Shown in pieces: positions 1 to 64,000 of a stretch of 64,000 nt of DNA. The stretch lies in assembly GCA_963766735.1 (NCBI GenBank), contig CAVYBU010000002.1:128001-192000 (forward strand), given 5' to 3'. Each line of letters starts with the position of its first letter. Position 1 is the first letter of the stretch. Source of the stretch: an uncultured Chloroflexia bacterium (GTDB taxonomy: Bacteria; Chloroflexota; Limnocylindria; Limnocylindrales; CSP1-4). A model generated the notes under the pieces. It saw only the letters and a list, made by a program, of their open reading frames with translations, made no database searches and had not been told where the DNA came from. The position numbers and the translations under genes are program-made.

Positions 1-1131
1 CTCGCGGGTCTCGCGGTCCTTGACGAATTCCACGCCGATCATCAGGCCGGGCCCGCGCACGTCCCCGATCATCGGGAAATCCGCCATCAGCTCGCGCAGG
101 CCCCCGCTGAGCTCCGCGCCCCGTCCCCGGGCGTTGGCGACCAGGTCCTCGTCCCGGATCGTCTCCAGGACGGCCACGCCGGCCGCGCAGGCCACCGGGT
201 TGCCGCCGTACGTGGTGCCGTGGGCGCCGCGGCCCCACCGCTCCTGGAGCGCCTTGCTGGTCACGATCGCCGACAGCGGCAAGCCGTTCGCAATCGCCTT
301 GGCCACGCAGACCACGTCCGGAATGATGTCCGCGTGCTCGAACGCCCACATCTCGCCGGTCCGCCCGTAGCCCGACTGGATCTCGTCCGCGATCAGCAGG
401 ATCCCGTGCTCGTCGCAGATCGCGCGCAATGCCCTCAGGAACGCCGCCGGGGCCGGGTAGTAGCCGCCCTCACCCTGGACGCACTCGATGATGATCGACG
501 CCACCTGGGACGGCGCGACCGTGGTCGCCAGCAGGTCGTCCAGGTGGGCGAGGCACGCCTCGGTTGCCGCGGCCGTGTCGTCATCGAAGTCCCGGTAGGT
601 GGCAGGAAACGGGAGCTGGTAGATCGACGGCAGCAGCGGCTCGTAGCCACGGCGGTAGTTGAGCGAGGAGCTGGTGATGCTGGTGGCGCCGATCGTCCGT
701 CCGTGGAACGCACCCCGGAACGCGATGATCGCCGGGCGCCCCGTGGCGCGCCGCGCGAGCTTGAGAGCGCCGTCGATGGCCTCCGAACCCGAGTTGAGGA
801 AGAGGACGGTGTCCAGCGGGTCTGGGAACGTCTCGGCCAGCATCCTGGCGAGGGTGACCGTGGACTCCGCGAAACCGATGGCGTGGACGGGGCCGATGAG
901 GCGATCCACCTGGGCGTGGATGGCCGCGGTCACGCGCGGGTGTGTGTGCCCGAGCGCCGTGACCGCGATGCCGTTGGCGAAGTCCAGGTAGCTGTTGCCG
1001 GCGGTATCGAACAGGCGGTGGCCGATCCCGTGGGACCAGCTGCGGTCCATGTACCGGCCGAGCACCGGCGACATGTTGGGGGCCGCCAGGGCGGCGAGGT
1101 CGAGGGCGTCGGAGGCGTCGTTGGTGTCCAC
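1..1131 (-). CDS. Class III PLP aminotransferase (GABA/ornithine aminotransferase-like), 3' end runs off the window
   Basis: Manual minus-strand translation from GTG 1131: ...YLDFANGIAVTALGH...FLNSGSEAIDGALKLAR...AFRGAFHGRT...ADEIQSGYGRTG...AKAIANGLPLS. TATACT lies 6 nt upstream. Confidence 0.9.
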   Translation of the reverse strand, partial: MDTNDASDALDLAALAAPNMSPVLGRYMDRSWSHGIGHRLFDTAGNSYLDFANGIAVTALGHTHPRVTAAIHAQVDRLIGPVHAIGFAESTVTLARMLAETFPDPLDTVLFLNSGSEAIDGALKLARRATGRPAIIAFRGAFHGRTIGATSITSSSLNYRRGYEPLLPSIYQLPFPATYRDFDDDTAAATEACLAHLDDLLATTVAPSQVASIIIECVQGEGGYYPAPAAFLRALRAICDEHGILLIADEIQSGYGRTGEMWAFEHADIIPDVVCVAKAIANGLPLSAIVTSKALQERWGRGAHGTTYGGNPVACAAGVAVLETIRDEDLVANARGRGAELSGGLRELMADFPMIGDVRGPGLMIGVEFVKDRETRE

Positions 1132-1272
1132 GGGGCGAGTATAGGGAGAGTCCGGCCCGTGCCGTCACATGCCTCCGGTCGTTTCAGCAGCCGCGGTGCG
1201 GCGTTAGGATGGAGCCACGTCCGTCCGTCCCCGCCAACGTCCGCGCGGGCCACCAATCGAGGCCACGAGACC

Positions 1273-2478
1273 GTGATCGACTTCACCCTGACCGACGAGC
1301 ACAAGCTCGTCCGCGCCTCCGCCCGCTCGTTCGTGGAGGCCGAGATCCTGCCCTACATCCGGGAGTGGGACGAGAAGGGCGAGGTCCACCGCGAGATCTT
1401 CGCGAAGATGGCCGAGATGGGGTTCCTGGGTGCGCCGGTCCCGGAGCGGTACGGCGGCGCCGGCATGGACTATGTCAGCTTCGCGATTCTGTGCGAGGAG
1501 CTGGAGCGTGCGGACACGGCCTTTCGCGTGGTCCAGAGCGTCCACGTCGGCCTGAACTCGCTCACGCTCCTGCAGTGGGGGACCGAGGAGCAGCGCCAGC
1601 GCTGGCTGGTCCCGCAGGCGAAGGGCGAGATGCTGGCGACGTTCGGCCTGACGGAGCCGGGCGTCGGCACGGACGCCGCGAGCCTGGCCACGACCGCGCG
1701 CCGGGACGGCAATTCGTACGTGCTCAACGGGCACAAGATCTGGATCTCGCTGGCTGACCTTGCCGACCACTTCCTCGTGTTCGCCACGGTGGACAGGGCG
1801 AAGAAGCACAAGGGCGTCACGGCCTTCGTGGTCGAGCGTGGAATGCCGGGGCTGACCACGGGCACGCTCCACGGGAAGCTTGGGATCCGGGCCGGCAACA
1901 CGGGCCTCATCGACTTCGAGAACGTCCGCGTCCCGGTCGAGAACCGGATCGGCGAGGAGGGCGAGGGCTTCCTGATCGCGATGAGCGCCATCGACCAGGG
2001 CAGGTTCACCGTTGCGGCGGGCGCCGTCGGTCTCGCACAGGCCTGCCTCGACGCCTCGCTCAAGTACGCGCACGAACGCGAGACCTTTGGCCAGGAGATC
2101 GGTCGCCATCAGCTGGTCAAGCAGATGATCGCCAACATGGCAAAGGGCACGGAGATCGGCAGGCTGCTGGTCTGGCAGGCGGCGGCGCTCAAGAACCGGG
2201 GCCTGCGCAACACGCGCGAGACGTCCCTCGCCAAGTGGCACGCGACGGACCACTCCGTGCAGGCGGCCCTCGATGCGATCCAGATCCACGGTGCCAACGG
2301 CTACTCGAACGAGTTCCCGGTTGAGCGCTACCTGCGCAACTCCAAGGCCGCGGTGATCTACGAGGGCACGAGCCAGCTGCACACGCTGATCCAGGCCGAC
2401 TACGCGCTGGGCTACCGCGAGGACCGGCCTCTGCGCTGCGAGCCGTGGCCGGCCGAGGGCTTCGACCGCCCCGGCTGA
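1273..2478 (+). CDS. Acyl-CoA dehydrogenase
   Basis: FGLTEPGVGTD, LNGHKIWIS, AIQIHGANGY and IYEGTSQ motifs. Start trimmed to GTG 1273 (VIDFTLTDEH). Confidence 0.93.
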   Translation: MIDFTLTDEHKLVRASARSFVEAEILPYIREWDEKGEVHREIFAKMAEMGFLGAPVPERYGGAGMDYVSFAILCEELERADTAFRVVQSVHVGLNSLTLLQWGTEEQRQRWLVPQAKGEMLATFGLTEPGVGTDAASLATTARRDGNSYVLNGHKIWISLADLADHFLVFATVDRAKKHKGVTAFVVERGMPGLTTGTLHGKLGIRAGNTGLIDFENVRVPVENRIGEEGEGFLIAMSAIDQGRFTVAAGAVGLAQACLDASLKYAHERETFGQEIGRHQLVKQMIANMAKGTEIGRLLVWQAAALKNRGLRNTRETSLAKWHATDHSVQAALDAIQIHGANGYSNEFPVERYLRNSKAAVIYEGTSQLHTLIQADYALGYREDRPLRCEPWPAEGFDRPG

Positions 2479-2551
2479 CGCGAGGCCAGGAGTCCGTAGG
2501 AGAGATCTCCCATGCGCCCCTGGACGCGCGGCCCCCAGCGGGGGCAGCCGA

Positions 2552-3514
2552 TCAGGCTGCGGGCGCCTCGAGGGCGGCCGCAGCCACCACCTCCCGCTGC
2601 GCCATCCTCGCGCTTCGCCCGCGAGCGGTCACGATCAGCGCAACCGCGAGGACGATCACGGCCGCCGCGACGACCGTGCGGATGGTGAGGGGCTCGCCCA
2701 GGACGATCGACCCGAGGATCACGGCCACCACCGGGTTCACGTACGCGTAGGTGGCGATGCGCCCGAGGGGTGCAACCGTCAGCAGCCAGGCGTAGGTCGT
2801 GAACCCGACGAGGCTGCCGACCACAACGAGGTAGCCGATCCCGAGCCAGCTGGTGGCCGAGACAGCGCCGAGGTCGAAGCCGGCCAGCTGGCCGGTGAGC
2901 ACGGCGGCCACGAGGTACGCCAGGCCTCCGGCGATCATCTGGATGCTCGTGGAGAACAGGGCGGGCCGCGGGAGTAGCGCCCGCTTGGTGGCGTAGAGCG
3001 TGCCGAGCGACCAGAGCATCGGGGACACGATCAGGGCGGCCAGGCCGGCCGGGTCCAGCGGACCGACGTCACCCGCAGGCCAGGCCAGGATCGCGACCCC
3101 GACCAGACCCACCGCGATCCCGACCGCCGCGAGCATCGGGATTCGCTCGCCGAACAGGATGCGGCCGAATACCGCCAGCCACATCGGAACGAGCCCGATG
3201 AGGAGGGCGGCGATGCCGGTGGCGATGGTCTGCTGCCCCCATGCGACAAGCCCGGCGCCGCCGAGCAGGAGCATTGCGCCGACGATCGAGGCGTCGCGCA
3301 CCTGGATGGCCGATGGCCGGCGGATGGAGCGGCGATCCCGGAGGGCGACCCCGCCGGCGAGCAGCAGCCCGGCCGGCACGAAGCGGAGGAAGCCCATCAC
3401 GAACGGAGGCACGGTGTCGATTGCGAGCTTCATGCCGAGGTAGGTGGAGCCCCAGACAAGGTAGAGCACGATGAGGCCAGCCCAGATGGCGAGAGGGCTG
3501 GCAGGCTGACGCAT
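2552..3514 (-). CDS. EamA/DMT family transporter (YedA-like)
   Basis: LYLVWGSTYL and TYAYVNPVVAVILG motifs, about 10 hydrophobic helices. Confidence 0.9.
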   Translation of the reverse strand: MRQPASPLAIWAGLIVLYLVWGSTYLGMKLAIDTVPPFVMGFLRFVPAGLLLAGGVALRDRRSIRRPSAIQVRDASIVGAMLLLGGAGLVAWGQQTIATGIAALLIGLVPMWLAVFGRILFGERIPMLAAVGIAVGLVGVAILAWPAGDVGPLDPAGLAALIVSPMLWSLGTLYATKRALLPRPALFSTSIQMIAGGLAYLVAAVLTGQLAGFDLGAVSATSWLGIGYLVVVGSLVGFTTYAWLLTVAPLGRIATYAYVNPVVAVILGSIVLGEPLTIRTVVAAAVIVLAVALIVTARGRSARMAQREVVAAAALEAPAA

Positions 3515-3624
3515 CGGACCGGAGCTCCTGTGGCGTGGAGGGGCGAGTGTACCGATGGCACCCCACTTGTGCTAGTCGATTAGGCCAACCCGCGGCGGCG
3601 GACGCCCCCGAATCGGTGCTCCCG

Positions 3625-4458
3625 CTACGCCGCCGTCCCGATCGCCGTCGGCCGGCAGATCCTGCACGGCCGGTACCCGGCATCGGCCGCCTCCCCCAGG
3701 GAGCGGAAGGCGACCCGGTATCGGTCCTGCGTCCGCCGGGCGTGGCGGCAGGTGGGCCAGCAGACGATCCTGGTGGTGGTCGAGCCGGTGAGACGCTCGC
3801 CCCGCCGGGCGGCATCCTCCAGCGCGCCCGGGTCCAGGCCCTCCGCCGCGAGGATCGTCCGCTTGTTGTCCGGGCCGCCCAGGCTGTACTGGCCGATGGT
3901 GCCGTCGGTGCGGACGACGCGGTGGCAGGGGACGATGAGCGGGACGGGGTTGTGCCCGAGCGCAGTGCCCACGGCCCTGACCGCCTTCGGCCGGCCGATC
4001 TCCGCGGCGATCCACCCGTACGGGCGGACCTCGCCACGCGGGATCTCCAGCGCCTTGGTCCAGACGGCGACCTCGAACTCGGTCCGGCCGCGCAGGTCCA
4101 GCGGGATCCTCACCCGTCGCTCCCCGGCGAGGCGGCGGGCGATGGCATCCGCCAGGCCGGCGGGGAGGGCGGCGGCGAGGGTGGTGCGGCGGCCGGCGCG
4201 GGTCTCGTGACGTGCGACGGCGGCCGGCCCATCGTCGGCCAGCTCAACCTCGCTGACCCCGCGGCCGTTCCAGGCCACCCAGAGCCTCCCGATGGGGGAG
4301 TCGAGCGGCGCCATGCGGTCCGCCAGGCCGATCTCGACGAGAACGTCCTCCGCGACGTGGGCCGGAGCGGGGACGGCGAGGGCCGCGAGCGCACCGGGCG
4401 CGTCGGCCGCGTTGTCCGTGGGGTCCGCGGGATGCGTGGTGCGAGGGGATCGGGTCAT
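3625..4458 (-). CDS. ogt: Methylated-DNA--protein-cysteine methyltransferase with a C-terminal Ada-type Zn-binding domain
   Basis: AVRAVGTALGHNPVPLIVPCHRVV (PCHR active site), then IVCWPTC...GYRPCRICRP. ATG 4458 overlaps the sigma stop codon. Confidence 0.9.
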   Translation of the reverse strand: MTRSPRTTHPADPTDNAADAPGALAALAVPAPAHVAEDVLVEIGLADRMAPLDSPIGRLWVAWNGRGVSEVELADDGPAAVARHETRAGRRTTLAAALPAGLADAIARRLAGERRVRIPLDLRGRTEFEVAVWTKALEIPRGEVRPYGWIAAEIGRPKAVRAVGTALGHNPVPLIVPCHRVVRTDGTIGQYSLGGPDNKRTILAAEGLDPGALEDAARRGERLTGSTTTRIVCWPTCRHARRTQDRYRVAFRSLGEAADAGYRPCRICRPTAIGTAA

Positions 4459-5040
4459 GCGGTCAGCTCCTCGAGCCCGGTGCCTGCAGTCGCGGCGCGC
4501 AGCATGGCCAGGCCGCGGTGGACCTGTGCCTTGAGCGTGCCCTCGGGGCGACCGAGCACCAGGGACAGCTCGGCGTAGGAAAGGTCGTCGACATGGCGCA
4601 GGACGACGGGGATCCGGTAGCGCTCCGGGAGCGCCGCGAGCAGCGCAGCGAGGCGTTCTCGCTGGTCTGAGAGGGCGGCCAGCGCGGCGGGGTCCGTGGC
4701 GGCGCCGGCCGTGGGTTCGGCGCCTGCCTCGGTCAGGACGGCGAGCGGCGTCGTCGGCAGGACCCGACGCCGGACCCGGTTCCGGCACAGGTTCACGACG
4801 ATGGTCGCAAGCCAGCTGCGAAGACGGAGCGCCCGGATGCGCTCGGGCTCGTAGGTCGCGAGCGCGCGGTAGGCGCGGGTCAGGGCGTCCTGGGCCACTT
4901 CCTCGGCATCGTGGGGATTGCCCAGCACGCGCAGCGCGATCGCGTAGCAGCGATCGACATGGGCGTGAACGAGGACCTCGAACGTAGCCGTCGAGGTCCC
5001 GGGCCAGTCGTTCGGCAAGGGTTGTGTCGTCCATCACCAT
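4455..5040 (-). CDS. ECF RNA polymerase sigma-70 factor, one apparent +1 frameshift near 4986
   Basis: DAEEVAQDAL, LRSWLATIVVNLCRN and LSYAELSLVLGRPEGTLKAQVHRGL motifs. The N-terminus MVMDDTTLAERLARDLDG is in another frame and joins TFEVLV if base 4986 is removed. Confidence 0.85.
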
Positions 5041-5043
5041 CAA

Positions 5044-5071
5044 GAACACGCTCCGGTCCCCGGCGGTTGCA
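5044..5071 (-). promoter_or_regulatory. Candidate ECF-type promoter (TGCAAC...CGTGTT) directly upstream of the sigma gene
   Basis: Minus strand reads tgcAACcgccggggaccggagCGTGTTcttgATG. This matches the AAC/CGT-GTT pattern of ECF promoters. Autoregulation is inferred. Confidence 0.45.
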
Positions 5072-5191
5072 CGCGGCGGCAGGAAGGCGGCTGCGACGGG
5101 CGGCGGATCCCGATCCTAGCAGCCCCGATCGGCTGTTCGGCAGCACCCGCGGGCGCGCTGGAAGGGGTCCCGGGCATGTCACAATCGCGGC

Positions 5192-6199
5192 ATGCGCGTG
5201 GACGACCGCTTCGACGACATGGTCGCCAGCCTCGGCGGCTTCTACCGGACCTGGTACGCCTATGCGGGCCTGGAGCTGGCGCTCTTCCAGCGACTTCGCG
5301 AGGCCGGGTCCGCGGGCATGACCGCGCTCGAACTCGGCTACCGGTCGGGGACCGAGCCCGAGCTGGTGGGCCTCTGGGCATGGGGCGCCTTCGCCCACGA
5401 CCTGGTGGAGATCGAGGGCGACAGGATCCGGCTGCCCGAGGACGTTGCCCGCGTGCTCCTCGATGCGGATCGCTCGGAGTACCTCGGCGGCCAGTTCCAG
5501 TTCGCCGCGATCGCAAGCCTGGACTACGGGATCCTGCCGGGCGTGTTCCGGACCGGGCGCCCGATGGAGGGCCGGCCCGACCGGTACCGCGTGGCGATCG
5601 AGCGGCTCACCCTCCAGGACATTGGCGTGTTCTTCCAGGAGATCCTGGCGACACTTCCGCAACTGGTCCTGGACCTTCGGCCGGGCACCCGGATCATGGA
5701 CGTCCACTGCGGCGCCGGTCGGTGGCTGATCGCCATGGCCCGCCGTTTTCCAGGCACGACCCTCATCGGCGTCGAGTTCGAGCCTGACTCCGTGAAGCGT
5801 GCTCACGTGAACGTGGCGGCCGCCGCGCTCTCCGATCGGATCTCGATCGAGACCGGCGACATGACGGCGGTCGGCCACCCGGACGAGATGGACCTCGTCT
5901 ACTTCCAGTACGCCCTGCACCACCTCCCGGACGCCGCAGCAGCCCTCCGGTCGGCCTGGAACGCGGTCCGCCCGGGCGGCTGGCTGGTGACGCTCGACTG
6001 GTACATGCCGTCCGACCCGGATGAGATCCGGACCCGGATGGGAGAGCTGCTGGCCGGCAACCAGCTGGACGAGCTGGTCCAGGGGACGCGTCTCGTCACC
6101 CGGACCGAGGCCCTCGACTGGTTCGCGGACGCAGGCCTGCCGGTGCCGGAGCTGATCGACCTCCCGTCGGGCGCTACCGCGATCGTCGCCCGCCGGTAG
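5192..6199 (+). CDS. Class I SAM-dependent methyltransferase with an N-terminal winged-helix/dimerisation region
   Basis: IMDVHCGAGRW motif I and YALHHLPD...VRPGGWL. Confidence 0.85.
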   Translation: MRVDDRFDDMVASLGGFYRTWYAYAGLELALFQRLREAGSAGMTALELGYRSGTEPELVGLWAWGAFAHDLVEIEGDRIRLPEDVARVLLDADRSEYLGGQFQFAAIASLDYGILPGVFRTGRPMEGRPDRYRVAIERLTLQDIGVFFQEILATLPQLVLDLRPGTRIMDVHCGAGRWLIAMARRFPGTTLIGVEFEPDSVKRAHVNVAAAALSDRISIETGDMTAVGHPDEMDLVYFQYALHHLPDAAAALRSAWNAVRPGGWLVTLDWYMPSDPDEIRTRMGELLAGNQLDELVQGTRLVTRTEALDWFADAGLPVPELIDLPSGATAIVARR

Positions 6200-6258
6200 G
6201 GGGGCGACGCCGGGCTCCTCTGTCAGCTGTCCTGGCGCGGCCCCGGTATCGTGGCCGC

Positions 6259-7089
6259 GTGATCAGGAGCACGCCCATCGGCGCCGCCGCGATGCTGGCC
6301 CTCGAGCGGCACGAGACGGAATCGCACGCCATCCCGAGCCGCGAGGTCAGGGACCTCGGCGACGCGCTCATGCTGTACGACGACCGAGATCCGGATCCGT
6401 TCTGGAACCGGATGGCCCGGGTGCGGTGGCCCTCCGATCCCGCCGCCTTCGACCGACGCCTGGCAGAGGCGATGGCGCTGTTCCTCGTGCTCGGCCGGCG
6501 GCCGCACGTGTGGCCCTCGCCGGCCCACGCGGAGCCCGCAGACCTGGTCGAGAGGCTGGCCTCGAACGGCTTCCGGGACGTCGGCGGCGGGCACCTGATG
6601 GTGCTGACGGATCCCGAGTCCAGCGGGCCGGTCCGTCCAGGAGACGCGGGCCCGGAGGTGACGCTCCGAGCGATCCGCAGCGCGGCAGATGCCGCCCCGG
6701 CCGATCCCGACGCGATGGCAGGCGTCCTCGCAGATTCGTTCGGCGCCCTGCCCGAACGCGTCCCAGAGCTGGCCGCGGACCTGCGGGCCACTCTGGATGA
6801 CCCCCGGATCGTGCTGGCGATCGCCCAGGTGGACGGGGTAGCTGCCTCCGTCGCGAAGTCGACCACATTCGGCGGCCATTCGTACATCTCGTCGGTTGGC
6901 ACGCGACCACGGTTTCGGGGGATGGGGCTGGCGGCTCTGGTCACCCGCCACGTGCTTGCGGCCGCCGGCACGCGCGAAACCCACACGGTCTACCTCGGCG
7001 TGTTCAGCGGCAACCGCCCGGCGCTGCGACTGTACGAGCGTCTCGGCTTCGCCTCGATCGGCGAGTCGCCGGACCTCATGTTGGAATGA
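6259..7089 (+). CDS. GNAT family acetyltransferase
   Basis: VGTRPRFRGMGLA and NRPALRLYERLGF motifs. Confidence 0.85.
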   Translation: MIRSTPIGAAAMLALERHETESHAIPSREVRDLGDALMLYDDRDPDPFWNRMARVRWPSDPAAFDRRLAEAMALFLVLGRRPHVWPSPAHAEPADLVERLASNGFRDVGGGHLMVLTDPESSGPVRPGDAGPEVTLRAIRSAADAAPADPDAMAGVLADSFGALPERVPELAADLRATLDDPRIVLAIAQVDGVAASVAKSTTFGGHSYISSVGTRPRFRGMGLAALVTRHVLAAAGTRETHTVYLGVFSGNRPALRLYERLGFASIGESPDLMLE

Positions 7090-7109
7090 CGGCTTGAAGG
7101 CGTGATCCG

Positions 7110-7844
7110 ATGACGGCCTGGGCGAGGCTCACCTGGCAGGCGAAGGATCCGGCCGTTCTCACCGCCGACCTCGAGCGCCGCCTCGGGCAGGGTGCGGTTG
7201 TCCGACGGGGGCTCGGTGGTGGGCGCGTCATTCGGATGGGCGGCGGCGACGTGCACATCGTGCCCTGGCGCGTGGAGACGGCCGACGACACGCCGCGCCC
7301 GGAAGGGCGGCTGCTCTTCGAGCCGGTGGACCCGGAGGGCGAAGGCCCCGTGGCGGCGGACGACGCGGAGCGTGGCCCTGCCGAGGTTCTGCTGGCGCCA
7401 CCCCAGTTCCGCCTGGCGGGTGTGGGCTGGGCCACGGTGGAGCTGGATCGAGCGGCGGCCGAGCTCGATCCGTGGCTTGAGCCGACCCTCGACGGCCTCG
7501 ATGGCCAGGATCCGCACCTCGGTGCCCGCACCCGGGTCCGTCGTTCTCCCGGCCTGCCGGGAGAGGCGCTGGTCCTGGCCGAACCGGTGACCGAGGGCCG
7601 CCTCGCCGCGGCGCTCGCCCGGGACGGGGAGGGGCCCTGCGTGCTGTATCTCGAGCCTGCCGAGAGCCTCCAGGCCTGGCGCGTTGGAGCCGCTTCCCGG
7701 GGCATCACGACCTCGGCGATCCGGCCCGGTCCGCTCGGGCCGTCCGTCCTGATCTCCGGCGCGCGGTCCGGACCTCACCTGGTCATCGTCGAGGGCCCGG
7801 ACAGTTCGTCAGCGGGCGCCCACGGCGGTACCATCCACCCATGA
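7110..7844 (+). CDS. Hypothetical protein, weak VOC/glyoxalase-like resemblance
   Basis: Fills the gap between two GNAT genes and overlaps the next start. VGWATVELDRAA...VLAEP...LARDGEGPCVLYL recalls the VOC fold. Confidence 0.6.
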   Translation: MTAWARLTWQAKDPAVLTADLERRLGQGAVVRRGLGGGRVIRMGGGDVHIVPWRVETADDTPRPEGRLLFEPVDPEGEGPVAADDAERGPAEVLLAPPQFRLAGVGWATVELDRAAAELDPWLEPTLDGLDGQDPHLGARTRVRRSPGLPGEALVLAEPVTEGRLAAALARDGEGPCVLYLEPAESLQAWRVGAASRGITTSAIRPGPLGPSVLISGARSGPHLVIVEGPDSSSAGAHGGTIHP

Positions 7845-8281
7845 GCGACGCAGCCACTGTCACCGTTCGCGCCGCCGCGTCCCCGGACGCCGAGCGGCTG
7901 GCCACCCTCCTGACGGACGAGGGCTACCCGGCCGGGGCCAGCGACCTCGCAGCCCGGATCGAGCGCTTCGCGGGATCCGAATCGCGCGTGCTGGTGGCGG
8001 AGGCCGGTGGTGAGGTCGTCGGCTTTGTCGCGTTCCACCTGCTGCCACGATTCGAGACGGACGAGCGGTTCGCGCGGATCGTCGCACTGGTCGTGGACCC
8101 GGGGGTCCGGGAGCGGGGGGTCGGCCGCCTGCTCATGACCGAGGTTGAGGCCGTCGCGCGCGAAGAGGGCGCCGGCTTCCTCGAGATCACCGCCGGGCAC
8201 CATCGGCCGGATGCGCGGAAGCTGTTCGAGTCGCTTGGCTACGACGCGGACGTGGCGGACTACCTGCGCAAGCGCCCCTGA
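7841..8281 (+). CDS. GNAT family acetyltransferase
   Basis: LVVDPGVRERGVGRLL and ARKLFESLGY motifs. Confidence 0.88.
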   Translation: MSDAATVTVRAAASPDAERLATLLTDEGYPAGASDLAARIERFAGSESRVLVAEAGGEVVGFVAFHLLPRFETDERFARIVALVVDPGVRERGVGRLLMTEVEAVAREEGAGFLEITAGHHRPDARKLFESLGYDADVADYLRKRP

Positions 8282-8543
8282 TCGGCACGGCCAGCCGGCG
8301 GGAGTTCGGCGACGCCATCCACCCGACGGAGTTCCTCCGTCACTCGATGTCGTACCGGCGTCTCCTGACGCGGTTCCGCCCCGTCAGCGCCCCCTGCCGG
8401 GACCGCCTGCTGGATGCCATGGACCCGTTTGCTCGTCGACCTCCATCGCGGCGGTGCCTGCCGGGGCGACAGCTCGCTGGTGCCCGCTCCCGTCGGACGA
8501 GACGGTGACCGGATTCGGCGTATCTCATGGACGCGGGGACGAG

Positions 8544-9113
8544 CTAGGACTTGGTGCCCTGGTTGGCGTCGGCGTCGGTTGCTGTGACGGCGCCCCAGCG
8601 CTCCAGGTGGACCAGCTCTGCGAGCGGCTTGCGCCCACCCTTCCTGTTCGGCCTGGTGAGGATGGCCGGGTCCGCCGGATACCCGAACGAGAGGATGTAC
8701 TCGCAGTGCATGCCCGCGGGGTAGCCGAGGAGCTCACGGGCGAGGTCGAAGTCGTAGACGGTGGCCGGGCAGCTGCCGATGCCCAGGTCCCAGGCGACCA
8801 GCATCATCTGGGCCGCCGCGCCGCCCAGGTCCCAGGTCACGCTGAGCGCCGCATCGGTTGAGCGAGGGTCCGGGGTGACGAGCGCGACGGCCGCCGCGGC
8901 CCCGGCAAGGTGCCCGGCATAGGGCCCAACCTTCGCCAGCTCCCGTCGCCGGTCGGGGTCCTGGATCACGATGAAATCCCAGCGCTGCTGGTTCTTGGAG
9001 CTGTGCGCGCGGCGGCCGGCGGCGAGGATCCGCTCGAGATGGGCCGGCTCCAGAGGGCGCGCGGCGAACTCTCGCACAGCACGCTTGTCGTGGACAGCAT
9101 CCCAGGTGGTCAT
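8544..9113 (-). CDS. Nitroreductase family protein
   Basis: KRAVREF, RAHSSKNQQRWDF, MMLVAWDLGIGSC and LSFGYP motifs. Confidence 0.9.
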   Translation of the reverse strand: MTTWDAVHDKRAVREFAARPLEPAHLERILAAGRRAHSSKNQQRWDFIVIQDPDRRRELAKVGPYAGHLAGAAAAVALVTPDPRSTDAALSVTWDLGGAAAQMMLVAWDLGIGSCPATVYDFDLARELLGYPAGMHCEYILSFGYPADPAILTRPNRKGGRKPLAELVHLERWGAVTATDADANQGTKS

Positions 9114-10252
9114 ACGGCGGGCGCTCCTGGCTTGACACTGGCGTTGGGGGCTGGGTCGATCGGGTCGGTGCCGGCGGCGACCGGGACCGCGTCACGCCCG
9201 CGACCGTGGAGGATCTGGCCCAGCGACCGCATGCCGCCAGGCTGCTCGTCCAGGGTGGTCAGCCGCTCGGGTTCGGGGAGGCGGACGGCCGGCACGGCCG
9301 CGGCCAGGGCGGCCGCCTCGGCGGGCTCCAGCGGACCTGCCAGGGCGGTCGCCAGGAACCGGGCAACGGCGCCCCGGTAGGCCGGGAACTCGTACAGCCA
9401 GGAGTGTCGCCCGCCCGCGACGACCATCGTCTCGGTCACCGCGTGTGGCCGGGCGGCGCGCCGAGCGGCTGCCAGCCGCGACAGGTGTGCCACCGGCACC
9501 GCGCCGTCTTCGTCCCCATGGACCAGCATCACCGGGACCTCGATCTCGCGGATGGCCCGCGTCGCACTCACGGACGGGATGGTGTGGCCGCGCGGGCGCA
9601 GGTAGACCCGGGTGGTGAGCCAGGCCAGCGGCCACGCGATGGGGTCGGGGATCGGGAGGCGGGCGAGCCGGAACGTCTGGCGTGTCAGGCGGTATGGGTC
9701 CGCCGGCGTCGCGACGGCGATGACCGCCGCGATGTCCGGGTCGGCTGCGGCGGCGACGAGCGACCCGGCTGCCCCCATCGAGTGGCCGAGGATCGCGACC
9801 CGGGACACCTCGGGGCGGGCGAGCATGGCGGCGACCGCAGCCCGCGCATCGGCGGCGAACTCGCCCACCGACATCGGCAGCGTCTCGGGACCGTTGGCGC
9901 CGTGGCCGCGGACATCGAACGTGAGGACGTGGAACCCTGCCGCGTGCAGGACCTGGGCGTGGGGGAGCGTGCGGTCACGTGCCGACTCCCAGCCGTGGAC
10001 GAGGACCACGCCCGGGGCGCGGGCCGGCCCGGCCGGGATGAACCAGGCGGGCAGGCGAAGGCCGTCCGGCGTTGGGACCTCCAGGGTCTCGTAGGTGAGG
10101 TCCAGGGCGTCCGGCAGCCAGGCCGGCGGGTGCCGGTGCGGGTAGCCGGCCCGCACGCGGTATACGAGTGCAAAGCGGTACGCCAGCGCGAGGGGCAGGG
10201 CGGCGAGCGCGGCGGCAATCCCGGCGCGACGGGCGGTTCGGCGTGGTGTCAT
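9110..10252 (-). CDS. Alpha/beta hydrolase with an N-terminal membrane anchor
   Basis: VLVHGW, FDVRGHG, GHSMG nucleophile, VHGDEDGAV and GGRH motifs. Start trimmed to ATG 10252. Confidence 0.88.
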   Translation of the reverse strand: MTPRRTARRAGIAAALAALPLALAYRFALVYRVRAGYPHRHPPAWLPDALDLTYETLEVPTPDGLRLPAWFIPAGPARAPGVVLVHGWESARDRTLPHAQVLHAAGFHVLTFDVRGHGANGPETLPMSVGEFAADARAAVAAMLARPEVSRVAILGHSMGAAGSLVAAAADPDIAAVIAVATPADPYRLTRQTFRLARLPIPDPIAWPLAWLTTRVYLRPRGHTIPSVSATRAIREIEVPVMLVHGDEDGAVPVAHLSRLAAARRAARPHAVTETMVVAGGRHSWLYEFPAYRGAVARFLATALAGPLEPAEAAALAAAVPAVRLPEPERLTTLDEQPGGMRSLGQILHGRGRDAVPVAAGTDPIDPAPNASVKPGAPAV

Positions 10253-10312
10253 CGGCACAATCGGAACCCGGCACGGCGCGCTTGTCAAATGGCGCGGGCT
10301 ACACTCAAGGGC

Positions 10313-11074
10313 GTGCCCCCCAAGGAACCCCACGCCGTCCTCGGCGTCGAACCCGGTGCCTCTCCGGATGAGATCAAGGCCGCTTGGCGTGCGCTCGCGC
10401 ATCGCCACCACCCGGACCTGACCGGGGACGATCCCGAGAATGCCCTGCGCGCCACGCGCCGCATGGCAGAGATCAACGCGGCCTATGCGGCGCTCACCCG
10501 GGCGGGCGAGACGAATGAGAGCCGGCGTGGGCGGCGAGCGCCCGGCAGCTCACCGGGCGGTTCCACCACGCCCGGTGCTGACCCGGGCCGGGGCACCCGC
10601 GGCAGCCGGGTGGGTGGCCCGCCGCCCCCACCGAGGACGCGTCCGGTCACCGGGCGACTGGACCTCAGCGATACCGTCCGGCCGCGCAACCAGACCACCA
10701 CACCACCGGGCGTCCGCTTCCCACTCACGGGGCAGCCACCGCTCCGCTGGGACCGCTCGTCGCCGGAGTTGCGCGCATCGCAGCCGTCGGGGCCGATGGA
10801 GCGGGACTGGCTCCCCGGCCACGTGCCGCCGGAGCCGCCCACGCTCGAGGAGGCGCTGGAGCTGGAAGTCACGTTCGGCAAGTTCCACGGCCACACGCTG
10901 GGCGAGATCGCCGCCTTCGAGCCGTCCTACATCGACTGGGTGGCCGGAACGGTCACGCGGGACCCGGACCTGGCGATGGCGGCGCGGGTCGTCGCGGAGG
11001 AGCTGGATCGACGGGGGATCCGGAGGCCCCACCGACCGTCGCGCCCGGGCTGGCAGACGAACCCGTACCAGTAG
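10313..11074 (+). CDS. J-domain (DnaJ-type) protein with a C-terminal FGKxxG...YIDW small domain
   Basis: PHAVLGV...EIKAAWRALAHRHHPD...INAAYAAL, then VTFGKFHGHTLGEIAAFEPSYIDWV. TACACT lies 7 nt before GTG 10313. Confidence 0.85.
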   Translation: MPPKEPHAVLGVEPGASPDEIKAAWRALAHRHHPDLTGDDPENALRATRRMAEINAAYAALTRAGETNESRRGRRAPGSSPGGSTTPGADPGRGTRGSRVGGPPPPPRTRPVTGRLDLSDTVRPRNQTTTPPGVRFPLTGQPPLRWDRSSPELRASQPSGPMERDWLPGHVPPEPPTLEEALELEVTFGKFHGHTLGEIAAFEPSYIDWVAGTVTRDPDLAMAARVVAEELDRRGIRRPHRPSRPGWQTNPYQ

Positions 11075-11146
11075 CTGGGCACGGCCGTCTGGCTCATGGA
11101 GCATCATCGGCCCATGCGTTCGGCGGAAGCCCCGCGCGGACATGAA

Positions 11147-11174
11147 TGCACCCCCGGGAGACGCCGGGGGTGCA
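11147..11174. terminator. Perfect 11-bp stem-loop, probable terminator
   Basis: TGCACCCCCGG-gagacg-CCGGGGGTGCA downstream of the J-domain gene and of the candidate RNA on the other strand. Confidence 0.6.
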
Positions 11175-11259
11175 GCGAGTTCGATCAGTCCTGCCGCCCC
11201 ACGCCCAGGCCTGCTGGCCGGATCGCCGTGGTTACTCGGCTCGTGGCTGGGAGCCCGGT

Positions 11260-11395
11260 GCCCCCGTGCCGTCGAGCGTCCCCGACGGCCGGGTAGTCCG
11301 GCCCTCCGGCCCGTGGCCGACGCCCCAGGTTGCCCCGAGTTGTCGTGAGGTCGGCGCGCTTCGAACGCAGAGCCAACGTACGGGCACGGTGGTGG
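11260..11395 (-). ncRNA. Candidate structured ncRNA, 6S-like rod
   Basis: 5' CCACCGUGCCCGU pairs with 3' ACGGCACGGGGG. Inner stem GCCGAC/GUCGGC is capped by CUCGGG-GCAA-CCUGGG. Side hairpin GGCCGG/CCGGCC. A CATAGT -10-like box sits at 11400-11405. Pairings were found by eye only. Confidence 0.4.
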
Positions 11396-11587
11396 AGCCA
11401 CTATGGGTCGCGTGTACGGGTTCCCATGGTGGCGATGGTCAGGCGCACCGCGGCACCGCCCGGACCATCGACGAAACCCCCCGGCGACCATCGGACCCCG
11501 TAGGTACTTCTCCCCATCGGGTATCGCGGCGATCTCATGGAACGTCGTTCGCGGCGCATTCCCGGCACCGCCGGTACGCTCAGGCCG

Positions 11588-12172
11588 ATGTCACGAACAG
11601 GCCTCCTCGCCACCGCGCTCCTGCTGGCGATCATCGTCGCGGCATGCGGATCGGCCATCCGCATTGTCAGCTTCGATCCCGCCTCACCATGCACCACCGA
11701 CGGTCGGCAGCCGGGCGCGTACCCGGACCTCGAGGCGGTCGTGCCCACCACCTATGAGGGCGAGGCGCCCGACAGCGTGGACTCCGGGCGGAGCTGCACG
11801 CCAGGCGCGCTCGGCACGCTGGCGGCGCGCGGGATCGAGGAGCTGCGGTTCGCAGGAGCGACGTGGGGGCTTGGTGGGACGAGCGGGCTGACCGTCGCCG
11901 CCTTTGAGGCCGATCGGCTGGACGCGGCGGCCATGATCGAGTTCTACGAGGAGGGCGCCAGGAGCAACCGCAAGACCGAGAAGATGCAGGCGTCGGACAC
12001 GACGGCCGCTGGACGGCCGGCGAGGCGTCTCGACGTGCTCCAGTCGGACGGCGCCTACCAGACGATCGTCGCGTGGCCATCGGGGATCGACGGGCGGGTG
12101 ATGGTCCTGCTGGCCGCGGACCTCGGCGACACGAAGGTCGCGGCCGCGGTGGAGGAGTTCGCTGCGCCCTGA
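11588..12172 (+). CDS. Putative lipoprotein
   Basis: MSRTGLLATALLLAIIVAA-C signal peptide and lipobox. TACGCT lies 7 nt upstream. Confidence 0.75.
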   Translation: MSRTGLLATALLLAIIVAACGSAIRIVSFDPASPCTTDGRQPGAYPDLEAVVPTTYEGEAPDSVDSGRSCTPGALGTLAARGIEELRFAGATWGLGGTSGLTVAAFEADRLDAAAMIEFYEEGARSNRKTEKMQASDTTAAGRPARRLDVLQSDGAYQTIVAWPSGIDGRVMVLLAADLGDTKVAAAVEEFAAP

Positions 12173-12206
12173 TGTCGTCCGGGGCGCGTGCTAGAGTCGG
12201 CCGACG

Positions 12207-13997
12207 ATGAGCGACCGAGCCGACGCCTGGGCCGAACGGCGGCAAGCCTGGCGGATCGAGCGTCTCAACCCCGCGCTAGCGCGCCTGCCGGAGCGCAGCG
12301 ACCGCTTCGTGACGCTGGGCGACATCCCCGTCGAGGGCCTGTACGGCCCGTGGGACTGGGACCCGGCCGAAGACCCCACGGGTGCTGGTGAGCCGGCCGG
12401 CCCCGGCGGCCCCACCGCGCTGGACCACCTCGGCAGACCGCTTCGTGACGGTGGCGGCCGATACGTCGACTTCCAGCCGGCGCGCGACATCGGTCTGCCC
12501 GGCGAACCCCCGTTCACGCGCGGCGTCCACCCCACCGGCTACCGCTCCCGCCCCTGGACCATGCGTATGTTCGCCGGGTTCGGCAGCGCCGAGGACACCA
12601 ACGCCCGGTTCCGCCAGCTGCTCGACGCCGGCCAGACCGGTCTCTCGATCGCCTACGACATGCCCACCTTGTACGGCTACGACACCGACGACGCGGAGGC
12701 CGAGGGCGAGTTCGGCACCTGCGGCGTGGCCGTCAGCAGCCTCGCGGACATGGAGGTCCTGGTGTCGGGCCTGCCGCTGGACCGGGTCAGCACCTCGATG
12801 ACGATCAACGCCCCGGCCGCGCCGATCTGGGCGATGTACATCGCGGCAGCCGAGAAGAAGGGCGTCCCGCGGGCGCGCCTCGAGGGCACGACCCAGAACG
12901 ACATCCTCAAGGAGTACGTCGCCCAGAAGGAGTTCCTGTACCCGCCCGCGCCGTCGATGCGACTGGTCACCGACACGATCGAGTTCGGGACGCGGGAGAT
13001 GCCGCGCTGGAACACGGTCTCGATCAGCGGCTACCACATCCGCGAGGCGGGTTCGACCGCCGTCCAGGAGCTGGCATTCACGATCGCCGACGGCATGGCG
13101 TACGTGGAGGCTGCCCTCGCCCGCGGCCTTGCCGTGGACGACTTCGCCCCGCGCCTCTCGTTCTTCTTCAACAGCCACAGCGACTTCTTCGAGGAGATCG
13201 CGAAGTTCCGTGCCTCGCGCAGGATCTGGTGGAAGCTGATGACAGAGCGCTACGGGGCCACGGAGGAACGGTCCGCCTGGATGCGCTTCCACACCCAGAC
13301 GGCGGGCGTGTCGCTCACGCCCCAGCAGCCGCTCAACAACCTGACCCGGGTGGCCACCCAGGCGTTGGCCGCGATCCTCGGCGGGACGCAGAGCCTGCAC
13401 ACCGATGCCTACGACGAGGCCCTCGCTGTGCCCACCGCCGAAGCCGCCCTGCTTGCCCTGCGCCAGCAGCAGATCCTGGCCGAGGAGACGGGCGTGGCCT
13501 CCACGGTGGACCCGCTGGGCGGCTCCTGGTTCGTGGAGTCCCTGACCAACCGGGTCGAGCGCGAGGTCTGGCGCTACCTGGACGAGATCGATGCCCGTGG
13601 CGGCATGGTCGCGGCCATCGCGGAGGGGTACCCGCAACGGGAGATCGCGGACGCCGCCTACCGCTACCAGCGCGAGTTCGACGCGGGGGAACGGATCGTG
13701 GTGGGTGTGAACCGCTTCCAGAACGCGGAACCGATCCGCGTGCCAGTCCTCCAGGTGCCGGAAGGATCGCAGGAGCGGCACCTTGCCCGGCTGGAGCGGA
13801 CGCGGGCGGAGCGCGACGCGGGCGCGGTCTCGGCGGCGCTGGCAGGTCTGCGCGATGCGGCGTCGCGGCCGGAGTCCAGCGAGACGAACCTGATGCCGCA
13901 TTTCCTGCGGTGCGCAGAGGCCTACGCGACGCTCGGCGAGCAGTGCCGGGTGCTGCGCGATGTCTTTGGGGAGTACCGCGAGCCGGTTTCGGTCTAG
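12207..13997 (+). CDS. icmA: Methylmalonyl-CoA mutase family large (substrate-binding) subunit, isobutyryl-CoA mutase-like
   Basis: [43 protein letters not shown] and LGGTQSLHT motifs. No B12-binding domain. Phe/Gln specificity residues. Confidence 0.9.
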
Positions 13998-14019
13998 CCG
14001 TGCGCGGTACGATGCTGGC

Positions 14020-14505
14020 ATGTATCTCGACGCCCTCTCCTTTCTCGAAGACGAGCGCGACGCCTTTCGCGCCTACCAAGAGCTCGACGCGCTGAACGAC
14101 GAGCAGCTGGACATCCCGGTCGCCGCCGCCGGCGGCTGGTCCGGCCGGGACCTCATGGGCCACGTGATCCTGTGGCAGGAGGCGGCCCTGGCCACGGCGA
14201 AGGAGCTTGCCCTGGGGGACCGGAGCCCGACGATGGAACGCCTCGAGGCCCAATGGGCTTCCGCGCCGGACGCCGGCGACGCCATCAACGAGGAGGGCCT
14301 GGCCCGCTTCCGCGCGATGCCGATCGCCGAGGTTCGCGAGCGCTTCCGCACCGTCTCCGGCGAGCTGCGCGGCTACTTGACGGTGGTGCCGGAGTCGCGC
14401 TGGATCAAGCACTCGACGCACCAGGAGTACTTCTTCGGCGAGACCACCGAGCACTACCAGGAGCACCAGAAGGAGCTCCGGGCGATCCTCGAGGCCGTCT
14501 CCTGA
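14020..14505 (+). CDS. DinB/DUF1706-like four-helix bundle protein
   Basis: GWSGRDLMGHVILW...EHYQEH pattern. TACGAT lies 6 nt before ATG 14020. Confidence 0.75.
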   Translation: MYLDALSFLEDERDAFRAYQELDALNDEQLDIPVAAAGGWSGRDLMGHVILWQEAALATAKELALGDRSPTMERLEAQWASAPDAGDAINEEGLARFRAMPIAEVRERFRTVSGELRGYLTVVPESRWIKHSTHQEYFFGETTEHYQEHQKELRAILEAVS

Positions 14506-14927
14506 GCGGGCCGGAGGGTAACGGCCACCTGCCCGAGTTCGGCGAGGACGAGGCCGACGAGGATCAGCCGCTCGACGCCGTCGAAGCCGCGGAGGGCGCC
14601 GCCGCCGCCGATGAGGAGGCGGACGAGACCCTGGACGAGCGGGTAGAGGCGGTGATCGAGGAAATGGACGGCGTCACCCGGGAGCGGGACGGCGAGTCGA
14701 TCTCCTATGCCGCCGGCGGCCGCGTGTTCGCGGTCCTGATGCCGGATCTCCTCGAGGTGGCGCTGGATCCGGCAATCGCGACGGCCGCGCTGCGCACGCC
14801 CGACACGCAGGCTTCGTCCCGGGGCAAGGGGTGGATCGCGTTCACGCCGGACGGGATCGACCGGTTCGCGCTGGACCGTGCGGACTCGTGGGTGCGGCTC
14901 GCCCACCGTCGCGCGACGGGCGGCTGA
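14502..14927 (+). CDS. Hypothetical protein with an acidic N-terminus and a YjbR/TfoX-like C-terminal domain; start codon uncertain
   Basis: Clean reading frame (ISYAAGGRVFAVL...KGWIAF...SWVRLAHRRA). Only a CTG overlapping the upstream TGA would include the acidic N-terminus. Confidence 0.65.
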   Translation: MSGPEGNGHLPEFGEDEADEDQPLDAVEAAEGAAAADEEADETLDERVEAVIEEMDGVTRERDGESISYAAGGRVFAVLMPDLLEVALDPAIATAALRTPDTQASSRGKGWIAFTPDGIDRFALDRADSWVRLAHRRATGG

Positions 14928-15023
14928 TCGAGGCAGCGGATCGCGGCGCCGCACATGGAACGACCCCGGTTGGTGACCGGGGTCGTGATGTGTCTGCGGG
15001 TCCGGGTGAGCCGGACCTGAGGC

Positions 15024-15365
15024 TCAGACCTTCGGCGCCACGAGCGTGGAGAGGTCGAACGCCTGCTCGAGCTGGTCGAGCGGCCGGAACCCGACGACGC
15101 CCTGCGGCTGGGAGCCGGGCTTGAAGTAGGCGATGGTCGGGATGCTCATGATCCCGTACTTCTGTGAGAGGCCCGGGTTGGCGTCCACGTCCACCTTGAC
15201 CACGTCCACGACGCCGTCGTACTTCTCCGCGAGCTTGACCATCTCGGGCGCGACCATCTTGCACGGCCCGCACCAGGCGGCCCAGAAGTCGACCACGACC
15301 GGCTTGTCGCTGTTGATCACCAGTGCGTCGAACGTCTCGTCCGTTGCGTTCCTGATTTCCGCCAT
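15024..15365 (-). CDS. trxA: Thioredoxin
   Basis: VVVDFWAAWCGPCKMVAP and YGIMSIPT motifs. AAAGGAG SD upstream. Confidence 0.95.
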   Translation of the reverse strand: MAEIRNATDETFDALVINSDKPVVVDFWAAWCGPCKMVAPEMVKLAEKYDGVVDVVKVDVDANPGLSQKYGIMSIPTIAYFKPGSQPQGVVGFRPLDQLEQAFDLSTLVAPKV

Positions 15366-15412
15366 GGGGCGGCTCCTTTCTCCCGCGCGAGCGGCGGGAC
15401 CAGTCCGGCCCG

Positions 15413-15709
15413 TCAGCGGGCGATGGCCTGAAGTAGCTGGCAAGCCTCGAGAACCCGGGGGTCCGCGAGGCGGTAGTAGATCGTGTTCCCGTCCCGGCGA
15501 GCCGTGACGAGACCCGCCGAGCGCAGCACCGCAAGGTGCTGGCTCATGTTCGGGACCTGACAGCTGACCCGCGACGCGAGGTCGCCCACGGAGACCTCGC
15601 CCGAGGCAAGGGACTCCAGGACGCACAGGCGTTTGGGGTCCGCGAGGGCTCGCGCGACGACGGCGGAGCGCCGGCGCTCGTCCTGGGTGGTGGCGGTCAG
15701 GTCGATCAC
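15413..15709 (-). CDS. ArsR/SmtB family transcriptional regulator
   Basis: RALADPKRL...NMSQHLAVLRSAGLV...TIYYRL. Confidence 0.92.
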   Translation of the reverse strand: MIDLTATTQDERRRSAVVARALADPKRLCVLESLASGEVSVGDLASRVSCQVPNMSQHLAVLRSAGLVTARRDGNTIYYRLADPRVLEACQLLQAIAR

Positions 15710-15715
15710 GGGCCA

Positions 15716-15747
15716 AGTGTCTCACTTATTGCGCAACAACGCAAGTG
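15716..15747 (-). promoter_or_regulatory. Sigma-70 promoter of arsR-trxA with an overlapping inverted-repeat operator
   Basis: Minus strand TTGCGT-17 nt-GACACT-6 nt-GTG. The inverted repeat TTGCG-caacaa-CGCAA covers the -35 and the spacer. Confidence 0.6.
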
Positions 15748-15808
15748 GGGGTTTGTGGCGGCGTCCCGATGCGCGGCGAGCCGCGTCCCGGAGACGCATA
15801 CTCGCCGG

Positions 15809-16825
15809 ATGAGCGAGAGTCCTGTCACCGTGGCCGGCATCCGCGCGACGCGGGCGACCCTGGCCGGGCGAGTCCACCACACGCCGATGCTGTCGTCGAT
15901 GACGGCCGCCGGGGTGGCCGGAGTCGCGGTCGGGGAGCGGCTCGGAGACGGTCGCCTCTACCTCAAGGCCGAGCACCTCCAGAAGACGGGGTCATTCAAA
16001 CCACGGGCCGCCTTCGCCCGCCTCTCGTCGCTGGGCGAGGACGAGCGGAGCCGGGGCGCGATCACGATCAGCGCGGGGAACGCCGGCCAGGCCTACGCAT
16101 GGGCAGGGCGCGAGCTGGGCGTGCCGGTGACCGTGGTGATGCCCGAGGGTGCCGTCGCGTCCAAGGTGGCGGCCTGTCTCGAATACGGTGCGGAGGTCGT
16201 GCTCCGCGGCACACACGTCGGAGAGTCGCTGGAGCACCTGCAGCTGATCCGCGAGGAGCGCGGCCTGGTGCTCGTGCACCCGTACGACGATCCGGAGGTC
16301 CTGCTCGGCAACGGCTCGTGCGGCCTGGAGATTCTCGAGGACCTGCCGGACGTGGATGTCGTCGTGGTCCCCGTTGGCGGCGGCGGGCTGATGGGTGGCG
16401 TCACAGTGGCCCTCATGGAGAGCCGCCCCCGGGTTCGCGTCTACGGCGTTGAGCCCATGGGATCGGACGCGCTGCGACAGGCGGTTGCGGCAGGGATGCC
16501 GGTTCCGGTGACGCCGGTGAGCGTCGCGGACGGCCTCGGTGCGCCAATCGCGGGCCGCCTCGCCACCGACATCGCCAGGCGCTACCTGGAGGACGTGGTC
16601 GTCATCGACGATGCCACGATCCTGGTGGGGCTCCGGTTCTCCGTGGAGCGGCTCAAGCAGGTTGTGGAGCCCGCGGGTGCCGCGGCGCTTGCCGCCGTCC
16701 TGGCTGGAGCGATCCCGCTCCGCGGGGGTGACCGTGTCTGCGTGATCCTCTCGGGTGGCAACGTGGCGGTGGAGCGCCTGGGCGACCTGCTCGCCAGCGC
16801 CTTGCCGCCGCCCGTGCAGCGCTGA
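15809..16825 (+). CDS. Threonine/serine dehydratase family PLP enzyme
   Basis: LKAEHLQKTGSFKPR, SAGNAGQ, PVGGGGL, VEPAGAA and LSGGN motifs. Confidence 0.92.
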   Translation: MSESPVTVAGIRATRATLAGRVHHTPMLSSMTAAGVAGVAVGERLGDGRLYLKAEHLQKTGSFKPRAAFARLSSLGEDERSRGAITISAGNAGQAYAWAGRELGVPVTVVMPEGAVASKVAACLEYGAEVVLRGTHVGESLEHLQLIREERGLVLVHPYDDPEVLLGNGSCGLEILEDLPDVDVVVVPVGGGGLMGGVTVALMESRPRVRVYGVEPMGSDALRQAVAAGMPVPVTPVSVADGLGAPIAGRLATDIARRYLEDVVVIDDATILVGLRFSVERLKQVVEPAGAAALAAVLAGAIPLRGGDRVCVILSGGNVAVERLGDLLASALPPPVQR

Positions 16826-18085
16826 TGACCGGCCCGGGGGCGCCGCGGGGGCGCCGCGGGCGGCGCGTTGCCACCTGGCCTCCCGCCGGCGCCGCGCAGT
16901 CCCGGCCCTGCTGCCGGCGCCCGCCCCATCTTCGACGGCACATTCGTCGGCCCGATGCTCCCGCCGCTGCCTCCAGCTCCGCCGCCACCAGGACCCGGCT
17001 GGATCCCGGCCTACCCGGGACCGCCCTTCGCGCCGCCCCCAACACCACCCCCGCCGACCGACGCGGTCCTGGCGATCCCGCTCACCATCCGCGGCCTGGT
17101 CAAGGAGTCGCTGGACATGCTCACGCGCTCGGACAGCGGGCTGCGTGGGGCGTCCTTCTACATCGGGTTCATCATGCTGGTGACGGTCGGCCCGCTGCTC
17201 GCCCTGCTCGCCCTTGTGATCGCCGGCCAGGGGGAGGCAGTCTTCGGTTCCATGCCCGCCACCGGCTCCACCTTCGATCCCGAGCCGGCAGATCTGGCCT
17301 GGGCGGGATGGATCGCCCTCGCGGCCATCCCGGGCATGCTCGGCTACATCGCCGCAACCGTCGAGGCGCGGACGCTGGCCACGGCCGTCATCGGGGCGCG
17401 GGCGGAAGGGCGGCCACTGCGGCTCACCGAATCCATCGCGCTCGCCCGCAAGGGGTTCTGGCCGGTCCTGGGCCTCCAGGTCCTCGTGGCGATCATCTCG
17501 TCGTTCGCCGCCCTGGTCGTCTCGATGGCCGTCCTGTTCGTCCTCGGGCCGGTCGAGCCCATCAGCTACGGCCTTCAGCTGGCGCTCGGCCTGCTCATCG
17601 GGACGCCCGTCGTCTACGTGCCGGCCGCCGTCGTCCTGGGCGGGACGGGCATCACGGAGTCGCTACGCCGCTCCTTCCGCCTGGTTCGCGCGCGGAAGAG
17701 GCTGGCGATCGTCGTCACGCTGTTCGGGCTCATCTCGCAGTTTGTCGTGCTGTTCGGACTGTCCGCGGGTCTGGACGCCGTCGCGCGCTTCATCGTCGGG
17801 ACCGGGCTAACCGAGAGCTTTCCACCACCGCTGGCGGTGCCCATCGCGGCAGCCTTCGTGTTCGCGATCGGCACCCTGGTGTTCCTGGTGGAGGCGATTG
17901 CCGCGGCGCCGCCGGTCTACGCGTTCATCGCCCTGACGCAGTACACGTTCGGCCTGGAAGCCGGCCGGCAGTCTCCGGTCAGGCTGCGGCACTCCTGGGA
18001 CCCGTGGCTGACCCCGGGGCTGGCGCTCGTTGCGTTCCTGGCGATGCTGGCGCTCCTCGGCGGGGTCCTGTCGCTGTCTGGTTGA
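16825..18085 (+). CDS. Multi-pass membrane protein with a Pro-rich N-terminus; true start either ATG 16825 (with a frameshift) or TTG 16868
   Basis: About 7 TM segments and a ..ESLRRSFRLV.. motif. ATG 16825 overlaps the upstream TGA and is one base out of frame across G-runs. Confidence 0.75.
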
Positions 18086-18091
18086 GGTGCC

Positions 18092-18511
18092 TCAGTCGAT
18101 CCCGAGCTGGGCCAGCCGGTCCTCGTCCTCGATTCCCAGGTGGTGCGCGAGCTCGTGGAGGATCGTGATCCGCACCTCGTCCGCAAGGTCCTCGGGATCC
18201 GGGAAGTCTTCCTCGAGCGGCAGCCGGAAGATGATGATCCGGGTCGGCACGGGGACCGAGTCGCCGCCCCACTCGCCCAGGGGCACGCCCTCGTAGAGAC
18301 CGTAGAGAGTCTCATCCAGCTTGAGGCCGTTCTCGCGCAGCTGCTCCGGTGAGGGCTCGTCCGCGATGACCAGCGCGATCCCGTCCAGCGCCGCGCGGAA
18401 CGGGTTGGGGATGCCGGCGACGGCGCGGTCCACCAGGCGGTCGAACCGCTCGTGGTGCCCGGGGCGCGCGTGGCGGCCGGTGCGGGCGGATCCTCGACGG
18501 CGCTTGGTCAT
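18092..18511 (-). CDS. Zincin-like metallopeptidase (Zincin_1/DUF1025)
   Basis: LYGLYEGVP, RIIIFRLP and ITILHELAHHLGI (HExxH) motifs. Confidence 0.9.
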   Translation of the reverse strand: MTKRRRGSARTGRHARPGHHERFDRLVDRAVAGIPNPFRAALDGIALVIADEPSPEQLRENGLKLDETLYGLYEGVPLGEWGGDSVPVPTRIIIFRLPLEEDFPDPEDLADEVRITILHELAHHLGIEDEDRLAQLGID

Positions 18512-18532
18512 GGCACGGGTATCGTAGCCGCG
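18512..18532. promoter_or_regulatory. Bidirectional overlapping -10 boxes
   Basis: TATCGT (+, 18520-18525) and TACGAT (-, 18526-18521) lie within a 21-bp gap between divergent ATGs. Confidence 0.6.
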
Positions 18533-19558
18533 ATGTCCGACCGTCCCGAGCCTGAGCCCGACGCCCGCATGCCGACGTCGCCTCAGCCGTCCACGTGGTT
18601 GTCCGCCCGCGGACCGCACGCGAGCGGTCCCCTCGACCCAACCTTCCCGGACGTGGCGGCGGCGCCTCCGCCGGATCCTGGGGTTGTCCCCGATGGATTC
18701 GTCGTGATCGGGGACGACGACGTGCGGCTCCACTTCCTGGACTGGGGCGGGCCGGCCGGCGTGGGTCCCGTGCTCCTGATCCCGGGGCTGCTCCAGCCGG
18801 CCTGGTCGTGGTCGCCGGTGGCGCGCCGGCTGTGTGGCGTGCGGCACTCGGTGGTGCTGGACCTGCGCGGGCACGGGCTCTCCGATGCCCCGATGGACGG
18901 CTACGACCTGGACTCGCTGGTGGCCGATGCGCTGGCCGTGGCCGAGGGCTCGGGTCTCCTGGACGTAGGGCCGCTGGTGATCGCGGGTCACGGGTTCGGG
19001 GCCATTGTCGCCGCGGCGGCCTCGGCGCGGCTTGGGGAGCGGTGCGCGGGACTGGTTCTCGTAGACGGCGGCTGGGAGCGCCTGGAGGCAACCACAGGGC
19101 TGGACGTGGACGAGTTCATGCGTGGACTCGACGAGCCACCGGAGGTCCTTCGGTCGATGGATGCGTTCCTGGGGGATCGGCGGGGATTCGATCCGTACAC
19201 GTGGGACGCGGACCAGGAGCGGGCGGCGCGGGACGCGGTGGTCGAGACGGCCGCCGGGCGCGTTGTCCGGGCGGTCCGGCCGCACGTGGTGGAGGCCATG
19301 GTCCGGACGATGTTCGCCTACGATCCGGCCGTCGTCCTGGCGGAGGTCGAGGCGCCGGTTGTCGCCCTGGTGGCGCTCGGAGCCGGGGACCCGTCTGCAA
19401 CCGGGGTCCGGCTCTCGGAGCTCCGGCGCGCGGCCGGGGCACGGGTGGCGGCAGGCAGGGGCGCCATCCGCATCGCGGGTTTCCCAGGCATCGGTCACAA
19501 CCTCATGCGCTATCGCCCGGCGGACGTGGCGGCGGCGGTCCTGGCGCCGGCCGGCTGA
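18533..19558 (+). CDS. Alpha/beta hydrolase fold protein with the nucleophile motif changed to GHGFG
   Basis: [33 protein letters not shown] and IGHNL motifs. Confidence 0.85.
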
Positions 19559-19614
19559 TCCCCGTGCGGGCGGACGCCGATCGCGACGGCCCGCCGCGCT
19601 ACCATCGCCCGACC

Positions 19615-20295
19615 ATGACCGACCGCTCCGCACACCGCGACCTGCCCGATACCGTCCGCCGCATCGTGGACGAGATGGAGAATGACATGGGCGAGGACCC
19701 CGCCCCGCCGCGTTCCGGGTCGGCCACGAACGGCCGGATCGAGGCCGCCGTGCGCGAGATCCTGGTGGAGATTGGCGAGGATCCGGATCGCGACGGCCTG
19801 CTCAACACCCCTGACCGGATGCACCGGATGTACTTCGAGTTGACGGCGGGGTACCACGTGGACCCGGAGCGCCTGATCAATCACGCGATCTTCGAGGTCG
19901 GCTACTCGGAGATGGTGGTGGTCAAGGACATCCCGTTCTACTCGCTGTGCGAGCACCACCTGCTGCCGTTCTTCGGCAGCGCCCACGTGGCGTATGTCCC
20001 GGACGGGCGCGTGATCGGCCTGTCCAAGGTCCCCCGGATCGTGGAGATGTTCGCGCGCCGCCTCCAGGTGCAGGAGCGGATGACGCAGCAGGTCGCCGAC
20101 TTCCTGATGGAGCGGCTGGCGCCGAAGGGCGTGGGGGTGGTCATCGAGGCGACCCACCTGTGCGCTGCGATGCGCGGCGTGCGCAAGCCGGGCACGGTGA
20201 TGACGACGGCGGCGGTGCTGGGCCTGTTCCGGCGGAACGACAAGACGCGCGCGGAGTTCTTCGCGCACCTTGGGCGGCCTGCGCCCGAGGCCTGA
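19615..20295 (+). CDS. folE: GTP cyclohydrolase I
   Basis: [23 protein letters not shown] and HLCAAMRG motifs. Confidence 0.96.
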
Positions 20296-20355
20296 TTCGC
20301 CCGGGTCAGCCGCCCGGTCGGATTGAAGCCGCCCGGTCAGCGGTCCGTTCGGATC

Positions 20356-21705
20356 TCAGCGGGCCTGCCGGATCGCCGCCGCGGCCGCGACCGCCGTCTG
20401 GATTGCCGTCTCCGTGTACCACGTCCCCAGGTAGTCACCCGCGAGATGGATGCGGCCGAGCGGCCGCGTGAGCGCCGCCTGCAGCCGGCTCCGCCCGACG
20501 CGCGGGTAGGGGAGGCCGCGCTCCCAGCGCTGGATGACGACCTCCGTGACCATCAGGCGCGACTCCGGGTAGAGGTCCCCGAGGTCCTCGCGGAAACGGT
20601 CGGCGATGGCCGCGTCGTCCAGGCCCGCGAGCCGCCGGGCAAACCCGGCCGCCGCGTACACCATGAGGCTCCCGCCCGGCTGACGTGGATGCCCCGCGGT
20701 CCGCAGGACGTTCGCCGTGTTGAACAGCATGCTGAACGAGCGCTTCGGGGTCGCGAGGGCGTACAGGTCGTCCCACGGCATGGCCGTGCGTTCGCGGGTG
20801 AGGAAGGCGCCGACGACGTAGGGGCCGTACGGGATCGCCTCGAGCGCCGCGGCCGTGTCGTCGGGCAGGTCGGCAACGATCTGGCGGGTCACGAAGGCCG
20901 GGGTCGCGACGACCGCCGCGGTGGCCCGTGCCTCGTGCTTCACGCCCCCCTCTGTCCAGGCGACCCGGACGCCGTCGCCCTCCGCTCGGACGGCAAAGAC
21001 CCGTGCGCCCAGCCGGGCACGATCGCCGATCCCGGCCGCAAGCGCGTCCGTGAACTGGCTCGAGCCACCGAGGATGTTTCGGGACAGGCCGGCCGAGCGG
21101 TTCCAGACGAGGTGGAAGTACCCGATGCCATACCCGGCCGCCAGCTCCTCGGGCTCGCCGGACGAGCGTGTCAGCGTCGAGCGGAAGAGGAGATCGACAT
21201 CCGCGGGAAGCTGGCCGGAGAAGTCCGTGAACGACCGGTCGTCCATGAACCGCAGCATCCGGAGCTGGCGCTCGGCCGGCTCCTCGCCGGGGATCGGTTC
21301 CGCGATCTCGGCGTAGCGCCTGACGGCGAGACGGAGGCGGATCCCGGCACGCACGAGCGCGACCCGGGCGCTCATGGACATCGGGAGGCGGAACGGGAAC
21401 GTCTCGACGCCGCCCGAGGCCACGGTCCTGCCGTTGAGGGAGACGGCCGCCAGTCGACCGGGAACCGGGACAGCGGTGACCCCGGCCTCGGACAGCAGCC
21501 GATCGGTGGTCGAGCCGGGCCCGCCGAACACATGGGCTCCGAAATTCAGCCAGACGTCGCCCCGGCGCTCCGACCGGATTCGCCCGCCGAGCCGGTCGCC
21601 CGCCTCGAGCAGGAGCACGTTCCGGTCTCGCAGCTCCCATGCCGCAGTGAGTCCGGCGATGCCGCCGCCCACCACCACGGCGTCGTAGCTCCCATTCCCG
21701 TCCAT
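20356..21705 (-). CDS. FAD-dependent oxidoreductase (amine oxidase/protoporphyrinogen oxidase family)
   Basis: [19 protein letters not shown] and HLAGDY motifs. Confidence 0.85.
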
Positions 21706-21778
21706 TGTGATCCCCTCCCTGGCGGGAGACGCGGCCCTTGTTCGCCCCCGTTCACTCGTTGAAGCCTACAATCCTGCC

Positions 21779-22183
21779 ATGACCGATCGACCGCTCAAGG
21801 TGCTGATCGCGAAGCCCGGCCTGGATGGCCACGACCGCGGCGCCAAGGTGCTCGCGCGTGGCCTCCGGGACGAAGGCTTCGAGGTCGTCTACACCGGCCT
21901 TCGCCAGACCCCCGAAATGATCGTGACGGCGGCGCTCCAGGAGGACGTGGACGTGGTGGGGCTGTCCATCCTGTCCGGCGCGCACATGACCCTGGTGCCC
22001 AGGGTCTGCACCCAGCTGCGGGAGCGTGACCTGGGCGATGTGCTCGTGACGGTGGGTGGGATCGTCCCGGACGAGGACGTCCCGGCGCTTCAGGACGCGG
22101 GCGTGGCCGCGGTCTTCGGGCCCGGCACCACCATCCGCGAGGTCGCCGACTTCATCCGCGCGAACGCGACGCCGCGCGACTAG
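21779..22183 (+). CDS. icmB: Cobalamin-binding small subunit of an acyl-CoA mutase
   Basis: [12 protein letters not shown] (DxHxxG), GLSILSGAH and VGG motifs. Confidence 0.92.
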
Positions 22184-22184
22184 C

Positions 22185-23267
22185 GTGGCCGACCTCGCAG
22201 GACCGGCGGCCGGCACCCTCGCCGGAACCGGCGGCAACCCGGTCGGTGCCCTCGCCGGATCGAGTGCAGGCACCTCTGCCGAGCGTGCACAGGTCCTCTC
22301 GGACGCGGCGCGGGCCGGTGACCGGCGCGCCCTCGCCCGGCTCCTGACCGCGGTCGAGAATCACACGGCCGTCGCCGAGCATGCGCTCCGGCGCCTCTAC
22401 CCGCTGGCGGGAGGCGCTCACCTGGTCGGGATCACGGGGCCGCCGGGCGCGGGCAAGTCGACGCTCGTCGCCGCCCTGATCGCGGAGCTGCGCGCGGCCG
22501 GACGGACCGTGGCCGTCGTGGCCGTGGATCCGTCATCACCCATCACCGGCGGCGCCCTCCTCGGCGACCGGGTCCGGATGCAGTCCTACGCCGCCGACGA
22601 CGGGGTCTTCATCCGGTCGATGGCCTCGCGAGGACACGCGGGCGGGCTCGCGGCCACGTCCACCTCTGCCGCGGCGGTGTTCGACGCTGCCGGCTTCGAC
22701 ATCGTGCTGCTGGAGACAGTGGGCACCGGCCAGAGCGAGGTCGAGGTGGCTGCCGCGGCCGACACGACCGTCGTGCTGGAGGCGCCCGAGATGGGCGACG
22801 AAGTCCAGGCGATCAAGGCTGGGCTGCTCGAGGTCGCGGACCTTGTCGTCGTCAACAAGGGCGATCGGCCGGGAGCCCAGCGGACGGCCGCCCAGCTGCG
22901 CGCGATGCTCGTGCCGTCCGTGGCTCGCGAGGACCAGGCCGGCGGCGACGCGTACCGCCCGCTCCCCAAGCACCCGGAGGTCCTCGTCACAACGGCGTCC
23001 ACCGGCGAGGGCGTGCCGGAGCTGCTCACGGCCCTGGATCGGCACCGTGCGACCCTGGCCGGCGGCGCGACCCCCGCAGCCCGCCGGGCCCGGGCCGCGG
23101 CGCAGGTCCGCTCGGTGCTGGTGGAGCGTCTCTGGGAGCGGCTCAGAGCGCCCGGAGCCACGGCGGCCACCGACGCGGCGATCGACGCAGTCGCCGCCCA
23201 CGAGCTCGATCCCTACGCCGCGGCCGACCGCCTCCTGGCCGCGCTGAGCCATGAGGAGCCGTCATGA
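22185..23267 (+). CDS. meaB: MeaB/ArgK GTPase chaperone of B12 mutases
   Basis: GITGPPGAGKST, VDPSS...LGDRVRM, ETVGTGQSE and NKGD motifs. Confidence 0.95.
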   Translation: MADLAGPAAGTLAGTGGNPVGALAGSSAGTSAERAQVLSDAARAGDRRALARLLTAVENHTAVAEHALRRLYPLAGGAHLVGITGPPGAGKSTLVAALIAELRAAGRTVAVVAVDPSSPITGGALLGDRVRMQSYAADDGVFIRSMASRGHAGGLAATSTSAAAVFDAAGFDIVLLETVGTGQSEVEVAAAADTTVVLEAPEMGDEVQAIKAGLLEVADLVVVNKGDRPGAQRTAAQLRAMLVPSVAREDQAGGDAYRPLPKHPEVLVTTASTGEGVPELLTALDRHRATLAGGATPAARRARAAAQVRSVLVERLWERLRAPGATAATDAAIDAVAAHELDPYAAADRLLAALSHEEPS

Positions 23268-24124
23268 CAATCGAGCGCGTGTTCGTCGCCGGGGCCGGCC
23301 TCATGGGCCACGGCATCGCCCAGGTCCATGCGGCCATCGGCAAGCGGGTGACGCTCTACGAGCCCGATCTCGCGCGCGCCGTCGCCGGTCGAGACCGGAT
23401 CGCGGGCAACCTGGACCGTGCGGTGGCGAAGGCCAGGATCACGCCGGAGGCACGCGAGGCCGTCCTGGTCCGCATCCTCCCGACCGACGACCTGGCCGCC
23501 GCGGCCGATGCCGACCTGGTGGTCGAGGCGGTCTTCGAGGACCTCGCGGTCAAGTCCAGCCTGTGGACGGCGCTCGACGCGATCTCCCCTGCGCACGCCG
23601 TGTTCGCGTCCAACACCTCGTCCATCTCGATCGACATGCTCGCCGCGTCGGTGGGGGAGGCCCGACGCGGCCGCTTCGTCGGGATGCACTTCTTCAGTCC
23701 CGTGCCCGTGATGCCGCTGATCGAGCTGATCCGCGGCTCCGGAACCTCCGATGAGACGGAAGCGGACATCCGGGCGCTGGCCGGTGAGCTGGGCAAGCAG
23801 GTGATCGTGTCCGCGGATCGGCCCGGGTTCATCGTCAACCGAATCCTGATGCCGCTCCTCGCGGAGGCGATGCGAGCCTACGAAGAGGGTCTGGGCACGG
23901 CCGAGGACATCGACACCGGTGCGAAGGTCGGCCTCAACCACCCGATGGGGCCGCTCGAGCTGGCCGACTTCATCGGCCTGGACGTCTGTCTGGGCGTGAT
24001 GCGCGTGCTCGAAGAGGGGATCGGAGGCCCGCAGTTCGCCCCGCCCAAGGTGCTGATCGACCTTGTCACAGCCGGTCATCTGGGCCAGAAGACGGGCCGG
24101 GGCTTCCACGTCTACCCGCGCTGA
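23264..24124 (+). CDS. hbd: 3-hydroxybutyryl-CoA (3-hydroxyacyl-CoA) dehydrogenase
   Basis: GAGLMGHGIA, SNTSS, GMHFF, PGFIVNR and HPMGP motifs. Confidence 0.92.
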   Translation: MTIERVFVAGAGLMGHGIAQVHAAIGKRVTLYEPDLARAVAGRDRIAGNLDRAVAKARITPEAREAVLVRILPTDDLAAAADADLVVEAVFEDLAVKSSLWTALDAISPAHAVFASNTSSISIDMLAASVGEARRGRFVGMHFFSPVPVMPLIELIRGSGTSDETEADIRALAGELGKQVIVSADRPGFIVNRILMPLLAEAMRAYEEGLGTAEDIDTGAKVGLNHPMGPLELADFIGLDVCLGVMRVLEEGIGGPQFAPPKVLIDLVTAGHLGQKTGRGFHVYPR

Positions 24125-24139
24125 GGTGCAGGCGAGGTC

Positions 24140-24185
24140 TTGACAGCGTAGAGTTCATGACATAAACTACTTCATGCCATGAACA
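24140..24185 (+). promoter_or_regulatory. Canonical sigma-70 promoter with two tandem palindromic operators
   Basis: TTGACA(24140)-17 nt-TAAACT(24163). Palindromes AGTTCATG-a-CATAAACT and TTCATG-c-CATGAA, the second overlapping the start codon. Confidence 0.7.
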
Positions 24186-24775
24186 CGCTCAGTTCGAAGC
24201 TTCCACCCGAGTCCCTCGAGTCACGGCTGTTTCGTACGTTCTGGGACGACGGCCTGCTCGACACCTTGTTCGGCGTCGGCGCGATCGGCGTCGCCGTCTG
24301 CTGGGCCGCCGGCCTGATCCCGCTCGGCGCCATCGTGCCGGCCCTCCTCGCCGTCGCCTGGAACCCGTTGCGGAGGAGGATCATCGAGCCACGCACTGGC
24401 TGGGTCGAGTTCAGCCGGGCGCGGACCGAGACCAACCGCCGCAGGCTGATCGGCGCGCTCTGGCTTGGTGTCGCCGTCCTGGCGCTGGTGCTGATCGCGG
24501 GCACGCGATCCGGCGGACCGTTGTTCCCGGATGACCTCGCGGCCGCCATTCCCAGCGTCCTGATCGGCGTCATGGCGGTCCTGGTCGCGGCGGGGTTGCG
24601 CGCGATTCGCTTCCTCGCGTACGCGCTGCTGTTCGTCGTGTTCGGCCTCGCGACGGCCCTTCTCGAGGGAGAGCCCGAGGTTGCGATGCTGGCCGGCGGC
24701 GGAGCGGTCGCCCTCTCGGGCGTCTGGCTCCTCGCGCGCTTCTTCCGTGCGACGGTTCCCGTTGACGAGCGCTGA
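24179..24775 (+). CDS. Hypothetical membrane protein (about 6 TM)
   Basis: FWDDGLLD...IIEPRTGWVEF plus hydrophobic helices. Sits behind a clear promoter. Confidence 0.75.
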   Translation: MNTLSSKLPPESLESRLFRTFWDDGLLDTLFGVGAIGVAVCWAAGLIPLGAIVPALLAVAWNPLRRRIIEPRTGWVEFSRARTETNRRRLIGALWLGVAVLALVLIAGTRSGGPLFPDDLAAAIPSVLIGVMAVLVAAGLRAIRFLAYALLFVVFGLATALLEGEPEVAMLAGGGAVALSGVWLLARFFRATVPVDER

Positions 24776-24800
24776 GGCACGGCGCGGCCGGCCAGCGGTC

Positions 24801-25091
24801 GTGCCCGAGATCGACACCTTCATCCACGAGCCGGCGCGGCTCCGGCTGCTGGTGTTCCTAGTGATGCTCGAACGCGCCGACTTCGTCTACCTGATCACGC
24901 ACAGCGGGCTCAGCCGGGGCAACCTGTCCGTCCAGATGAGCAAGCTCGCCGAGGCGGGCTACGTGGCGATCGACAAGAGCTTCGCGAACAACCGGCCGCA
25001 CACCCTGTATCGGCTGACCGACGCTGGGCGCGAGGCGCTGCGGGCCTATCGCCGGGACATGGCGACGATCCTGAGCGCGCTCCCGGGCTGA
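24801..25091 (+). CDS. Winged-helix transcriptional regulator (HTH_34/ArsR-like); start may be TTG 24762
   Basis: IDTFIHEPARLRL...LSRGNLS...LAEAGYV...YRLTDAGREAL. Confidence 0.88.
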   Translation: MPEIDTFIHEPARLRLLVFLVMLERADFVYLITHSGLSRGNLSVQMSKLAEAGYVAIDKSFANNRPHTLYRLTDAGREALRAYRRDMATILSALPG

Positions 25092-25114
25092 CCGCCCCGG
25101 TGTAGATTGCGGGC

Positions 25115-26350
25115 ATGGAACAGTCGAGCGGACCCAACGGCAACGTCTATCTCGTCAGCGCCGCGCGCACCCCGATCGGAAAGTTCGGCGGCGCGCTCGC
25201 CGGCGTCCCCGCCACCGAGCTCGGCGCCACGGCGATTCGCGCCGCTGTCGATCGGTCGGGCCTGGCCGGCAACGCGCCCTTGGACGAGGTCATCATGGGT
25301 CAGGTCCTCGGCGCCGGGTCCGGGCAGGCGCCCGCCCGCCAGGCGCTGCTGCGGGCCGGCCTCGCGGACACCACCCCCGCCACCACGATCAACCGCGTCT
25401 GCGGATCGGGCCTGAAGGCGATCATGTTCGCTGCGGCCGGCATCCGCGCGGGTGACGGCGACCTGTACGTCGCGGGCGGCATGGAGTCCATGAACCAGGC
25501 GCCGTTCCTGCTCCGCAAGGCGCGGTTCGGGTACCGGCTGGGGCAGGGCGCCCTGGACGATTCGGCGGTCCTGGACGGGCTCTGGTGCGCGGTCGAGGAC
25601 TGTCACATGGGTACCCACGCCGAGCGGGTCGCGATCAAGTCGGGCGTGAACCGGGAGGACCAGGACGCGTTCGCTCTCGGGAGCCACCAGAAGGCAGTTG
25701 CCGCGCAGGACCAAGGCCGGTTCGACGCCGAAATGGCCCCGGTGACGATCCGCGACGCGAAGGGGCGCGAGACGGTGATCTCCGTGGACGAGGGCCCGCG
25801 GCGCGATTCGACCGCCGAGGCACTGGCCCGCCTTGCGCCGGTCTTCGACCTGCCGACGGGAGAAGATCGCGGGAGCGCCACCATCGGGACCGTGACCGCC
25901 GGCAACGCCCCTGGCATCACGGACGGGGCCGCGGCCGTGGTCGTGGCTTCTGAGCGAGCCGTGGAGCGGCACGGGCTGGCGCCCCTTGCCCGGGTGGTCG
26001 GCTACGCGCAGGCCGAGGTGACGCCGAAGTGGCTGTTCCTTGCACCTGTCGCGGGCGTCCGGGCGCTCGAGGCGAAGACGGGACTGGCCGTGGACGACTA
26101 CGACCTGATCGAGGTCAACGAGGCGTTCGCGGCGCAGGTCCTGGCGGACGGGCGAGAGCTTGGCTTCGACTGGTCGAAGGTGAACGTCAACGGTGGCGCG
26201 ATCGCGCTCGGGCACCCGATCGGGGCGAGCGGTGCGCGGATCGTGGCCACGCTGCTCCACGAGCTGGGGCGGCGCGGCGGGCGGTACGGGCTGGCCACGC
26301 TCTGCCTGGGCGGCGGCGGCTCCGTCGCCATGGCGCTCGAACGGGTCTGA
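25115..26350 (+). CDS. Acetyl-CoA C-acetyltransferase (thiolase)
   Basis: [27 protein letters not shown] and LCLGGG motifs. Confidence 0.95.
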
Positions 26351-26462
26351 CGGCCACGGCCAGCGCCGACCCCTGCCGCCACCCGCCGGGCTCAACACGC
26401 GGAGGTCGATCGAACATGGCGCCGCGTCCCGGCGCGAACTTGCGCTATCCTTCCGCCGGTCC

Positions 26463-26537
26463 GGGCCGGTAGCTCAACGGTAGAGCAAGTGACTCTTAAT
26501 CACTAGGTTCAGGGTTCGAATCCCTGCCGGCTCACCA
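26463..26537 (+). tRNA. tRNA-Lys(CTT)
   Basis: Acceptor stem GGGCCGG/CCGGCTC, anticodon arm AGTGA-CTCTTAA-TCACT, T-loop GGTTCGAATCC, encoded CCA end. Confidence 0.96.
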
Positions 26538-26852
26538 TTCCTGGACCCTCTCCGCCTGTGCAGCCGACCCTGGCGCCCCTGCGCCCGATGGCGGCTTGGC
26601 ACCGGATCGCCACCATCCGCCGCAGCACCGGGCATGACCACGCATGGGTCCGCCATGCCGTCAGGCAGGGCCGTTGGCCTCCATCCGGGCCCGATCGAGG
26701 GGCCCTTCGCCACCCTCTGCGGCGACCTCTGGTAGGGGTGGAGTCGACCCGCGTCGGCGATCATTGGTACCGGCGTCCCCTTGATCGCGTCGCAGCCGGC
26801 GCGGGCAACGCGTGTGCCTGCACCCTGCGCCGTAGCGCTATAGAGGGTCGCG

Positions 26853-28064
26853 ATGGGCGAGGACGGTCTGTACGCCGCACTGGTGCGGCGCGGGATGTCC
26901 CGCCGGTCGTTCCTCCAGTTCTCGACGGCGATGGCTGCCGCCCTTGCGCTCCCGGCCACCTACGCGCCGCGAATCACCGCGGCCCTCACCGTCGCGCCGC
27001 GCCTGCCCGTCATCTGGATCCGCGGCCAGGGCTGCGGTGGCAACACGGAGGCCTTCATGCGGGCCGCCGACCCGTCCGTGGCCACGCTGCTGCTCGAGAC
27101 GCTGTCGATGGAGTACCACGAGGCGTTCCTGGCCTCCGCGGGCGACTCGAGGGACCTGATCCTCGCCGACGCCATGGACCGCTACCCGAACGGGTACCTC
27201 GCGGTTGTCGAGGGTGCCGTGCCCACCGGCGCCGGCGGTGCCTACTGCCTGGTGGGCGGACGCCCCGTGGGAGACGTCGTGCGCGAGGTCAGCGACGGCG
27301 CCCTGGCCACGCTGGCCGTCGGCTCCTGTGCGTTTGATGGCGGCGCCGCGGGGGCCAGCGGGGGCCAGACCGGGGCCGAAGGCATCCGGTCGCTGGTCGG
27401 CAACGGGCAGCTGATCACCTTGCCGGGTTGCCCCCTCAACGTGGAGAACCTCGTCGCGACGATCGTCCACTACCTCACGTTCGGCGAGCTGCCGCCGGCG
27501 GATCCGATGGGCCGGCCCCTCTTCGCCTACGGGCCCCTCGTTCACAACAAGTGCGAGCGCCGGCCGTTCTTCGAGTTCGGCGAGTTCGCGCTCGCGTGGG
27601 GCGACGAGGGGGCCCAGAAGGGCTGGTGCCTGTACAAGCTCGGCTGCAAGGGCCCAGAGACGATGGCCAACTGCCCGACCGTCAAGTACGGCGACGGGGT
27701 CAGCTGGAACGTCCGGGCCGGCCACGGCTGCGTAGGCTGCACGATGCCGGACTTCTGGGATGCGATGGGACCCGCCTACGACCGGCTCCCGCCGGTGATC
27801 CCGTTCCTGCCCAACATCACGGCCGACCAGATCGGTGTGGCCATGGTCGCGGGTGTCGGGGCGGTTGCCGCGGCGCACGCGGTGGGCATGGGCGTCCGCT
27901 ACAAGCGTCGCGCGGTCCTCGAGAGCCGGGCGGCCGCCGCCCAGGCGGCCGAGGGAGCCGGCGAAGCTCGTGCCGATGACGCCGGAGCCGCCGGTGCCGG
28001 AGACATGGCCAACGCCGGCGTCGAAGACACGGCCAGCGGCGGCGCAGACCCGGAGGCGCGCTGA
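26853..28064 (+). CDS. hyaA: Group 1 [NiFe]-hydrogenase small subunit with Tat signal and C-terminal anchor
   Basis: MSRRSFLQF Tat motif; GCGGNTE, GSCA, PGCP, HNKCER, WCLYKLGCKGP and GHGCVGC motifs; C-terminal TM helix ending in AAH. Confidence 0.92.
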   Translation: MGEDGLYAALVRRGMSRRSFLQFSTAMAAALALPATYAPRITAALTVAPRLPVIWIRGQGCGGNTEAFMRAADPSVATLLLETLSMEYHEAFLASAGDSRDLILADAMDRYPNGYLAVVEGAVPTGAGGAYCLVGGRPVGDVVREVSDGALATLAVGSCAFDGGAAGASGGQTGAEGIRSLVGNGQLITLPGCPLNVENLVATIVHYLTFGELPPADPMGRPLFAYGPLVHNKCERRPFFEFGEFALAWGDEGAQKGWCLYKLGCKGPETMANCPTVKYGDGVSWNVRAGHGCVGCTMPDFWDAMGPAYDRLPPVIPFLPNITADQIGVAMVAGVGAVAAAHAVGMGVRYKRRAVLESRAAAAQAAEGAGEARADDAGAAGAGDMANAGVEDTASGGADPEAR

Positions 28065-28065
28065 C

Positions 28066-29841
28066 ATGGCCCGCGTCGTGATCGATCCCGTCACGCGGGC
28101 CAGCGGCCATCTGCGCATCGAGGCGGACGTCTCGGGCGGCGCGGTGGCCGAGGCGTGGACCTCCGCCACGATGTTCCGGGACCTGGAGACGGTCCTGCGC
28201 GGACGTGACGCCCGCGACGCCTGGCTTCTCGCGGAGCGCATCTGCGGAACGTGCACCAGCGTCCACGCGCTTGCGTCCGTGCGCGCTGTGGAGAACGCCC
28301 TCGGCATCGACATCCCCACCAACGCCCGCCTGATCAGGAACATCCTGGCGTCGACCCAGCTGGTCCGGGACCACGTGCTCGGGTTCTACGTGACCCAGGG
28401 CCCGGACTGGGTCGATGCCAGGTCCGCGCTCAAGGCCGATCCGGTCGCCACTGCCCGCCTCGCGCGCGAGACCAGTTCGCGGCCGCAGTCCGGTCCCGAG
28501 CACCTCACGAGCGTCCGCGACAGGCTTGCCGCGGTCATCGACTCGGACCAGCCCGGCATGTTCGCGGGCGGCCCGTGGGGCCACCCGGCCTACCAGCTCA
28601 GCCCGGAGCAGAGCCTGCTTCTGCTGGCGCACATGCTCGAGGCGCTGGATTGGCAGCAGTCATTCATGCGGATCCACGCGCTGCTCGGCGGCAAGGATCC
28701 CCACCCGCAGACGTACGTCGTCGGCGGGATGGCGCTGGCGCCGCCCTGGGGCGGACCCAACCCGCCCCTGACCCGGGAGCACCCGATGGTCCCGGACCAC
28801 AAGGCGCCGGTCGCCCTGAGCGAGGCCGGGATCGCCATGATCGATGACCTGATCGCGAAGGGGCGGGCCTTCGTCGAGCAGGTGTTCGTGCCCGACGTGC
28901 GCCTCCTCACTGCGGCCTACCCGGAGTGGGGCGCGCTGGGCGCCAGTTCGGGCGACTACCTGTCCTGGGGTGACTATCCCCTAGGGGACGGCAAGGATCC
29001 AGCTCTGTTCCTTCCGCGCGGGCGTGTCTCGGGCGGCAACATCAACCTTGGGCTGGAGGCCGAACCGGACCGCGTGGCCGAGACCGTGACGCACGCCTGG
29101 TACACCTACACGGGCGGTGACGCGGCGCTCCTTCGACCGTCCGAGGGCGAGACCGTGCCCGCGTGGTCCGGGCCCCCTCTGCCTCTGGAGACCCTCGACG
29201 GCGCGGCCAAGTACTCGTGGGTCAAGGCCGCACGCTACGACGGCAAGCCCGTCGAGACGGGGCCCCTCGCCCGCACGCTCGTCGGGATCGCGAACGGCCA
29301 GTCGGAGATACGTGAGGGGCTGGCCATGCTGCTCGAGGAGACAGGCCTCGACGTCGAGGTCATGCCGAGCGTCCTGGGGCGGATGCTTGCCCGGGCGCTC
29401 GAGGCCCAGGTCCTGGCCCGCCAGGCAGCCACCTGTCTCTCGGAGCTCAAATCGAACCTCGCCACGGGCGACGTCGCGGTAGCGGACCTGTCGTTCTGGG
29501 AGCAGGGGTCCTGGCCCTCAGAGGCCGAGGGCCGCTCCATCGGCGAGGGGCCGAGGGGAGCCGTTGGCCACTGGGTGCGCATCCGTGACGGCCTGATCGA
29601 CGCCTACCAGGTGGTGGACGGGAGCACCTGGAACACCTCGCCGCGAGACGCGATGGGCGGCCGCGGCCCCATCGAGACCGCCCTTGTCGGCACGCCGGTC
29701 GCCGACCCGTCCCGCCCCCTGGAGATCCAGCGCGTCGTGCATTCGTTCGCGCCGTGCGCCGGCTGCGCCGCCCACCTGTTCGATCCGCGGGCGGTCGGCC
29801 CGCTCGAGATCCGCGTCCGCGCGGGGGAGAGGACCCGATGA
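28066..29841 (+). CDS. hyaB: Group 1 [NiFe]-hydrogenase large subunit with divergent active-site residues
   Basis: L1 ERICGTCTSVH, L2 HSFAPCAGCAAH plus a cleavable tail; KYSWVKAARY and EGPRGAVGHW motifs. Confidence 0.92.
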   Translation: MARVVIDPVTRASGHLRIEADVSGGAVAEAWTSATMFRDLETVLRGRDARDAWLLAERICGTCTSVHALASVRAVENALGIDIPTNARLIRNILASTQLVRDHVLGFYVTQGPDWVDARSALKADPVATARLARETSSRPQSGPEHLTSVRDRLAAVIDSDQPGMFAGGPWGHPAYQLSPEQSLLLLAHMLEALDWQQSFMRIHALLGGKDPHPQTYVVGGMALAPPWGGPNPPLTREHPMVPDHKAPVALSEAGIAMIDDLIAKGRAFVEQVFVPDVRLLTAAYPEWGALGASSGDYLSWGDYPLGDGKDPALFLPRGRVSGGNINLGLEAEPDRVAETVTHAWYTYTGGDAALLRPSEGETVPAWSGPPLPLETLDGAAKYSWVKAARYDGKPVETGPLARTLVGIANGQSEIREGLAMLLEETGLDVEVMPSVLGRMLARALEAQVLARQAATCLSELKSNLATGDVAVADLSFWEQGSWPSEAEGRSIGEGPRGAVGHWVRIRDGLIDAYQVVDGSTWNTSPRDAMGGRGPIETALVGTPVADPSRPLEIQRVVHSFAPCAGCAAHLFDPRAVGPLEIRVRAGERTR

Positions 29842-30647
29842 CCGCCACCCCGAACACCCTGCGGGGGACGACGGCCCCCGTCGATGTCCCGGCCCCGGCC
29901 GACCCGGAGGCTGCGCCTGGCGCTCCGGCACAGGCGGCCCACGAGATCGACCGGCCGCACGAGCGCGTCCGCCTCTACATCTGGCAGGTGCCGGTGCGGG
30001 TGACGCACTGGGTGACCGCCGCCTGCATCGTCATCCTGAGCGTCACCGGGCTGTACATCGCGGACCCGTTCCTGGTCCCGCCCGGCGGATCGGTGATGTC
30101 GACGATCCGGCTGCTCCACATCCTGACCGCGCTCCTCTTCCTTGTCTCGGGGATCATCCGCACCTGGTGGCTGCTGGCCGGGAACCGGTTCTCCCGATGG
30201 TCCGCATTCATCCCTACCTCCAAGTTCCAGGCAACCGAGCTGTTCCGCCAGGCGGGCTTCTACGGGTTCGTCCGCAAGGAGATCCCCAAGGTGCTCGGCC
30301 ACAACCAGCTGGCCGCGACCGCGTACCTCGTGCTGTTCGCGCTGCTGCTCGTGGAGACGGTCACCGGCTTCGCTCTCGACGGGCTCATGGGCACCGAGCC
30401 TGGCGCCACGCTCTTCGGCTGGATGCGCGAGCTGTTCGGCCCGCAGATGCTGCGCCTCGTCCACCACCTCGCCATGTACGCGATCCTCGCAATCGCGCTG
30501 TTCCACATCTACAGCTGCATCCTGGTCGACCACATCGAGAGCAACGGGCTGATCTCCAGCATCGTGACGGGCTCCAAGTTCCCGACCCGCGAGGAGATCG
30601 TGGAGTCCCGCGACGGCGGCCCCGAGATGCTGGAGAGGGCGGAATGA
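29838..30647 (+). CDS. hyaC: Ni/Fe-hydrogenase b-type cytochrome subunit
   Basis: YIWQVPVRVTHW, RLLH, GHNQLA and RLVHH...FHIY heme ligands. ATGA overlap with the large subunit gene. Confidence 0.92.
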   Translation: MTATPNTLRGTTAPVDVPAPADPEAAPGAPAQAAHEIDRPHERVRLYIWQVPVRVTHWVTAACIVILSVTGLYIADPFLVPPGGSVMSTIRLLHILTALLFLVSGIIRTWWLLAGNRFSRWSAFIPTSKFQATELFRQAGFYGFVRKEIPKVLGHNQLAATAYLVLFALLLVETVTGFALDGLMGTEPGATLFGWMRELFGPQMLRLVHHLAMYAILAIALFHIYSCILVDHIESNGLISSIVTGSKFPTREEIVESRDGGPEMLERAE

Positions 30648-31186
30648 TCGCAACGGGCCCGGCCGTCGTTCTCGGGGTGGGCAACGTGCTGCTCCGCGAC
30701 GACGGCGTCGGTGTGCGCGTGGTCCAGGAGCTCGCCCGGCTGACGGCGGACGACCCGCGCGCGGTGCCCAGCGGCACGCACCTGGTGGATGGCGGGACTC
30801 TCGGCCTGGACCTCCTCCAGGCCGTGCGCGGCGCTCGCTCGCTGCTGCTCGTCGATGCGGTGAACCTGGGCCGGGCGCCCGGCACCGTCAGCGTCCTGCG
30901 TGGGCAGGCGATCACCGCGTCCTGCGTGGGCGGGGCGATCCCCGGCGGCGTGGGCGAGCTGCTGGGCATGGGTCGGCTGATGGGATGGCTGCCGGATCAC
31001 GTGACCCTCCTCGGCATCGAGGCGGGCGACACCGGGACGGGGGTCGGCCTCTCGGCCTGCGTTGAGGCGGCCGTCCCGACTGCCGTGGAGATGGCTCGCG
31101 TGGAGCTCCGCGCGCTCGACGAGCTCGCACCGGCTGGGAGGTCGGAGGCGCCGGCGGTCCGGCTGAAGGAAGGGGCGGCGGCATGA
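30644..31186 (+). CDS. hyaD: Hydrogenase maturation protease
   Basis: LGVGNVLLRDDGVG, VDGGTLG and LVDAV motifs. The usual SxH metal ligand is absent. Confidence 0.88.
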   Translation: MIATGPAVVLGVGNVLLRDDGVGVRVVQELARLTADDPRAVPSGTHLVDGGTLGLDLLQAVRGARSLLLVDAVNLGRAPGTVSVLRGQAITASCVGGAIPGGVGELLGMGRLMGWLPDHVTLLGIEAGDTGTGVGLSACVEAAVPTAVEMARVELRALDELAPAGRSEAPAVRLKEGAAA

Positions 31187-31905
31187 GACGCAGGCTTGAC
31201 AGGACGCTGCGCCTGCTCATCGCGATGAACCTGATCGTGGTCGCCCTGCTCGCGTTGACCATGGTCGCGGGCTGGATGAAGGTCCTGCCGTCGGTCGGCG
31301 GCCCAACGCCGGCCACCTCCGACGCGCCGGCGGCCACCCCGGAACAGATGGAGATGGGCCTCGCCCATATCCCGACGTCCAGCAGCTGCCTGCTCTGCCA
31401 CGAGGCGGGTGGCGCCAGCGGGGTCAAGGTCATCCCGGCCATTGGCCACCCGCTGGAGGGCTGGGGGGCCTGCCTGACCTGCCACACGGACGACAAGCTC
31501 GGCCGCAACGCACCCGGTCACAAGGACATTGCCCAGACCGAGTGTGTCAACTGCCACAAGGTGGCCCAGGAGGGCCCGTCGATCACCCAGGCCCACGCAG
31601 ATCTGCACGAAGCGTGCTTTGACTGCCACGGCTCCGTGGCGCACCTCCCGTCCAGCATGGTTGGGCGCAACCAGGACGAGTGCTGGCTCTGCCACAAGCC
31701 GAACCCGGCCCCGCCGCCCACGAGACCGCATCCGGAGCCTGGGCAGCTGACATGCCGCGCCTGCCACCAGGCAGCAGACGCTGGCGCCTTGCCGATCGAT
31801 CATGCGCTGCGGGCGGACTCGAGCTGCCTGCTCTGCCACAACATCCGGGCGACGTCGGTCGAGAGCTCGTCCGAGGTCCCGTCCGCGAGCCCGTCCGGGG
31901 GCTGA
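31183..31905 (+). CDS. Membrane-anchored multiheme cytochrome c (7 CxxCH)
   Basis: N-terminal TM helix, then CLLCH, CLTCH, CVNCH, CFDCH, CWLCH, CRACH and CLLCH. Confidence 0.9.
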   Translation: MRRRLDRTLRLLIAMNLIVVALLALTMVAGWMKVLPSVGGPTPATSDAPAATPEQMEMGLAHIPTSSSCLLCHEAGGASGVKVIPAIGHPLEGWGACLTCHTDDKLGRNAPGHKDIAQTECVNCHKVAQEGPSITQAHADLHEACFDCHGSVAHLPSSMVGRNQDECWLCHKPNPAPPPTRPHPEPGQLTCRACHQAADAGALPIDHALRADSSCLLCHNIRATSVESSSEVPSASPSGG

Positions 31906-31985
31906 TCGGGTCCATCCTGCGCTCTCGCCGTTGGCCCCGGGCGCTGGACCCGACCGGTCGTCCGCGGATGGGCGATCATGGGGGC

Positions 31986-32441
31986 ATGCAGAACATGCTC
32001 ACCGTCTCCTGGGAGGATCTTGACGGCCTGGTCGCGGGGCTCGCCACCGCTGTCGGCCGTGATCACGACCTCGTCCTCGCGATCACGCGCGGAGGCCTCG
32101 TCCCCGCCGGGATGCTCGCCTACCGCCTGAACCTGCGGGAGATCCTCGTCGTCGGAGCGGAGTTCTACCGCTCCGAGGGCGGCACCCACCCTGCGCCGGT
32201 CATCGGCCACTTCCCGGACGCCTCGCTCCTCGCGGGCCAGCGGGTGCTGGTCGTGGACGAGGTCTGGGAAACCGGCGAGACGATGGCAGAGGTCATGGCG
32301 AGGGTCCGAGCAGCCGGGGGCACGGCCGTCTCCGCGGTGATCCACTACAAGCCGGGCCGGTCCCGTGTCGCGGCTGTCCCGGACCACTGGGCGGCAACCG
32401 CGCATGACTGGGTGACGTACCCCTACAAGGCGGGTGGCTGA
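31986..32441 (+). CDS. Purine phosphoribosyltransferase family protein (Gpt-like)
   Basis: AITRGGLVPA and VLVVDEVWETGET PRPP-binding loop; WVTYPY. Confidence 0.88.
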   Translation: MQNMLTVSWEDLDGLVAGLATAVGRDHDLVLAITRGGLVPAGMLAYRLNLREILVVGAEFYRSEGGTHPAPVIGHFPDASLLAGQRVLVVDEVWETGETMAEVMARVRAAGGTAVSAVIHYKPGRSRVAAVPDHWAATAHDWVTYPYKAGG

Positions 32442-32503
32442 GCGGCGCACCCGGGCCGCCACGCTGTCCTGATCATCCTGTCGTTCCCACAGGGGAGATC
32501 CTC

Positions 32504-33283
32504 GTGACCACACCTCGAACCACCTCACGTCGCGGCCCGATCCTGGGGGTCGCCCTGATCGTTGTCGCGGTCCTCGGCGGGGCCGCCCTCTGGTACGTCT
32601 TCTTCCGGCCGTCGGGTCCGCCGCCCGTGTCGCTCGGGTCGATGGCGCCGGCAACCACGGTGCCGGCCGGCAGTGCCGCCGTGGGCTCCGGTGCGAGTGC
32701 CGGGACCGGAGGCTCGTCCGGCCAGACGTTCGAGGGGATCTGGACCACCGATCCCACTGCTTCCTCGACCTCGGGGCCTGCCACCTTCGTGGGCTACCGG
32801 GTCCGCGAGGAGCTGGCCAATATCGGGGCGACCGAGGCCGTCGGCCGGACGTCCGACGTGACCGGCTCCCTAACGATCGAGGGGACCACGGTGACGAAAG
32901 GCGAGTTCACGGCTGACCTCACGACGCTCCAGAGCGACAGCGGCAACCGCGATCGGCAGCTCTCGCGCCAGGCCCTCGAGACGGCGACCTACCCGGAGGC
33001 GAGCTTCACGCTGACCCAGCCGATCGAGCTGGGCACGGAGCCCGCCGAGGGTGAGGTCGTCGAGGTCACGGCGACCGGAGACCTGACCCTCCACGGCGTG
33101 ACGAAGTCGGTTCAGGTCGCCCTGCAGGCCCGCCGGGAAGGCGAAACGATCGCCGTCGCGGGCTCGGTGCCAATCGCCTTCGCCGACTTCGGGATCCAGA
33201 AGCCGCAGGCGATGGCGGTCCTCTCGGTCGAGGATCGCGCCACCGTGGAACTGCTGATCCACCTCGTCCCCTGTTGCGGCTGA
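32504..33283 (+). CDS. YceI family protein with an N-terminal membrane anchor
   Basis: VGYRVREEL...LQSDSGNRD, TGDLTLHGVTK and FADFGI motifs. Confidence 0.88.
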   Translation: MTTPRTTSRRGPILGVALIVVAVLGGAALWYVFFRPSGPPPVSLGSMAPATTVPAGSAAVGSGASAGTGGSSGQTFEGIWTTDPTASSTSGPATFVGYRVREELANIGATEAVGRTSDVTGSLTIEGTTVTKGEFTADLTTLQSDSGNRDRQLSRQALETATYPEASFTLTQPIELGTEPAEGEVVEVTATGDLTLHGVTKSVQVALQARREGETIAVAGSVPIAFADFGIQKPQAMAVLSVEDRATVELLIHLVPCCG

Positions 33284-33287
33284 GGTC

Positions 33288-33304
33288 TCTCAGGGCCTTC
33301 TCAC
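33288..33304 (+). promoter_or_regulatory. Direct repeat TCTCAG-N5-TCTCAC, candidate OmpR-family (MprA-like) box
   Basis: Hexamers with an 11-bp period upstream of an operon that ends in an OmpR-type regulator and kinase. Confidence 0.5.
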
Positions 33305-33352
33305 GCACGAAGGGCATGCTCGGTCTCACGTTGCGATCTCCCCGCCCGAGGC

Positions 33353-34529
33353 ATGCCCGTGAAGCTCAAGGTCTTCGTCATCCTGGTCCTGGTCGCGGCC
33401 GGCGGTGCAGCCGTCTTCGTGTCGCTGGGGGGCCTGCCTGCCGGTGAATCCACGGCTGCCTCCACCTACCTGACCGCGACCGCCGTGACCGGTGACGTCA
33501 CCGACGAGGTCGCCGCGACCGGGACGATCGCCTCGACCTCCAGCTACGTCCTGGGGTTCGGCACGGCTCCGCGTCTCGCCGACGGGACCGCGTCCGCCGG
33601 ATCGGGCACCTGGCTCGTGGAGACGGTGGATGCCACGGTCGGCCAGTCCGTCAGGGAGGGTGACGTGCTCGCCACGGCCGCCACCAGCGATCTCAGGGCG
33701 CAGCTCACCCAGGCGAAGACGTCGCTGTCTGCGGCCAAGGTCAGCGAGAAGGTGGCCGCGAAGACGCTGGACGACGCATCGGGCACCGACGCCATCCGGC
33801 AGGCGAAGATCGGCAACTACAACGCGCTCAACAGCCGCCGTCAGGCCGAATCCGCCCTCGCCGACCTGGAGGCCCAGATTGCCCTGGCCACGCTCACGGC
33901 CCCGATCGACGGCACCGTGACGGCCGTCGCCATCGTGCCCGGGCTCGAGTCCACCGGGACCGCGATCACGATCGCCTCCTCCACCTACGAGGTGACCGCG
34001 GACGTCGTCGAGTCCGACATCAGCGCGATGAGCATCGGCCAGGACGCCACTGTCACCGTCGATGCGATCGATGCCGTGATCGGAGGCAAGGTCTGCCGAG
34101 ATCGCCCCCGCCGCGACCGGGGCGTCCGGCGGCAGCGTGGTCTCGTTCCCGGTCACCGTGGCGCTGACCGGGGCGCCGAGCACGCTCCGCGCCGGCATGA
34201 CAGCGGACATCACGATCGTCACCGAGTCGGCGACCAACGTGCTCACGATCCCCAGCTCGGCACTGCGCGGCACCAGCGGCGACTACCGGGTCCAGGTGCT
34301 GGACGCAGACGGCACTCCCACGGCGACGCCCGTGGAGGTTGGCCTCGTCACGGATGCCACGGCCGAGATCACCAGCGGGCTGGCCGTGGGCGACGTGGTC
34401 GTGACCGGGACCACCGCCGACCGGACAGGGACCACCGTCTCCGCGATCGGCGGGCGCGGCGGGTTCGGCGGCGGCGAGGTCATCGTCCCCGGCGGTGGTG
34501 GCGGCGGCGGTCGGTTCCAGCAGCCGTGA
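33353..34529 (+). CDS. MacA-like efflux periplasmic adaptor, apparent +1 frameshift at about 34094
   Basis: TM anchor, VGQSVREGDVLA and LTAPIDGTV. Removing T34094 gives ...GKVAEIAPAATGASGGSVVSFPV...LRAGMTA...NVLTIPSSAL. Confidence 0.85.
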
Positions 34530-35224
34530 CGGCCCTGCCGACCGAGGCCATGAACGAGCAGATCATCAGCCTGCGGGGCATCGGGCGGACCTACGACATG
34601 GGCCGGGTGACGGTTCCGGCGCTGCGGGACGTGGACCTCGACGTCGCGCGGGGCGAGTTCCTGGCGATCGTCGGGCCATCCGGGTCCGGCAAGAGCACGA
34701 TGATGCACATCCTGGGTTGCCTGGACCGCCCGACGACCGGCACGTACACCCTCGCCGGTCGGCCCGTCGAGGATCTCGACGACGACGGTCTCGCCCGCGT
34801 CCGGAGCCGGACCATCGGGTTCGTGTTCCAGTCGTACAACCTGCTGCCACGGACGAGTGCCCTCGACAACGTGGCCACGCCGCTGCTGTACCAGGGCGCA
34901 GGCCGCTCCGAGCGGGTTCGCCGTGCGACGGCCGCGCTGGAGCGGCTGGGGCTGGGGGACCGCATGGACCACGAGCCGTCGGAGCTCTCCGGCGGCCAGC
35001 AGCAGCGGGTCGCCATCGCGCGGGCGCTGGTGACAGATCCGGCGCTCATCCTGGCCGACGAGCCCACGGGCAACCTGGACCAGGCCACGGGCCACGAGGT
35101 CCTGGGGCTGTTCCGCGAGCTGAATGCTGCGGGGAGCACCATCGTCCTCATCACGCACGATGCCGAGGTCGCCGAGGCGGCCAGCCGGCAGGTGCACATC
35201 CGGGACGGAAGGCTCGTCACATGA
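34526..35224 (+). CDS. ABC transporter ATP-binding protein (MacB/LolD type)
   Basis: [31 protein letters not shown] and LITHD motifs. Confidence 0.95.
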
Positions 35225-36411
35225 GCCTGTTCGAGCTGGTCCGGCTGGCGTTCTCGCGGCTGCGCACCGGGCGCCTGCGGGCGGCCCTCACCATGCTCGG
35301 GGTGATCATCGGCGTCGCGTCGGTGGTCGCCCTGGTCGGCGTGGGGCAGGGGACCACGTCCAGCATCACCGAGCGCCTGTCCAGCCTCGGCACGAACCTG
35401 CTCACGGTCAGCGCGGCCGGGGCCAACGGCGGCGCCTCCTCGACCCTCACCCTGGACGACGTGGACGCGCTCCGGGGGATCGACGGAGTCGCGGGCATCG
35501 CACCCGAGTCCTCGACCCAGGCCACGGTGGGCGCCGATGGCGAGGCCACGACGACCTCGATCATCGGGACGACGGCGGACTACGCCGATGTCCGTGCCTA
35601 CGACATCTGGCAGGGCACGTTCCTGACCGACACGGCCGTGGAGCGCAACCTGCGGACGGCCGTCCTGGGCGCCACGACCGCCAGCGACCTCGGTCTCGAC
35701 AAGACGTCGATCGGCAGCGAGATCAGCATCGGTGGGCTGCCGTTCCAGCTGGTCGGCATCCTCCAGCCGAAGGGCGGCTCCGGCTTCCAGGACCCCGACG
35801 ACCAGGTCATGGTCCCGATCGGGATCATCGCGAAGTACTTCGTCGCCGGCGACGGCGTCCGGACCATCGGCCTCAGCGTGACCGACGAGGCGCAGATGGC
35901 CACCGTCCAGGCGGAGATCACGTCCGTGCTGCGGACGCGCCACGGCCTCGCGGCCACGGACGAGGACGACTTCAGGATCTTCGACCAGGCCCAGCTCCTT
36001 GAGACTGCCTCCTCGATCAGCGGGACCCTGACGCTGCTGCTCGGCGGGATCGCCTCGATCTCGCTGATCGTGGGCGGCATCGGGATCATGAACATCATGC
36101 TGGTCTCGGTCCGGGAACGGACGCGCGAGATCGGGATCCGCAAGGCCGTCGGCGCCCGCGGGCGCGACATCCTGCTCCAGTTCCTCATCGAGGCCCTGAC
36201 GCTGTCGGTGCTGGGAGGCGTGATCGGGATCGCTGTCGGCCTTGGAGTATCCGCGCTGATCGCCCGCGTCGGCGCGATCACCTTCGCCATCAGCCCCACA
36301 ACGCTTGCCGTCGCCCTGCTGTTCAGCCTCGCGGTCGGCGTCATCTTCGGGGTGTGGCCCGCCCGCCAGGCGGCCCGCCTCGACCCCATCAACGCCCTGC
36401 GCTACGAGTAG
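35221..36411 (+). CDS. ABC transporter permease (MacB/FtsX type)
   Basis: [14 protein letters not shown] and [28 protein letters not shown] motifs. Confidence 0.95.
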
Positions 36412-36423
36412 GAGACCGAGACG

Positions 36424-37104
36424 ATGACCACCCCGCCCAGCGATCCGGCGACCGCCGCCCCCGGCCTCTCGACCTCCCTCACGGAGCCCGTGCCGACCTT
36501 CCAGCCCGGCTTCGCGCCTCCCGAGCCAGAGCCTGCCGGTCGCCCGGCATCCCAGAAGCGCGGCTCGTCCGGCTCGTCGCGGATCCTCAACCTCGCGCTG
36601 GGCGCCGCGGTCCTGGTGGCGGTCGCGGGGGTCTCGTTCGCCGTCGGCCGTGCCACGGCGCCGGCGTCGGCCACCGTTGGCAGCGGGACCGTGTTCGTCC
36701 CCGGTCAGGGCGGCGTCTTCGTCCCGGGCGACAACGGCGGTGACCTGCCGGACATGAGCTTCGACCCCAACGGCAACGGAGGGTTCCCGGGCGGCGGCCA
36801 GGGTCGCGGGCTTCCCGGCGACCGGGGCTTCGGCGCCTTCGGCGGCGGCCTGACCATGACCGGCACGGTCGACTCGATCAGCGCCGATTCGATCACGATC
36901 AAGCTCGAGTCGGGCCAGACGATCACCGTGGGCCTTGACGCGAGCACCACGTACCATCAGCAGGCCGATGCGGCGGCGTCCGACGTGACGACGGGCGCCA
37001 CCGTGCAGCTGCAGCTCGCCGGGCGGCTCCGGCCGGGCCAGGGCAACTCGTCGGGCAACGCGGCCACCCTCGGCACCGCCGGATCCGTCACCATCGTCCC
37101 CTGA
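36424..37104 (+). CDS. Membrane-anchored Gly-rich protein with a small beta domain (DUF5666-like)
   Basis: Single TM helix and [16 protein letters not shown]...[18 protein letters not shown] upstream. Confidence 0.72.
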
Positions 37105-37129
37105 TCTCCAGGGGATCACGAGGCAACCG

Positions 37130-37807
37130 ATGCACCTGCTCCTGGTCGAGGACGACGAGCGCCTCGCCCGGTCACTGACCCGCCTCCTCGAGGAGGATCG
37201 CCACGTCGTGGAGCACGCGCCCGACGGCAGGACGGGCATCGAGCTGGCCGCGGCCATAGAAGGGCTGGACGCCGTCATCCTCGACATCGGGCTACCGGAC
37301 ATCTCGGGTCTGGACGTCGCCCGCCGGATCCGGAAGGCGGGCCTGGACGTGAGCATCCTCATGCTCACCGCCCGGGACACTGTGGGGGACCGCGTGACGG
37401 GCCTGGACGCCGGCGCAGACGACTACGTCGTCAAGCCGTTCGCATACCAGGAGGTTGCCGCGCGGCTGCGCGCTCTCACCCGGCGAGCGGAGTTTGGCCC
37501 AAGGCGTCCGGAGCCCAAGCTCTCGGCGGGCGCCATCATCCTGGACGAGGCTGCGCGCGCGGTCACCGTCAACGGCCGCCCCGTGGACCTGAGCCCGCGC
37601 GAGTTCTCGCTCCTGGAAGCGCTGCTCCGTCACGGAGGGCGGACCCTCACCAGGGACCAGCTCCTGGACCATGCGTGGCCGTTCAGCGTGGCCGTCACGC
37701 CCAATGCCGTGGACGCCTACGTCCACTACCTGCGCACGAAGCTGGGTGAGGCGGGCCCCCAGATCGAGACCGTGCGCGGGGTTGGCTACCGGCTGGCTGA
37801 TGGCTGA
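37130..37807 (+). CDS. OmpR-family response regulator
   Basis: [23 protein letters not shown] and IETVRGVGY motifs. Confidence 0.95.
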
Positions 37808-39221
37808 CGGCCACCGCACCGAGCCCCTGGAGGACGGAGCCGAGCAGGCGGCCCTCGCCGAGGAGGCCCGCCTTCTCCGGCGGGTGCGCTGGCGTCTCGT
37901 CGCGTGGAGCGGCCTGTCGACGCTGATCGTGCTGGTCGGGCTCGGGATCGCCCTCTACGCCGCCGTGGCCAACACGCTGGCGACCGCGAGCATCGACCAG
38001 CTCGCGAACCGGGTCGATCCCTGGGTCGCCGCCCTGGAGGGCACTGTTGAGACGCCCGTCCAGCCGCCGGGGTTCGGCTTCCAGCCCGGTCGTGGCAACA
38101 CCTACCTGTTCGCATTCGACGCCGCGGGCACACCCGTCCGCCTGGGCCGGGAGCCCGTCGCGATCCTCGGCGGGATGCCCGACGCCGTCGGCATCGCGGC
38201 CGCGAACCAGGCTCCGGACGGGACCGACGTGCGCACGGCATTGCTGGAGATCGCAACGTCGCCCGCGACGCAGATCCCCGTCCGGCTGATGACCCAGAGA
38301 GTCGTGTACGCGCAGGACGGCCAGACCTACTTCCTCCAGGCGGTGCAGGACCGCTCGACAGAGGTCGAGACGCTGGGAGTCCTGCTGTCGGTCCTGCTCT
38401 TCGGCGGCGTCCTGGTCGTGCTGGTCGCGCTCGGGCTCGGTGCCGTCTACGCGCGTCGCGCTCTCGTCCCGATCCGCGAGTCACTCGCGGGCCAGCGCGT
38501 CGCCCTCCGGCGCCAGCGGGAGTTCGCGGCGGACGCCAGCCACGAGCTCCGGACGCCGCTCACCGTCATCCGCTCCTCGGTGGAGCACCTGTCCCGCCAC
38601 CGTGACCAGCCGATCGGCGAGGCGACGGAGGCGCTGGACGACATCGATGCCGAGGTATCCCACCTGACTGCGCTCGTGGACGACCTCCTGCTGCTCGCGC
38701 GCTCGGACTCCGGGGCCGTGCCGCTGGAGCGTGTCCTCCTGGACCTCGGCGACATCGCGGCCGATTCCGCGTCGGCCCTCACCCGGACGGCGGAGACCCG
38801 AGGGGTGACCGTCCTGGTTGACCCGGAACCCGCGATGGTCGATGGGGACGCCGCTCGTCTCCGGCAACTGGTGATGATCCTGGTCGACAATGCCGTTCGG
38901 CACAGCCCCAGGGGCGGGACCGTCACGGCGACGGTGCGTGCCTCCGGCAGGGTGGCCTCGATCGAGGTGACCGACGAGGGGCCCGGCGTGCGTCCGGAGG
39001 ACATGCCACACGTCTTCGACCGCTTCTGGCGGGCCCCAGGCGCCCCATCCGGGGGGACCGGCCTGGGCCTGTCGATCGCGCGCTGGATCGCGGAGCGTCA
39101 CGACGGGCGCATCGGGGTGGCGAACCGGGCAAGCGGTGGAGCCGCGTTCCGGGTGGAGCTGCCGGCCGCGGCCGGCCAGCTGGAGGCACCGACAGGGCCT
39201 GTCGGGCCGGCTGCGGGCTGA
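37800..39221 (+). CDS. Sensor histidine kinase
   Basis: Two TM helices; DASHELRTPL, LVDNA, DEGPG, FDRF and GTGLGL motifs. Confidence 0.95.
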   Translation: MADGHRTEPLEDGAEQAALAEEARLLRRVRWRLVAWSGLSTLIVLVGLGIALYAAVANTLATASIDQLANRVDPWVAALEGTVETPVQPPGFGFQPGRGNTYLFAFDAAGTPVRLGREPVAILGGMPDAVGIAAANQAPDGTDVRTALLEIATSPATQIPVRLMTQRVVYAQDGQTYFLQAVQDRSTEVETLGVLLSVLLFGGVLVVLVALGLGAVYARRALVPIRESLAGQRVALRRQREFAADASHELRTPLTVIRSSVEHLSRHRDQPIGEATEALDDIDAEVSHLTALVDDLLLLARSDSGAVPLERVLLDLGDIAADSASALTRTAETRGVTVLVDPEPAMVDGDAARLRQLVMILVDNAVRHSPRGGTVTATVRASGRVASIEVTDEGPGVRPEDMPHVFDRFWRAPGAPSGGTGLGLSIARWIAERHDGRIGVANRASGGAAFRVELPAAAGQLEAPTGPVGPAAG

Positions 39222-39254
39222 GCCCCGGGCTGGTACGCTCACGCCATCCTGAGG

Positions 39255-39294
39255 GCCGGTCCCGTGAGGCCGGCGCACCGGTCCCGTGAGGCCG
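39255..39294 (+). promoter_or_regulatory. Two tandem PyrR-binding stem-loops in the carAB leader
   Basis: CCGGTCCCGTGAGGCCG occurs twice (about 39256-39272 and 39278-39294), close to the PyrR loop consensus RUCCnGnGAGGY, upstream of carA. Confidence 0.75.
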
Positions 39295-39360
39295 ACTAGG
39301 AGGAACCTGCCAGTGCGCATGCCCGCCTGCGGCTACCTGCCGCAGCCCGCCGGGTCCTGA

Positions 39361-40524
39361 GTGATCGCCCCACCGCCCCCCGGACATCCGCCGTTGCCGC
39401 GTGCCGACGCGATCGTCGATCCGCGCGTCGGCAACGCCGGTCCTGCTCTGCTCGCGCTGGAGGATGGGACCGTCTTCCCCGGCATCGCCTTCGGCGCGCC
39501 CGTCGCCTCTGGCGGGGATCTCGTGGTGAACACGTCCCAGACCGGGTACCAGGAGATCGCCACGGATCCGTCCTACGCGGGCCAGGTCGTGGTCATGACG
39601 TACCCGCTGATCGGCAACTACGGGCGCCTGGTGGCGGACGACCAGTCCGAGCATCCATGGCTCCGGGGCCTGGTGGTGGCCCACGCGACGGCCGCGGTCC
39701 TCGACGACGCCCGCCAGCTGGCCACGCTCCTGCGGACGAACGGGATCCCTGCCATCGCGGGCGTGGACACGCGGGCGCTCGCCCGCCACCTCCGGGCGAA
39801 TGGCTGCCTGCGCGGGATCATCACGCAGCCGGGGCTCACGGACCCGGACGCCGCCGTGGAGCTGGCCCGTGCCGTGCCGCGCTGGGAGGACCAGGATTTC
39901 GTGGCCCAGGTGTCGCCCGCCGCCGTTCGCGAGCTGGGGGACGACCCGGCCGCGCCGCTCGTCGCGATCGTGGACTTCGGCCTCAAGGCCAACATCGTCA
40001 ACTCGCTCCGGCGGCGCGGGGTCCGTGTGCGCGTGCTGCCGCACACGAGCGCCGCCTCGGACGTGCTGGCCCCGGACGTGACGGGCGTGGTGCTCTCGCC
40101 GGGTCCCGGAGATCCGGCGCGGCTGGCCGCGCCCGTGGCCCTCGCCCGGACCCTGATCGAGGACGGGCGGCCGCTCCTGGGCATCTGCCTTGGGCACCAG
40201 GTCATCGCCCGTGCGGCCGGGGCGGAGACGAGTCGCCTCAGGTTCGGACACCACGGCGCGAACCACCCGGTCCAGGACCTGGACACGGGCTACGTCCAGG
40301 TGACCGCCCAGAACCACGAGGTCCAGGTGGTGGGGGACAGCCTCCCCGCCGCCTCCGGGTTCAGGGTCAGCCAGCTCAACCTCAATGACCGGTCCGTGGA
40401 AGGCCTGCGTCACGCGGAGAAGCCGATCGAGACCGTGCAGTACCACCCGGAGGGCGCCCCCGGGCCGCTCGACGCGCTGGCGGTGTTCGACCGGTTCGTG
40501 GACGCATGCCGGCGGCGCGCGTGA
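39361..40524 (+). CDS. carA: Carbamoyl-phosphate synthase small subunit
   Basis: TGYQEIATDPSYAGQ, LSPGPGDP, GICLGHQ and QYHPE motifs. Confidence 0.97.
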   Translation: MIAPPPPGHPPLPRADAIVDPRVGNAGPALLALEDGTVFPGIAFGAPVASGGDLVVNTSQTGYQEIATDPSYAGQVVVMTYPLIGNYGRLVADDQSEHPWLRGLVVAHATAAVLDDARQLATLLRTNGIPAIAGVDTRALARHLRANGCLRGIITQPGLTDPDAAVELARAVPRWEDQDFVAQVSPAAVRELGDDPAAPLVAIVDFGLKANIVNSLRRRGVRVRVLPHTSAASDVLAPDVTGVVLSPGPGDPARLAAPVALARTLIEDGRPLLGICLGHQVIARAAGAETSRLRFGHHGANHPVQDLDTGYVQVTAQNHEVQVVGDSLPAASGFRVSQLNLNDRSVEGLRHAEKPIETVQYHPEGAPGPLDALAVFDRFVDACRRRA

Positions 40525-40542
40525 CCCGCGGATGAGTGCCCG

Positions 40543-43500
40543 ATGACCGTCCCGACCCCGTACGAGCGCCCGCACCGGCCGAAGCCCGAGTCCGTCCTGA
40601 TCCTGGGCTCGGGGCCGGTCGTCATCGGACAGGCGGCCGAGTTCGACTACGCCGGCACCCAGGCCTGCCGCGCGCTCCGAGCCGAGGGTGTGCGCACGAT
40701 CCTGGTCAACTCCAACCCGGCCACGATCATGACGGACCCCACCGTCGCAGACGCGGTCTACCTCGAACCGCTCACCGTCGCCGCCATCGAGGCCGTGATC
40801 GCCCGCGAGAAGCCGGAGGGACTGCTGGCAGGGCTGGGCGGGCAGACGGCGCTGAACCTGGCGATGGCGCTGGCCGAGGCCGGCGTCCTGGACCGGCACA
40901 ACGTCCGCCTCCTGGGCACGCCGCTCGAGGCAATCCGGATGGCCGAGGACCGCGAGGCGTTCCGGGACCTGCTCGAACGCATCGACCAGCCCTACGCGCC
41001 CTCGTTCATCGTCGAGGGCGCCGACGACGACGCGCGCCAGGCATCCGCCCGGGAGGCCCTGGACACCATCGGCCTGCCGGCCATCATCCGGCCCGCGTTC
41101 ACCCTGGGCGGGACCGGCGGGGGCATCGTCGAGACGGAGGGGGCCTACTGGGAGCGCGTCAAGGCCGGCCTCCGCGCCAGCCCGATCAGGCAGGTGATGA
41201 TCGAGCGCTGCCTGGTCGGCTGGCAGGAGATCGAATACGAGGTCATGCGCGACGCCGAGGACACCTGCATCGCGGTGTGCTCGATGGAGAACGTGGACCC
41301 GCTGGGGGTCCACACCGGCGACTCGATCGTCGTGGCGCCCGTCCAGACGCTGACCGACCAGGTCCACCAGCGGCTGCGGAGCGCCGCGCTGACGATCATC
41401 CGCGCCCTGGGCGTGGAGGGCGGCTGCAACGTCCAGTTCGCGCTCTCGCCGGACTCCACCGAATACGCGGTCATCGAGGTGAACCCGCGGGTCTCGCGCT
41501 CGTCGGCCCTGGCATCCAAGGCCACGGGCTACCCGATCGCCCGTGTGGCCGCGCAGATCGCCGCGGGCCGGACGCTGGCCGAGATCCCGAACGTGGTCAC
41601 GGGGACGACCGTTGCCGCGTTCGAGCCCGCGCTGGACTACGTGGTGGTCAAGCTGCCGCGCTTCCCGTTCGACAAGTTCCCGACCGCGGACCGCCGCCTG
41701 GGCTCGCAGATGAAGGCCACCGGCGAGGTGATGGCGATCGACCGGACCTTCGGCGCCGCTCTCAACAAGGCCCTCCGGGGCCTGGAGCAGGCCGGGGCCG
41801 GGCCGTTGGGCGAGGACCCGTCATGGCGTCCGACCCTCGACTACCTGGCCGCGGTCTACGCGGGCTCCGAGGCAGGCCCCGACGCGGATGCCGAGGCGGA
41901 AGAGGACCCGCTGCTCCCCGATGACGACGCGGCGATCCGCTGGGTGGACGAGCGTGGCCAGGCGTGCGAGAGCACCCGGTTTGCGCAGCGCTCGGCCGCG
42001 CCGATCGTCCTGCGGCAGTTCCTGGAGCCGTCCGATTCGCGGCTGTGGCGCCTGCTTGGCCTCCTGCGCCGCGGCGTGCCCCAGGAGGTGGTCCGGCGGG
42101 CGACGGGCATCTCGCCCTGGTTCCTCGCGGAGATGGGCCGGAACCTCGCGCTGGAACGGGACGTGAGGGCAGCGGGCGGCCGCCTCGTGGATCCGGACGA
42201 CGGCGAGGCGGCCTCGCTCCTGGCCACGGCCAAGCGCGCCGCGTTCTCGGACCGGGACCTGGGGATCCTGGCGGGCGTCCAGGAGGCCGCCGTCCGCGGC
42301 GCACGGACGGCCCTGGGGCTGATCCCCGGCTACGCGATGGTGGACACCTGCGCGGCGGAGTTCGCCGCCGAGACGCCGTACTTCTACTCGACCTACGCGT
42401 CGGCCGGCTCGCCGCCCGAGGCGCCCCCGGTACGACGGCCCGCTGCGCTTGTGATCGGCAGCGGCCCCGTCCGAATCGGGCAGGGGATCGAGTTCGACTA
42501 CTGCGCCGTCCAGGCCGCGGACGTCCTCCGTCGCGAGGGGTGGGGCGCGGTCATGGTCAACTCGAACCCGGAGACGGTCTCCACGGACTTCGACGCGTCC
42601 ACGCGCCTGTACTTCGAACCGCTGGACACCGAGAGCGTGCGCAGCATCATCGAGTTCGAGAGTGGCGCCACCGGGATGGATCCGGCCGCGGCCGCGGACC
42701 TGCTGCCCGCCGTGGTGGCGTTCGGCGGCCAGACGCCGCTCAACCTCGCCGCGCCGCTGGTCGCGAGCGGCGTGCCGCTGCTGGGCTCCGACCTGGAGGC
42801 GATCGACCAGGCTGAGGAGCGGACGCGGTTCTCGTCGCTCCTGGACCGCCTGGGCATCCCACAGCCCGAGGGCGGCATGGCCGAGTCGATCGAGGAGGCC
42901 CTCACGCTCGCCGAGCGGATCGGCTACCCGGTCATCGTGCGGCCGTCGTTCGTCATCGGCGGCCTCGCCATCGACTTCGCGTACTCGCCCGAGGACCTCG
43001 CGCGTCACCTGGCAGCCGCCGTTGTCGTGGACCCCGACCGACCGGTGCGCATCGACCGCTTCCTCGAGGGCATCGAGGTGGACGTGGATGCCATCTCCGA
43101 CGGGACGGACGTGCTGATCCCAGGACTGCTGGAGCACGTCGAGCGGGCCGGCGTCCACTCGGGGGACTCGATCGGGGTGTTCCCGCCGCAGCACGTGGCG
43201 GATGGCGACCAGGCCCTGATCGTCGCCACGATGGAGCGCATCTGCCTGGCTCTCGGCGCGAAAGGGCTCGTCAACGCCCAGTTCATCGTCCGTGACGACG
43301 GCGTCTACCTGATCGAGGTCAACCCGCGCGCCTCGCGAACGGTCCCGTTCATGTCCAAGGTGACCGGAGTCCCGATGGTGGAGCTGGCGGTCCGCATCTC
43401 GCTCGGCTCGACGCTGGCGGGGATGGGCTGGTCGGGCGGGCTACGGCCGGTGCCGCCGTTCGTCTCGGTCAAGGCACCGGCGTTCTCGACCGCCAAGCTC

Positions 43501-44073
43501 AAGGGCGTGGACCCTTCGGTGGGACCGTTCATGCAGTCCACGGGTGAGGTCATCGGCATCGCGGTGGATCCTCGCGTGGCGATGGCGAAGGCGCTCACCG
43601 GAGCGTCGCTGATCCCGCCGCGGGCTCGGGAGGGCGAGGTGCCCCTCGCGCTGCTCTCGATCGCCGACCGGGACAAGGGCGGCCTGCTGGACCTGGCCCG
43701 CGCACTGGTCCGCGCCGGCTACCGGCTGGCGGCCACGTCCGGGACGCGCGCGGCGCTCGGGGCGGCAGGGTTCGAGGCCCTGCCGGTGGCCAAGCTCGGT
43801 TCCGAGCCCGTGGGCGACGAGGCCGGGATCCTTGCCCTGATCGAGGGCGGCGAGGTCCGGCTGGTGGTCAATACGCCGACGCCGCGTTCCGGGGCAGTAC
43901 GGGACGCCGCCGAGATCCGCCACACGGCGATCGCGGAGGGTGTGCTGTGCCTGACCGCGATCGAGACCGGGGTCGCTGCCGCGGAGGCGCTGGACCCGGC
44001 GATCGCCGACGACATCGCAGTCGTGCGCCCGATCACGGACTGGGTGCCGATCGGGGGGACGCCGGCCAGCTGA
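40543..44073 (+). CDS. carB: Carbamoyl-phosphate synthase large subunit
   Basis: GSGPVVIGQAAEFDYAG, EVNPRVSRSSALASKATG, VDTCAAEF and GQGIEFDYC motifs, then an MGS domain. Confidence 0.97.
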   Translation: MTVPTPYERPHRPKPESVLILGSGPVVIGQAAEFDYAGTQACRALRAEGVRTILVNSNPATIMTDPTVADAVYLEPLTVAAIEAVIAREKPEGLLAGLGGQTALNLAMALAEAGVLDRHNVRLLGTPLEAIRMAEDREAFRDLLERIDQPYAPSFIVEGADDDARQASAREALDTIGLPAIIRPAFTLGGTGGGIVETEGAYWERVKAGLRASPIRQVMIERCLVGWQEIEYEVMRDAEDTCIAVCSMENVDPLGVHTGDSIVVAPVQTLTDQVHQRLRSAALTIIRALGVEGGCNVQFALSPDSTEYAVIEVNPRVSRSSALASKATGYPIARVAAQIAAGRTLAEIPNVVTGTTVAAFEPALDYVVVKLPRFPFDKFPTADRRLGSQMKATGEVMAIDRTFGAALNKALRGLEQAGAGPLGEDPSWRPTLDYLAAVYAGSEAGPDADAEAEEDPLLPDDDAAIRWVDERGQACESTRFAQRSAAPIVLRQFLEPSDSRLWRLLGLLRRGVPQEVVRRATGISPWFLAEMGRNLALERDVRAAGGRLVDPDDGEAASLLATAKRAAFSDRDLGILAGVQEAAVRGARTALGLIPGYAMVDTCAAEFAAETPYFYSTYASAGSPPEAPPVRRPAALVIGSGPVRIGQGIEFDYCAVQAADVLRREGWGAVMVNSNPETVSTDFDASTRLYFEPLDTESVRSIIEFESGATGMDPAAAADLLPAVVAFGGQTPLNLAAPLVASGVPLLGSDLEAIDQAEERTRFSSLLDRLGIPQPEGGMAESIEEALTLAERIGYPVIVRPSFVIGGLAIDFAYSPEDLARHLAAAVVVDPDRPVRIDRFLEGIEVDVDAISDGTDVLIPGLLEHVERAGVHSGDSIGVFPPQHVADGDQALIVATMERICLALGAKGLVNAQFIVRDDGVYLIEVNPRASRTVPFMSKVTGVPMVELAVRISLGSTLAGMGWSGGLRPVPPFVSVKAPAFSTAKLKGVDPSVGPFMQSTGEVIGIAVDPRVAMAKALTGASLIPPRAREGEVPLALLSIADRDKGGLLDLARALVRAGYRLAATSGTRAALGAAGFEALPVAKLGSEPVGDEAGILALIEGGEVRLVVNTPTPRSGAVRDAAEIRHTAIAEGVLCLTAIETGVAAAEALDPAIADDIAVVRPITDWVPIGGTPAS

Positions 44074-44099
44074 GTGCGGGTCCTGGGCGCCGGTCGCGG

Positions 44100-44149
44100 G
44101 CTGTGCGCCGTCGCGCGCTGTGCGCCGTCGCGCGCTGTGCGCCGTCGCG
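44100..44149. repeat. 17-bp tandem repeat x3 (GCTGTGCGCCGTCGCGC)
   Basis: Head-to-tail copies with no spacers, between convergent genes. Confidence 0.85.
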
Positions 44150-44184
44150 GGCCTCTGAGGCGGTCCGGCGCGGAGCTCCGTGGG

Positions 44185-45678
44185 TCAGGCGGGGCGGGCG
44201 ATCCCCGGGGCGCAGACCGGGGCGCAGCCCGCGGCGGTCTCCTGGTCCACGACGATCGCCTGGCCCAGCGACCAGAGCGTCAGCGTCGTCAGCGCCACCA
44301 TCATCACGGCGAGGGGAACCTCGCGGGCGCGAACGTTGCGCGGGCGTGGCGCCTCAGGGGCATGGATCCTCCGGTGGCGCATGTCCCGCGCCGGCTTTGG
44401 CTGGCGCTCGGCGTCCATGTCCCGCTGGGCCGTGACGTGCCCGGCCCATGCACCCAGCATGTGCCCGCCCACGACGGCCACCAGCTGCACGGTCCAGACG
44501 AGCCCGGGCGGCAGCCAGGCCCCGGATGGCTCGAAGAATGCGGTGCCGAAGAGGTCGTCGCCTCGCTGGAGCGGGTCCGAGAGGGCGATCAGGATCCGCT
44601 GGCCATCGATCAGCAGGTAGGTCAGGTAGTGCGCGACCAGGTAGCCGACGGCGATCGGCAGCAGGCCGGCCCCGATCGCCCCCGGGCTCACGGTGCGCGC
44701 CACGACGATCGCGCCGCCGACGATCGCGCCGATGAACGCGCCCAGGAGGAGCGTCTGCGTGCCGATAGAGGGATTGCCGAACACGGTGGCGAAGGCGGCG
44801 GTCTGCGAGAGCCCATCGAAGATGATCGACCCCGTCCCGATGGCCACCAGCACGATGCGGGGCGTGGTCCAGGACGCGTCCAGCAGTCCGGCTGCGAACG
44901 GGCGCCGGACGACACGGGCGACGTCCACCCCGTGCGGCGATCCGCCCGCGACGGTGCCGTATGGGGCAAGGAGGTTGAGCGTCCGGAACCAGACCGTGAA
45001 CGTCTCACCCTCGGCGCGCCACGCATCGCGCCCGAAGTGGGCCATCAGCGCCAGGGTGAGGATCGTGTACCCGAGAAGGACGACGGTGAGGGTCGCGTTC
45101 CCCGCCACCGCCACCAGCTCCAGCCAGACGAAGAACGCGAGCCCGGCTGCGGCCGGCCAGACGCGCAGTCGCGCCGGGATGGGGGACGGGCGCCAGCCGC
45201 GGATCCCGGCCCGGCGCAGGACCCAGGCCAGGATGTCGTGAAGGGTGGCGAAGGGGTCGAGCCACTCCCAGACGGGACCGGCCAGCGCCGACAGCACGGC
45301 GATCCCCACCCAGCCGAACACCCACAGGAACAGCGACGCGACGGCCCCGGCGGATGCGCCGCCCGCCAGCCCCTGGAGCATGATCCACGTCCAGCCGGCG
45401 AGCCCCACGCCGCGGAGTGCCGCCCGGAGGGCGCGGGGCACGGCGACCAGTTTGGGATCCGCCGCAGGCGCCGCCCGCATGTCGCGGGCCAGCACGAACA
45501 GGAACGAGAGCGCCACGACCGCGGCCGCGCCGGCCAGGTACACGACCAGCGGGAGGGGGCTCTGGTACACGGGGGATAGGCCGTGGGCAGTGGCGACGGC
45601 GGGCAGTGCCGCAACCAGCAGCATCCCGGCGGCGCCGCCCATCAGGCGAGCCGGGATTCGGGCGCGAGGGTGCTGCAC
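44185..45678 (-). CDS. Polytopic membrane protein with a signal peptide and mature N-terminal His (resembles proteins annotated 'fenitrothion hydrolase')
   Basis: ATA-HGL signal, about 10 TM helices, LLPIAVGYLVAHY and VVGGHMLGAWAGH. Starts 3 nt after copC. Confidence 0.75.
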   Translation of the reverse strand: MQHPRARIPARLMGGAAGMLLVAALPAVATAHGLSPVYQSPLPLVVYLAGAAAVVALSFLFVLARDMRAAPAADPKLVAVPRALRAALRGVGLAGWTWIMLQGLAGGASAGAVASLFLWVFGWVGIAVLSALAGPVWEWLDPFATLHDILAWVLRRAGIRGWRPSPIPARLRVWPAAAGLAFFVWLELVAVAGNATLTVVLLGYTILTLALMAHFGRDAWRAEGETFTVWFRTLNLLAPYGTVAGGSPHGVDVARVVRRPFAAGLLDASWTTPRIVLVAIGTGSIIFDGLSQTAAFATVFGNPSIGTQTLLLGAFIGAIVGGAIVVARTVSPGAIGAGLLPIAVGYLVAHYLTYLLIDGQRILIALSDPLQRGDDLFGTAFFEPSGAWLPPGLVWTVQLVAVVGGHMLGAWAGHVTAQRDMDAERQPKPARDMRHRRIHAPEAPRPRNVRAREVPLAVMMVALTTLTLWSLGQAIVVDQETAAGCAPVCAPGIARPA

Positions 45679-45681
45679 TCG

Positions 45682-46365
45682 TCAGGCCCTGCGACTGCGC
45701 CGAAGGACGAGCATTCCGACGCCGGCCATCATGATCAGCCCTGCGGCGATCGGGATCAGCACCTCGATGGTCGGAGTGGCGGCCGACTCGGCGTCGTCAG
45801 GGGGGCTGGGAGCCGCCGTTTCGGGGGTGACCGGCTCCAGAGTTGCCGGCCCGGGGGTCGGGTCCGCGGTGGGGTCCGCGGTCGGGTCGGGCGTCGCGGG
45901 CGAGGCGGTCGCCGCTGGCGTCTCGGGTGCCGCGGGTGTCGGCGTGGGCTCGGCGACGGTGAACGCGAGCGTGCCCCGGATGAGGTGCCCGTCCGGCGAG
46001 GCAGCCGTCCAGCGGACCTCGTAGGCACCGGCTGCCAGCGTCAGCCCATCGAGGGCCATGACCTTCGCGCTCGCCTTGGTCACCTTGCCGGTACCGACGG
46101 TACCGTCCGGGCCGAGCAGCTTGAACGAGCTCTTCCCGGTATCGAGGGCCTCGCTGAAGGTCAGGCTCACCTTCGTCGGCGGCGTCTCCAGGACCGCACC
46201 GTCCTTGGGGCTGGACTCGACCAGGTCGGCATGGGCGAGGGCGGGCGCGGCGATCACCAGCGCGAGCAGAAGCCCCGCCGCGACGGAGATGCCCCAGCCG
46301 AAGGCGGGTATTCTCCTGAGGCGCCGCTGTCGGGCCGTTGGCTGGTTGATGGCGTCGGTGCTCAC
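45682..46365 (-). CDS. copC: CopC copper-binding protein with a Pro/Thr linker and C-terminal membrane anchor
   Basis: ALA-HADLVESSP..., LTFSEAL and WTAASPDGH motifs. TAGACT lies 8 nt before GTG 46365. Confidence 0.88.
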   Translation of the reverse strand: MSTDAINQPTARQRRLRRIPAFGWGISVAAGLLLALVIAAPALAHADLVESSPKDGAVLETPPTKVSLTFSEALDTGKSSFKLLGPDGTVGTGKVTKASAKVMALDGLTLAAGAYEVRWTAASPDGHLIRGTLAFTVAEPTPTPAAPETPAATASPATPDPTADPTADPTPGPATLEPVTPETAAPSPPDDAESAATPTIEVLIPIAAGLIMMAGVGMLVLRRSRRA

Positions 46366-46466
46366 GGTGCCGGAGTCTACAAGCGGCGCCGGGACCATGC
46401 CGTCCGCGGTCCGGCGGCTCTGCTCATGCGCCCGGCCACGGCGGGCGAACACAGGCAACGTCATCC

Positions 46467-46934
46467 GTGGCCACAGCCCCCAGAGGTTCGATGCCCACCC
46501 CGTCCGATCCCATGCCGATCCCGCCCATCTCGATCATCGCGCCCGCCGCGCATGATGGCCCCTACGTGCCGGGGGTCTGCAACATCGGGCCGTGGGAGAT
46601 CCGGCGGCGCCGGACCTACGCGGTCATCGGCTTCGCGGTGGCGCTCGTCCTGTTCGTCGCGCTGGTCGCCGCCGGCGCGCCGCCCATCGCGCGGCTGCTC
46701 GTCCTGCTGCCTCTCTGGGGTGGCGCGCTCTCGTGGCTCCAGGCGCGGCGGCGGTTCTGCGCCGGTTTCGCGATGGCGGGCATCAGCAACTTCGCGGACG
46801 GCGGGGCGGGGCGCCAGGCCGTGAAGGATCCGGTGGCGCATCGCGCGGATGTCCGGGCCACGCTGCGCATGACGCTCGACTCGTTCCTGATCGCGTTTCC
46901 CGTGACGATCGTGGCGGTGCTGCTCCCGGTGTAG
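46467..46934 (+). CDS. Small membrane protein with YxPGxCNIG and FCAG motifs; start may be 46491 or 46512
   Basis: Three hydrophobic segments and typical codon use. Confidence 0.7.
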   Translation: MATAPRGSMPTPSDPMPIPPISIIAPAAHDGPYVPGVCNIGPWEIRRRRTYAVIGFAVALVLFVALVAAGAPPIARLLVLLPLWGGALSWLQARRRFCAGFAMAGISNFADGGAGRQAVKDPVAHRADVRATLRMTLDSFLIAFPVTIVAVLLPV

Positions 46935-47130
46935 GGATGGGCGGTCCGCTCGGTGCCCGCCCCGCACGCCCTGTTCCACGGCGCAACACGACCGCGAGAC
47001 CCTTCGCCCAGCCCGGCGCGCCCGCCCCTCCCGGCCAGTGAGGTCAGCCGCCAACCGTCCGCCGACGGCCTGCGGAGCCTCCTCACCCTACAATCGCCCC
47101 AGCCCAATTCCGCCCGAGGATTCTCCCCGT

Positions 47131-48516
47131 ATGCCCGTTCCCGTCGTGGAGTTCAGTGACGAGCGTCTGCCCAACGGCCTGCGGCTCATCGTCGCGGAGG
47201 ACCACCTTGCGCCCGTCGTGGCCGTGAACCTCTGGTACAACGTCGGCTCCAAGCACGAGGTCGAGGGCAAGACCGGCTTCGCCCACCTGTTCGAGCACGT
47301 GATGTTCCAGGGATCGGCGAACGTCGGCAAGGCGGAGCACATGGCGCTCGTCCAGGCGGCCGGCGGGACCCTCAACGGCACGACCTGGCTGGATCGCACG
47401 AACTACTACGAGACGATGCCGTCGCACCAGCTGGAGCTGGCCCTGTGGCTCGAGGCGGACCGGATGGGCACGCTGCTCGAGGCGCTCAACCAGGAGAACC
47501 TGGACAACCAGCGCGACGTCGTCAAGAACGAGAAGCGCTGGAGCTACGACAACCGGCCCTACGGGTCCTGGAACGAGAAGCTGCTGGGCCACCTCTTCCC
47601 GCCGGAGCACCCCTACCACCACCCGACGATCGGATCCATGGCGGACCTGGACGCCGCCTCGCTGGAAGACGTGAAGCAGTTCTTCGCCACCTGGTACGCG
47701 CCCAACAATGCGGTCGTCTCGGTCGCGGGGGACTGTGATCGCGCACAGGTGCGCGCGTGGGCGGACCGCTACTTCGGCCCGATCCCCGCCAACCCCTCGA
47801 TCCCGCCCCTGCCCGACATGTCGCTCCCCGAGGTCATCGGGGAGGAGATCCGGGAGACGGTGGAGGATCGCGTCCCGCTTGCACGCGTGTACCTCGGCTT
47901 CCGAGCCCCGGTGTTCGGGGACCCGCGCCTCGATGCCCTGGACCTCGCCTCGCAGCTGCTGGCCGGAGGGAAGGGGAGCCGGCTGCACCGGCGCCTCGTT
48001 CGCGAGGAGCGCATCGCCCAGGACGTGGCCATCGTCACGCTCCCGTTCGTCGGCGGGGCGTCCGTCTGCGTCGGCTGGGCCACGGCCAGGCCGGGCGTGG
48101 ACATTGCCACCGTTGAGGCCGTGTATCTCGAGGAGCTGGAGAAGCTCGCGGCCGAGCCGCCCACGGACGACGAGATGGCCCGCGCCAAGGCGCTCACCGA
48201 GGCCGACGAGCTGGGAGCTCTGGCGCGCGTGGAGGAGCGGGCGGACCGCCTGTCCACGTACGCGACGCTGTTCGACGACCCGGGGCTCATCAACACCATG
48301 CTGCCACGCTACCTCGCTGTCACGGCAGAACAGATCCGCGATGCCGCGCGTGCGGCCTTCCGCGCGGACAACCGGGTCGTCCTGACCTACATCCCGAAGC
48401 CTCCGGGCGAACAGGACGCGGATGAACCAGGCGATGCTGAGCCCGGCGAGGCCGAGCCCGGCGAGAGCGGGGCAACCGGGGCCGCCGCCGGCACCGGCGA
48501 CGAGGAGGCGGCGTGA
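47131..48516 (+). CDS. M16 family zinc peptidase, catalytic subunit
   Basis: GFAHLFEHVMF (HxxEH), RTNYYE and WYAPNNA motifs. Confidence 0.94.
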   Translation: MPVPVVEFSDERLPNGLRLIVAEDHLAPVVAVNLWYNVGSKHEVEGKTGFAHLFEHVMFQGSANVGKAEHMALVQAAGGTLNGTTWLDRTNYYETMPSHQLELALWLEADRMGTLLEALNQENLDNQRDVVKNEKRWSYDNRPYGSWNEKLLGHLFPPEHPYHHPTIGSMADLDAASLEDVKQFFATWYAPNNAVVSVAGDCDRAQVRAWADRYFGPIPANPSIPPLPDMSLPEVIGEEIRETVEDRVPLARVYLGFRAPVFGDPRLDALDLASQLLAGGKGSRLHRRLVREERIAQDVAIVTLPFVGGASVCVGWATARPGVDIATVEAVYLEELEKLAAEPPTDDEMARAKALTEADELGALARVEERADRLSTYATLFDDPGLINTMLPRYLAVTAEQIRDAARAAFRADNRVVLTYIPKPPGEQDADEPGDAEPGEAEPGESGATGAAAGTGDEEAA

Positions 48517-49925
48517 GCGCGCGCGACGGCATGATCACCCAGCGCCCGGTCCCGGGAGAGCCCAGGCCGTACGAGTTCCCGGCCACGATCCGCACGACCC
48601 TCTCCAACGGGCTTCGCGTCATGGTCACGCCCATGCCCGGGCGTGCCCTGATCGCCACCTCCATGGCCCTGCGCACAGGCGCCGTCGACGAGCCCACGGC
48701 GATCGGCGGGGCGACGGTCCTGGCCGCCCGGGCGCTCACCGAGGGCACCGAGGTCCGCGACGCCATCGCCCTGACCGAGGCCACCGAGCGCCTGGGCGCG
48801 TCGATCCACGCGGAGGCGGGCTGGGATGCCACCTCCGTCGGACTCGACGTCCCGGTGACCCGCCTGGAGCCCGCGATGGAGCTGCTGGCCGAGGTCGTCC
48901 GACGGCCGGCGTTCCCGGCCTCCGAGGTCGAGCGCCTGCGCGACGAGCGCCTCACGGACCTCCTGCAGGTGAAGGCGGACCCGCGCCGCCGCGCCGACGA
49001 GGCCTACGTGTCCTCCATCTACGCACCGTCCAGTCCGTATCACCGCCCGGCCGGCGGCACCGCGGACACCGTGACCGCGCTCACGGCGGGGGACCTGCGG
49101 GGCATCCATGCCGCCGCGTTCGTCCCGGAGCGGGCTGTCCTCGTGGTGGCCGGGGACGTGGCTCCCGACGAGGTCCTGCGCGTCGTCGAGGCGAGGTTCG
49201 GCGACTGGAATCCGTCCGGATCCGGCGCGTCGTCCGCCATCGACGACGGGAGCGCCATCGCGGAGCAGTTCATCCGCGTGATCCACCGCCCCGGCGCCGT
49301 GCAGACCGAGGTCCGCATCGGCCACCCGGGCCTGCCGCGCAGCCACCCGGATTTCCACGCCGTATCCGTCATGAGCGCCATCCTGGGGGGGCTGTTCAAC
49401 TCCCGGCTCAACATGAAGCTTCGCGAGGAGAAGGGCTATACGTATGGCGCCAGCGCCAGTTTCGACCTGCGCCGTGCCCGCGGCCCGTTCACTGCCCGCG
49501 CTGCCGTCAACACCGATGCCACCGTCCCGGCGCTGCAGGAGTTCCTGGTGGAGCTGGACCGGATCCGCGAGGAGCCGGTGACCGACGCCGAGATCAGCGC
49601 CGCGCGGGACTATCTCGTGGGCGTGTTCCCGCTCCGGTTCGAGACTCCCGGCCCGGTTGCAGGGTCGCTGGCCGGCCTGTTCGTCCACGATCTCCCGGAC
49701 GACGAGCTCACCCGGTACCGCGCGGCCATCGAGGCCGTCACCGCCGACGATTGCCTGCGCGTTGCCCGGGCGAACATCCATCCGGATCGCGCGGCGATCG
49801 TCCTCGTGGGCGACCACGACGCATTCGGCGAGGCGCTGGCCGCCGCGGGGATCGCCCCCGTCGAGGTCCAGGTGGATCCGGACCCGGCCGCCGCCGCACC
49901 GGGAGGCGCCGGCCACGACGCCTGA
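48513..49925 (+). CDS. M16 family peptidase, non-catalytic partner subunit
   Basis: No HxxEH; has the SRLNMKLREEKGYTY R/Y motif. GTGA overlap with the catalytic subunit gene. Confidence 0.92.
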   Translation: MSARDGMITQRPVPGEPRPYEFPATIRTTLSNGLRVMVTPMPGRALIATSMALRTGAVDEPTAIGGATVLAARALTEGTEVRDAIALTEATERLGASIHAEAGWDATSVGLDVPVTRLEPAMELLAEVVRRPAFPASEVERLRDERLTDLLQVKADPRRRADEAYVSSIYAPSSPYHRPAGGTADTVTALTAGDLRGIHAAAFVPERAVLVVAGDVAPDEVLRVVEARFGDWNPSGSGASSAIDDGSAIAEQFIRVIHRPGAVQTEVRIGHPGLPRSHPDFHAVSVMSAILGGLFNSRLNMKLREEKGYTYGASASFDLRRARGPFTARAAVNTDATVPALQEFLVELDRIREEPVTDAEISAARDYLVGVFPLRFETPGPVAGSLAGLFVHDLPDDELTRYRAAIEAVTADDCLRVARANIHPDRAAIVLVGDHDAFGEALAAAGIAPVEVQVDPDPAAAAPGGAGHDA

Positions 49926-51249
49926 GGCCCCCAGGGCCCCCGCGACGCCTGAGGCTTCCGCGACCCCCACGACCGCGGCGGATAGGCTGGGAACCCGGCT
50001 CACCCGTCACCTCCCCGCACTCGCGTCGCCGGTGTTCCGGCGGTTCCTCGCGGGCGCGATGATCGGCTCGGTCGGGTCCTGGATGCAGGCCACCGCCCAG
50101 GGCTGGCTCGTCCTCGAGCTCACGAACTCGCCGGCCGCGATGGGCCTGGTCTCGGCCCTCCAGTCCCTTCCGATCCTCGTGCTGTCGGCGTTCGCCGGCG
50201 TCATCGCTGATCGCGTTGACCGGCGCCTGCTGCTGACGCGGATGCAGCTCGTCGCGGCCGGCGTTGCGCTGACGCTGGCAGTGCTGACCACGACCGGGAG
50301 GGTCGAGTTCTGGCACGTTGCCGTGCTGGCTCTCCTGTCGGGAACCGTGGTCTCCATCCAGACGCCCGCGTACCAGGCCATCGTCGCCAGCCTCGTGGAC
50401 AGGTCCGCCATCGGCAGCGCCGTCGCCCTCAACTCCGCCCAGTTCAACCTCTCACGCATCATCGGCCCGGCCATCGCCGGAGTCGCGATCGCCGCGGGCG
50501 GCCTCGGACTCGCGTTCTGGGGGAATGCGTTCGCCCTCCTGCTCGTCGTCGTCATCCTCGCCACGCTCAAGCTTGCTCCGCACACCGCCCTGGATCGCGG
50601 CGACGCATCCGTGTGGGCGAACCTGATGGATGGCGTCCGGTACGTCCGATCACGACGCGTCATCGCGGCGCTCGTTCTGCTCGCCGGGGTGCCGGCGCTG
50701 TTCCTCCTGAACTACCTCGTCCTGCTCCCGCTGTTCGCGCGCGATGTCCTGCAGATCGGGGCGGCCGGCCTGGGCCTGCTGTCAGGTGGCATCGGCGTCG
50801 GAGCGCTGGCTGGTGCGCTGGTGCTCGCCGTGCTCCGTCCCTCCGGCGGCAGCGGCCGGATGCTGCTCGGTGCGCTGGTGGTCGGGTCGGCCGCGGAGGT
50901 TGTCTTCGCTGCCTCGCGGATCGTGCCGCTGTCGGTGGTGGCGCTCGCCGTCCTGGGAGCCTGCCAGGTTCTCTACTACGCGACGACCAACACGCTGCTC
51001 CAGGTCCTGGTCCCGGCACGCCTCCGGGGGCGCGTCATGAGCCTGTACATCCTCACGTCCTGGGGCCTGATCCCGTTGGGGACCCTGCTCGCCGGTGTCG
51101 TGGCCGAGCGGACGTCTCCGACCCTCGCGCTCATGGCGGGTGGCCTGATCACGATGGCGGCCGTGCTCACGGTGGCACTGGCAGTGCCCGAGCTGCGCCG
51201 CATCGGTGCCGGCGCCAGCGCCGGCCAGGAACCGTCCGCCGCCGGGTAG
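49915..51249 (+). CDS. MFS transporter (DUF894/EntS-like); start codon uncertain
   Basis: GSWMQATAQGWLV, GVIADRVDRR, NLSRIIGP and LRGRVMSL motifs, about 12 TM helices. The SD GGGAGG precedes ACG 49915. Confidence 0.88.
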   Translation, partial: TTPEAPRAPATPEASATPTTAADRLGTRLTRHLPALASPVFRRFLAGAMIGSVGSWMQATAQGWLVLELTNSPAAMGLVSALQSLPILVLSAFAGVIADRVDRRLLLTRMQLVAAGVALTLAVLTTTGRVEFWHVAVLALLSGTVVSIQTPAYQAIVASLVDRSAIGSAVALNSAQFNLSRIIGPAIAGVAIAAGGLGLAFWGNAFALLLVVVILATLKLAPHTALDRGDASVWANLMDGVRYVRSRRVIAALVLLAGVPALFLLNYLVLLPLFARDVLQIGAAGLGLLSGGIGVGALAGALVLAVLRPSGGSGRMLLGALVVGSAAEVVFAASRIVPLSVVALAVLGACQVLYYATTNTLLQVLVPARLRGRVMSLYILTSWGLIPLGTLLAGVVAERTSPTLALMAGGLITMAAVLTVALAVPELRRIGAGASAGQEPSAAG

Positions 51250-51412
51250 CCGGAGGCAAGCACGGACCGCACCAACGGGAGCGTGCACCTCGTGCTCTGG
51301 GGGAATGGAACTATCGTTCATCGGACGCGAAACCTTTGGCGGGGCAACTGACTCAGGCAGGGTGAGGACGGCTCCAGCGAGGGGGGCCGTACCACCAGAC
51401 GGAGTTGCCCAC

Positions 51413-52000
51413 ATGCAGTTCAACAACCGGGTCATGCGCTCGATCGGGACGTCGCTTGTGGCGGTCTTCCTGGTCGGTGGCGCGGTCCTTGCCACCAGTA
51501 GCTTCGTCGGCGGCGGCGCCCGCATCGACGACGGCGTCCCGGCGGCCGACCAGGCCACCGATTCACCCAACGAAACGGCCGAGCCGAGCACGGAGCCGAC
51601 GTTCGAGGCCGAGGAGAGCCCTGAGCTCGAGAGCGAGTCCCCGAGCGCGTCACCCGAGGCGGAGACCGAGTCCCCGAGCGCCTCGCCCGAGGCGAGCGAC
51701 GACCACGATGGCGACCGCGCCGATGATGAGGACGACAGCGACCACGCCTCGCCCGAGGCGAGCGACGACCACGATGGCGACCGCGCCGATGATGAGGACG
51801 ACAGCGACCACGCCTCGCCCGAGGCGAGCGACGACCACGATGGCGACCGCGCCCACGATGACGGCGACGACAGCGACCACGAGACGGCCGAGCCGAGCCA
51901 CGACAGCGGCGACCACGACAGCGGCGACCATGACGACGACCACGACGACGACCACGACGGCAGCCACGACGGTGGCGATCATGATGGGAGCGACGACTAG
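51413..52000 (+). CDS. Secreted or anchored acidic protein with His/Asp-rich tandem repeats
   Basis: GGAG SD, an N-terminal hydrophobic segment, an E/S/P linker, then (ASPEASDDHDGDRADDEDDSDH)x3 and a DHDD tail. Confidence 0.8.
   Translation: MQFNNRVMRSIGTSLVAVFLVGGAVLATSSFVGGGARIDDGVPAADQATDSPNETAEPSTEPTFEAEESPELESESPSASPEAETESPSASPEASDDHDGDRADDEDDSDHASPEASDDHDGDRADDEDDSDHASPEASDDHDGDRAHDDGDDSDHETAEPSHDSGDHDSGDHDDDHDDDHDGSHDGGDHDGSDD
51680..51880 (+). repeat. 66-bp in-frame tandem repeat, 2 perfect copies plus 1 variant
   Basis: GCCTCGCCCGAGGCGAGCGACGACCACGATGGCGACCGCGCC... starts at 51680, 51746 and 51812. Confidence 0.9.
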
Positions 52001-52065
52001 CCCCGGCCATTCCGACCAGAGGCCACGTGACCTCCGTCCTGCGATGGGAGCCATCCGGACCCGCG

Positions 52066-52764
52066 ATGCTATCGTCGGGCACCGCGCCGGCCCCCTCGGG
52101 GTCATCCGCGCGGATCGCCCCGGCACATCGAAGCTCGGAGGAGGCCTCAACGGACAGGACCGGGACCGTCGTCACGAAAGCTGGGACCACGACCGATGAC
52201 CGTGCGATCGTTGATGCCGTGCTCGCCGGTGACCGCGATGCCTTCCGCGGACTCGTCGATCGCGAGGGTCCCGCGATCATCTCGGCTTGCGCCCGCGTAC
52301 TCGGCGACCGTTCGGAGGCCGAGGACGTGGCTCAGGAGGCATTCGTGATCGCCTACCGGTCGCTGTCCTCCTGGCGTGCCGACGGCGCGTTCGGCGCATG
52401 GCTGTCGCGGATCGCAATCCGCCTCGCCATCCGCCGCGCCGGCCAGCGCAAGCAGCTCACCTGGCTGGACCCGCTGGCGGCCGAAGCCGACCAGCCCGGC
52501 CGGGAGCGGTTCCGCACCATGGGGACACAGGACGCGGTCGATCCAGGGCATTCCCTGGTCCGATCGGAGCGCGACGCGCAGGTCCGGGCGGCCGTCGCCT
52601 CGCTGGACGAGCCCTACCGGGAGGTCGTGGCCCTCCGGTTCTTCGCCGAACGATCGCTGGCCGAGATCGCCGAGGCGACGGACCGCCCCCTGGGGACGGT
52701 CAAGACACACCTGCATCGCGGCTTGGCGCGCCTGAAGCGCGCACTCGAGGAGGCGGATCGATGA
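52066..52764 (+). CDS. ECF RNA polymerase sigma-70 factor; start uncertain (ATG 52066 or ACG 52150)
   Basis: EAEDVAQEAF, FGAWLSRIA and SLAEIAEATDRPLGTVKTHLHRGL motifs. Confidence 0.9.
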   Translation: MLSSGTAPAPSGSSARIAPAHRSSEEASTDRTGTVVTKAGTTTDDRAIVDAVLAGDRDAFRGLVDREGPAIISACARVLGDRSEAEDVAQEAFVIAYRSLSSWRADGAFGAWLSRIAIRLAIRRAGQRKQLTWLDPLAAEADQPGRERFRTMGTQDAVDPGHSLVRSERDAQVRAAVASLDEPYREVVALRFFAERSLAEIAEATDRPLGTVKTHLHRGLARLKRALEEADR

Positions 52765-53537
52765 CGGAGAACCGGCCCGGCACGCAGCCGCGGCCGTTCG
52801 GAGCCGACGAGCTGGACGGCGTGTCCGGCCTGGGGCCCGACGAGCTGGCTGCGGAGACGCGCCTGGCTCGCGAGCTCGAGGGCACCGCCGCCCGCGTCAG
52901 CGTCCGTCCGTCCCCGGACTTCACCGAGCGCGTGATGGCTGTCGTGGCGCAGGAGCCCGCGGCCGCCCCGGTGCTCGCCGCGCGCATGGCACTGCGCCGC
53001 GGCTCCGTCGGAGCGCTCCTCGCATCCATCCGCGATGCCTGGAGGGTCACGGTCAGCCCGGCCTTCCCGATGGCGATGCGGGCCCAGGCGATGGCGATGG
53101 TGCTCCTGGTCGCGGGCATCGCGGCCGGTACCGGCGTGGTCACAGCGGGTGCGCTCGGCGTGCTCGACGGTGACAGGCCGTCACCCGTGCTCGAAACGAC
53201 CGAGCCGTCCGTCCCGGTCACCGATGCGCCGACCGCAGAGCCGACCGCAGAGCCGACCGAGAGCCCGGCATCGACGGAGCCCAGCAGCTCGCCGGAACCG
53301 TCACCCTCGATCGAGGACGAGACCCCGGAGCCCAGCGGGTCGGAGGAGCCGGACAGGACGGAGTCGCCCACGAAGAAGCCCTCCGCCACGCGCACACCGT
53401 CTCCCACGAAGGCGCCCACGCCGACCCCGACCCCGACCCCGACCCCGACGGACGAGGACGATCACTCGCACGCCCCCGAGACACCACAGCCATCCCGTAC
53501 GCCCGATCACACCGAGACCCCCGGTTCGGGGGACTGA
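52761..53537 (+). CDS. Putative membrane anti-sigma factor with a Pro/Thr/Ser-rich external tail
   Basis: ATGA overlap with the sigma gene; PSPDFTERVMAVV helix, one TM segment, low-complexity tail. Confidence 0.75.
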   Translation: MTENRPGTQPRPFGADELDGVSGLGPDELAAETRLARELEGTAARVSVRPSPDFTERVMAVVAQEPAAAPVLAARMALRRGSVGALLASIRDAWRVTVSPAFPMAMRAQAMAMVLLVAGIAAGTGVVTAGALGVLDGDRPSPVLETTEPSVPVTDAPTAEPTAEPTESPASTEPSSSPEPSPSIEDETPEPSGSEEPDRTESPTKKPSATRTPSPTKAPTPTPTPTPTPTDEDDHSHAPETPQPSRTPDHTETPGSGD

Positions 53538-53610
53538 ACGTCCACGCCATCAACGGACCCTGTCGCCGGCTGACCTGTCGCCGGCGGAGCCCACGGCGTA
53601 CGCTGGAGGC

Positions 53611-54267
53611 ATGATCGTCGTCGTCGGCCTGCCGGCCGTGAGTCCTGGCCCGCCGCCGCTTCCCGCGGGTCGAGCGGCCGCCATCGCCCTGGTCGCCGTG
53701 AAGGCTGGTGCTCGCGTGGAGCTCATGGGTCGCATCGGAGACGATCCCGACGGCGACGCGCTTCTCCTGGCGCTGGCGCGCGCGGGTATCGGCCACGTCG
53801 CGGTGCTTCGCGATGCCGCGCGGCCGACCATCCGCCTGCGACCTTCCGCCGCTGCCGAGGATGATGACCAGCGTCCCGAGGCGGCGCTCCTTGGCGCGCA
53901 GGACCCGGCGCTCGAGGCAGACGGCGAGGGCCCGCGTCTGGACCCCGCCGACGTTGCCCTCGGCCTCCGATACCTCACCGAGTTCGACGTGCTGGTGGTT
54001 GCCGACGATGCCCCCGACGCCGTGATCCCGGCCTGCGTCGACGCGGCCGGGTTCGCCGGCGCGCGCCTCGTGGTTGCGGTCCGGTCGGCAGGCGCGGTGC
54101 CGGATGGGCTCCCGGACGACGCGACGGTCCTGATCGCCCCCGAGGAGGACGGCGAGGCGTTTCCGCGACTCCTCGGCCGATACGCTGCAGCCCTCGACTC
54201 GGGCTCCGAGCCCGAAGCGGCGTTCGCCGTCGTGGCCGGCGACGGCTGGGAGCGACCCGGCGCCTGA
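53611..54267 (+). CDS. Degenerate PfkB/ribokinase-like protein
   Basis: AGRAAAIAL...LMGRIGDDPDGDALL..L...GI matches PfkB signature 1. The C-terminal DxxGAGD motif is missing. Confidence 0.7.
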   Translation: MIVVVGLPAVSPGPPPLPAGRAAAIALVAVKAGARVELMGRIGDDPDGDALLLALARAGIGHVAVLRDAARPTIRLRPSAAAEDDDQRPEAALLGAQDPALEADGEGPRLDPADVALGLRYLTEFDVLVVADDAPDAVIPACVDAAGFAGARLVVAVRSAGAVPDGLPDDATVLIAPEEDGEAFPRLLGRYAAALDSGSEPEAAFAVVAGDGWERPGA

Positions 54268-54283
54268 CGGTTCCCGGGACCGG

Positions 54284-54994
54284 TCAGCGGACGGGCGGTT
54301 CCTCGGACTCCGGCGTAACCGCGCCGGGCGCGGCCTGAACCAGCTCCGGCCCGTCGTTGCGGACGTTGTTGACCAGCAGAGAAACCTCGCGGGCGCCCAG
54401 CGCCACGTCCTCGCGCGGCTCGAGGAGCGCGCGCAGCTCACCGGGATCGGCCGGGGCAGGGTCCAGCCAGCGTGCCCACGCGTCGGGCGGGATCACCACC
54501 GGCATCCGGTTGTGGATCGTCGTCATGAAGTCGTTGGGTCGCGTGGTGATGATCGTGAAGGTACGTCGCCAGTCGCCGGTCTCCGGGTCCTGGCGTCCAG
54601 TCCAGAGCCCGGCCAGCGCCAGCGGGAGGCCGGCTGGGTCGTGGATCCAGAGCGGTTGCCTCGACTTCCCGTCACGCCGCCACTCGTAGAAGCCGTCCAC
54701 GGGGACCAGGCAACGCCGCCGCCGGAAGGGGTCCCGGAAGAGCGGGCTTGTGGCGAGGGTCTCCGCCCGGGCGTTGAACGCCTTCGAGCCCGCCCTGGGG
54801 TCCGTCGCCCAGGAAGGAACCAGGCCCCACCGGTAGCGAACGACGGCGCGGCGGTCCTCCCGCTGCACGACGACCGCGGCCTCGCTCGTGGGAGCCACGT
54901 TGAAGTGGCCACCGGGATCACTCGCGAGGTCATCGGCCTCGAAGATGCTCGCGATCTCGGAGGTTGGACGCTGCTGCGTGAACCGTCCGCACAT
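54284..54994 (-). CDS. SOS response-associated peptidase (SRAP/YedK/HMCES abasic-site protein)
   Basis: MCGRF N-terminus; FNVAPT, WGLVP, FNARAE, DGFYEW and IHNRMP motifs. Confidence 0.95.
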   Translation of the reverse strand: MCGRFTQQRPTSEIASIFEADDLASDPGGHFNVAPTSEAAVVVQREDRRAVVRYRWGLVPSWATDPRAGSKAFNARAETLATSPLFRDPFRRRRCLVPVDGFYEWRRDGKSRQPLWIHDPAGLPLALAGLWTGRQDPETGDWRRTFTIITTRPNDFMTTIHNRMPVVIPPDAWARWLDPAPADPGELRALLEPREDVALGAREVSLLVNNVRNDGPELVQAAPGAVTPESEEPPVR

Positions 54995-55058
54995 GTCCCG
55001 GAGTCTACCGGGGCCCGGCGCAGCGCCTCGTAGGCCCGCCTCAGGTAAAGTCGCGACC

Positions 55059-56273
55059 GTGACCGACCCCACGCCGCTCGAACTCAGCTCAGTGCTTGCC
55101 CACGACGGCCCTCTGCCGCGTCCCGTGGCCCTCGCGGCCCTGGACCGGGCGGCGGAGCTGATGGCGACCGCGGACTTCGCCGATGCTGGCCGTCTCTACC
55201 AGCGCGTGATCGGCTTCGACGATCCGGCCGTGACGGCGGCCGCGATGCTCGGCCTGGGCGAAGCCCTCTACCGCCTCGACGACGACGCCCAGGCGCTGGC
55301 GACCTGGGAGGAGGCCACGCGGCTGCCGGAGACGCCGTCCACGTACGCCGCCTGGCGCAACGTGGCCGCGGCCCGGGTCCGCGCCGGCGACCTGCGCGGA
55401 GCCACCGCCGCGTACCGGGAGGCGGACCGGCGTGCGCCCGACGCCGACAAGGCCGAGATCGCCTCGCGCCTCGGGTGGCTGTCGAAGGAGCTGGGCGACA
55501 AGGGGGCGGCTGGCCGGTACTTCGCGAAGGCCCGGGGCGATGCAGGGCTCTCGTTCGCGGTGATCGTGGTGGCCGTCACGGCGATCGTGTCCCTGGTGGC
55601 GAACTTCGCTGGTCCGGACGGGGATGCCCTCAAGGCGCTGCTGATGCTGGACAAGCCCGCCGTCGCTGCCGGCGAGATCTGGCGCCTGTGGACCGTGGCG
55701 CTGGTCCACGCGAGCCTCCAGCAGATGCCGCTCCACCTCCTGTTCAACCTGTACGCGCTCTGGCTGGCGGGCCCGTTCGTGGAGCGGCTCTACGGGCGGA
55801 CCGTCTTCCTGGCCGTGTACCTGCTGTTCGCCCTCTCCGGATCGCTCGGGACGTTCGCGTTCGGCGGCGCGCCGCTCGGCGTCGGCGCCTCGGGGGCAAT
55901 CTTCGGCCTGTTCGGCCTGCTCTTTGCGTCGCAGTTCGTGCACAGGCCCCTGCTCGACCGGCAGTCCCGGGGCTTCCTGGGCCAGTTGGGCGGCCTGATC
56001 GCCATCAACCTCCTGTTCGGGCTCCTCGTCCCCGGGATCGACAACTGGGCCCACATCGGTGGGCTTGTCGCCGGCCTGTGGATCGGGCTGCTGTTCCCAC
56101 CGAGCCGCATGCCCACGCTGCGTTCCATGTGGATGCGGACGGGATCGGTGCCCGGGACGGTGGTCCCGGTATTCGGGGCGAGCGGGACACGGGCAATCCG
56201 GGTCGGTGGCCTGGTTGCGCTCGCGGTGTTCCTGGGGCTGCTCTGGACCCTCGGGATGGCCGTCTGGGGCTGA
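55059..56273 (+). CDS. Rhomboid intramembrane protease with N-terminal TPR repeats
   Basis: TPR-like helices, then WRLWT, HLLFN, VGASGAIFG and WAHIGG motifs. Confidence 0.9.
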   Translation: MTDPTPLELSSVLAHDGPLPRPVALAALDRAAELMATADFADAGRLYQRVIGFDDPAVTAAAMLGLGEALYRLDDDAQALATWEEATRLPETPSTYAAWRNVAAARVRAGDLRGATAAYREADRRAPDADKAEIASRLGWLSKELGDKGAAGRYFAKARGDAGLSFAVIVVAVTAIVSLVANFAGPDGDALKALLMLDKPAVAAGEIWRLWTVALVHASLQQMPLHLLFNLYALWLAGPFVERLYGRTVFLAVYLLFALSGSLGTFAFGGAPLGVGASGAIFGLFGLLFASQFVHRPLLDRQSRGFLGQLGGLIAINLLFGLLVPGIDNWAHIGGLVAGLWIGLLFPPSRMPTLRSMWMRTGSVPGTVVPVFGASGTRAIRVGGLVALAVFLGLLWTLGMAVWG

Positions 56274-56314
56274 GCGCAGGAACCCCAGGACAGGTCCGGA
56301 GGTAGGATCGGGCG

Positions 56315-57379
56315 ATGTTTGCGATGCTGAGCGGCCCCTGGCCCCGCGTGCTGACCGACGGAACGGATCTCGCGGCACTCGAGGTGGATGTCGCCGCCGG
56401 GCGGCGATCAGCGGCGGACCTGGAGGCGGCGGTGGAGGCCGTCGTCCGCGAGACCATCGAGGCGCAGGCCGAGGCTGGGATGGGCTTCGTGACAGACGGC
56501 CATGTCCGATGGGCCGATCCGGCGGCCGTGGTGCTCGCTGCGCTCGACGCGGGCGATTCCGGCCCGGATGGGCTGCTGCTGCGGGCGTGGCGGGCGAGCG
56601 GGGTGGCGGCCGCCGCGGCGGTCGGGGACGTTCCCGTCGCGCAGGCGCTGCCCGGGCCGTACACGCTTGGTCGACGTGGGTTCGCGGACCTGTCGCCGAT
56701 CAGCGACGAGCGCCAGGAGCGCACGCTCAGCCTCGCCGGGGCCCTGGCCGGGGATCTGGCGGCTCTCGCAGCGGCCGGCTGCCCCGTCGTGGTCGTCGAA
56801 GAGCCGGCGGCCCTGGAGGTTGGGGCGGATCCGGGGGAGCGAACCCTGTTCGCGGCTGCGCAGCGGCGTCTCCTCGCGGATACCGAGGCGTTCCCGGACC
56901 TGCACCCGATGCTGGCCGTGACCGGCGGCTCGGCGTGGGAGGCCGGCGCCGAGGCCATCTTCGCGGCGCCGTACCGGTCCTTCCTGTTCGACCTGATCGC
57001 CGGCCCCGACAACTGGTACCTCGTCCGGGCCGCCCCACCGGAGCGGGGGATCGTGTGCGGGGCGATGAGCGTCGAGGCGACCGGTGGCGAAGACCAGCTG
57101 CCGACCCTCGTCTGGGCCGCGCGCTATGCAGCCTCCGCCGGTGGCCGGGGGCTGGACCGGATTGGGCTTGCCAACGGGACCCCGCTCGGGGGGCTGGATC
57201 CGACGAGGGCCCGCGAGGCGCTCATGACCCTGGGGCGCGCGGCGGACCTGGCTGTCATGCCGCTCCAGGATGCCGTGAAGGTCGGCCTCGACCCGCGGAC
57301 GGTCGGCAGCCGGACCGCCGCGCTGGGACCGGACGCGCCCCCGCCTCCCCGCTCGCGTCGCCGTCGCGCGGTACCCTGA
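56315..57379 (+). CDS. MetE/UROD-barrel-like protein lacking the Zn ligands
   Basis: GPWPR, QAEAGMGFVTDGHVRW, LPGPYTL and VVEEP match the MetE fold. No HxC or xCG motif. Confidence 0.72.
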   Translation: MFAMLSGPWPRVLTDGTDLAALEVDVAAGRRSAADLEAAVEAVVRETIEAQAEAGMGFVTDGHVRWADPAAVVLAALDAGDSGPDGLLLRAWRASGVAAAAAVGDVPVAQALPGPYTLGRRGFADLSPISDERQERTLSLAGALAGDLAALAAAGCPVVVVEEPAALEVGADPGERTLFAAAQRRLLADTEAFPDLHPMLAVTGGSAWEAGAEAIFAAPYRSFLFDLIAGPDNWYLVRAAPPERGIVCGAMSVEATGGEDQLPTLVWAARYAASAGGRGLDRIGLANGTPLGGLDPTRAREALMTLGRAADLAVMPLQDAVKVGLDPRTVGSRTAALGPDAPPPPRSRRRRAVP

Positions 57380-57540
57380 ACCTGACCCGGAGCCCGTCCT
57401 GCCCCGGAGCCCGCGCGACCCGCTTCGCACCACGGTCCGGTGTCGCACTACAGCCCACCGTCCGGCAGCCGGCACCCACCGTCCGGCGGCCGGCACTTGA
57501 CACCCCGCCCCGTCGCCCAACAGCATCACGAGGTCCACCC

Positions 57541-58797
57541 ATGAGCACGTCCTTCTGGCACGGTTTCGCCGACATGCACGTCGTCAAGGACGCGGAGCTC
57601 GTCATCCGCGAGGGCGAGGGCGTCTGGGTGACGGATGTCGCCGGGAACCGGTATCTCGATGCCACCGCCGGCCTCTGGTACGCGAACGTGGGCTTTGGCC
57701 GCGGCGAGATCGCGGATGCCGTCGCGAGCCAGATTCGTCGGATCTCGGCGTACTCCTCCTTCGGTGGCTACACCACCGAACCCACCGTGCAGCTGGCGGC
57801 GAGGATCGCGGCCATGGCGCCGGTCGAGGACGCAGCGGTCTTCTTCACCTCCGGCGGCTCCGAGTCGATCGAGACGGCCGGCAAGCTCGCCCGGCGCTAC
57901 TGGGACGTGCTGGGCCGGCCCGAGAAGCGGGTGATCGTCGCACGCCAGCACGCCTACCACGGCATGGCGGCGTTCGGGACCTCGCTGGGTGGAATCCCGC
58001 TCAACAGCGCCGGCTACGGGACGCTGGTCGGCGACGTGGTCCACGTCGGCGCGCATGACCTCGACGCGCTCGAGACGCTGTTCGCGGCGCGTTCCGCGGA
58101 GATCGCGGCGTTCATCGCGGAACCCGTCATCGGCGCCGGAGGCGTGATCCCGCCCGAGGACGGCTACTTCGCCGGTGTCCAGCAGCTGTGCCGCCAGTTC
58201 GACATCCTGCTCATCGCCGACGAGGTCATCACCGGCTTCGGTCGGACCGGGCACTGGTGGGGGAGCCAGCGGTACGGGATCGAGCCCGACATGATCACCT
58301 TCGCCAAGGGAGTCACCTCCGGGTACGTGCCGCTGGGCGGCGTGGTCGCCGGGCCGCGCGTGCGGGCCCCGTTCTGGGACGAGCCCGTCCCGGGGGCGAT
58401 CTTCCGCCACGGATACACCTACTCCGGACACGCGACCGCGTGCGCCGCGGCGATGGCCAACCTCGACATCATCGAGCGCGAGGACCTGGTGGGGCGCGTC
58501 CGAACCTTGGAGCCCGTTCTCGCGGCAGCGCTGGGTCGCCTCGCCGGAAGCCCGATCGTCGGGGAGATCCGGACGGTCGGTCTGACCGGCGCCGTGCAGC
58601 TCAGCGACGAGGTGCTCGCGGCGAACCCCGGCACGATCGACGCGGTGGTGGCGGCCAGCCGGCGCAACGGCGTGCTCACGCGGGCCGTCCGTGGCGGCGC
58701 GTTCCAGATCTCGCCCGCGTTCACCATCACGGAGACCGAGATCGACACGATGGTGGACGGCTTCGAAGCCGCGCTGCGGGACGTCGCCGCCGGCTGA
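57541..58797 (+). CDS. Class III aminotransferase (omega-amino acid/putrescine type)
   Basis: YLDATAGLW, FTSGGSES, AYHG, ADEVITGFGRTG, FAKGVTSGY and HGYTYSGH motifs. Confidence 0.93.
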   Translation: MSTSFWHGFADMHVVKDAELVIREGEGVWVTDVAGNRYLDATAGLWYANVGFGRGEIADAVASQIRRISAYSSFGGYTTEPTVQLAARIAAMAPVEDAAVFFTSGGSESIETAGKLARRYWDVLGRPEKRVIVARQHAYHGMAAFGTSLGGIPLNSAGYGTLVGDVVHVGAHDLDALETLFAARSAEIAAFIAEPVIGAGGVIPPEDGYFAGVQQLCRQFDILLIADEVITGFGRTGHWWGSQRYGIEPDMITFAKGVTSGYVPLGGVVAGPRVRAPFWDEPVPGAIFRHGYTYSGHATACAAAMANLDIIEREDLVGRVRTLEPVLAAALGRLAGSPIVGEIRTVGLTGAVQLSDEVLAANPGTIDAVVAASRRNGVLTRAVRGGAFQISPAFTITETEIDTMVDGFEAALRDVAAG

Positions 58798-59596
58798 GCA
58801 ACGCCGCGGCGTCCGCGTAGTCGGCGTAGGCGGGCGCGGATCGGGCACCCTGCAAGGCCGACGCGGCCAGCGCGAGGCCCCGGTGCGGGGCGAGGTCGCT
58901 GACGACGAGGGCCCGACGGCCGTCGAACGGCGCCGCCGGACCGGAGAGCCACGCCGCGAAGGCCCGAGCGCTACCGGGGAATGCCGCGGCGAGTAGCTCG
59001 CGATGCTCGCGCAGGCGCGTTGCGATGGAAGCCGTGTCGAGGCAGACCACCGCGACGACGATCCGCTCTGGCCGCCACCCGAGCCGGCGAGCGACGTACG
59101 GCGCCTCTCGCTCGTACCAGGAAACCTGCCGCTGCAGGCCACCGATGTCGGGAAGGTCGGCCTTGATCTCGATGATCACCAGCGCGGCGTCCTGCTCCCG
59201 GAATGCCACGAGGTCGATCCAGCCGGTCGGAGCACGGGCGCCAGTGGGAACCTCGCTCTCGACGATCCAGCCGGCTCTCCGAAGGCGCCCGGCAAGAGCT
59301 GCCGCGAGGGCCGCATGGACCCGGTCCCGCTGGTCATCGCGATCGCCCAGGTGGCGTCCCTCGACCTCCAGCGTCGAGCGCAGGCCGAGGGCCGCGAGCA
59401 CCCGGTCCAGGGTGTCGAGGTCGAAGGCGCTGGCGTCGCCTCGTTCCATGCGCCAGATCCTGGTCTGCGACGCCTCGGCCCGCCCGGCCAGCTCATCCTG
59501 CGACCAGCCGATCGTCTCACGCGCCTCGCGAATGAGCGATCCGATGACCGACGGCAGGAGGCCCGCTTGGAGCCGGATGCGAGTGACAGGTGCCAT
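58727..59596 (-). CDS. XRE-type HTH fused to a PD-(D/E)xK nuclease-like domain
   Basis: IREARETIGWSQDELA...IWRMERG, then VESEV...GWIDLVAF...VIIEIK. Confidence 0.8.
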   Translation of the reverse strand: MAPVTRIRLQAGLLPSVIGSLIREARETIGWSQDELAGRAEASQTRIWRMERGDASAFDLDTLDRVLAALGLRSTLEVEGRHLGDRDDQRDRVHAALAAALAGRLRRAGWIVESEVPTGARAPTGWIDLVAFREQDAALVIIEIKADLPDIGGLQRQVSWYEREAPYVARRLGWRPERIVVAVVCLDTASIATRLREHRELLAAAFPGSARAFAAWLSGPAAPFDGRRALVVSDLAPHRGLALAASALQGARSAPAYADYADAAALLSRRRRPAARLRSRPPSCRSRSP

Positions 59597-59735
59597 GGCG
59601 CGGTTGATAGCAGGCTGGGCTTGACTGCGACTTGTGGCCCACCTCGCTGGCCCCGCGATCTCGCCCCGCGATTGCTCCGCGCCCCCGCGTTCTCGCCCCC
59701 GCGTTCTCGCCCCCCAACCCGGCCCAACTCACGCC

Positions 59736-59827
59736 GTGAGTGAGATCTGGTACTACTCCGCAGGGAACCGCCCGCGAAGGGCGCATTCGGCCAGTCTTGC
59801 GCGGCGATAGACCCCGATCTGACGCAC
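59736..59827. repeat. Imperfect inverted repeat (REP-like palindrome) upstream of the HTH-nuclease gene
   Basis: GTGAGTGAGATCTGGTACTACTCCGC versus the reverse complement of the right arm, GTGCGTCAGATCGGGGTCTATCGCCGC. Confidence 0.6.
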
Positions 59828-59897
59828 CCGGTGAGTCGGAGCACCTGGATGGGATCGGCGCCCGAGGGCCCAGCGGTCCGGTGTAGCATCGGCCTCC

Positions 59898-60979
59898 ATG
59901 GGATCAGACCAGCCCGCCCCCACCCCTGCGCCCACGCTCACCCCCGCCGCCGCCAGGCCGCACAGGCCGCCCCGACGCTCACCCCCGCCCCCCCGCCGCC
60001 GCAACAGCCGCAACAGCCGCAACAGCCGCTGCCGCGGACCGGACCCAGTCCCGCGCGGACCGCCCGGAACAGACACGTTCCATCGAGGGCCTCACGGAAG
60101 CCTTCCGGGGTCACGGCTACATCGCCGAGCGCTCCCTGGCCACCACCGTGTTCCTGGCCCTGGAGCTCGGGCGCCCGCTCCTCCTCGAGGGCGAGGCCGG
60201 CGTCGGCAAGACGGAGCTGGCGAAGGTCCTGGCGAAGAGCCTCAACACCAGGCTCATCCGCCTCCAGTGCTACGAGGGCCTGGACGTCAACACCGCGGTC
60301 TACGAGTGGAACTACCCGCGCCAGATGCTGGAGATCCGACTGCTCGAGGCTCGCGGCGAGATCGACAAGGCGTCGGCCCACGACATCTTCAGCTCCGAGT
60401 TCCTTCTCAAGCGCCCCCTGCTCCAGGCCCTGGAGGCCACCGATGGCGAGGCGCCGGTCCTGCTGATCGACGAGATCGACCGGGCGGACGAGGAGTTCGA
60501 GGCCTACCTGCTGGAGATCCTCGTCCGACTTCCAGGTCACGGTCCCGGAGATCGGCACCATCCGCGCCGCCAAGGCCCCCCGCGTCGTCCTGACGAGCAA
60601 CCGGACCCGCGAGGTCCACGATGCCCTCAAGCGGCGCTGCCTCTACCACTGGATCGACTACCCGACCGCGACGAAGGAGTTCGAGATCGTCGCCATGCGC
60701 GTGCCGGACGCGCCCGCGACGCTCGCCCGCGAGGTGGTGGACTTCGTCCACCGGCTGCGCACCGCGGACCTGACCAAGGTCCCGGGCGTCGCGGAGACGC
60801 TCGACTGGGCGGCCGCCCTGCTCAGCCTGGGCGCCACGGAGCTGACCGGCGACGTCGTGGACGAGACGCTGGGCGTCGTCCTCAAGTACGAGGAGGACAT
60901 CCGCCAGGTGCGCGGGGCCACGGCACGCCGGTATCTCGCCGAGACCAGCACCGGCGGCGACACCGGCGCGGGCAGTTGA
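59898..60979 (+). CDS. coxD: MoxR-family AAA+ ATPase, CoxD-like, frameshifted (about 59950-60000 and 60523)
   Basis: LEGEAGVGKTE, RLQCYEGLD, YEWNY and LIDEIDRADEEFEA. After removing G60523 it continues SDFQVTVPEIG...TSNRTREVHDALKRRC...PGVAETLDW. Confidence 0.88.
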
Positions 60980-60981
60980 GC

Positions 60982-61242
60982 ATGTCGCACGTCGACCTCC
61001 ACTGCCACACGTCTGCGAGCTTCGATGGGGTCGCGTCACCCGAGGCCGTCGTCGCGCGCGCCGTGGAGCGCGGCCTGACCCACCTGGCGATCACCGATCA
61101 CGACACGATCCAGGGTGCCCTGCGCGCCGTGGATGCGGCGCCCGAAGGCCTGCACGTGATCATCGGCTCCGAGGTGACCATGCGATGGGCGCGGACGCCG
61201 CCCATGGTGCGGCGCCGTACGAGGCGCGGTCCTTCTGCCTGA
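60982..61242 (+). pseudogene. Truncated PHP-domain phosphoesterase (N-terminal third only)
   Basis: VDLHCHTSASFDG...AITDHD...GSEVT, after which similarity stops. Confidence 0.7.
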
Positions 61243-61305
61243 ACCCCGATCGAGTGCAGGCCCCGGTAGACCCGCGCTCGCGGCCATCCACCGTATGGTT
61301 GGCGC

Positions 61306-61704
61306 ATGTCGATCCGGTCGGGACTCCTCGCCTGGCTGCCGGTGCTCGCCTGGGCGGGGCTCATCTTCGCGTTCTCGGCCCAGTCGGACCTCCGCTTCCT
61401 GGAGGACCAGGGGCTGGACTTCGTCGTGCGCAAGGTCGGCCACGCCGGGGTCTTCGGGATCCTCGCGCTGCTCGTCTGGCGCGCGCTGGGGATGACCACG
61501 GAGTGGCGCCAGCCGCGGACATGGGCGGTGGCGCTGGGGCTGACCGCCGGCTACGCGATCACCGATGAGCTGCACCAGGGGTTCGTGGCGGGTCGCTATC
61601 CATCGCCCGTGGACGTGGGGATCGACATCCTCGGCGCGCTGATCGCCATCGGGATCGTTCTCGTCATCGCCGGCCGCCGGGGGCGCGCCTCGCGGCACGC
61701 GTAG
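61306..61704 (+). CDS. VanZ family membrane protein
   Basis: RKVGHAGVFGIL and YAITDELHQGFVAGR...DVGID motifs. Confidence 0.9.
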   Translation: MSIRSGLLAWLPVLAWAGLIFAFSAQSDLRFLEDQGLDFVVRKVGHAGVFGILALLVWRALGMTTEWRQPRTWAVALGLTAGYAITDELHQGFVAGRYPSPVDVGIDILGALIAIGIVLVIAGRRGRASRHA

Positions 61705-61835
61705 CTGGTTGGCGCCTGGGTCACGAGTCAGGCACCCGCGGGCATTCGTTGTGCCGAGAGCGTCGTGCCATCGGAGGTCAGGTCGCCTCGAGCGCGCGGC
61801 CGGCTGCCCCACGCCGAGGGGCTAGTCTGTACGCG

Positions 61836-63245
61836 ATGTGCTCAGACGCCGCGCCCCCCATCCTGGTAGCGCCCACCGGCGAGTCGGTCGATGGGCGCCG
61901 GCTGCTCGCGGAGGCGGTCGGTTTCGGGCGGGCGCTGCGACTGGCCGGGCTCCAGGTGGACCTCGGCGCCGCCATCGACTTCGCCCGCGCGCTGGGCCTG
62001 GTGGACCTGGGCCGGCGTGACCAGGTGCGGGACGCCGGGGCGGCCGTGTTCGTGCGGCGGCGTGACGACCGCGAGATCTACGACCGGGTCTTCGATCGCT
62101 TCTGGCGCCGCCGCGGCCGCTCGTTGCCCGAGGGTCGTCCCGACACGCCGACCTCCCCGGACGCGGACCGCGACGAAGGCGAGCCCGGCACTGCCGACGA
62201 GGCGGGCGAGGGCGGCGAGGCGACGATGTCCGAGCTGGCAACGCTCGGCGTCCAGGTCATCGAGGACGCAGAGGAGGGCGCGGAGCTCGACGGCGAGAAG
62301 ATGTCGCCCGACGCGTACTCGCGCGGCGAGCTGCTCCGCCACCGCGACTTCGACAGGATGTCGGCCGCCGAGCTGCGTGATGCGGAGCGGTTCGTGGACC
62401 TGCTGCGACCGAAGCTCGAGCGCCGCCGCACCCGCCGCCACGAGCTCCACCCGCACGGCCGGCGCCTGGCGGCCCGCGCGATGTTCCGTCGAAATCTGGC
62501 CACGGGCGAGCTGACCCAGTGGGTCTGGAAGCGGCAGATCAGGGAGCCGCGCCAGCTCGTGGTCCTGTGCGACATCTCGGGCTCCATGGAGCGCCACTCG
62601 CGACTGCTCCTGCGGTTCGTCCAGGCGCTGGCCCGCACGAACGAGGTCCGGACCGAGTCCTTCGTGTTCGGGACGCGGCTGACGCGGGTCACGCGCGTGA
62701 TGAAGGACCGCGATCGGGACCGCGCGCTTGCCAGGGTGGCCGACACCGTGACGGACTGGGCCGGCGGGACGCGGATAGGGGAGTCGTTCAGGCAGTTCAA
62801 CCGCCAGTGGGCGCGCCGGACGCTGCGGTCCTCGGGCGTCGTCATCGTGGTGTCGGACGGCTGGGACCGGGGAGACCCGGCGCTCGTCGCTGCCGAGACC
62901 GCGCGCCTGCGCCGGAACTGCCACCGGCTGGTCTGGCTCAATCCGCTGGCATCCGCCCCCGGGTACCAGCCACTGGCCGCCGGGATGAAGGCCGCCTACC
63001 CGTTCATCGACGACTTCCTGCCGGCGGGGACGCTCGCCAGCCTCGAGCGCCTGGGCGAGGTGCTGGCCGGAGCGTCTCAGGGGACGGTCCGTCGGGGCAC
63101 GGCCGTCACGCACGCCACCACCGTCACCCCGTCGATGGGTCTGGTTGCGCCGGACGCCGCACCGCCCCGCCAGCTCGAGCCGCCGGGCCTTGCCGCCGAC
63201 CGCGCCCGACCGCTGACGGCGGACCGCGCGCGATCCCGCGCCTGA
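61836..63245 (+). CDS. coxE: VWA-domain CoxE-like protein
   Basis: LCDISGSMERHS MIDAS, FVFGTRLT, WAGGTRIG, VSDGWDRG and WLNPL motifs. Confidence 0.9.
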   Translation: MCSDAAPPILVAPTGESVDGRRLLAEAVGFGRALRLAGLQVDLGAAIDFARALGLVDLGRRDQVRDAGAAVFVRRRDDREIYDRVFDRFWRRRGRSLPEGRPDTPTSPDADRDEGEPGTADEAGEGGEATMSELATLGVQVIEDAEEGAELDGEKMSPDAYSRGELLRHRDFDRMSAAELRDAERFVDLLRPKLERRRTRRHELHPHGRRLAARAMFRRNLATGELTQWVWKRQIREPRQLVVLCDISGSMERHSRLLLRFVQALARTNEVRTESFVFGTRLTRVTRVMKDRDRDRALARVADTVTDWAGGTRIGESFRQFNRQWARRTLRSSGVVIVVSDGWDRGDPALVAAETARLRRNCHRLVWLNPLASAPGYQPLAAGMKAAYPFIDDFLPAGTLASLERLGEVLAGASQGTVRRGTAVTHATTVTPSMGLVAPDAAPPRQLEPPGLAADRARPLTADRARSRA

Positions 63246-63267
63246 CCCCGGACCGGAGGAAGCCACG

Positions 63268-64000
63268 ATGCGCGAGTTGCTGGACACCCTGGACGGATGG
63301 CGCGCCGGGGCGGCCGACGTGGGCGTGGGCCGGGCGATTGTCGTCCGCGCGTTCGGCAGCGCACCGCGGCCGGAAGGCGCCGTCCTGCTCGTCACCGACG
63401 ATGGCCGGATCGCGGGCTCCGTCTCGGGTGGCTGCGTGGAAGGCGCCGCGGCCGAGGAGATCCTTGCCGCCCGCCGGACCGGCCGGGAGCGCGTGATCCG
63501 CTACGGGATCAGCGACGAGGAGGCCTGGGACGTGGGGCTGGCGTGCGGCGGGACCATCGACGTGCTTGTCTCGCCCGGGATCCCGCCCTCCGCGGAGCTG
63601 GCCGCGCGCGAGACGCGCGAGGGGCGCGGCGATGGACGCGTGATCGTGACCCGGCTCCCCGCGGATTCGCCGCCCGCGACGTTCGGGGCACACGCGCCGG
63701 GGCAGGGGAGCGAGCCGGAGGCCCCCCTGGTCCTGCACGACGACGGCCGCCTGGACGGGACGCTGGGCGATGCGGCGGCCGACGCGGAGCTTGCCGAGGC
63801 GGGTCGAGTGGCGCTGGCGAAGGGCGTCTCGCGGACGATCGTGATCGGCGGGCGCCAGCTCTTCCTGGAGGCGTACCCGGTGCGCCCGCGGCTGGTCGTG
63901 GTGGGCGCGGTGGAGGTTGCGAGGACGCTCGTCCGCCTGGCGAAGGAGCTGGGCTACGAGACGGTCGTCATCGACGGGCGCGCGGCGTTCGCGACGGCGG
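63268..64000 (+). CDS. XdhC/CoxI (CoxF) family molybdoenzyme accessory protein, runs off the window
   Basis: Manual translation: GSAPRPEGA...IAGSVSGGCVEGA...AWDVGLACGGTIDV...RLVVVGA. GGAGG SD upstream. Confidence 0.92.
   Translation, partial: MRELLDTLDGWRAGAADVGVGRAIVVRAFGSAPRPEGAVLLVTDDGRIAGSVSGGCVEGAAAEEILAARRTGRERVIRYGISDEEAWDVGLACGGTIDVLVSPGIPPSAELAARETREGRGDGRVIVTRLPADSPPATFGAHAPGQGSEPEAPLVLHDDGRLDGTLGDAAADAELAEAGRVALAKGVSRTIVIGGRQLFLEAYPVRPRLVVVGAVEVARTLVRLAKELGYETVVIDGRAAFATA

What the first reader, a model, noticed from the sequence alone, without database searches (positions are those of the whole stretch)
28066..29841. [NiFe]-hydrogenase large subunit with all four metal cysteines but a rebuilt outer active site
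Seen: L1 (RICGTC) and L2 (PCAGC..H) cysteines are intact, but DPVTRIEGH reads DPVTRASGH (Ser at 28102-28104), SFDPC reads SFAPC (29749-29751), YQxVVP(S/T)TWN reads YQVVDGSTWN, EAPRGAL reads EGPRGAV, and DHxxHFY reads DHVLGFY. The Glu, Asp and Val-Pro changes each need several base substitutions, so they are not explained by the indel errors elsewhere in the window. Established: the Glu corresponds to the proton-gate residue (E. coli Hyd-1 E28), the Asp to canopy D574, and APR/VP(S/T) line the Fe(CO)(CN)2 pocket. The canopy Arg is kept. Inference: this may be an undescribed hydrogenase-like clade with altered cofactor or chemistry rather than an ordinary H2-uptake enzyme. The operon is intact and tightly coupled, which argues against simple decay.
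Basis: partly seen in the sequence, partly recalled or inferred. Interest (0 to 1): 0.8.

Follow-up and report, generated by a model that had tools for sequence, protein, structure and literature searches.

The report
Hydrogenase lineage lacking its proton-gate glutamate
This gene encodes the catalytic subunit of a membrane-bound nickel-iron hydrogenase from an uncultured Chloroflexota lineage that has dropped the glutamate thought to be the universal proton gate and rebuilt the shell around its metal site, so it is a natural test of how these enzymes really work.

Summary
Window 28066-29841 encodes a 591-aa [NiFe]-hydrogenase large subunit with all four metal cysteines. Against E. coli Hyd-1 it reads E28S, V78T, H122G, L126T, A507G, L512V, V530D, P531G and D574A. 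These changes are not errors or decay. All 134 members of a monophyletic lineage lack E28 and carry Asp530, and dN/dS is about 0.2.

The lineage arose once from canonical group-1 enzymes of the same Chloroflexota family. The stem changes came as a package:
- loss of E28;
- Asp530;
- a polar residue at the gas-gate valine;
- a 17-residue insert;
- Glu13 to Arg in the small subunit;
- a membrane-anchored heptahaem cytochrome c gene (18 of 19 variant loci, 0 of 38 canonical).

D574A is a later change inside the lineage that happened several times. Arg509, Asp118, His119 and Glu458 are kept. These form the alternative proton path that mutagenesis defined in Thiocapsa Hyn.

My best reading is a working H2-oxidising enzyme with a rerouted proton exit and a second electron exit. 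An altered mechanism is not excluded, because some subgroups also lost Arg509 yet remain under purifying selection. I found no paper describing the lineage. This scan had already met it in at least four other genomes.

The parts
26853..28064 (+). Small subunit (403 aa) with a TAT signal and a C-terminal hydrophobic anchor. Cluster ligands match HyaA except Asn at the Cys20 position. Lineage-specific Arg at mature position 13, and Gly at positions 16 and 18 (the partners of the E28 relay).
   Evidence: Pfam PF14720, PF01058 and TAT_signal; TIGR00391 at 360 bits, over its cut-off. Alignments.
28066..29841 (+). [NiFe]-hydrogenase large subunit, 591 aa (P0001): the finding itself.
   Evidence: PF00374 at 554.6 bits, positions 1-508 of 508. 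Best solved match is 3MYR_B, E 2e-148. AF2 model pLDDT 83.4; Foldseek TM 0.87/0.92 to 3MYR_B.
28102..28104 (+). Ser13 codon (AGC) at the position of the proton-gate Glu (Hyd-1 E28).
   Evidence: The lineage has G114/N13/D4/S3 and E in 0 of 134.
28249..28251 (+). Thr62 at the gas-channel gate valine (Hyd-1 V78, D. fructosovorans V74).
   Evidence: Thr in 121 of 134 lineage members; Val in 40 of 40 canonical.
28366..28398 (+). Remnant of the His-rich HxHxxHxxHxH motif (R101 D H V L G F Y V T Q111). Only Asp102 and His103 (Hyd-1 D118, H119) are kept. Thr110 replaces the gas-gate Leu (Hyd-1 L126, Df L122).
   Evidence: Motif and mutagenesis from PMC3325256 (abstract, sections 8 and 10, passages).
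28741..28791 (+). Lineage-specific 17-residue insert after the GGM motif (PPWGGP...EHP), with invariant Trp228 and His239.
   Evidence: Absent from every canonical sequence shown. AF2 pLDDT is below 50 here.
29545..29565 (+). EGPRGAV. The pendant Arg497 (R509) is kept. Ala to Gly495 and Leu to Val500 flank it.
   Evidence: G in 122 of 134, V in 125 of 134, R in 128 of 134.
29617..29622 (+). Asp518-Gly519 in place of the Val-Pro of VVP(S/T)TWN. The new buried carboxylate is the hallmark of the lineage.
   Evidence: Asp in 134 of 134; Gly 72 and Ala 62.
29749..29751 (+). Ala562 at canopy Asp574.
   Evidence: A72/D23/N20/S13/other 6 of 134. Lost at least 4 times on the tree.
29773..29838 (+). C-terminal His570 and a 21-residue extension, the expected substrate of the maturation protease.
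   Evidence: His in 132 of 134.
29838..30647 (+). Cytochrome b subunit (269 aa).
   Evidence: PF01292 at 91.5 bits. tblastn with E. coli HyaC, E 1.6e-20.
30644..31186 (+). Hydrogenase maturation endopeptidase (180 aa).
   Evidence: PF01750 at 57.4 bits. TIGR00072 at 108.6 bits.
31183..31905 (+). Membrane-anchored heptahaem cytochrome c (240 aa). It has 7 CXXCH motifs plus 7 further invariant His, and is the last, translationally coupled gene of the operon.
   Evidence: Present in 18 of 19 variant-type loci and 0 of 38 canonical loci.

Best explanation
The gene encodes the catalytic subunit of a TAT-exported, membrane-bound group-1 [NiFe]-hydrogenase. The operon runs small subunit, large subunit, cytochrome b, maturation protease, heptahaem cytochrome c.

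It belongs to a monophyletic lineage. Among the genomes I searched, this lineage was seen only in one family of Chloroflexota. It arose once from canonical group-1 enzymes of that same family.

The stem of the lineage carries a package of changes:
- loss of the proton-gate Glu (E28);
- Val-Pro to Asp-Gly/Ala beside the iron-ligand pocket;
- a polar residue at the gas-gate Val;
- Gly503 to Ser;
- a 17-residue insert;
- Glu13 to Arg in the small subunit;
- gain of the heptahaem cytochrome gene.

The crown group, to which this gene belongs, changed further:
- it lost canopy Asp574 and most of the His-rich motif;
- it lost the small-subunit acid at position 16, which backs the E28 relay;
- it reshaped the pocket (A507G, L512V).

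Inferred mechanism. The protein still receives a NiFe(CO)(CN)2 site through HypCDEF and its own protease. It oxidises H2 on the outer face of the membrane. Protons leave not through E28 but through the retained Arg509-Asp118-His119-Glu458 chain, possibly with help from the new Asp. Electrons pass down the three FeS clusters to cytochrome b and quinone, and/or to the heptahaem cytochrome.

Shown here: the anatomy, the conservation, the single origin, purifying selection and the gene linkage. Inferred: H2 oxidation, the proton route, and the role of the cytochrome.
For: Family and fold:
- PF00374 full-length match; 3MYR best by sequence and by fold.
- Metal and maturation features are kept: four Cys, Arg509, Asp118, and His582 with its extension; protease and cytochrome b; hypF, hypC, hypD and hypE on contig C25.
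- The small subunit has a TAT signal, and 10 of 11 HyaA cluster ligands are kept.

Lineage:
- The 120 best of 6456 hits all lack E28 and carry Asp530.
- They collapse to one 50%-identity cluster at 763 bits. The next cluster scores 556 bits.
- The clade has SH-aLRT 100 with 75 rows. It is again 100 with hallmark and insert columns masked. On that tree E28 loss is 1 change and Asp530 gain is 1 change.
- Its sisters L025, L026 and L027 are canonical.

Selection:
- Variant large subunit dN/dS is 0.18-0.21 in 6 of 6 pairs.
- This lies within the range of neighbouring genes in the same genome pair, 0.115-0.286.
- G402 and G403 have it as their only full-length group-1-type large subunit.

Alternative proton chain kept:
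- R509 128 of 134, D118 133 of 134, H119 133 of 134, E458 134 of 134.
- In T. roseopersicina Hyn, replacing the Arg or Asp abolished in vitro activity and replacing the His left about 6%. E14Q (equivalent to E28Q) kept about 50% in vitro (PMC3325256, sections 8 and 10).

E28 relay partners also gone:
- The small subunit has Gly16 and Gly18.
- The neutron-structure paper describes contacts from Glu34(L) to Thr18(S) and from Thr18(S) to Glu16(S) (PMC10498676, passage).

Heptahaem gene: 18 of 19 variant loci against 0 of 38 canonical.

Weak evidence: contigs from two metatranscriptome libraries of two studies match parts of four operon genes at 93-99%. The tool warns that DNA can be present in such libraries.
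Against: - No activity data exist for any member.
- E28 is called 'a universal proton gate' (PMC8020662, passage), and the equivalent Glu-to-Gln change abolishes activity in D. fructosovorans (as reported in PMC3325256).
- dN/dS is higher than for the canonical paralogue in the same genome pair: 0.181 against 0.088. It is also higher than 4 other canonical genome pairs at 0.045-0.10. The ranges overlap with metagenomic canonical pairs at 0.05-0.20.
- The proposed Arg-Asp-His-Glu route cannot hold for the whole lineage. Arg509 is Gly or Lys in 6 of 134 members and was lost 3 times on the tree. One R509G subgroup is itself under purifying selection, at 0.16-0.31 in 34 pairs.
- Both gas-gate residues are polar or small, and an Asp sits at a pocket position that is Val in 38 of 40 canonical sequences. 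A plain uptake enzyme would not need either change.
- hypB was not found, and hypA only weakly. The genome is 94% complete.
- AF2 confidence is below 50 at residues 8-14 and 565-591, which include the two motifs in question.
- I could not obtain coordinates, so the position of Asp518 relative to the metals is not established.
Confidence: 0.6

Rival explanations
1. Altered mechanism or chemistry. The lineage keeps the NiFe scaffold but no longer works like a textbook hydrogenase. The new buried Asp (V530D), next to the iron ligands, takes over as base or relay, or changes the ligand set. The canonical Glu, the canopy Asp and even the pendant Arg would then be dispensable. The reaction could be H2 oxidation with unusual properties, or something else.
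For: - Asp530 is present in 134 of 134 members, and loss of E28 and gain of Asp530 fall on the same stem branch.
- Canopy residues were then lost repeatedly: D574 at least 4 times and R509 3 times.
- The R509G subgroup (L068-L077, L082) keeps four Cys and the heptahaem gene and has dN/dS 0.16-0.31.
- Pocket residues co-changed: A507G in 122 of 134, L512V in 125 of 134, P531G/A in 134 of 134.
- The gas-gate Val and Leu became Thr and Ala/Arg/Ser/Thr.
- Other gains are Asp at N227 (93%), and His239 and Trp228 in the insert.
- Selection is somewhat weaker than on canonical paralogues.
Against: - All four Cys, the C-terminal processing signal, the protease, the FeS relay, the TAT export signal and cytochrome b are kept. 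That points to the same cofactor and the same redox role.
- There is only one hypCDEF set and no extra maturation genes beside the operon.
- In this gene Arg509, Asp118, His119 and Glu458 are intact.
- Hyd-1 and Thiocapsa variants lacking the Glu keep partial activity (PMC10430524, PMC3325256), so no new chemistry is required.
- That residue 530 touches the CO/CN pocket is my recollection of the Desulfovibrio structures. No call tested it, and searches found no source.
Confidence: 0.25
2. Decaying or redundant paralogue. A duplicate of the canonical hydrogenase drifting under relaxed selection, with no function of its own.
For: - The genome has a canonical paralogue on C3.
- dN/dS of the variant is about twice that of the paralogue in the same genome pair.
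- One relative (L010) has a large subunit with a scrambled C-terminus and no downstream operon genes, and L015 is split across two frames.
Against: - dN/dS is about 0.2, not near 1, over dS from 0.17 to 0.79.
- There are 134 intact-looking members with invariant new residues.
- The whole five-gene operon is conserved and translationally coupled.
- It is the sole full-length group-1-type large subunit in G402 and G403.
- The linked heptahaem gene has dN/dS 0.138.
Confidence: 0.04
3. H2-sensing (regulatory) hydrogenase rather than an energy-conserving enzyme.
For: Regulatory hydrogenases also carry changed gas-gate residues. This is recalled; the review PMC11023054 mentions I62/F110 at these positions.
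Against: - The small subunit has a TAT signal and a membrane anchor.
- Cytochrome b and a cytochrome c follow in the operon, and the large subunit has a C-terminal extension with its own protease.
- No histidine kinase or response regulator lies in the operon.
Confidence: 0.02
4. Sequencing or assembly artefact: the odd residues are errors in this MAG.
For: I did not test this.
Against: - The same residues occur in a 94%-identical relative (L008) and in every lineage member from many sources.
- Independent DNA contigs from other runs match at 99% or more. X1 has 11 of 15 laid contigs at 99% or better.
Confidence: 0

Closest known systems
Canonical group-1 [NiFe] uptake hydrogenases of the same Chloroflexota family and class (loci L025, L026, L027; own-genome paralogue at G000 C3:247429-249126)
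   Same: Same operon core: small subunit, large subunit, cytochrome b, protease. Same Asn/Asp at small-subunit Cys20. They are the sister group on the tree, at 48-52% identity.
   Different: They keep RIEGH, CGVC, the His-rich motif, EAPRGAL, VVPST and SFDPC. They have no 17-residue insert and no heptahaem gene (0 of 38 canonical loci), and their dN/dS is lower.
Allochromatium vinosum and Thiocapsa roseopersicina Hyn (group 1e, PDB 3MYR)
   Same: Best solved match by sequence (498 bits) and by fold (TM 0.87/0.92, 43% identity). In Thiocapsa the Glu-to-Gln variant keeps about 50% activity in vitro, and an Arg-Asp-His-Glu chain matters for activity (PMC3325256). All four residues of that chain are kept here.
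   Different: Hyn keeps the Glu, the Val-Pro and the canopy Asp. Isp-type operons place isp genes between the subunit genes (recalled), whereas here the two subunit genes are 1 nt apart.
E. coli Hyd-1 (group 1d) and its engineered variants E28Q/D, R509K, D118A, P508A
   Same: Same fold, cysteines, arginine and Asp118, and the same cytochrome b and protease genes. The laboratory variants probe the same positions that nature changed here.
   Different: 41.7% identity. Hyd-1 has the extra small-subunit Cys19 and Cys120, which are absent here. No engineered variant combines Glu loss with V530D. NCBIfam equivalog scores are far below their cut-offs: 448 against 1101.
D. fructosovorans hydrogenase V74 and L122 gas-channel variants
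   Same: The positions changed here (Thr62, Thr110) are those two residues. Hydrophilic side chains at position 74 speed reactivation after O2 inhibition (PMC11023054, passages).
   Different: Those are single laboratory substitutions in an otherwise canonical enzyme.
[NiFeSe] hydrogenases
   Same: They are a natural precedent for a changed canopy. An active-site aspartate is replaced by Ser (PMC8020662, passage), and Ser at position 118 occurs in 6 of 40 canonical sequences here.
   Different: They keep the Glu and have selenocysteine at the C576 position. Here it is Cys.
HydDB group 1f
   Same: Not tested here.
   Different: Not tested here. No HydDB and no named 1f reference sequence could be fetched.

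Membership tests
[NiFe]-hydrogenase large subunit (Pfam PF00374) | Full-length match to the family profile | tested here: met
   554.6 bits against a cut-off of 25.8, profile positions 1-508 of 508.
[NiFe]-hydrogenase large subunit | Four metal-binding cysteines in the two CxxC motifs | tested here: met
   C60, C63, C564 and C567 align with HyaB C76, C79, C576 and C579. They are kept in 132-134 of 134 lineage members.
[NiFe]-hydrogenase large subunit | C-terminal His followed by a cleavable extension, with a cognate endopeptidase gene | tested here: met
   His570 plus 21 residues. PF01750 protease gene at 30644-31186.
[NiFe]-hydrogenase large subunit | Fe(CN)2CO maturation genes hypC, hypD, hypE and hypF in the genome | tested here: met
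   tblastn with the E. coli proteins gives one set on C25:72217-77153.
[NiFe]-hydrogenase large subunit | Nickel-insertion genes hypA and hypB | tested here: inconclusive
   HypA scores 32.3 bits on C4 only. HypB has no match over its cut-off. The genome is 93.85% complete.
[NiFe]-hydrogenase large subunit | Proton-gate glutamate (Hyd-1 E28), called universal in PMC8020662 | tested here: not met
   Ser13 here. Glu in 0 of 134 lineage members against 40 of 40 canonical.
[NiFe]-hydrogenase large subunit | Pendant arginine (R509), called strictly conserved in PMC10430524 | tested here: met
   Arg497 here. Kept in 128 of 134 lineage members.
[NiFe]-hydrogenase large subunit | Canopy aspartates D118 and D574 | tested here: not met
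   D118 is kept as Asp102. D574 is Ala562.
Group 1 membrane-bound uptake hydrogenases | TAT signal on the small subunit and a cytochrome b gene in the operon | tested here: met
   TAT_signal at 23.4 bits against a cut-off of 22.7. PF01292 at 91.5 bits.
Group 1 membrane-bound uptake hydrogenases | Small-subunit ligands for the proximal, medial and distal FeS clusters, as in HyaA | tested here: inconclusive
   10 of 11 standard ligands are kept. Cys20 is Asn, as it is in the canonical Chloroflexota relatives.
Group 1d O2-tolerant hydrogenases | Supernumerary small-subunit Cys19 and Cys120 for the [4Fe-3S] cluster | tested here: not met
   Gly at both positions.
Group 1e Isp-type hydrogenases | isp1/isp2 genes between the subunit genes (feature recalled) | tested here: not met
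   The small and large subunit genes are separated by 1 nt, and cytochrome b follows.
HydDB group 1f | Placement by the HydDB classifier, or in a tree with named 1f references | not testable with these tools
   No HydDB is available. The single genome-contig scan returned no named 1f organism. Greening et al. 2016 is not held.
[NiFeSe] hydrogenases | Selenocysteine (TGA) at the C576 position | tested here: not met
   The frame is open with Cys564.
E. coli Hyd-1 / Hyd-2 large-subunit equivalogs (NCBIfam NF007550, NF007778) | Score over the curated cut-off | tested here: not met
   448.1 against 1101, and 440.5 against 969.

The most novel reading that the evidence does not exclude
A whole natural lineage of [NiFe]-hydrogenases runs its catalytic proton chemistry without the 'universal' Glu. 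In some members it also runs without the 'strictly conserved' pendant Arg. The enabling innovation would be a new buried Asp (V530D) beside the Fe(CO)(CN)2 unit, together with a conserved insert. The enzyme would then use a different base or relay, possibly with a changed iron-ligand environment or a different substrate, and would pass electrons to a dedicated heptahaem cytochrome on the cell surface.
Probability: 0.22. Interest if true: 0.9.

Novelty: new variant of a known kind. Interest (0 to 1): 0.66.

Why it matters
The roles of Glu28, Arg509 and the canopy aspartates in H2 splitting have been argued for two decades, almost entirely from single laboratory mutants. Here evolution has made the multi-site experiment. 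The lineage is diverse and under selection. It removed the Glu, rebuilt the pocket around the iron ligands, made the gas gate polar, and in side branches removed the Arg as well.

Expressing one member would show directly which proton route a [NiFe] site can use. It would also show what a carboxylate beside the Fe(CO)(CN)2 unit does to the spectra, catalytic bias and O2 behaviour.

The strict linkage to a membrane-anchored heptahaem cytochrome points to an undescribed route for H2-derived electrons in abundant, uncultured sediment and soil Chloroflexota.

Tried and rejected
- Complex prediction (large subunit 1-570, small subunit 50-315, heptahaem 62-220, partner the cytochrome): verdict 'no answer', score 0.00. 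This is not evidence either way.
- Promoter and terminator scan of 26300-32600: no promoter-like site, and one terminator-like hit inside the large-subunit gene on the other strand, at chance level.
- HydDB classification and a tree with named 1f references could not be done. The one genome-contig scan gave only unnamed or MAG records, and Greening et al. 2016 is not held.
- Sources for the claim that residues 507-512 and 530-532 line the CO/CN pocket: searches found nothing, so that claim stays recalled.
- The search of earlier findings by place returned nothing.
- RNA runs: parts of the operon have no cover in X19 and X20. This says nothing.
- hypB was not found. I do not treat this as absence.
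- The AF2 model gives no coordinates to me, so the distance from Asp518 to the metals could not be measured.
- I considered group 1l, which a preprint reports from the related 'Eulabeiota' (10.1101/2021.08.23.457424, passage). I rejected it. The best solved matches are 1e and 1d enzymes, while the actinobacterial-type structure 5AA5 matches only at E 3e-25 (its group assignment is recalled).
- I considered co-variation of residue 73 (Gln to Glu/Asp) with loss of D574. The cross-table shows no clear link.
Full report
WHAT IS THERE

Window 28066-29841 (+) is one open frame of 591 codons. It matches the [NiFe]-hydrogenase large-subunit family end to end: PF00374 at 554.6 bits, positions 1-508 of 508. 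It stays far below every NCBIfam equivalog cut-off, for example 448 against 1101 for Hyd-1.

The operon contains five genes:
- 26853-28064: small subunit with a TAT signal.
- 28066-29841: large subunit.
- 29838-30647: cytochrome b, PF01292 at 91.5 bits.
- 30644-31186: maturation protease, PF01750.
- 31183-31905: membrane-anchored cytochrome c with seven CXXCH motifs.

The junctions are a 1-nt spacer followed by three ATGA overlaps. The window is 72% G+C.

CHECK OF THE OBSERVATION

I fetched E. coli hyaB (L007) and aligned it with the query and with the genome's own second copy.
- E28 is Ser13.
- D118 is Asp102 (kept).
- R509 is Arg497 (kept).
- A507 is Gly495.
- L512 is Val500.
- V530/P531 are Asp518/Gly519.
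- D574 is Ala562.
- C76, C79, C576, C579 and H582 are all kept, with a 21-residue C-terminal extension.

- V78 is Thr62 and L126 is Thr110. These are the D. fructosovorans V74/L122 gas-gate pair (PMC11023054, passages).
- The His-rich HxHxxHxxHxH motif is reduced to a single His.
- There is a 17-residue insert at residues 226-242.

GAC (Asp518) is one step from GTC. AGC (Ser13) is one step from GGC, the Gly that is usual in this lineage. This does not matter, because homologues carry the same states.

NOT AN ERROR, NOT DECAY

The genome also holds a fully canonical group-1 large subunit on contig C3, with RIEGH, CGVC, HFYHLH, EAPRGAL, VVPST and SFDPC. It is 49% identical to the query.

The 120 best of 6456 database hits (56-100% identity) all lack Glu28 and all carry Asp530. 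In the 50%-identity library the lineage collapses to one representative at 763 bits. The next cluster drops to 556 bits.

I added large subunits read from related genomes and loci, which gave 134 variant-type and 40 canonical sequences. I defined the groups by positions 28, 530 and 531, so counts at those positions are circular. The counts are in the table.

| Hyd-1 position | State in the 134 variant-type sequences |
|---|---|
| 28 | G114, N13, D4, S3 |
| 78 | T121 |
| 503 | S131 |
| 507 | G122 |
| 512 | V125 |
| 531 | G72, A62 |
| 574 | A72, D23, N20, S13 |
| R509 | kept in 128 |
| D118 | kept in 133 |
| H119 | kept in 133 |
| E458 | kept in 134 |

The four cysteines are kept in 132-134 of 134.

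Nei-Gojobori dN/dS, from my own script with no codon-bias correction, gave these values:

| Comparison | dN/dS |
|---|---|
| Variant large subunit, 6 of 6 pairs | 0.18-0.21 |
| Variant small subunit | 0.21 |
| Cytochrome b | 0.25 |
| Protease | 0.33 |
| Heptahaem gene | 0.14 |
| Neighbouring genes, same genome pair | 0.115-0.286 |
| Canonical large subunit, same genome pair | 0.088 |
| Canonical large subunit, four other genome pairs | 0.045-0.10 |
| Canonical large subunit, ten metagenomic pairs | 0.05-0.20 |

Selection is therefore clearly purifying, but somewhat weaker than on canonical enzymes, and the ranges overlap. Two relatives (G402, G403) have the variant as their only full-length group-1-type large subunit. 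Four others have both types.

ORIGIN AND ORDER OF CHANGES

In a 75-row tree the variant clade (39 rows) has SH-aLRT 100. It sits inside canonical Chloroflexota enzymes. Its sisters are L025, L026 and L027, from the same family or class.

I then masked 20 hallmark columns and the insert. The clade (35 of 52 rows) again has support 100. On that tree loss of Glu28 is one change, gain of Asp530 is one change, loss of Arg509 is three changes, and loss of Asp574 is four.

Members of every branch examined carry the following, so these belong to the stem:
- no Glu28;
- Asp530;
- Ser503;
- a small or polar residue at position 78 in 132 of 134 (one Leu, one Val);
- the insert PPWGGP...EHP;
- small-subunit Glu13 to Arg, in 11 of 11 genome-derived and 9 of 9 readable metagenomic small subunits.

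The crown group, which includes this gene, added:
- loss of Asp574;
- loss of the His-rich motif;
- A507G, L512V and N227D;
- loss of the small-subunit acid at position 16.

The first-branching subgroup (P0106 type) keeps the His-rich motif, A507, L512 and D574, but has Gly at Arg509. I recovered this subgroup from independent metagenome contigs (L068-L077, L079, L082, L140). Its dN/dS is 0.16-0.31 in 34 informative pairs of 36.

LINKED GENE

A heptahaem cytochrome c gene follows the protease in 18 of 19 variant-type loci that have enough downstream DNA:
- the window itself;
- 7 of 8 loci;
- 4 of 4;
- 6 of 6.

The one miss, L010, is a decayed copy. The gene is present in 0 of 38 canonical loci: 0 of 6 and 0 of 32. 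One of those 32, L092, has a different 5-CXXCH ORF. All seven CXXCH motifs and seven further His residues are invariant in 12 sequences.

DISTRIBUTION

I searched 401 Chloroflexota species genomes. Variant-type genes were read in 8 of 24 genomes of the window's own family, counting G000 and one partial copy in G397. They were read in none of the best matches outside that family. Six weaker matches outside the family, at 43-46% identity, were not read.

NCBI labels on relatives are 'Chloroflexia', 'Chloroflexi', 'Chloroflexota' and 'Candidatus Limnocylindrales' MAGs.

Near-identical DNA occurs in sediment and aquatic metagenome runs: 20 rows from 11 studies, of which 3 hold half or more of the sampled words. 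Two metatranscriptome libraries from two studies hold short contigs, 93-99% alike, on the small subunit, large subunit, cytochrome b and cytochrome c genes. One of them spans the Ala562 codon unchanged. This is only a weak hint of expression, because such libraries can contain DNA.

HOW IT MOST LIKELY WORKS

Everything needed to build and wire a normal site is present:
- hypF, hypC, hypD and hypE, as one set on C25;
- the operon's own protease;
- the C-terminal His and extension;
- the small-subunit ligands, with Cys20 as Asn, as in the canonical relatives;
- TAT export and cytochrome b.

The model folds as a standard large subunit: pLDDT 83.4, pTM 0.87, and TM 0.87/0.92 to 3MYR_B.

The canonical proton exit is dismantled on both subunits. 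The large subunit has Ser13. The small subunit has Gly16 and Gly18, where the D. vulgaris neutron-structure paper describes contacts from Glu34(L) to Thr18(S) and from Thr18(S) to Glu16(S) (PMC10498676, passage).

The chain Arg-Asp-His-Glu survives intact. In T. roseopersicina Hyn, a close relative of the best solved match, mutagenesis showed that this chain matters. The Arg and Asp variants were inactive in vitro. The His variant kept about 6% and the Glu variant about 50%. The variant equivalent to E28Q also kept about 50% (PMC3325256, sections 8 and 10). [quoted passage not shown]

I therefore read the enzyme as an H2 oxidiser that exports protons by this second route. Its gas gate is polar; hydrophilic residues at V74 speed recovery from O2 (PMC11023054). 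It has two electron exits, cytochrome b and the heptahaem cytochrome. All of this is inference.

WHAT DOES NOT FIT

The invariant new Asp sits in the VVP(S/T) strand. By my recollection of the Desulfovibrio structures, that strand lines the CO/CN pocket together with A507, P508, R509 and L512. I found no source for this in the library and had no coordinates.

The canopy was then allowed to erode. Asp574 was lost at least four times and Arg509 three times, while selection stayed purifying. I give that idea about 0.2-0.25.

KNOWN OR NEW

Searches looked for this lineage and for the hydrogenase-heptahaem operon. Searches looked for sources on individual residues and for Greening et al. 2016. None of the ten turned up a paper describing this lineage or a natural [NiFe] clade without the Glu. 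The Chloroflexi-supergroup preprint, which I read in passages, does not mention it. I did not open any supplementary files, and these may list such sequences.

Earlier notes of this same scan describe the lineage in at least four other genomes, and the heptahaem operon in two more. I re-derived their main points independently. I added:
- the comparison of selection with paralogues and neighbouring genes;
- the retained alternative proton chain, with its literature;
- the dismantled small-subunit relay;
- the order of changes;
- the Arg509-less subgroup under selection.

Other 50%-identity cluster representatives also lack the Glu: P0177, P0216, P0224, P0243 and P0254. They are group-1a/NiFeSe-like and none has Asp530. 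The Glu is therefore less universal in metagenomic sequence space than the literature says.

VERDICT

This is a real, conserved and apparently undescribed variant lineage of group-1 [NiFe]-hydrogenases. It is a new variant of a known kind. Interest is 0.66.

Noticed in passing
Window 26853-28064; loci L001, L025-L049: All Chloroflexota group-1 small subunits read from the genome-derived loci, canonical and variant alike, have Asn or Asp (rarely Glu or Ser) where HyaA has the proximal-cluster ligand Cys20 (motif C-x-G-N/D). This implies a 3-Cys plus Asn/Asp proximal cluster. The metagenomic canonical set is mixed, and some of those keep Cys.
   Followed up: partly
L067 (G015:C444, minus strand 1090..2): A canonical large-subunit fragment has an in-frame TGA exactly at the second L1 cysteine (position of HyaB C79). 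It is either selenocysteine at a bridging position, a pseudogene, or an error.
   Followed up: no
L059 / L023 (G253:C1): This variant large subunit ends at the C-terminal His with no extension. Its operon has no protease gene between cytochrome b and the heptahaem gene. Substrate and enzyme appear to have been lost together.
   Followed up: partly
L066:3019-3867 (G397:C129): A partial large subunit reads RVGGH and CGRC but keeps HFYQLQL. It looks like a basal or intermediate form of the lineage. The contig ends at residue 288.
   Followed up: partly
L010 and L015: L010 has a variant large subunit with a scrambled C-terminus (no L2 cysteines) and no cytochrome b, protease or heptahaem genes downstream. 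In L015 the large subunit is split over two frames. These are probably decayed copies or assembly errors.
   Followed up: partly
Proteins P0177, P0216, P0224, P0243, P0254: Other 50%-identity cluster representatives of group-1-like large subunits also lack Glu28 (His, Gly, Asn, Ala and Asn respectively). None has Asp530. By NCBIfam they are NiFeSe- or Hyd-2-like and score below the cut-offs.
   Followed up: partly
Window 31983-32438 and 32504-33283; L009, L010, L012-L014: A phosphoribosyltransferase-domain gene follows the hydrogenase operon in the window and in L010 and L012-L014. A YceI-family gene follows it in the window, and look-alike ORFs, judged by their N-terminal sequence only, follow it in L009 and L010. 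No functional link is evident.
   Followed up: no
L092 (metagenome contig): A canonical-type large subunit is followed within 2.2 kb by an ORF with five CXXCH motifs. This is a different cytochrome from the heptahaem one.
   Followed up: no
Window 29566: One contig of run X1 (depth 4) lacks one base here compared with the window. Other runs agree with the window, so this is probably an error in that contig.
   Followed up: no
G000 contigs C4 (about 228900-231000) and C17 (about 141500-142600): The genome has two further [NiFe] large-subunit-like genes that match PF00374 only at their N- and C-terminal ends. The C4 copy lies next to a HypA-like match.
   Followed up: no
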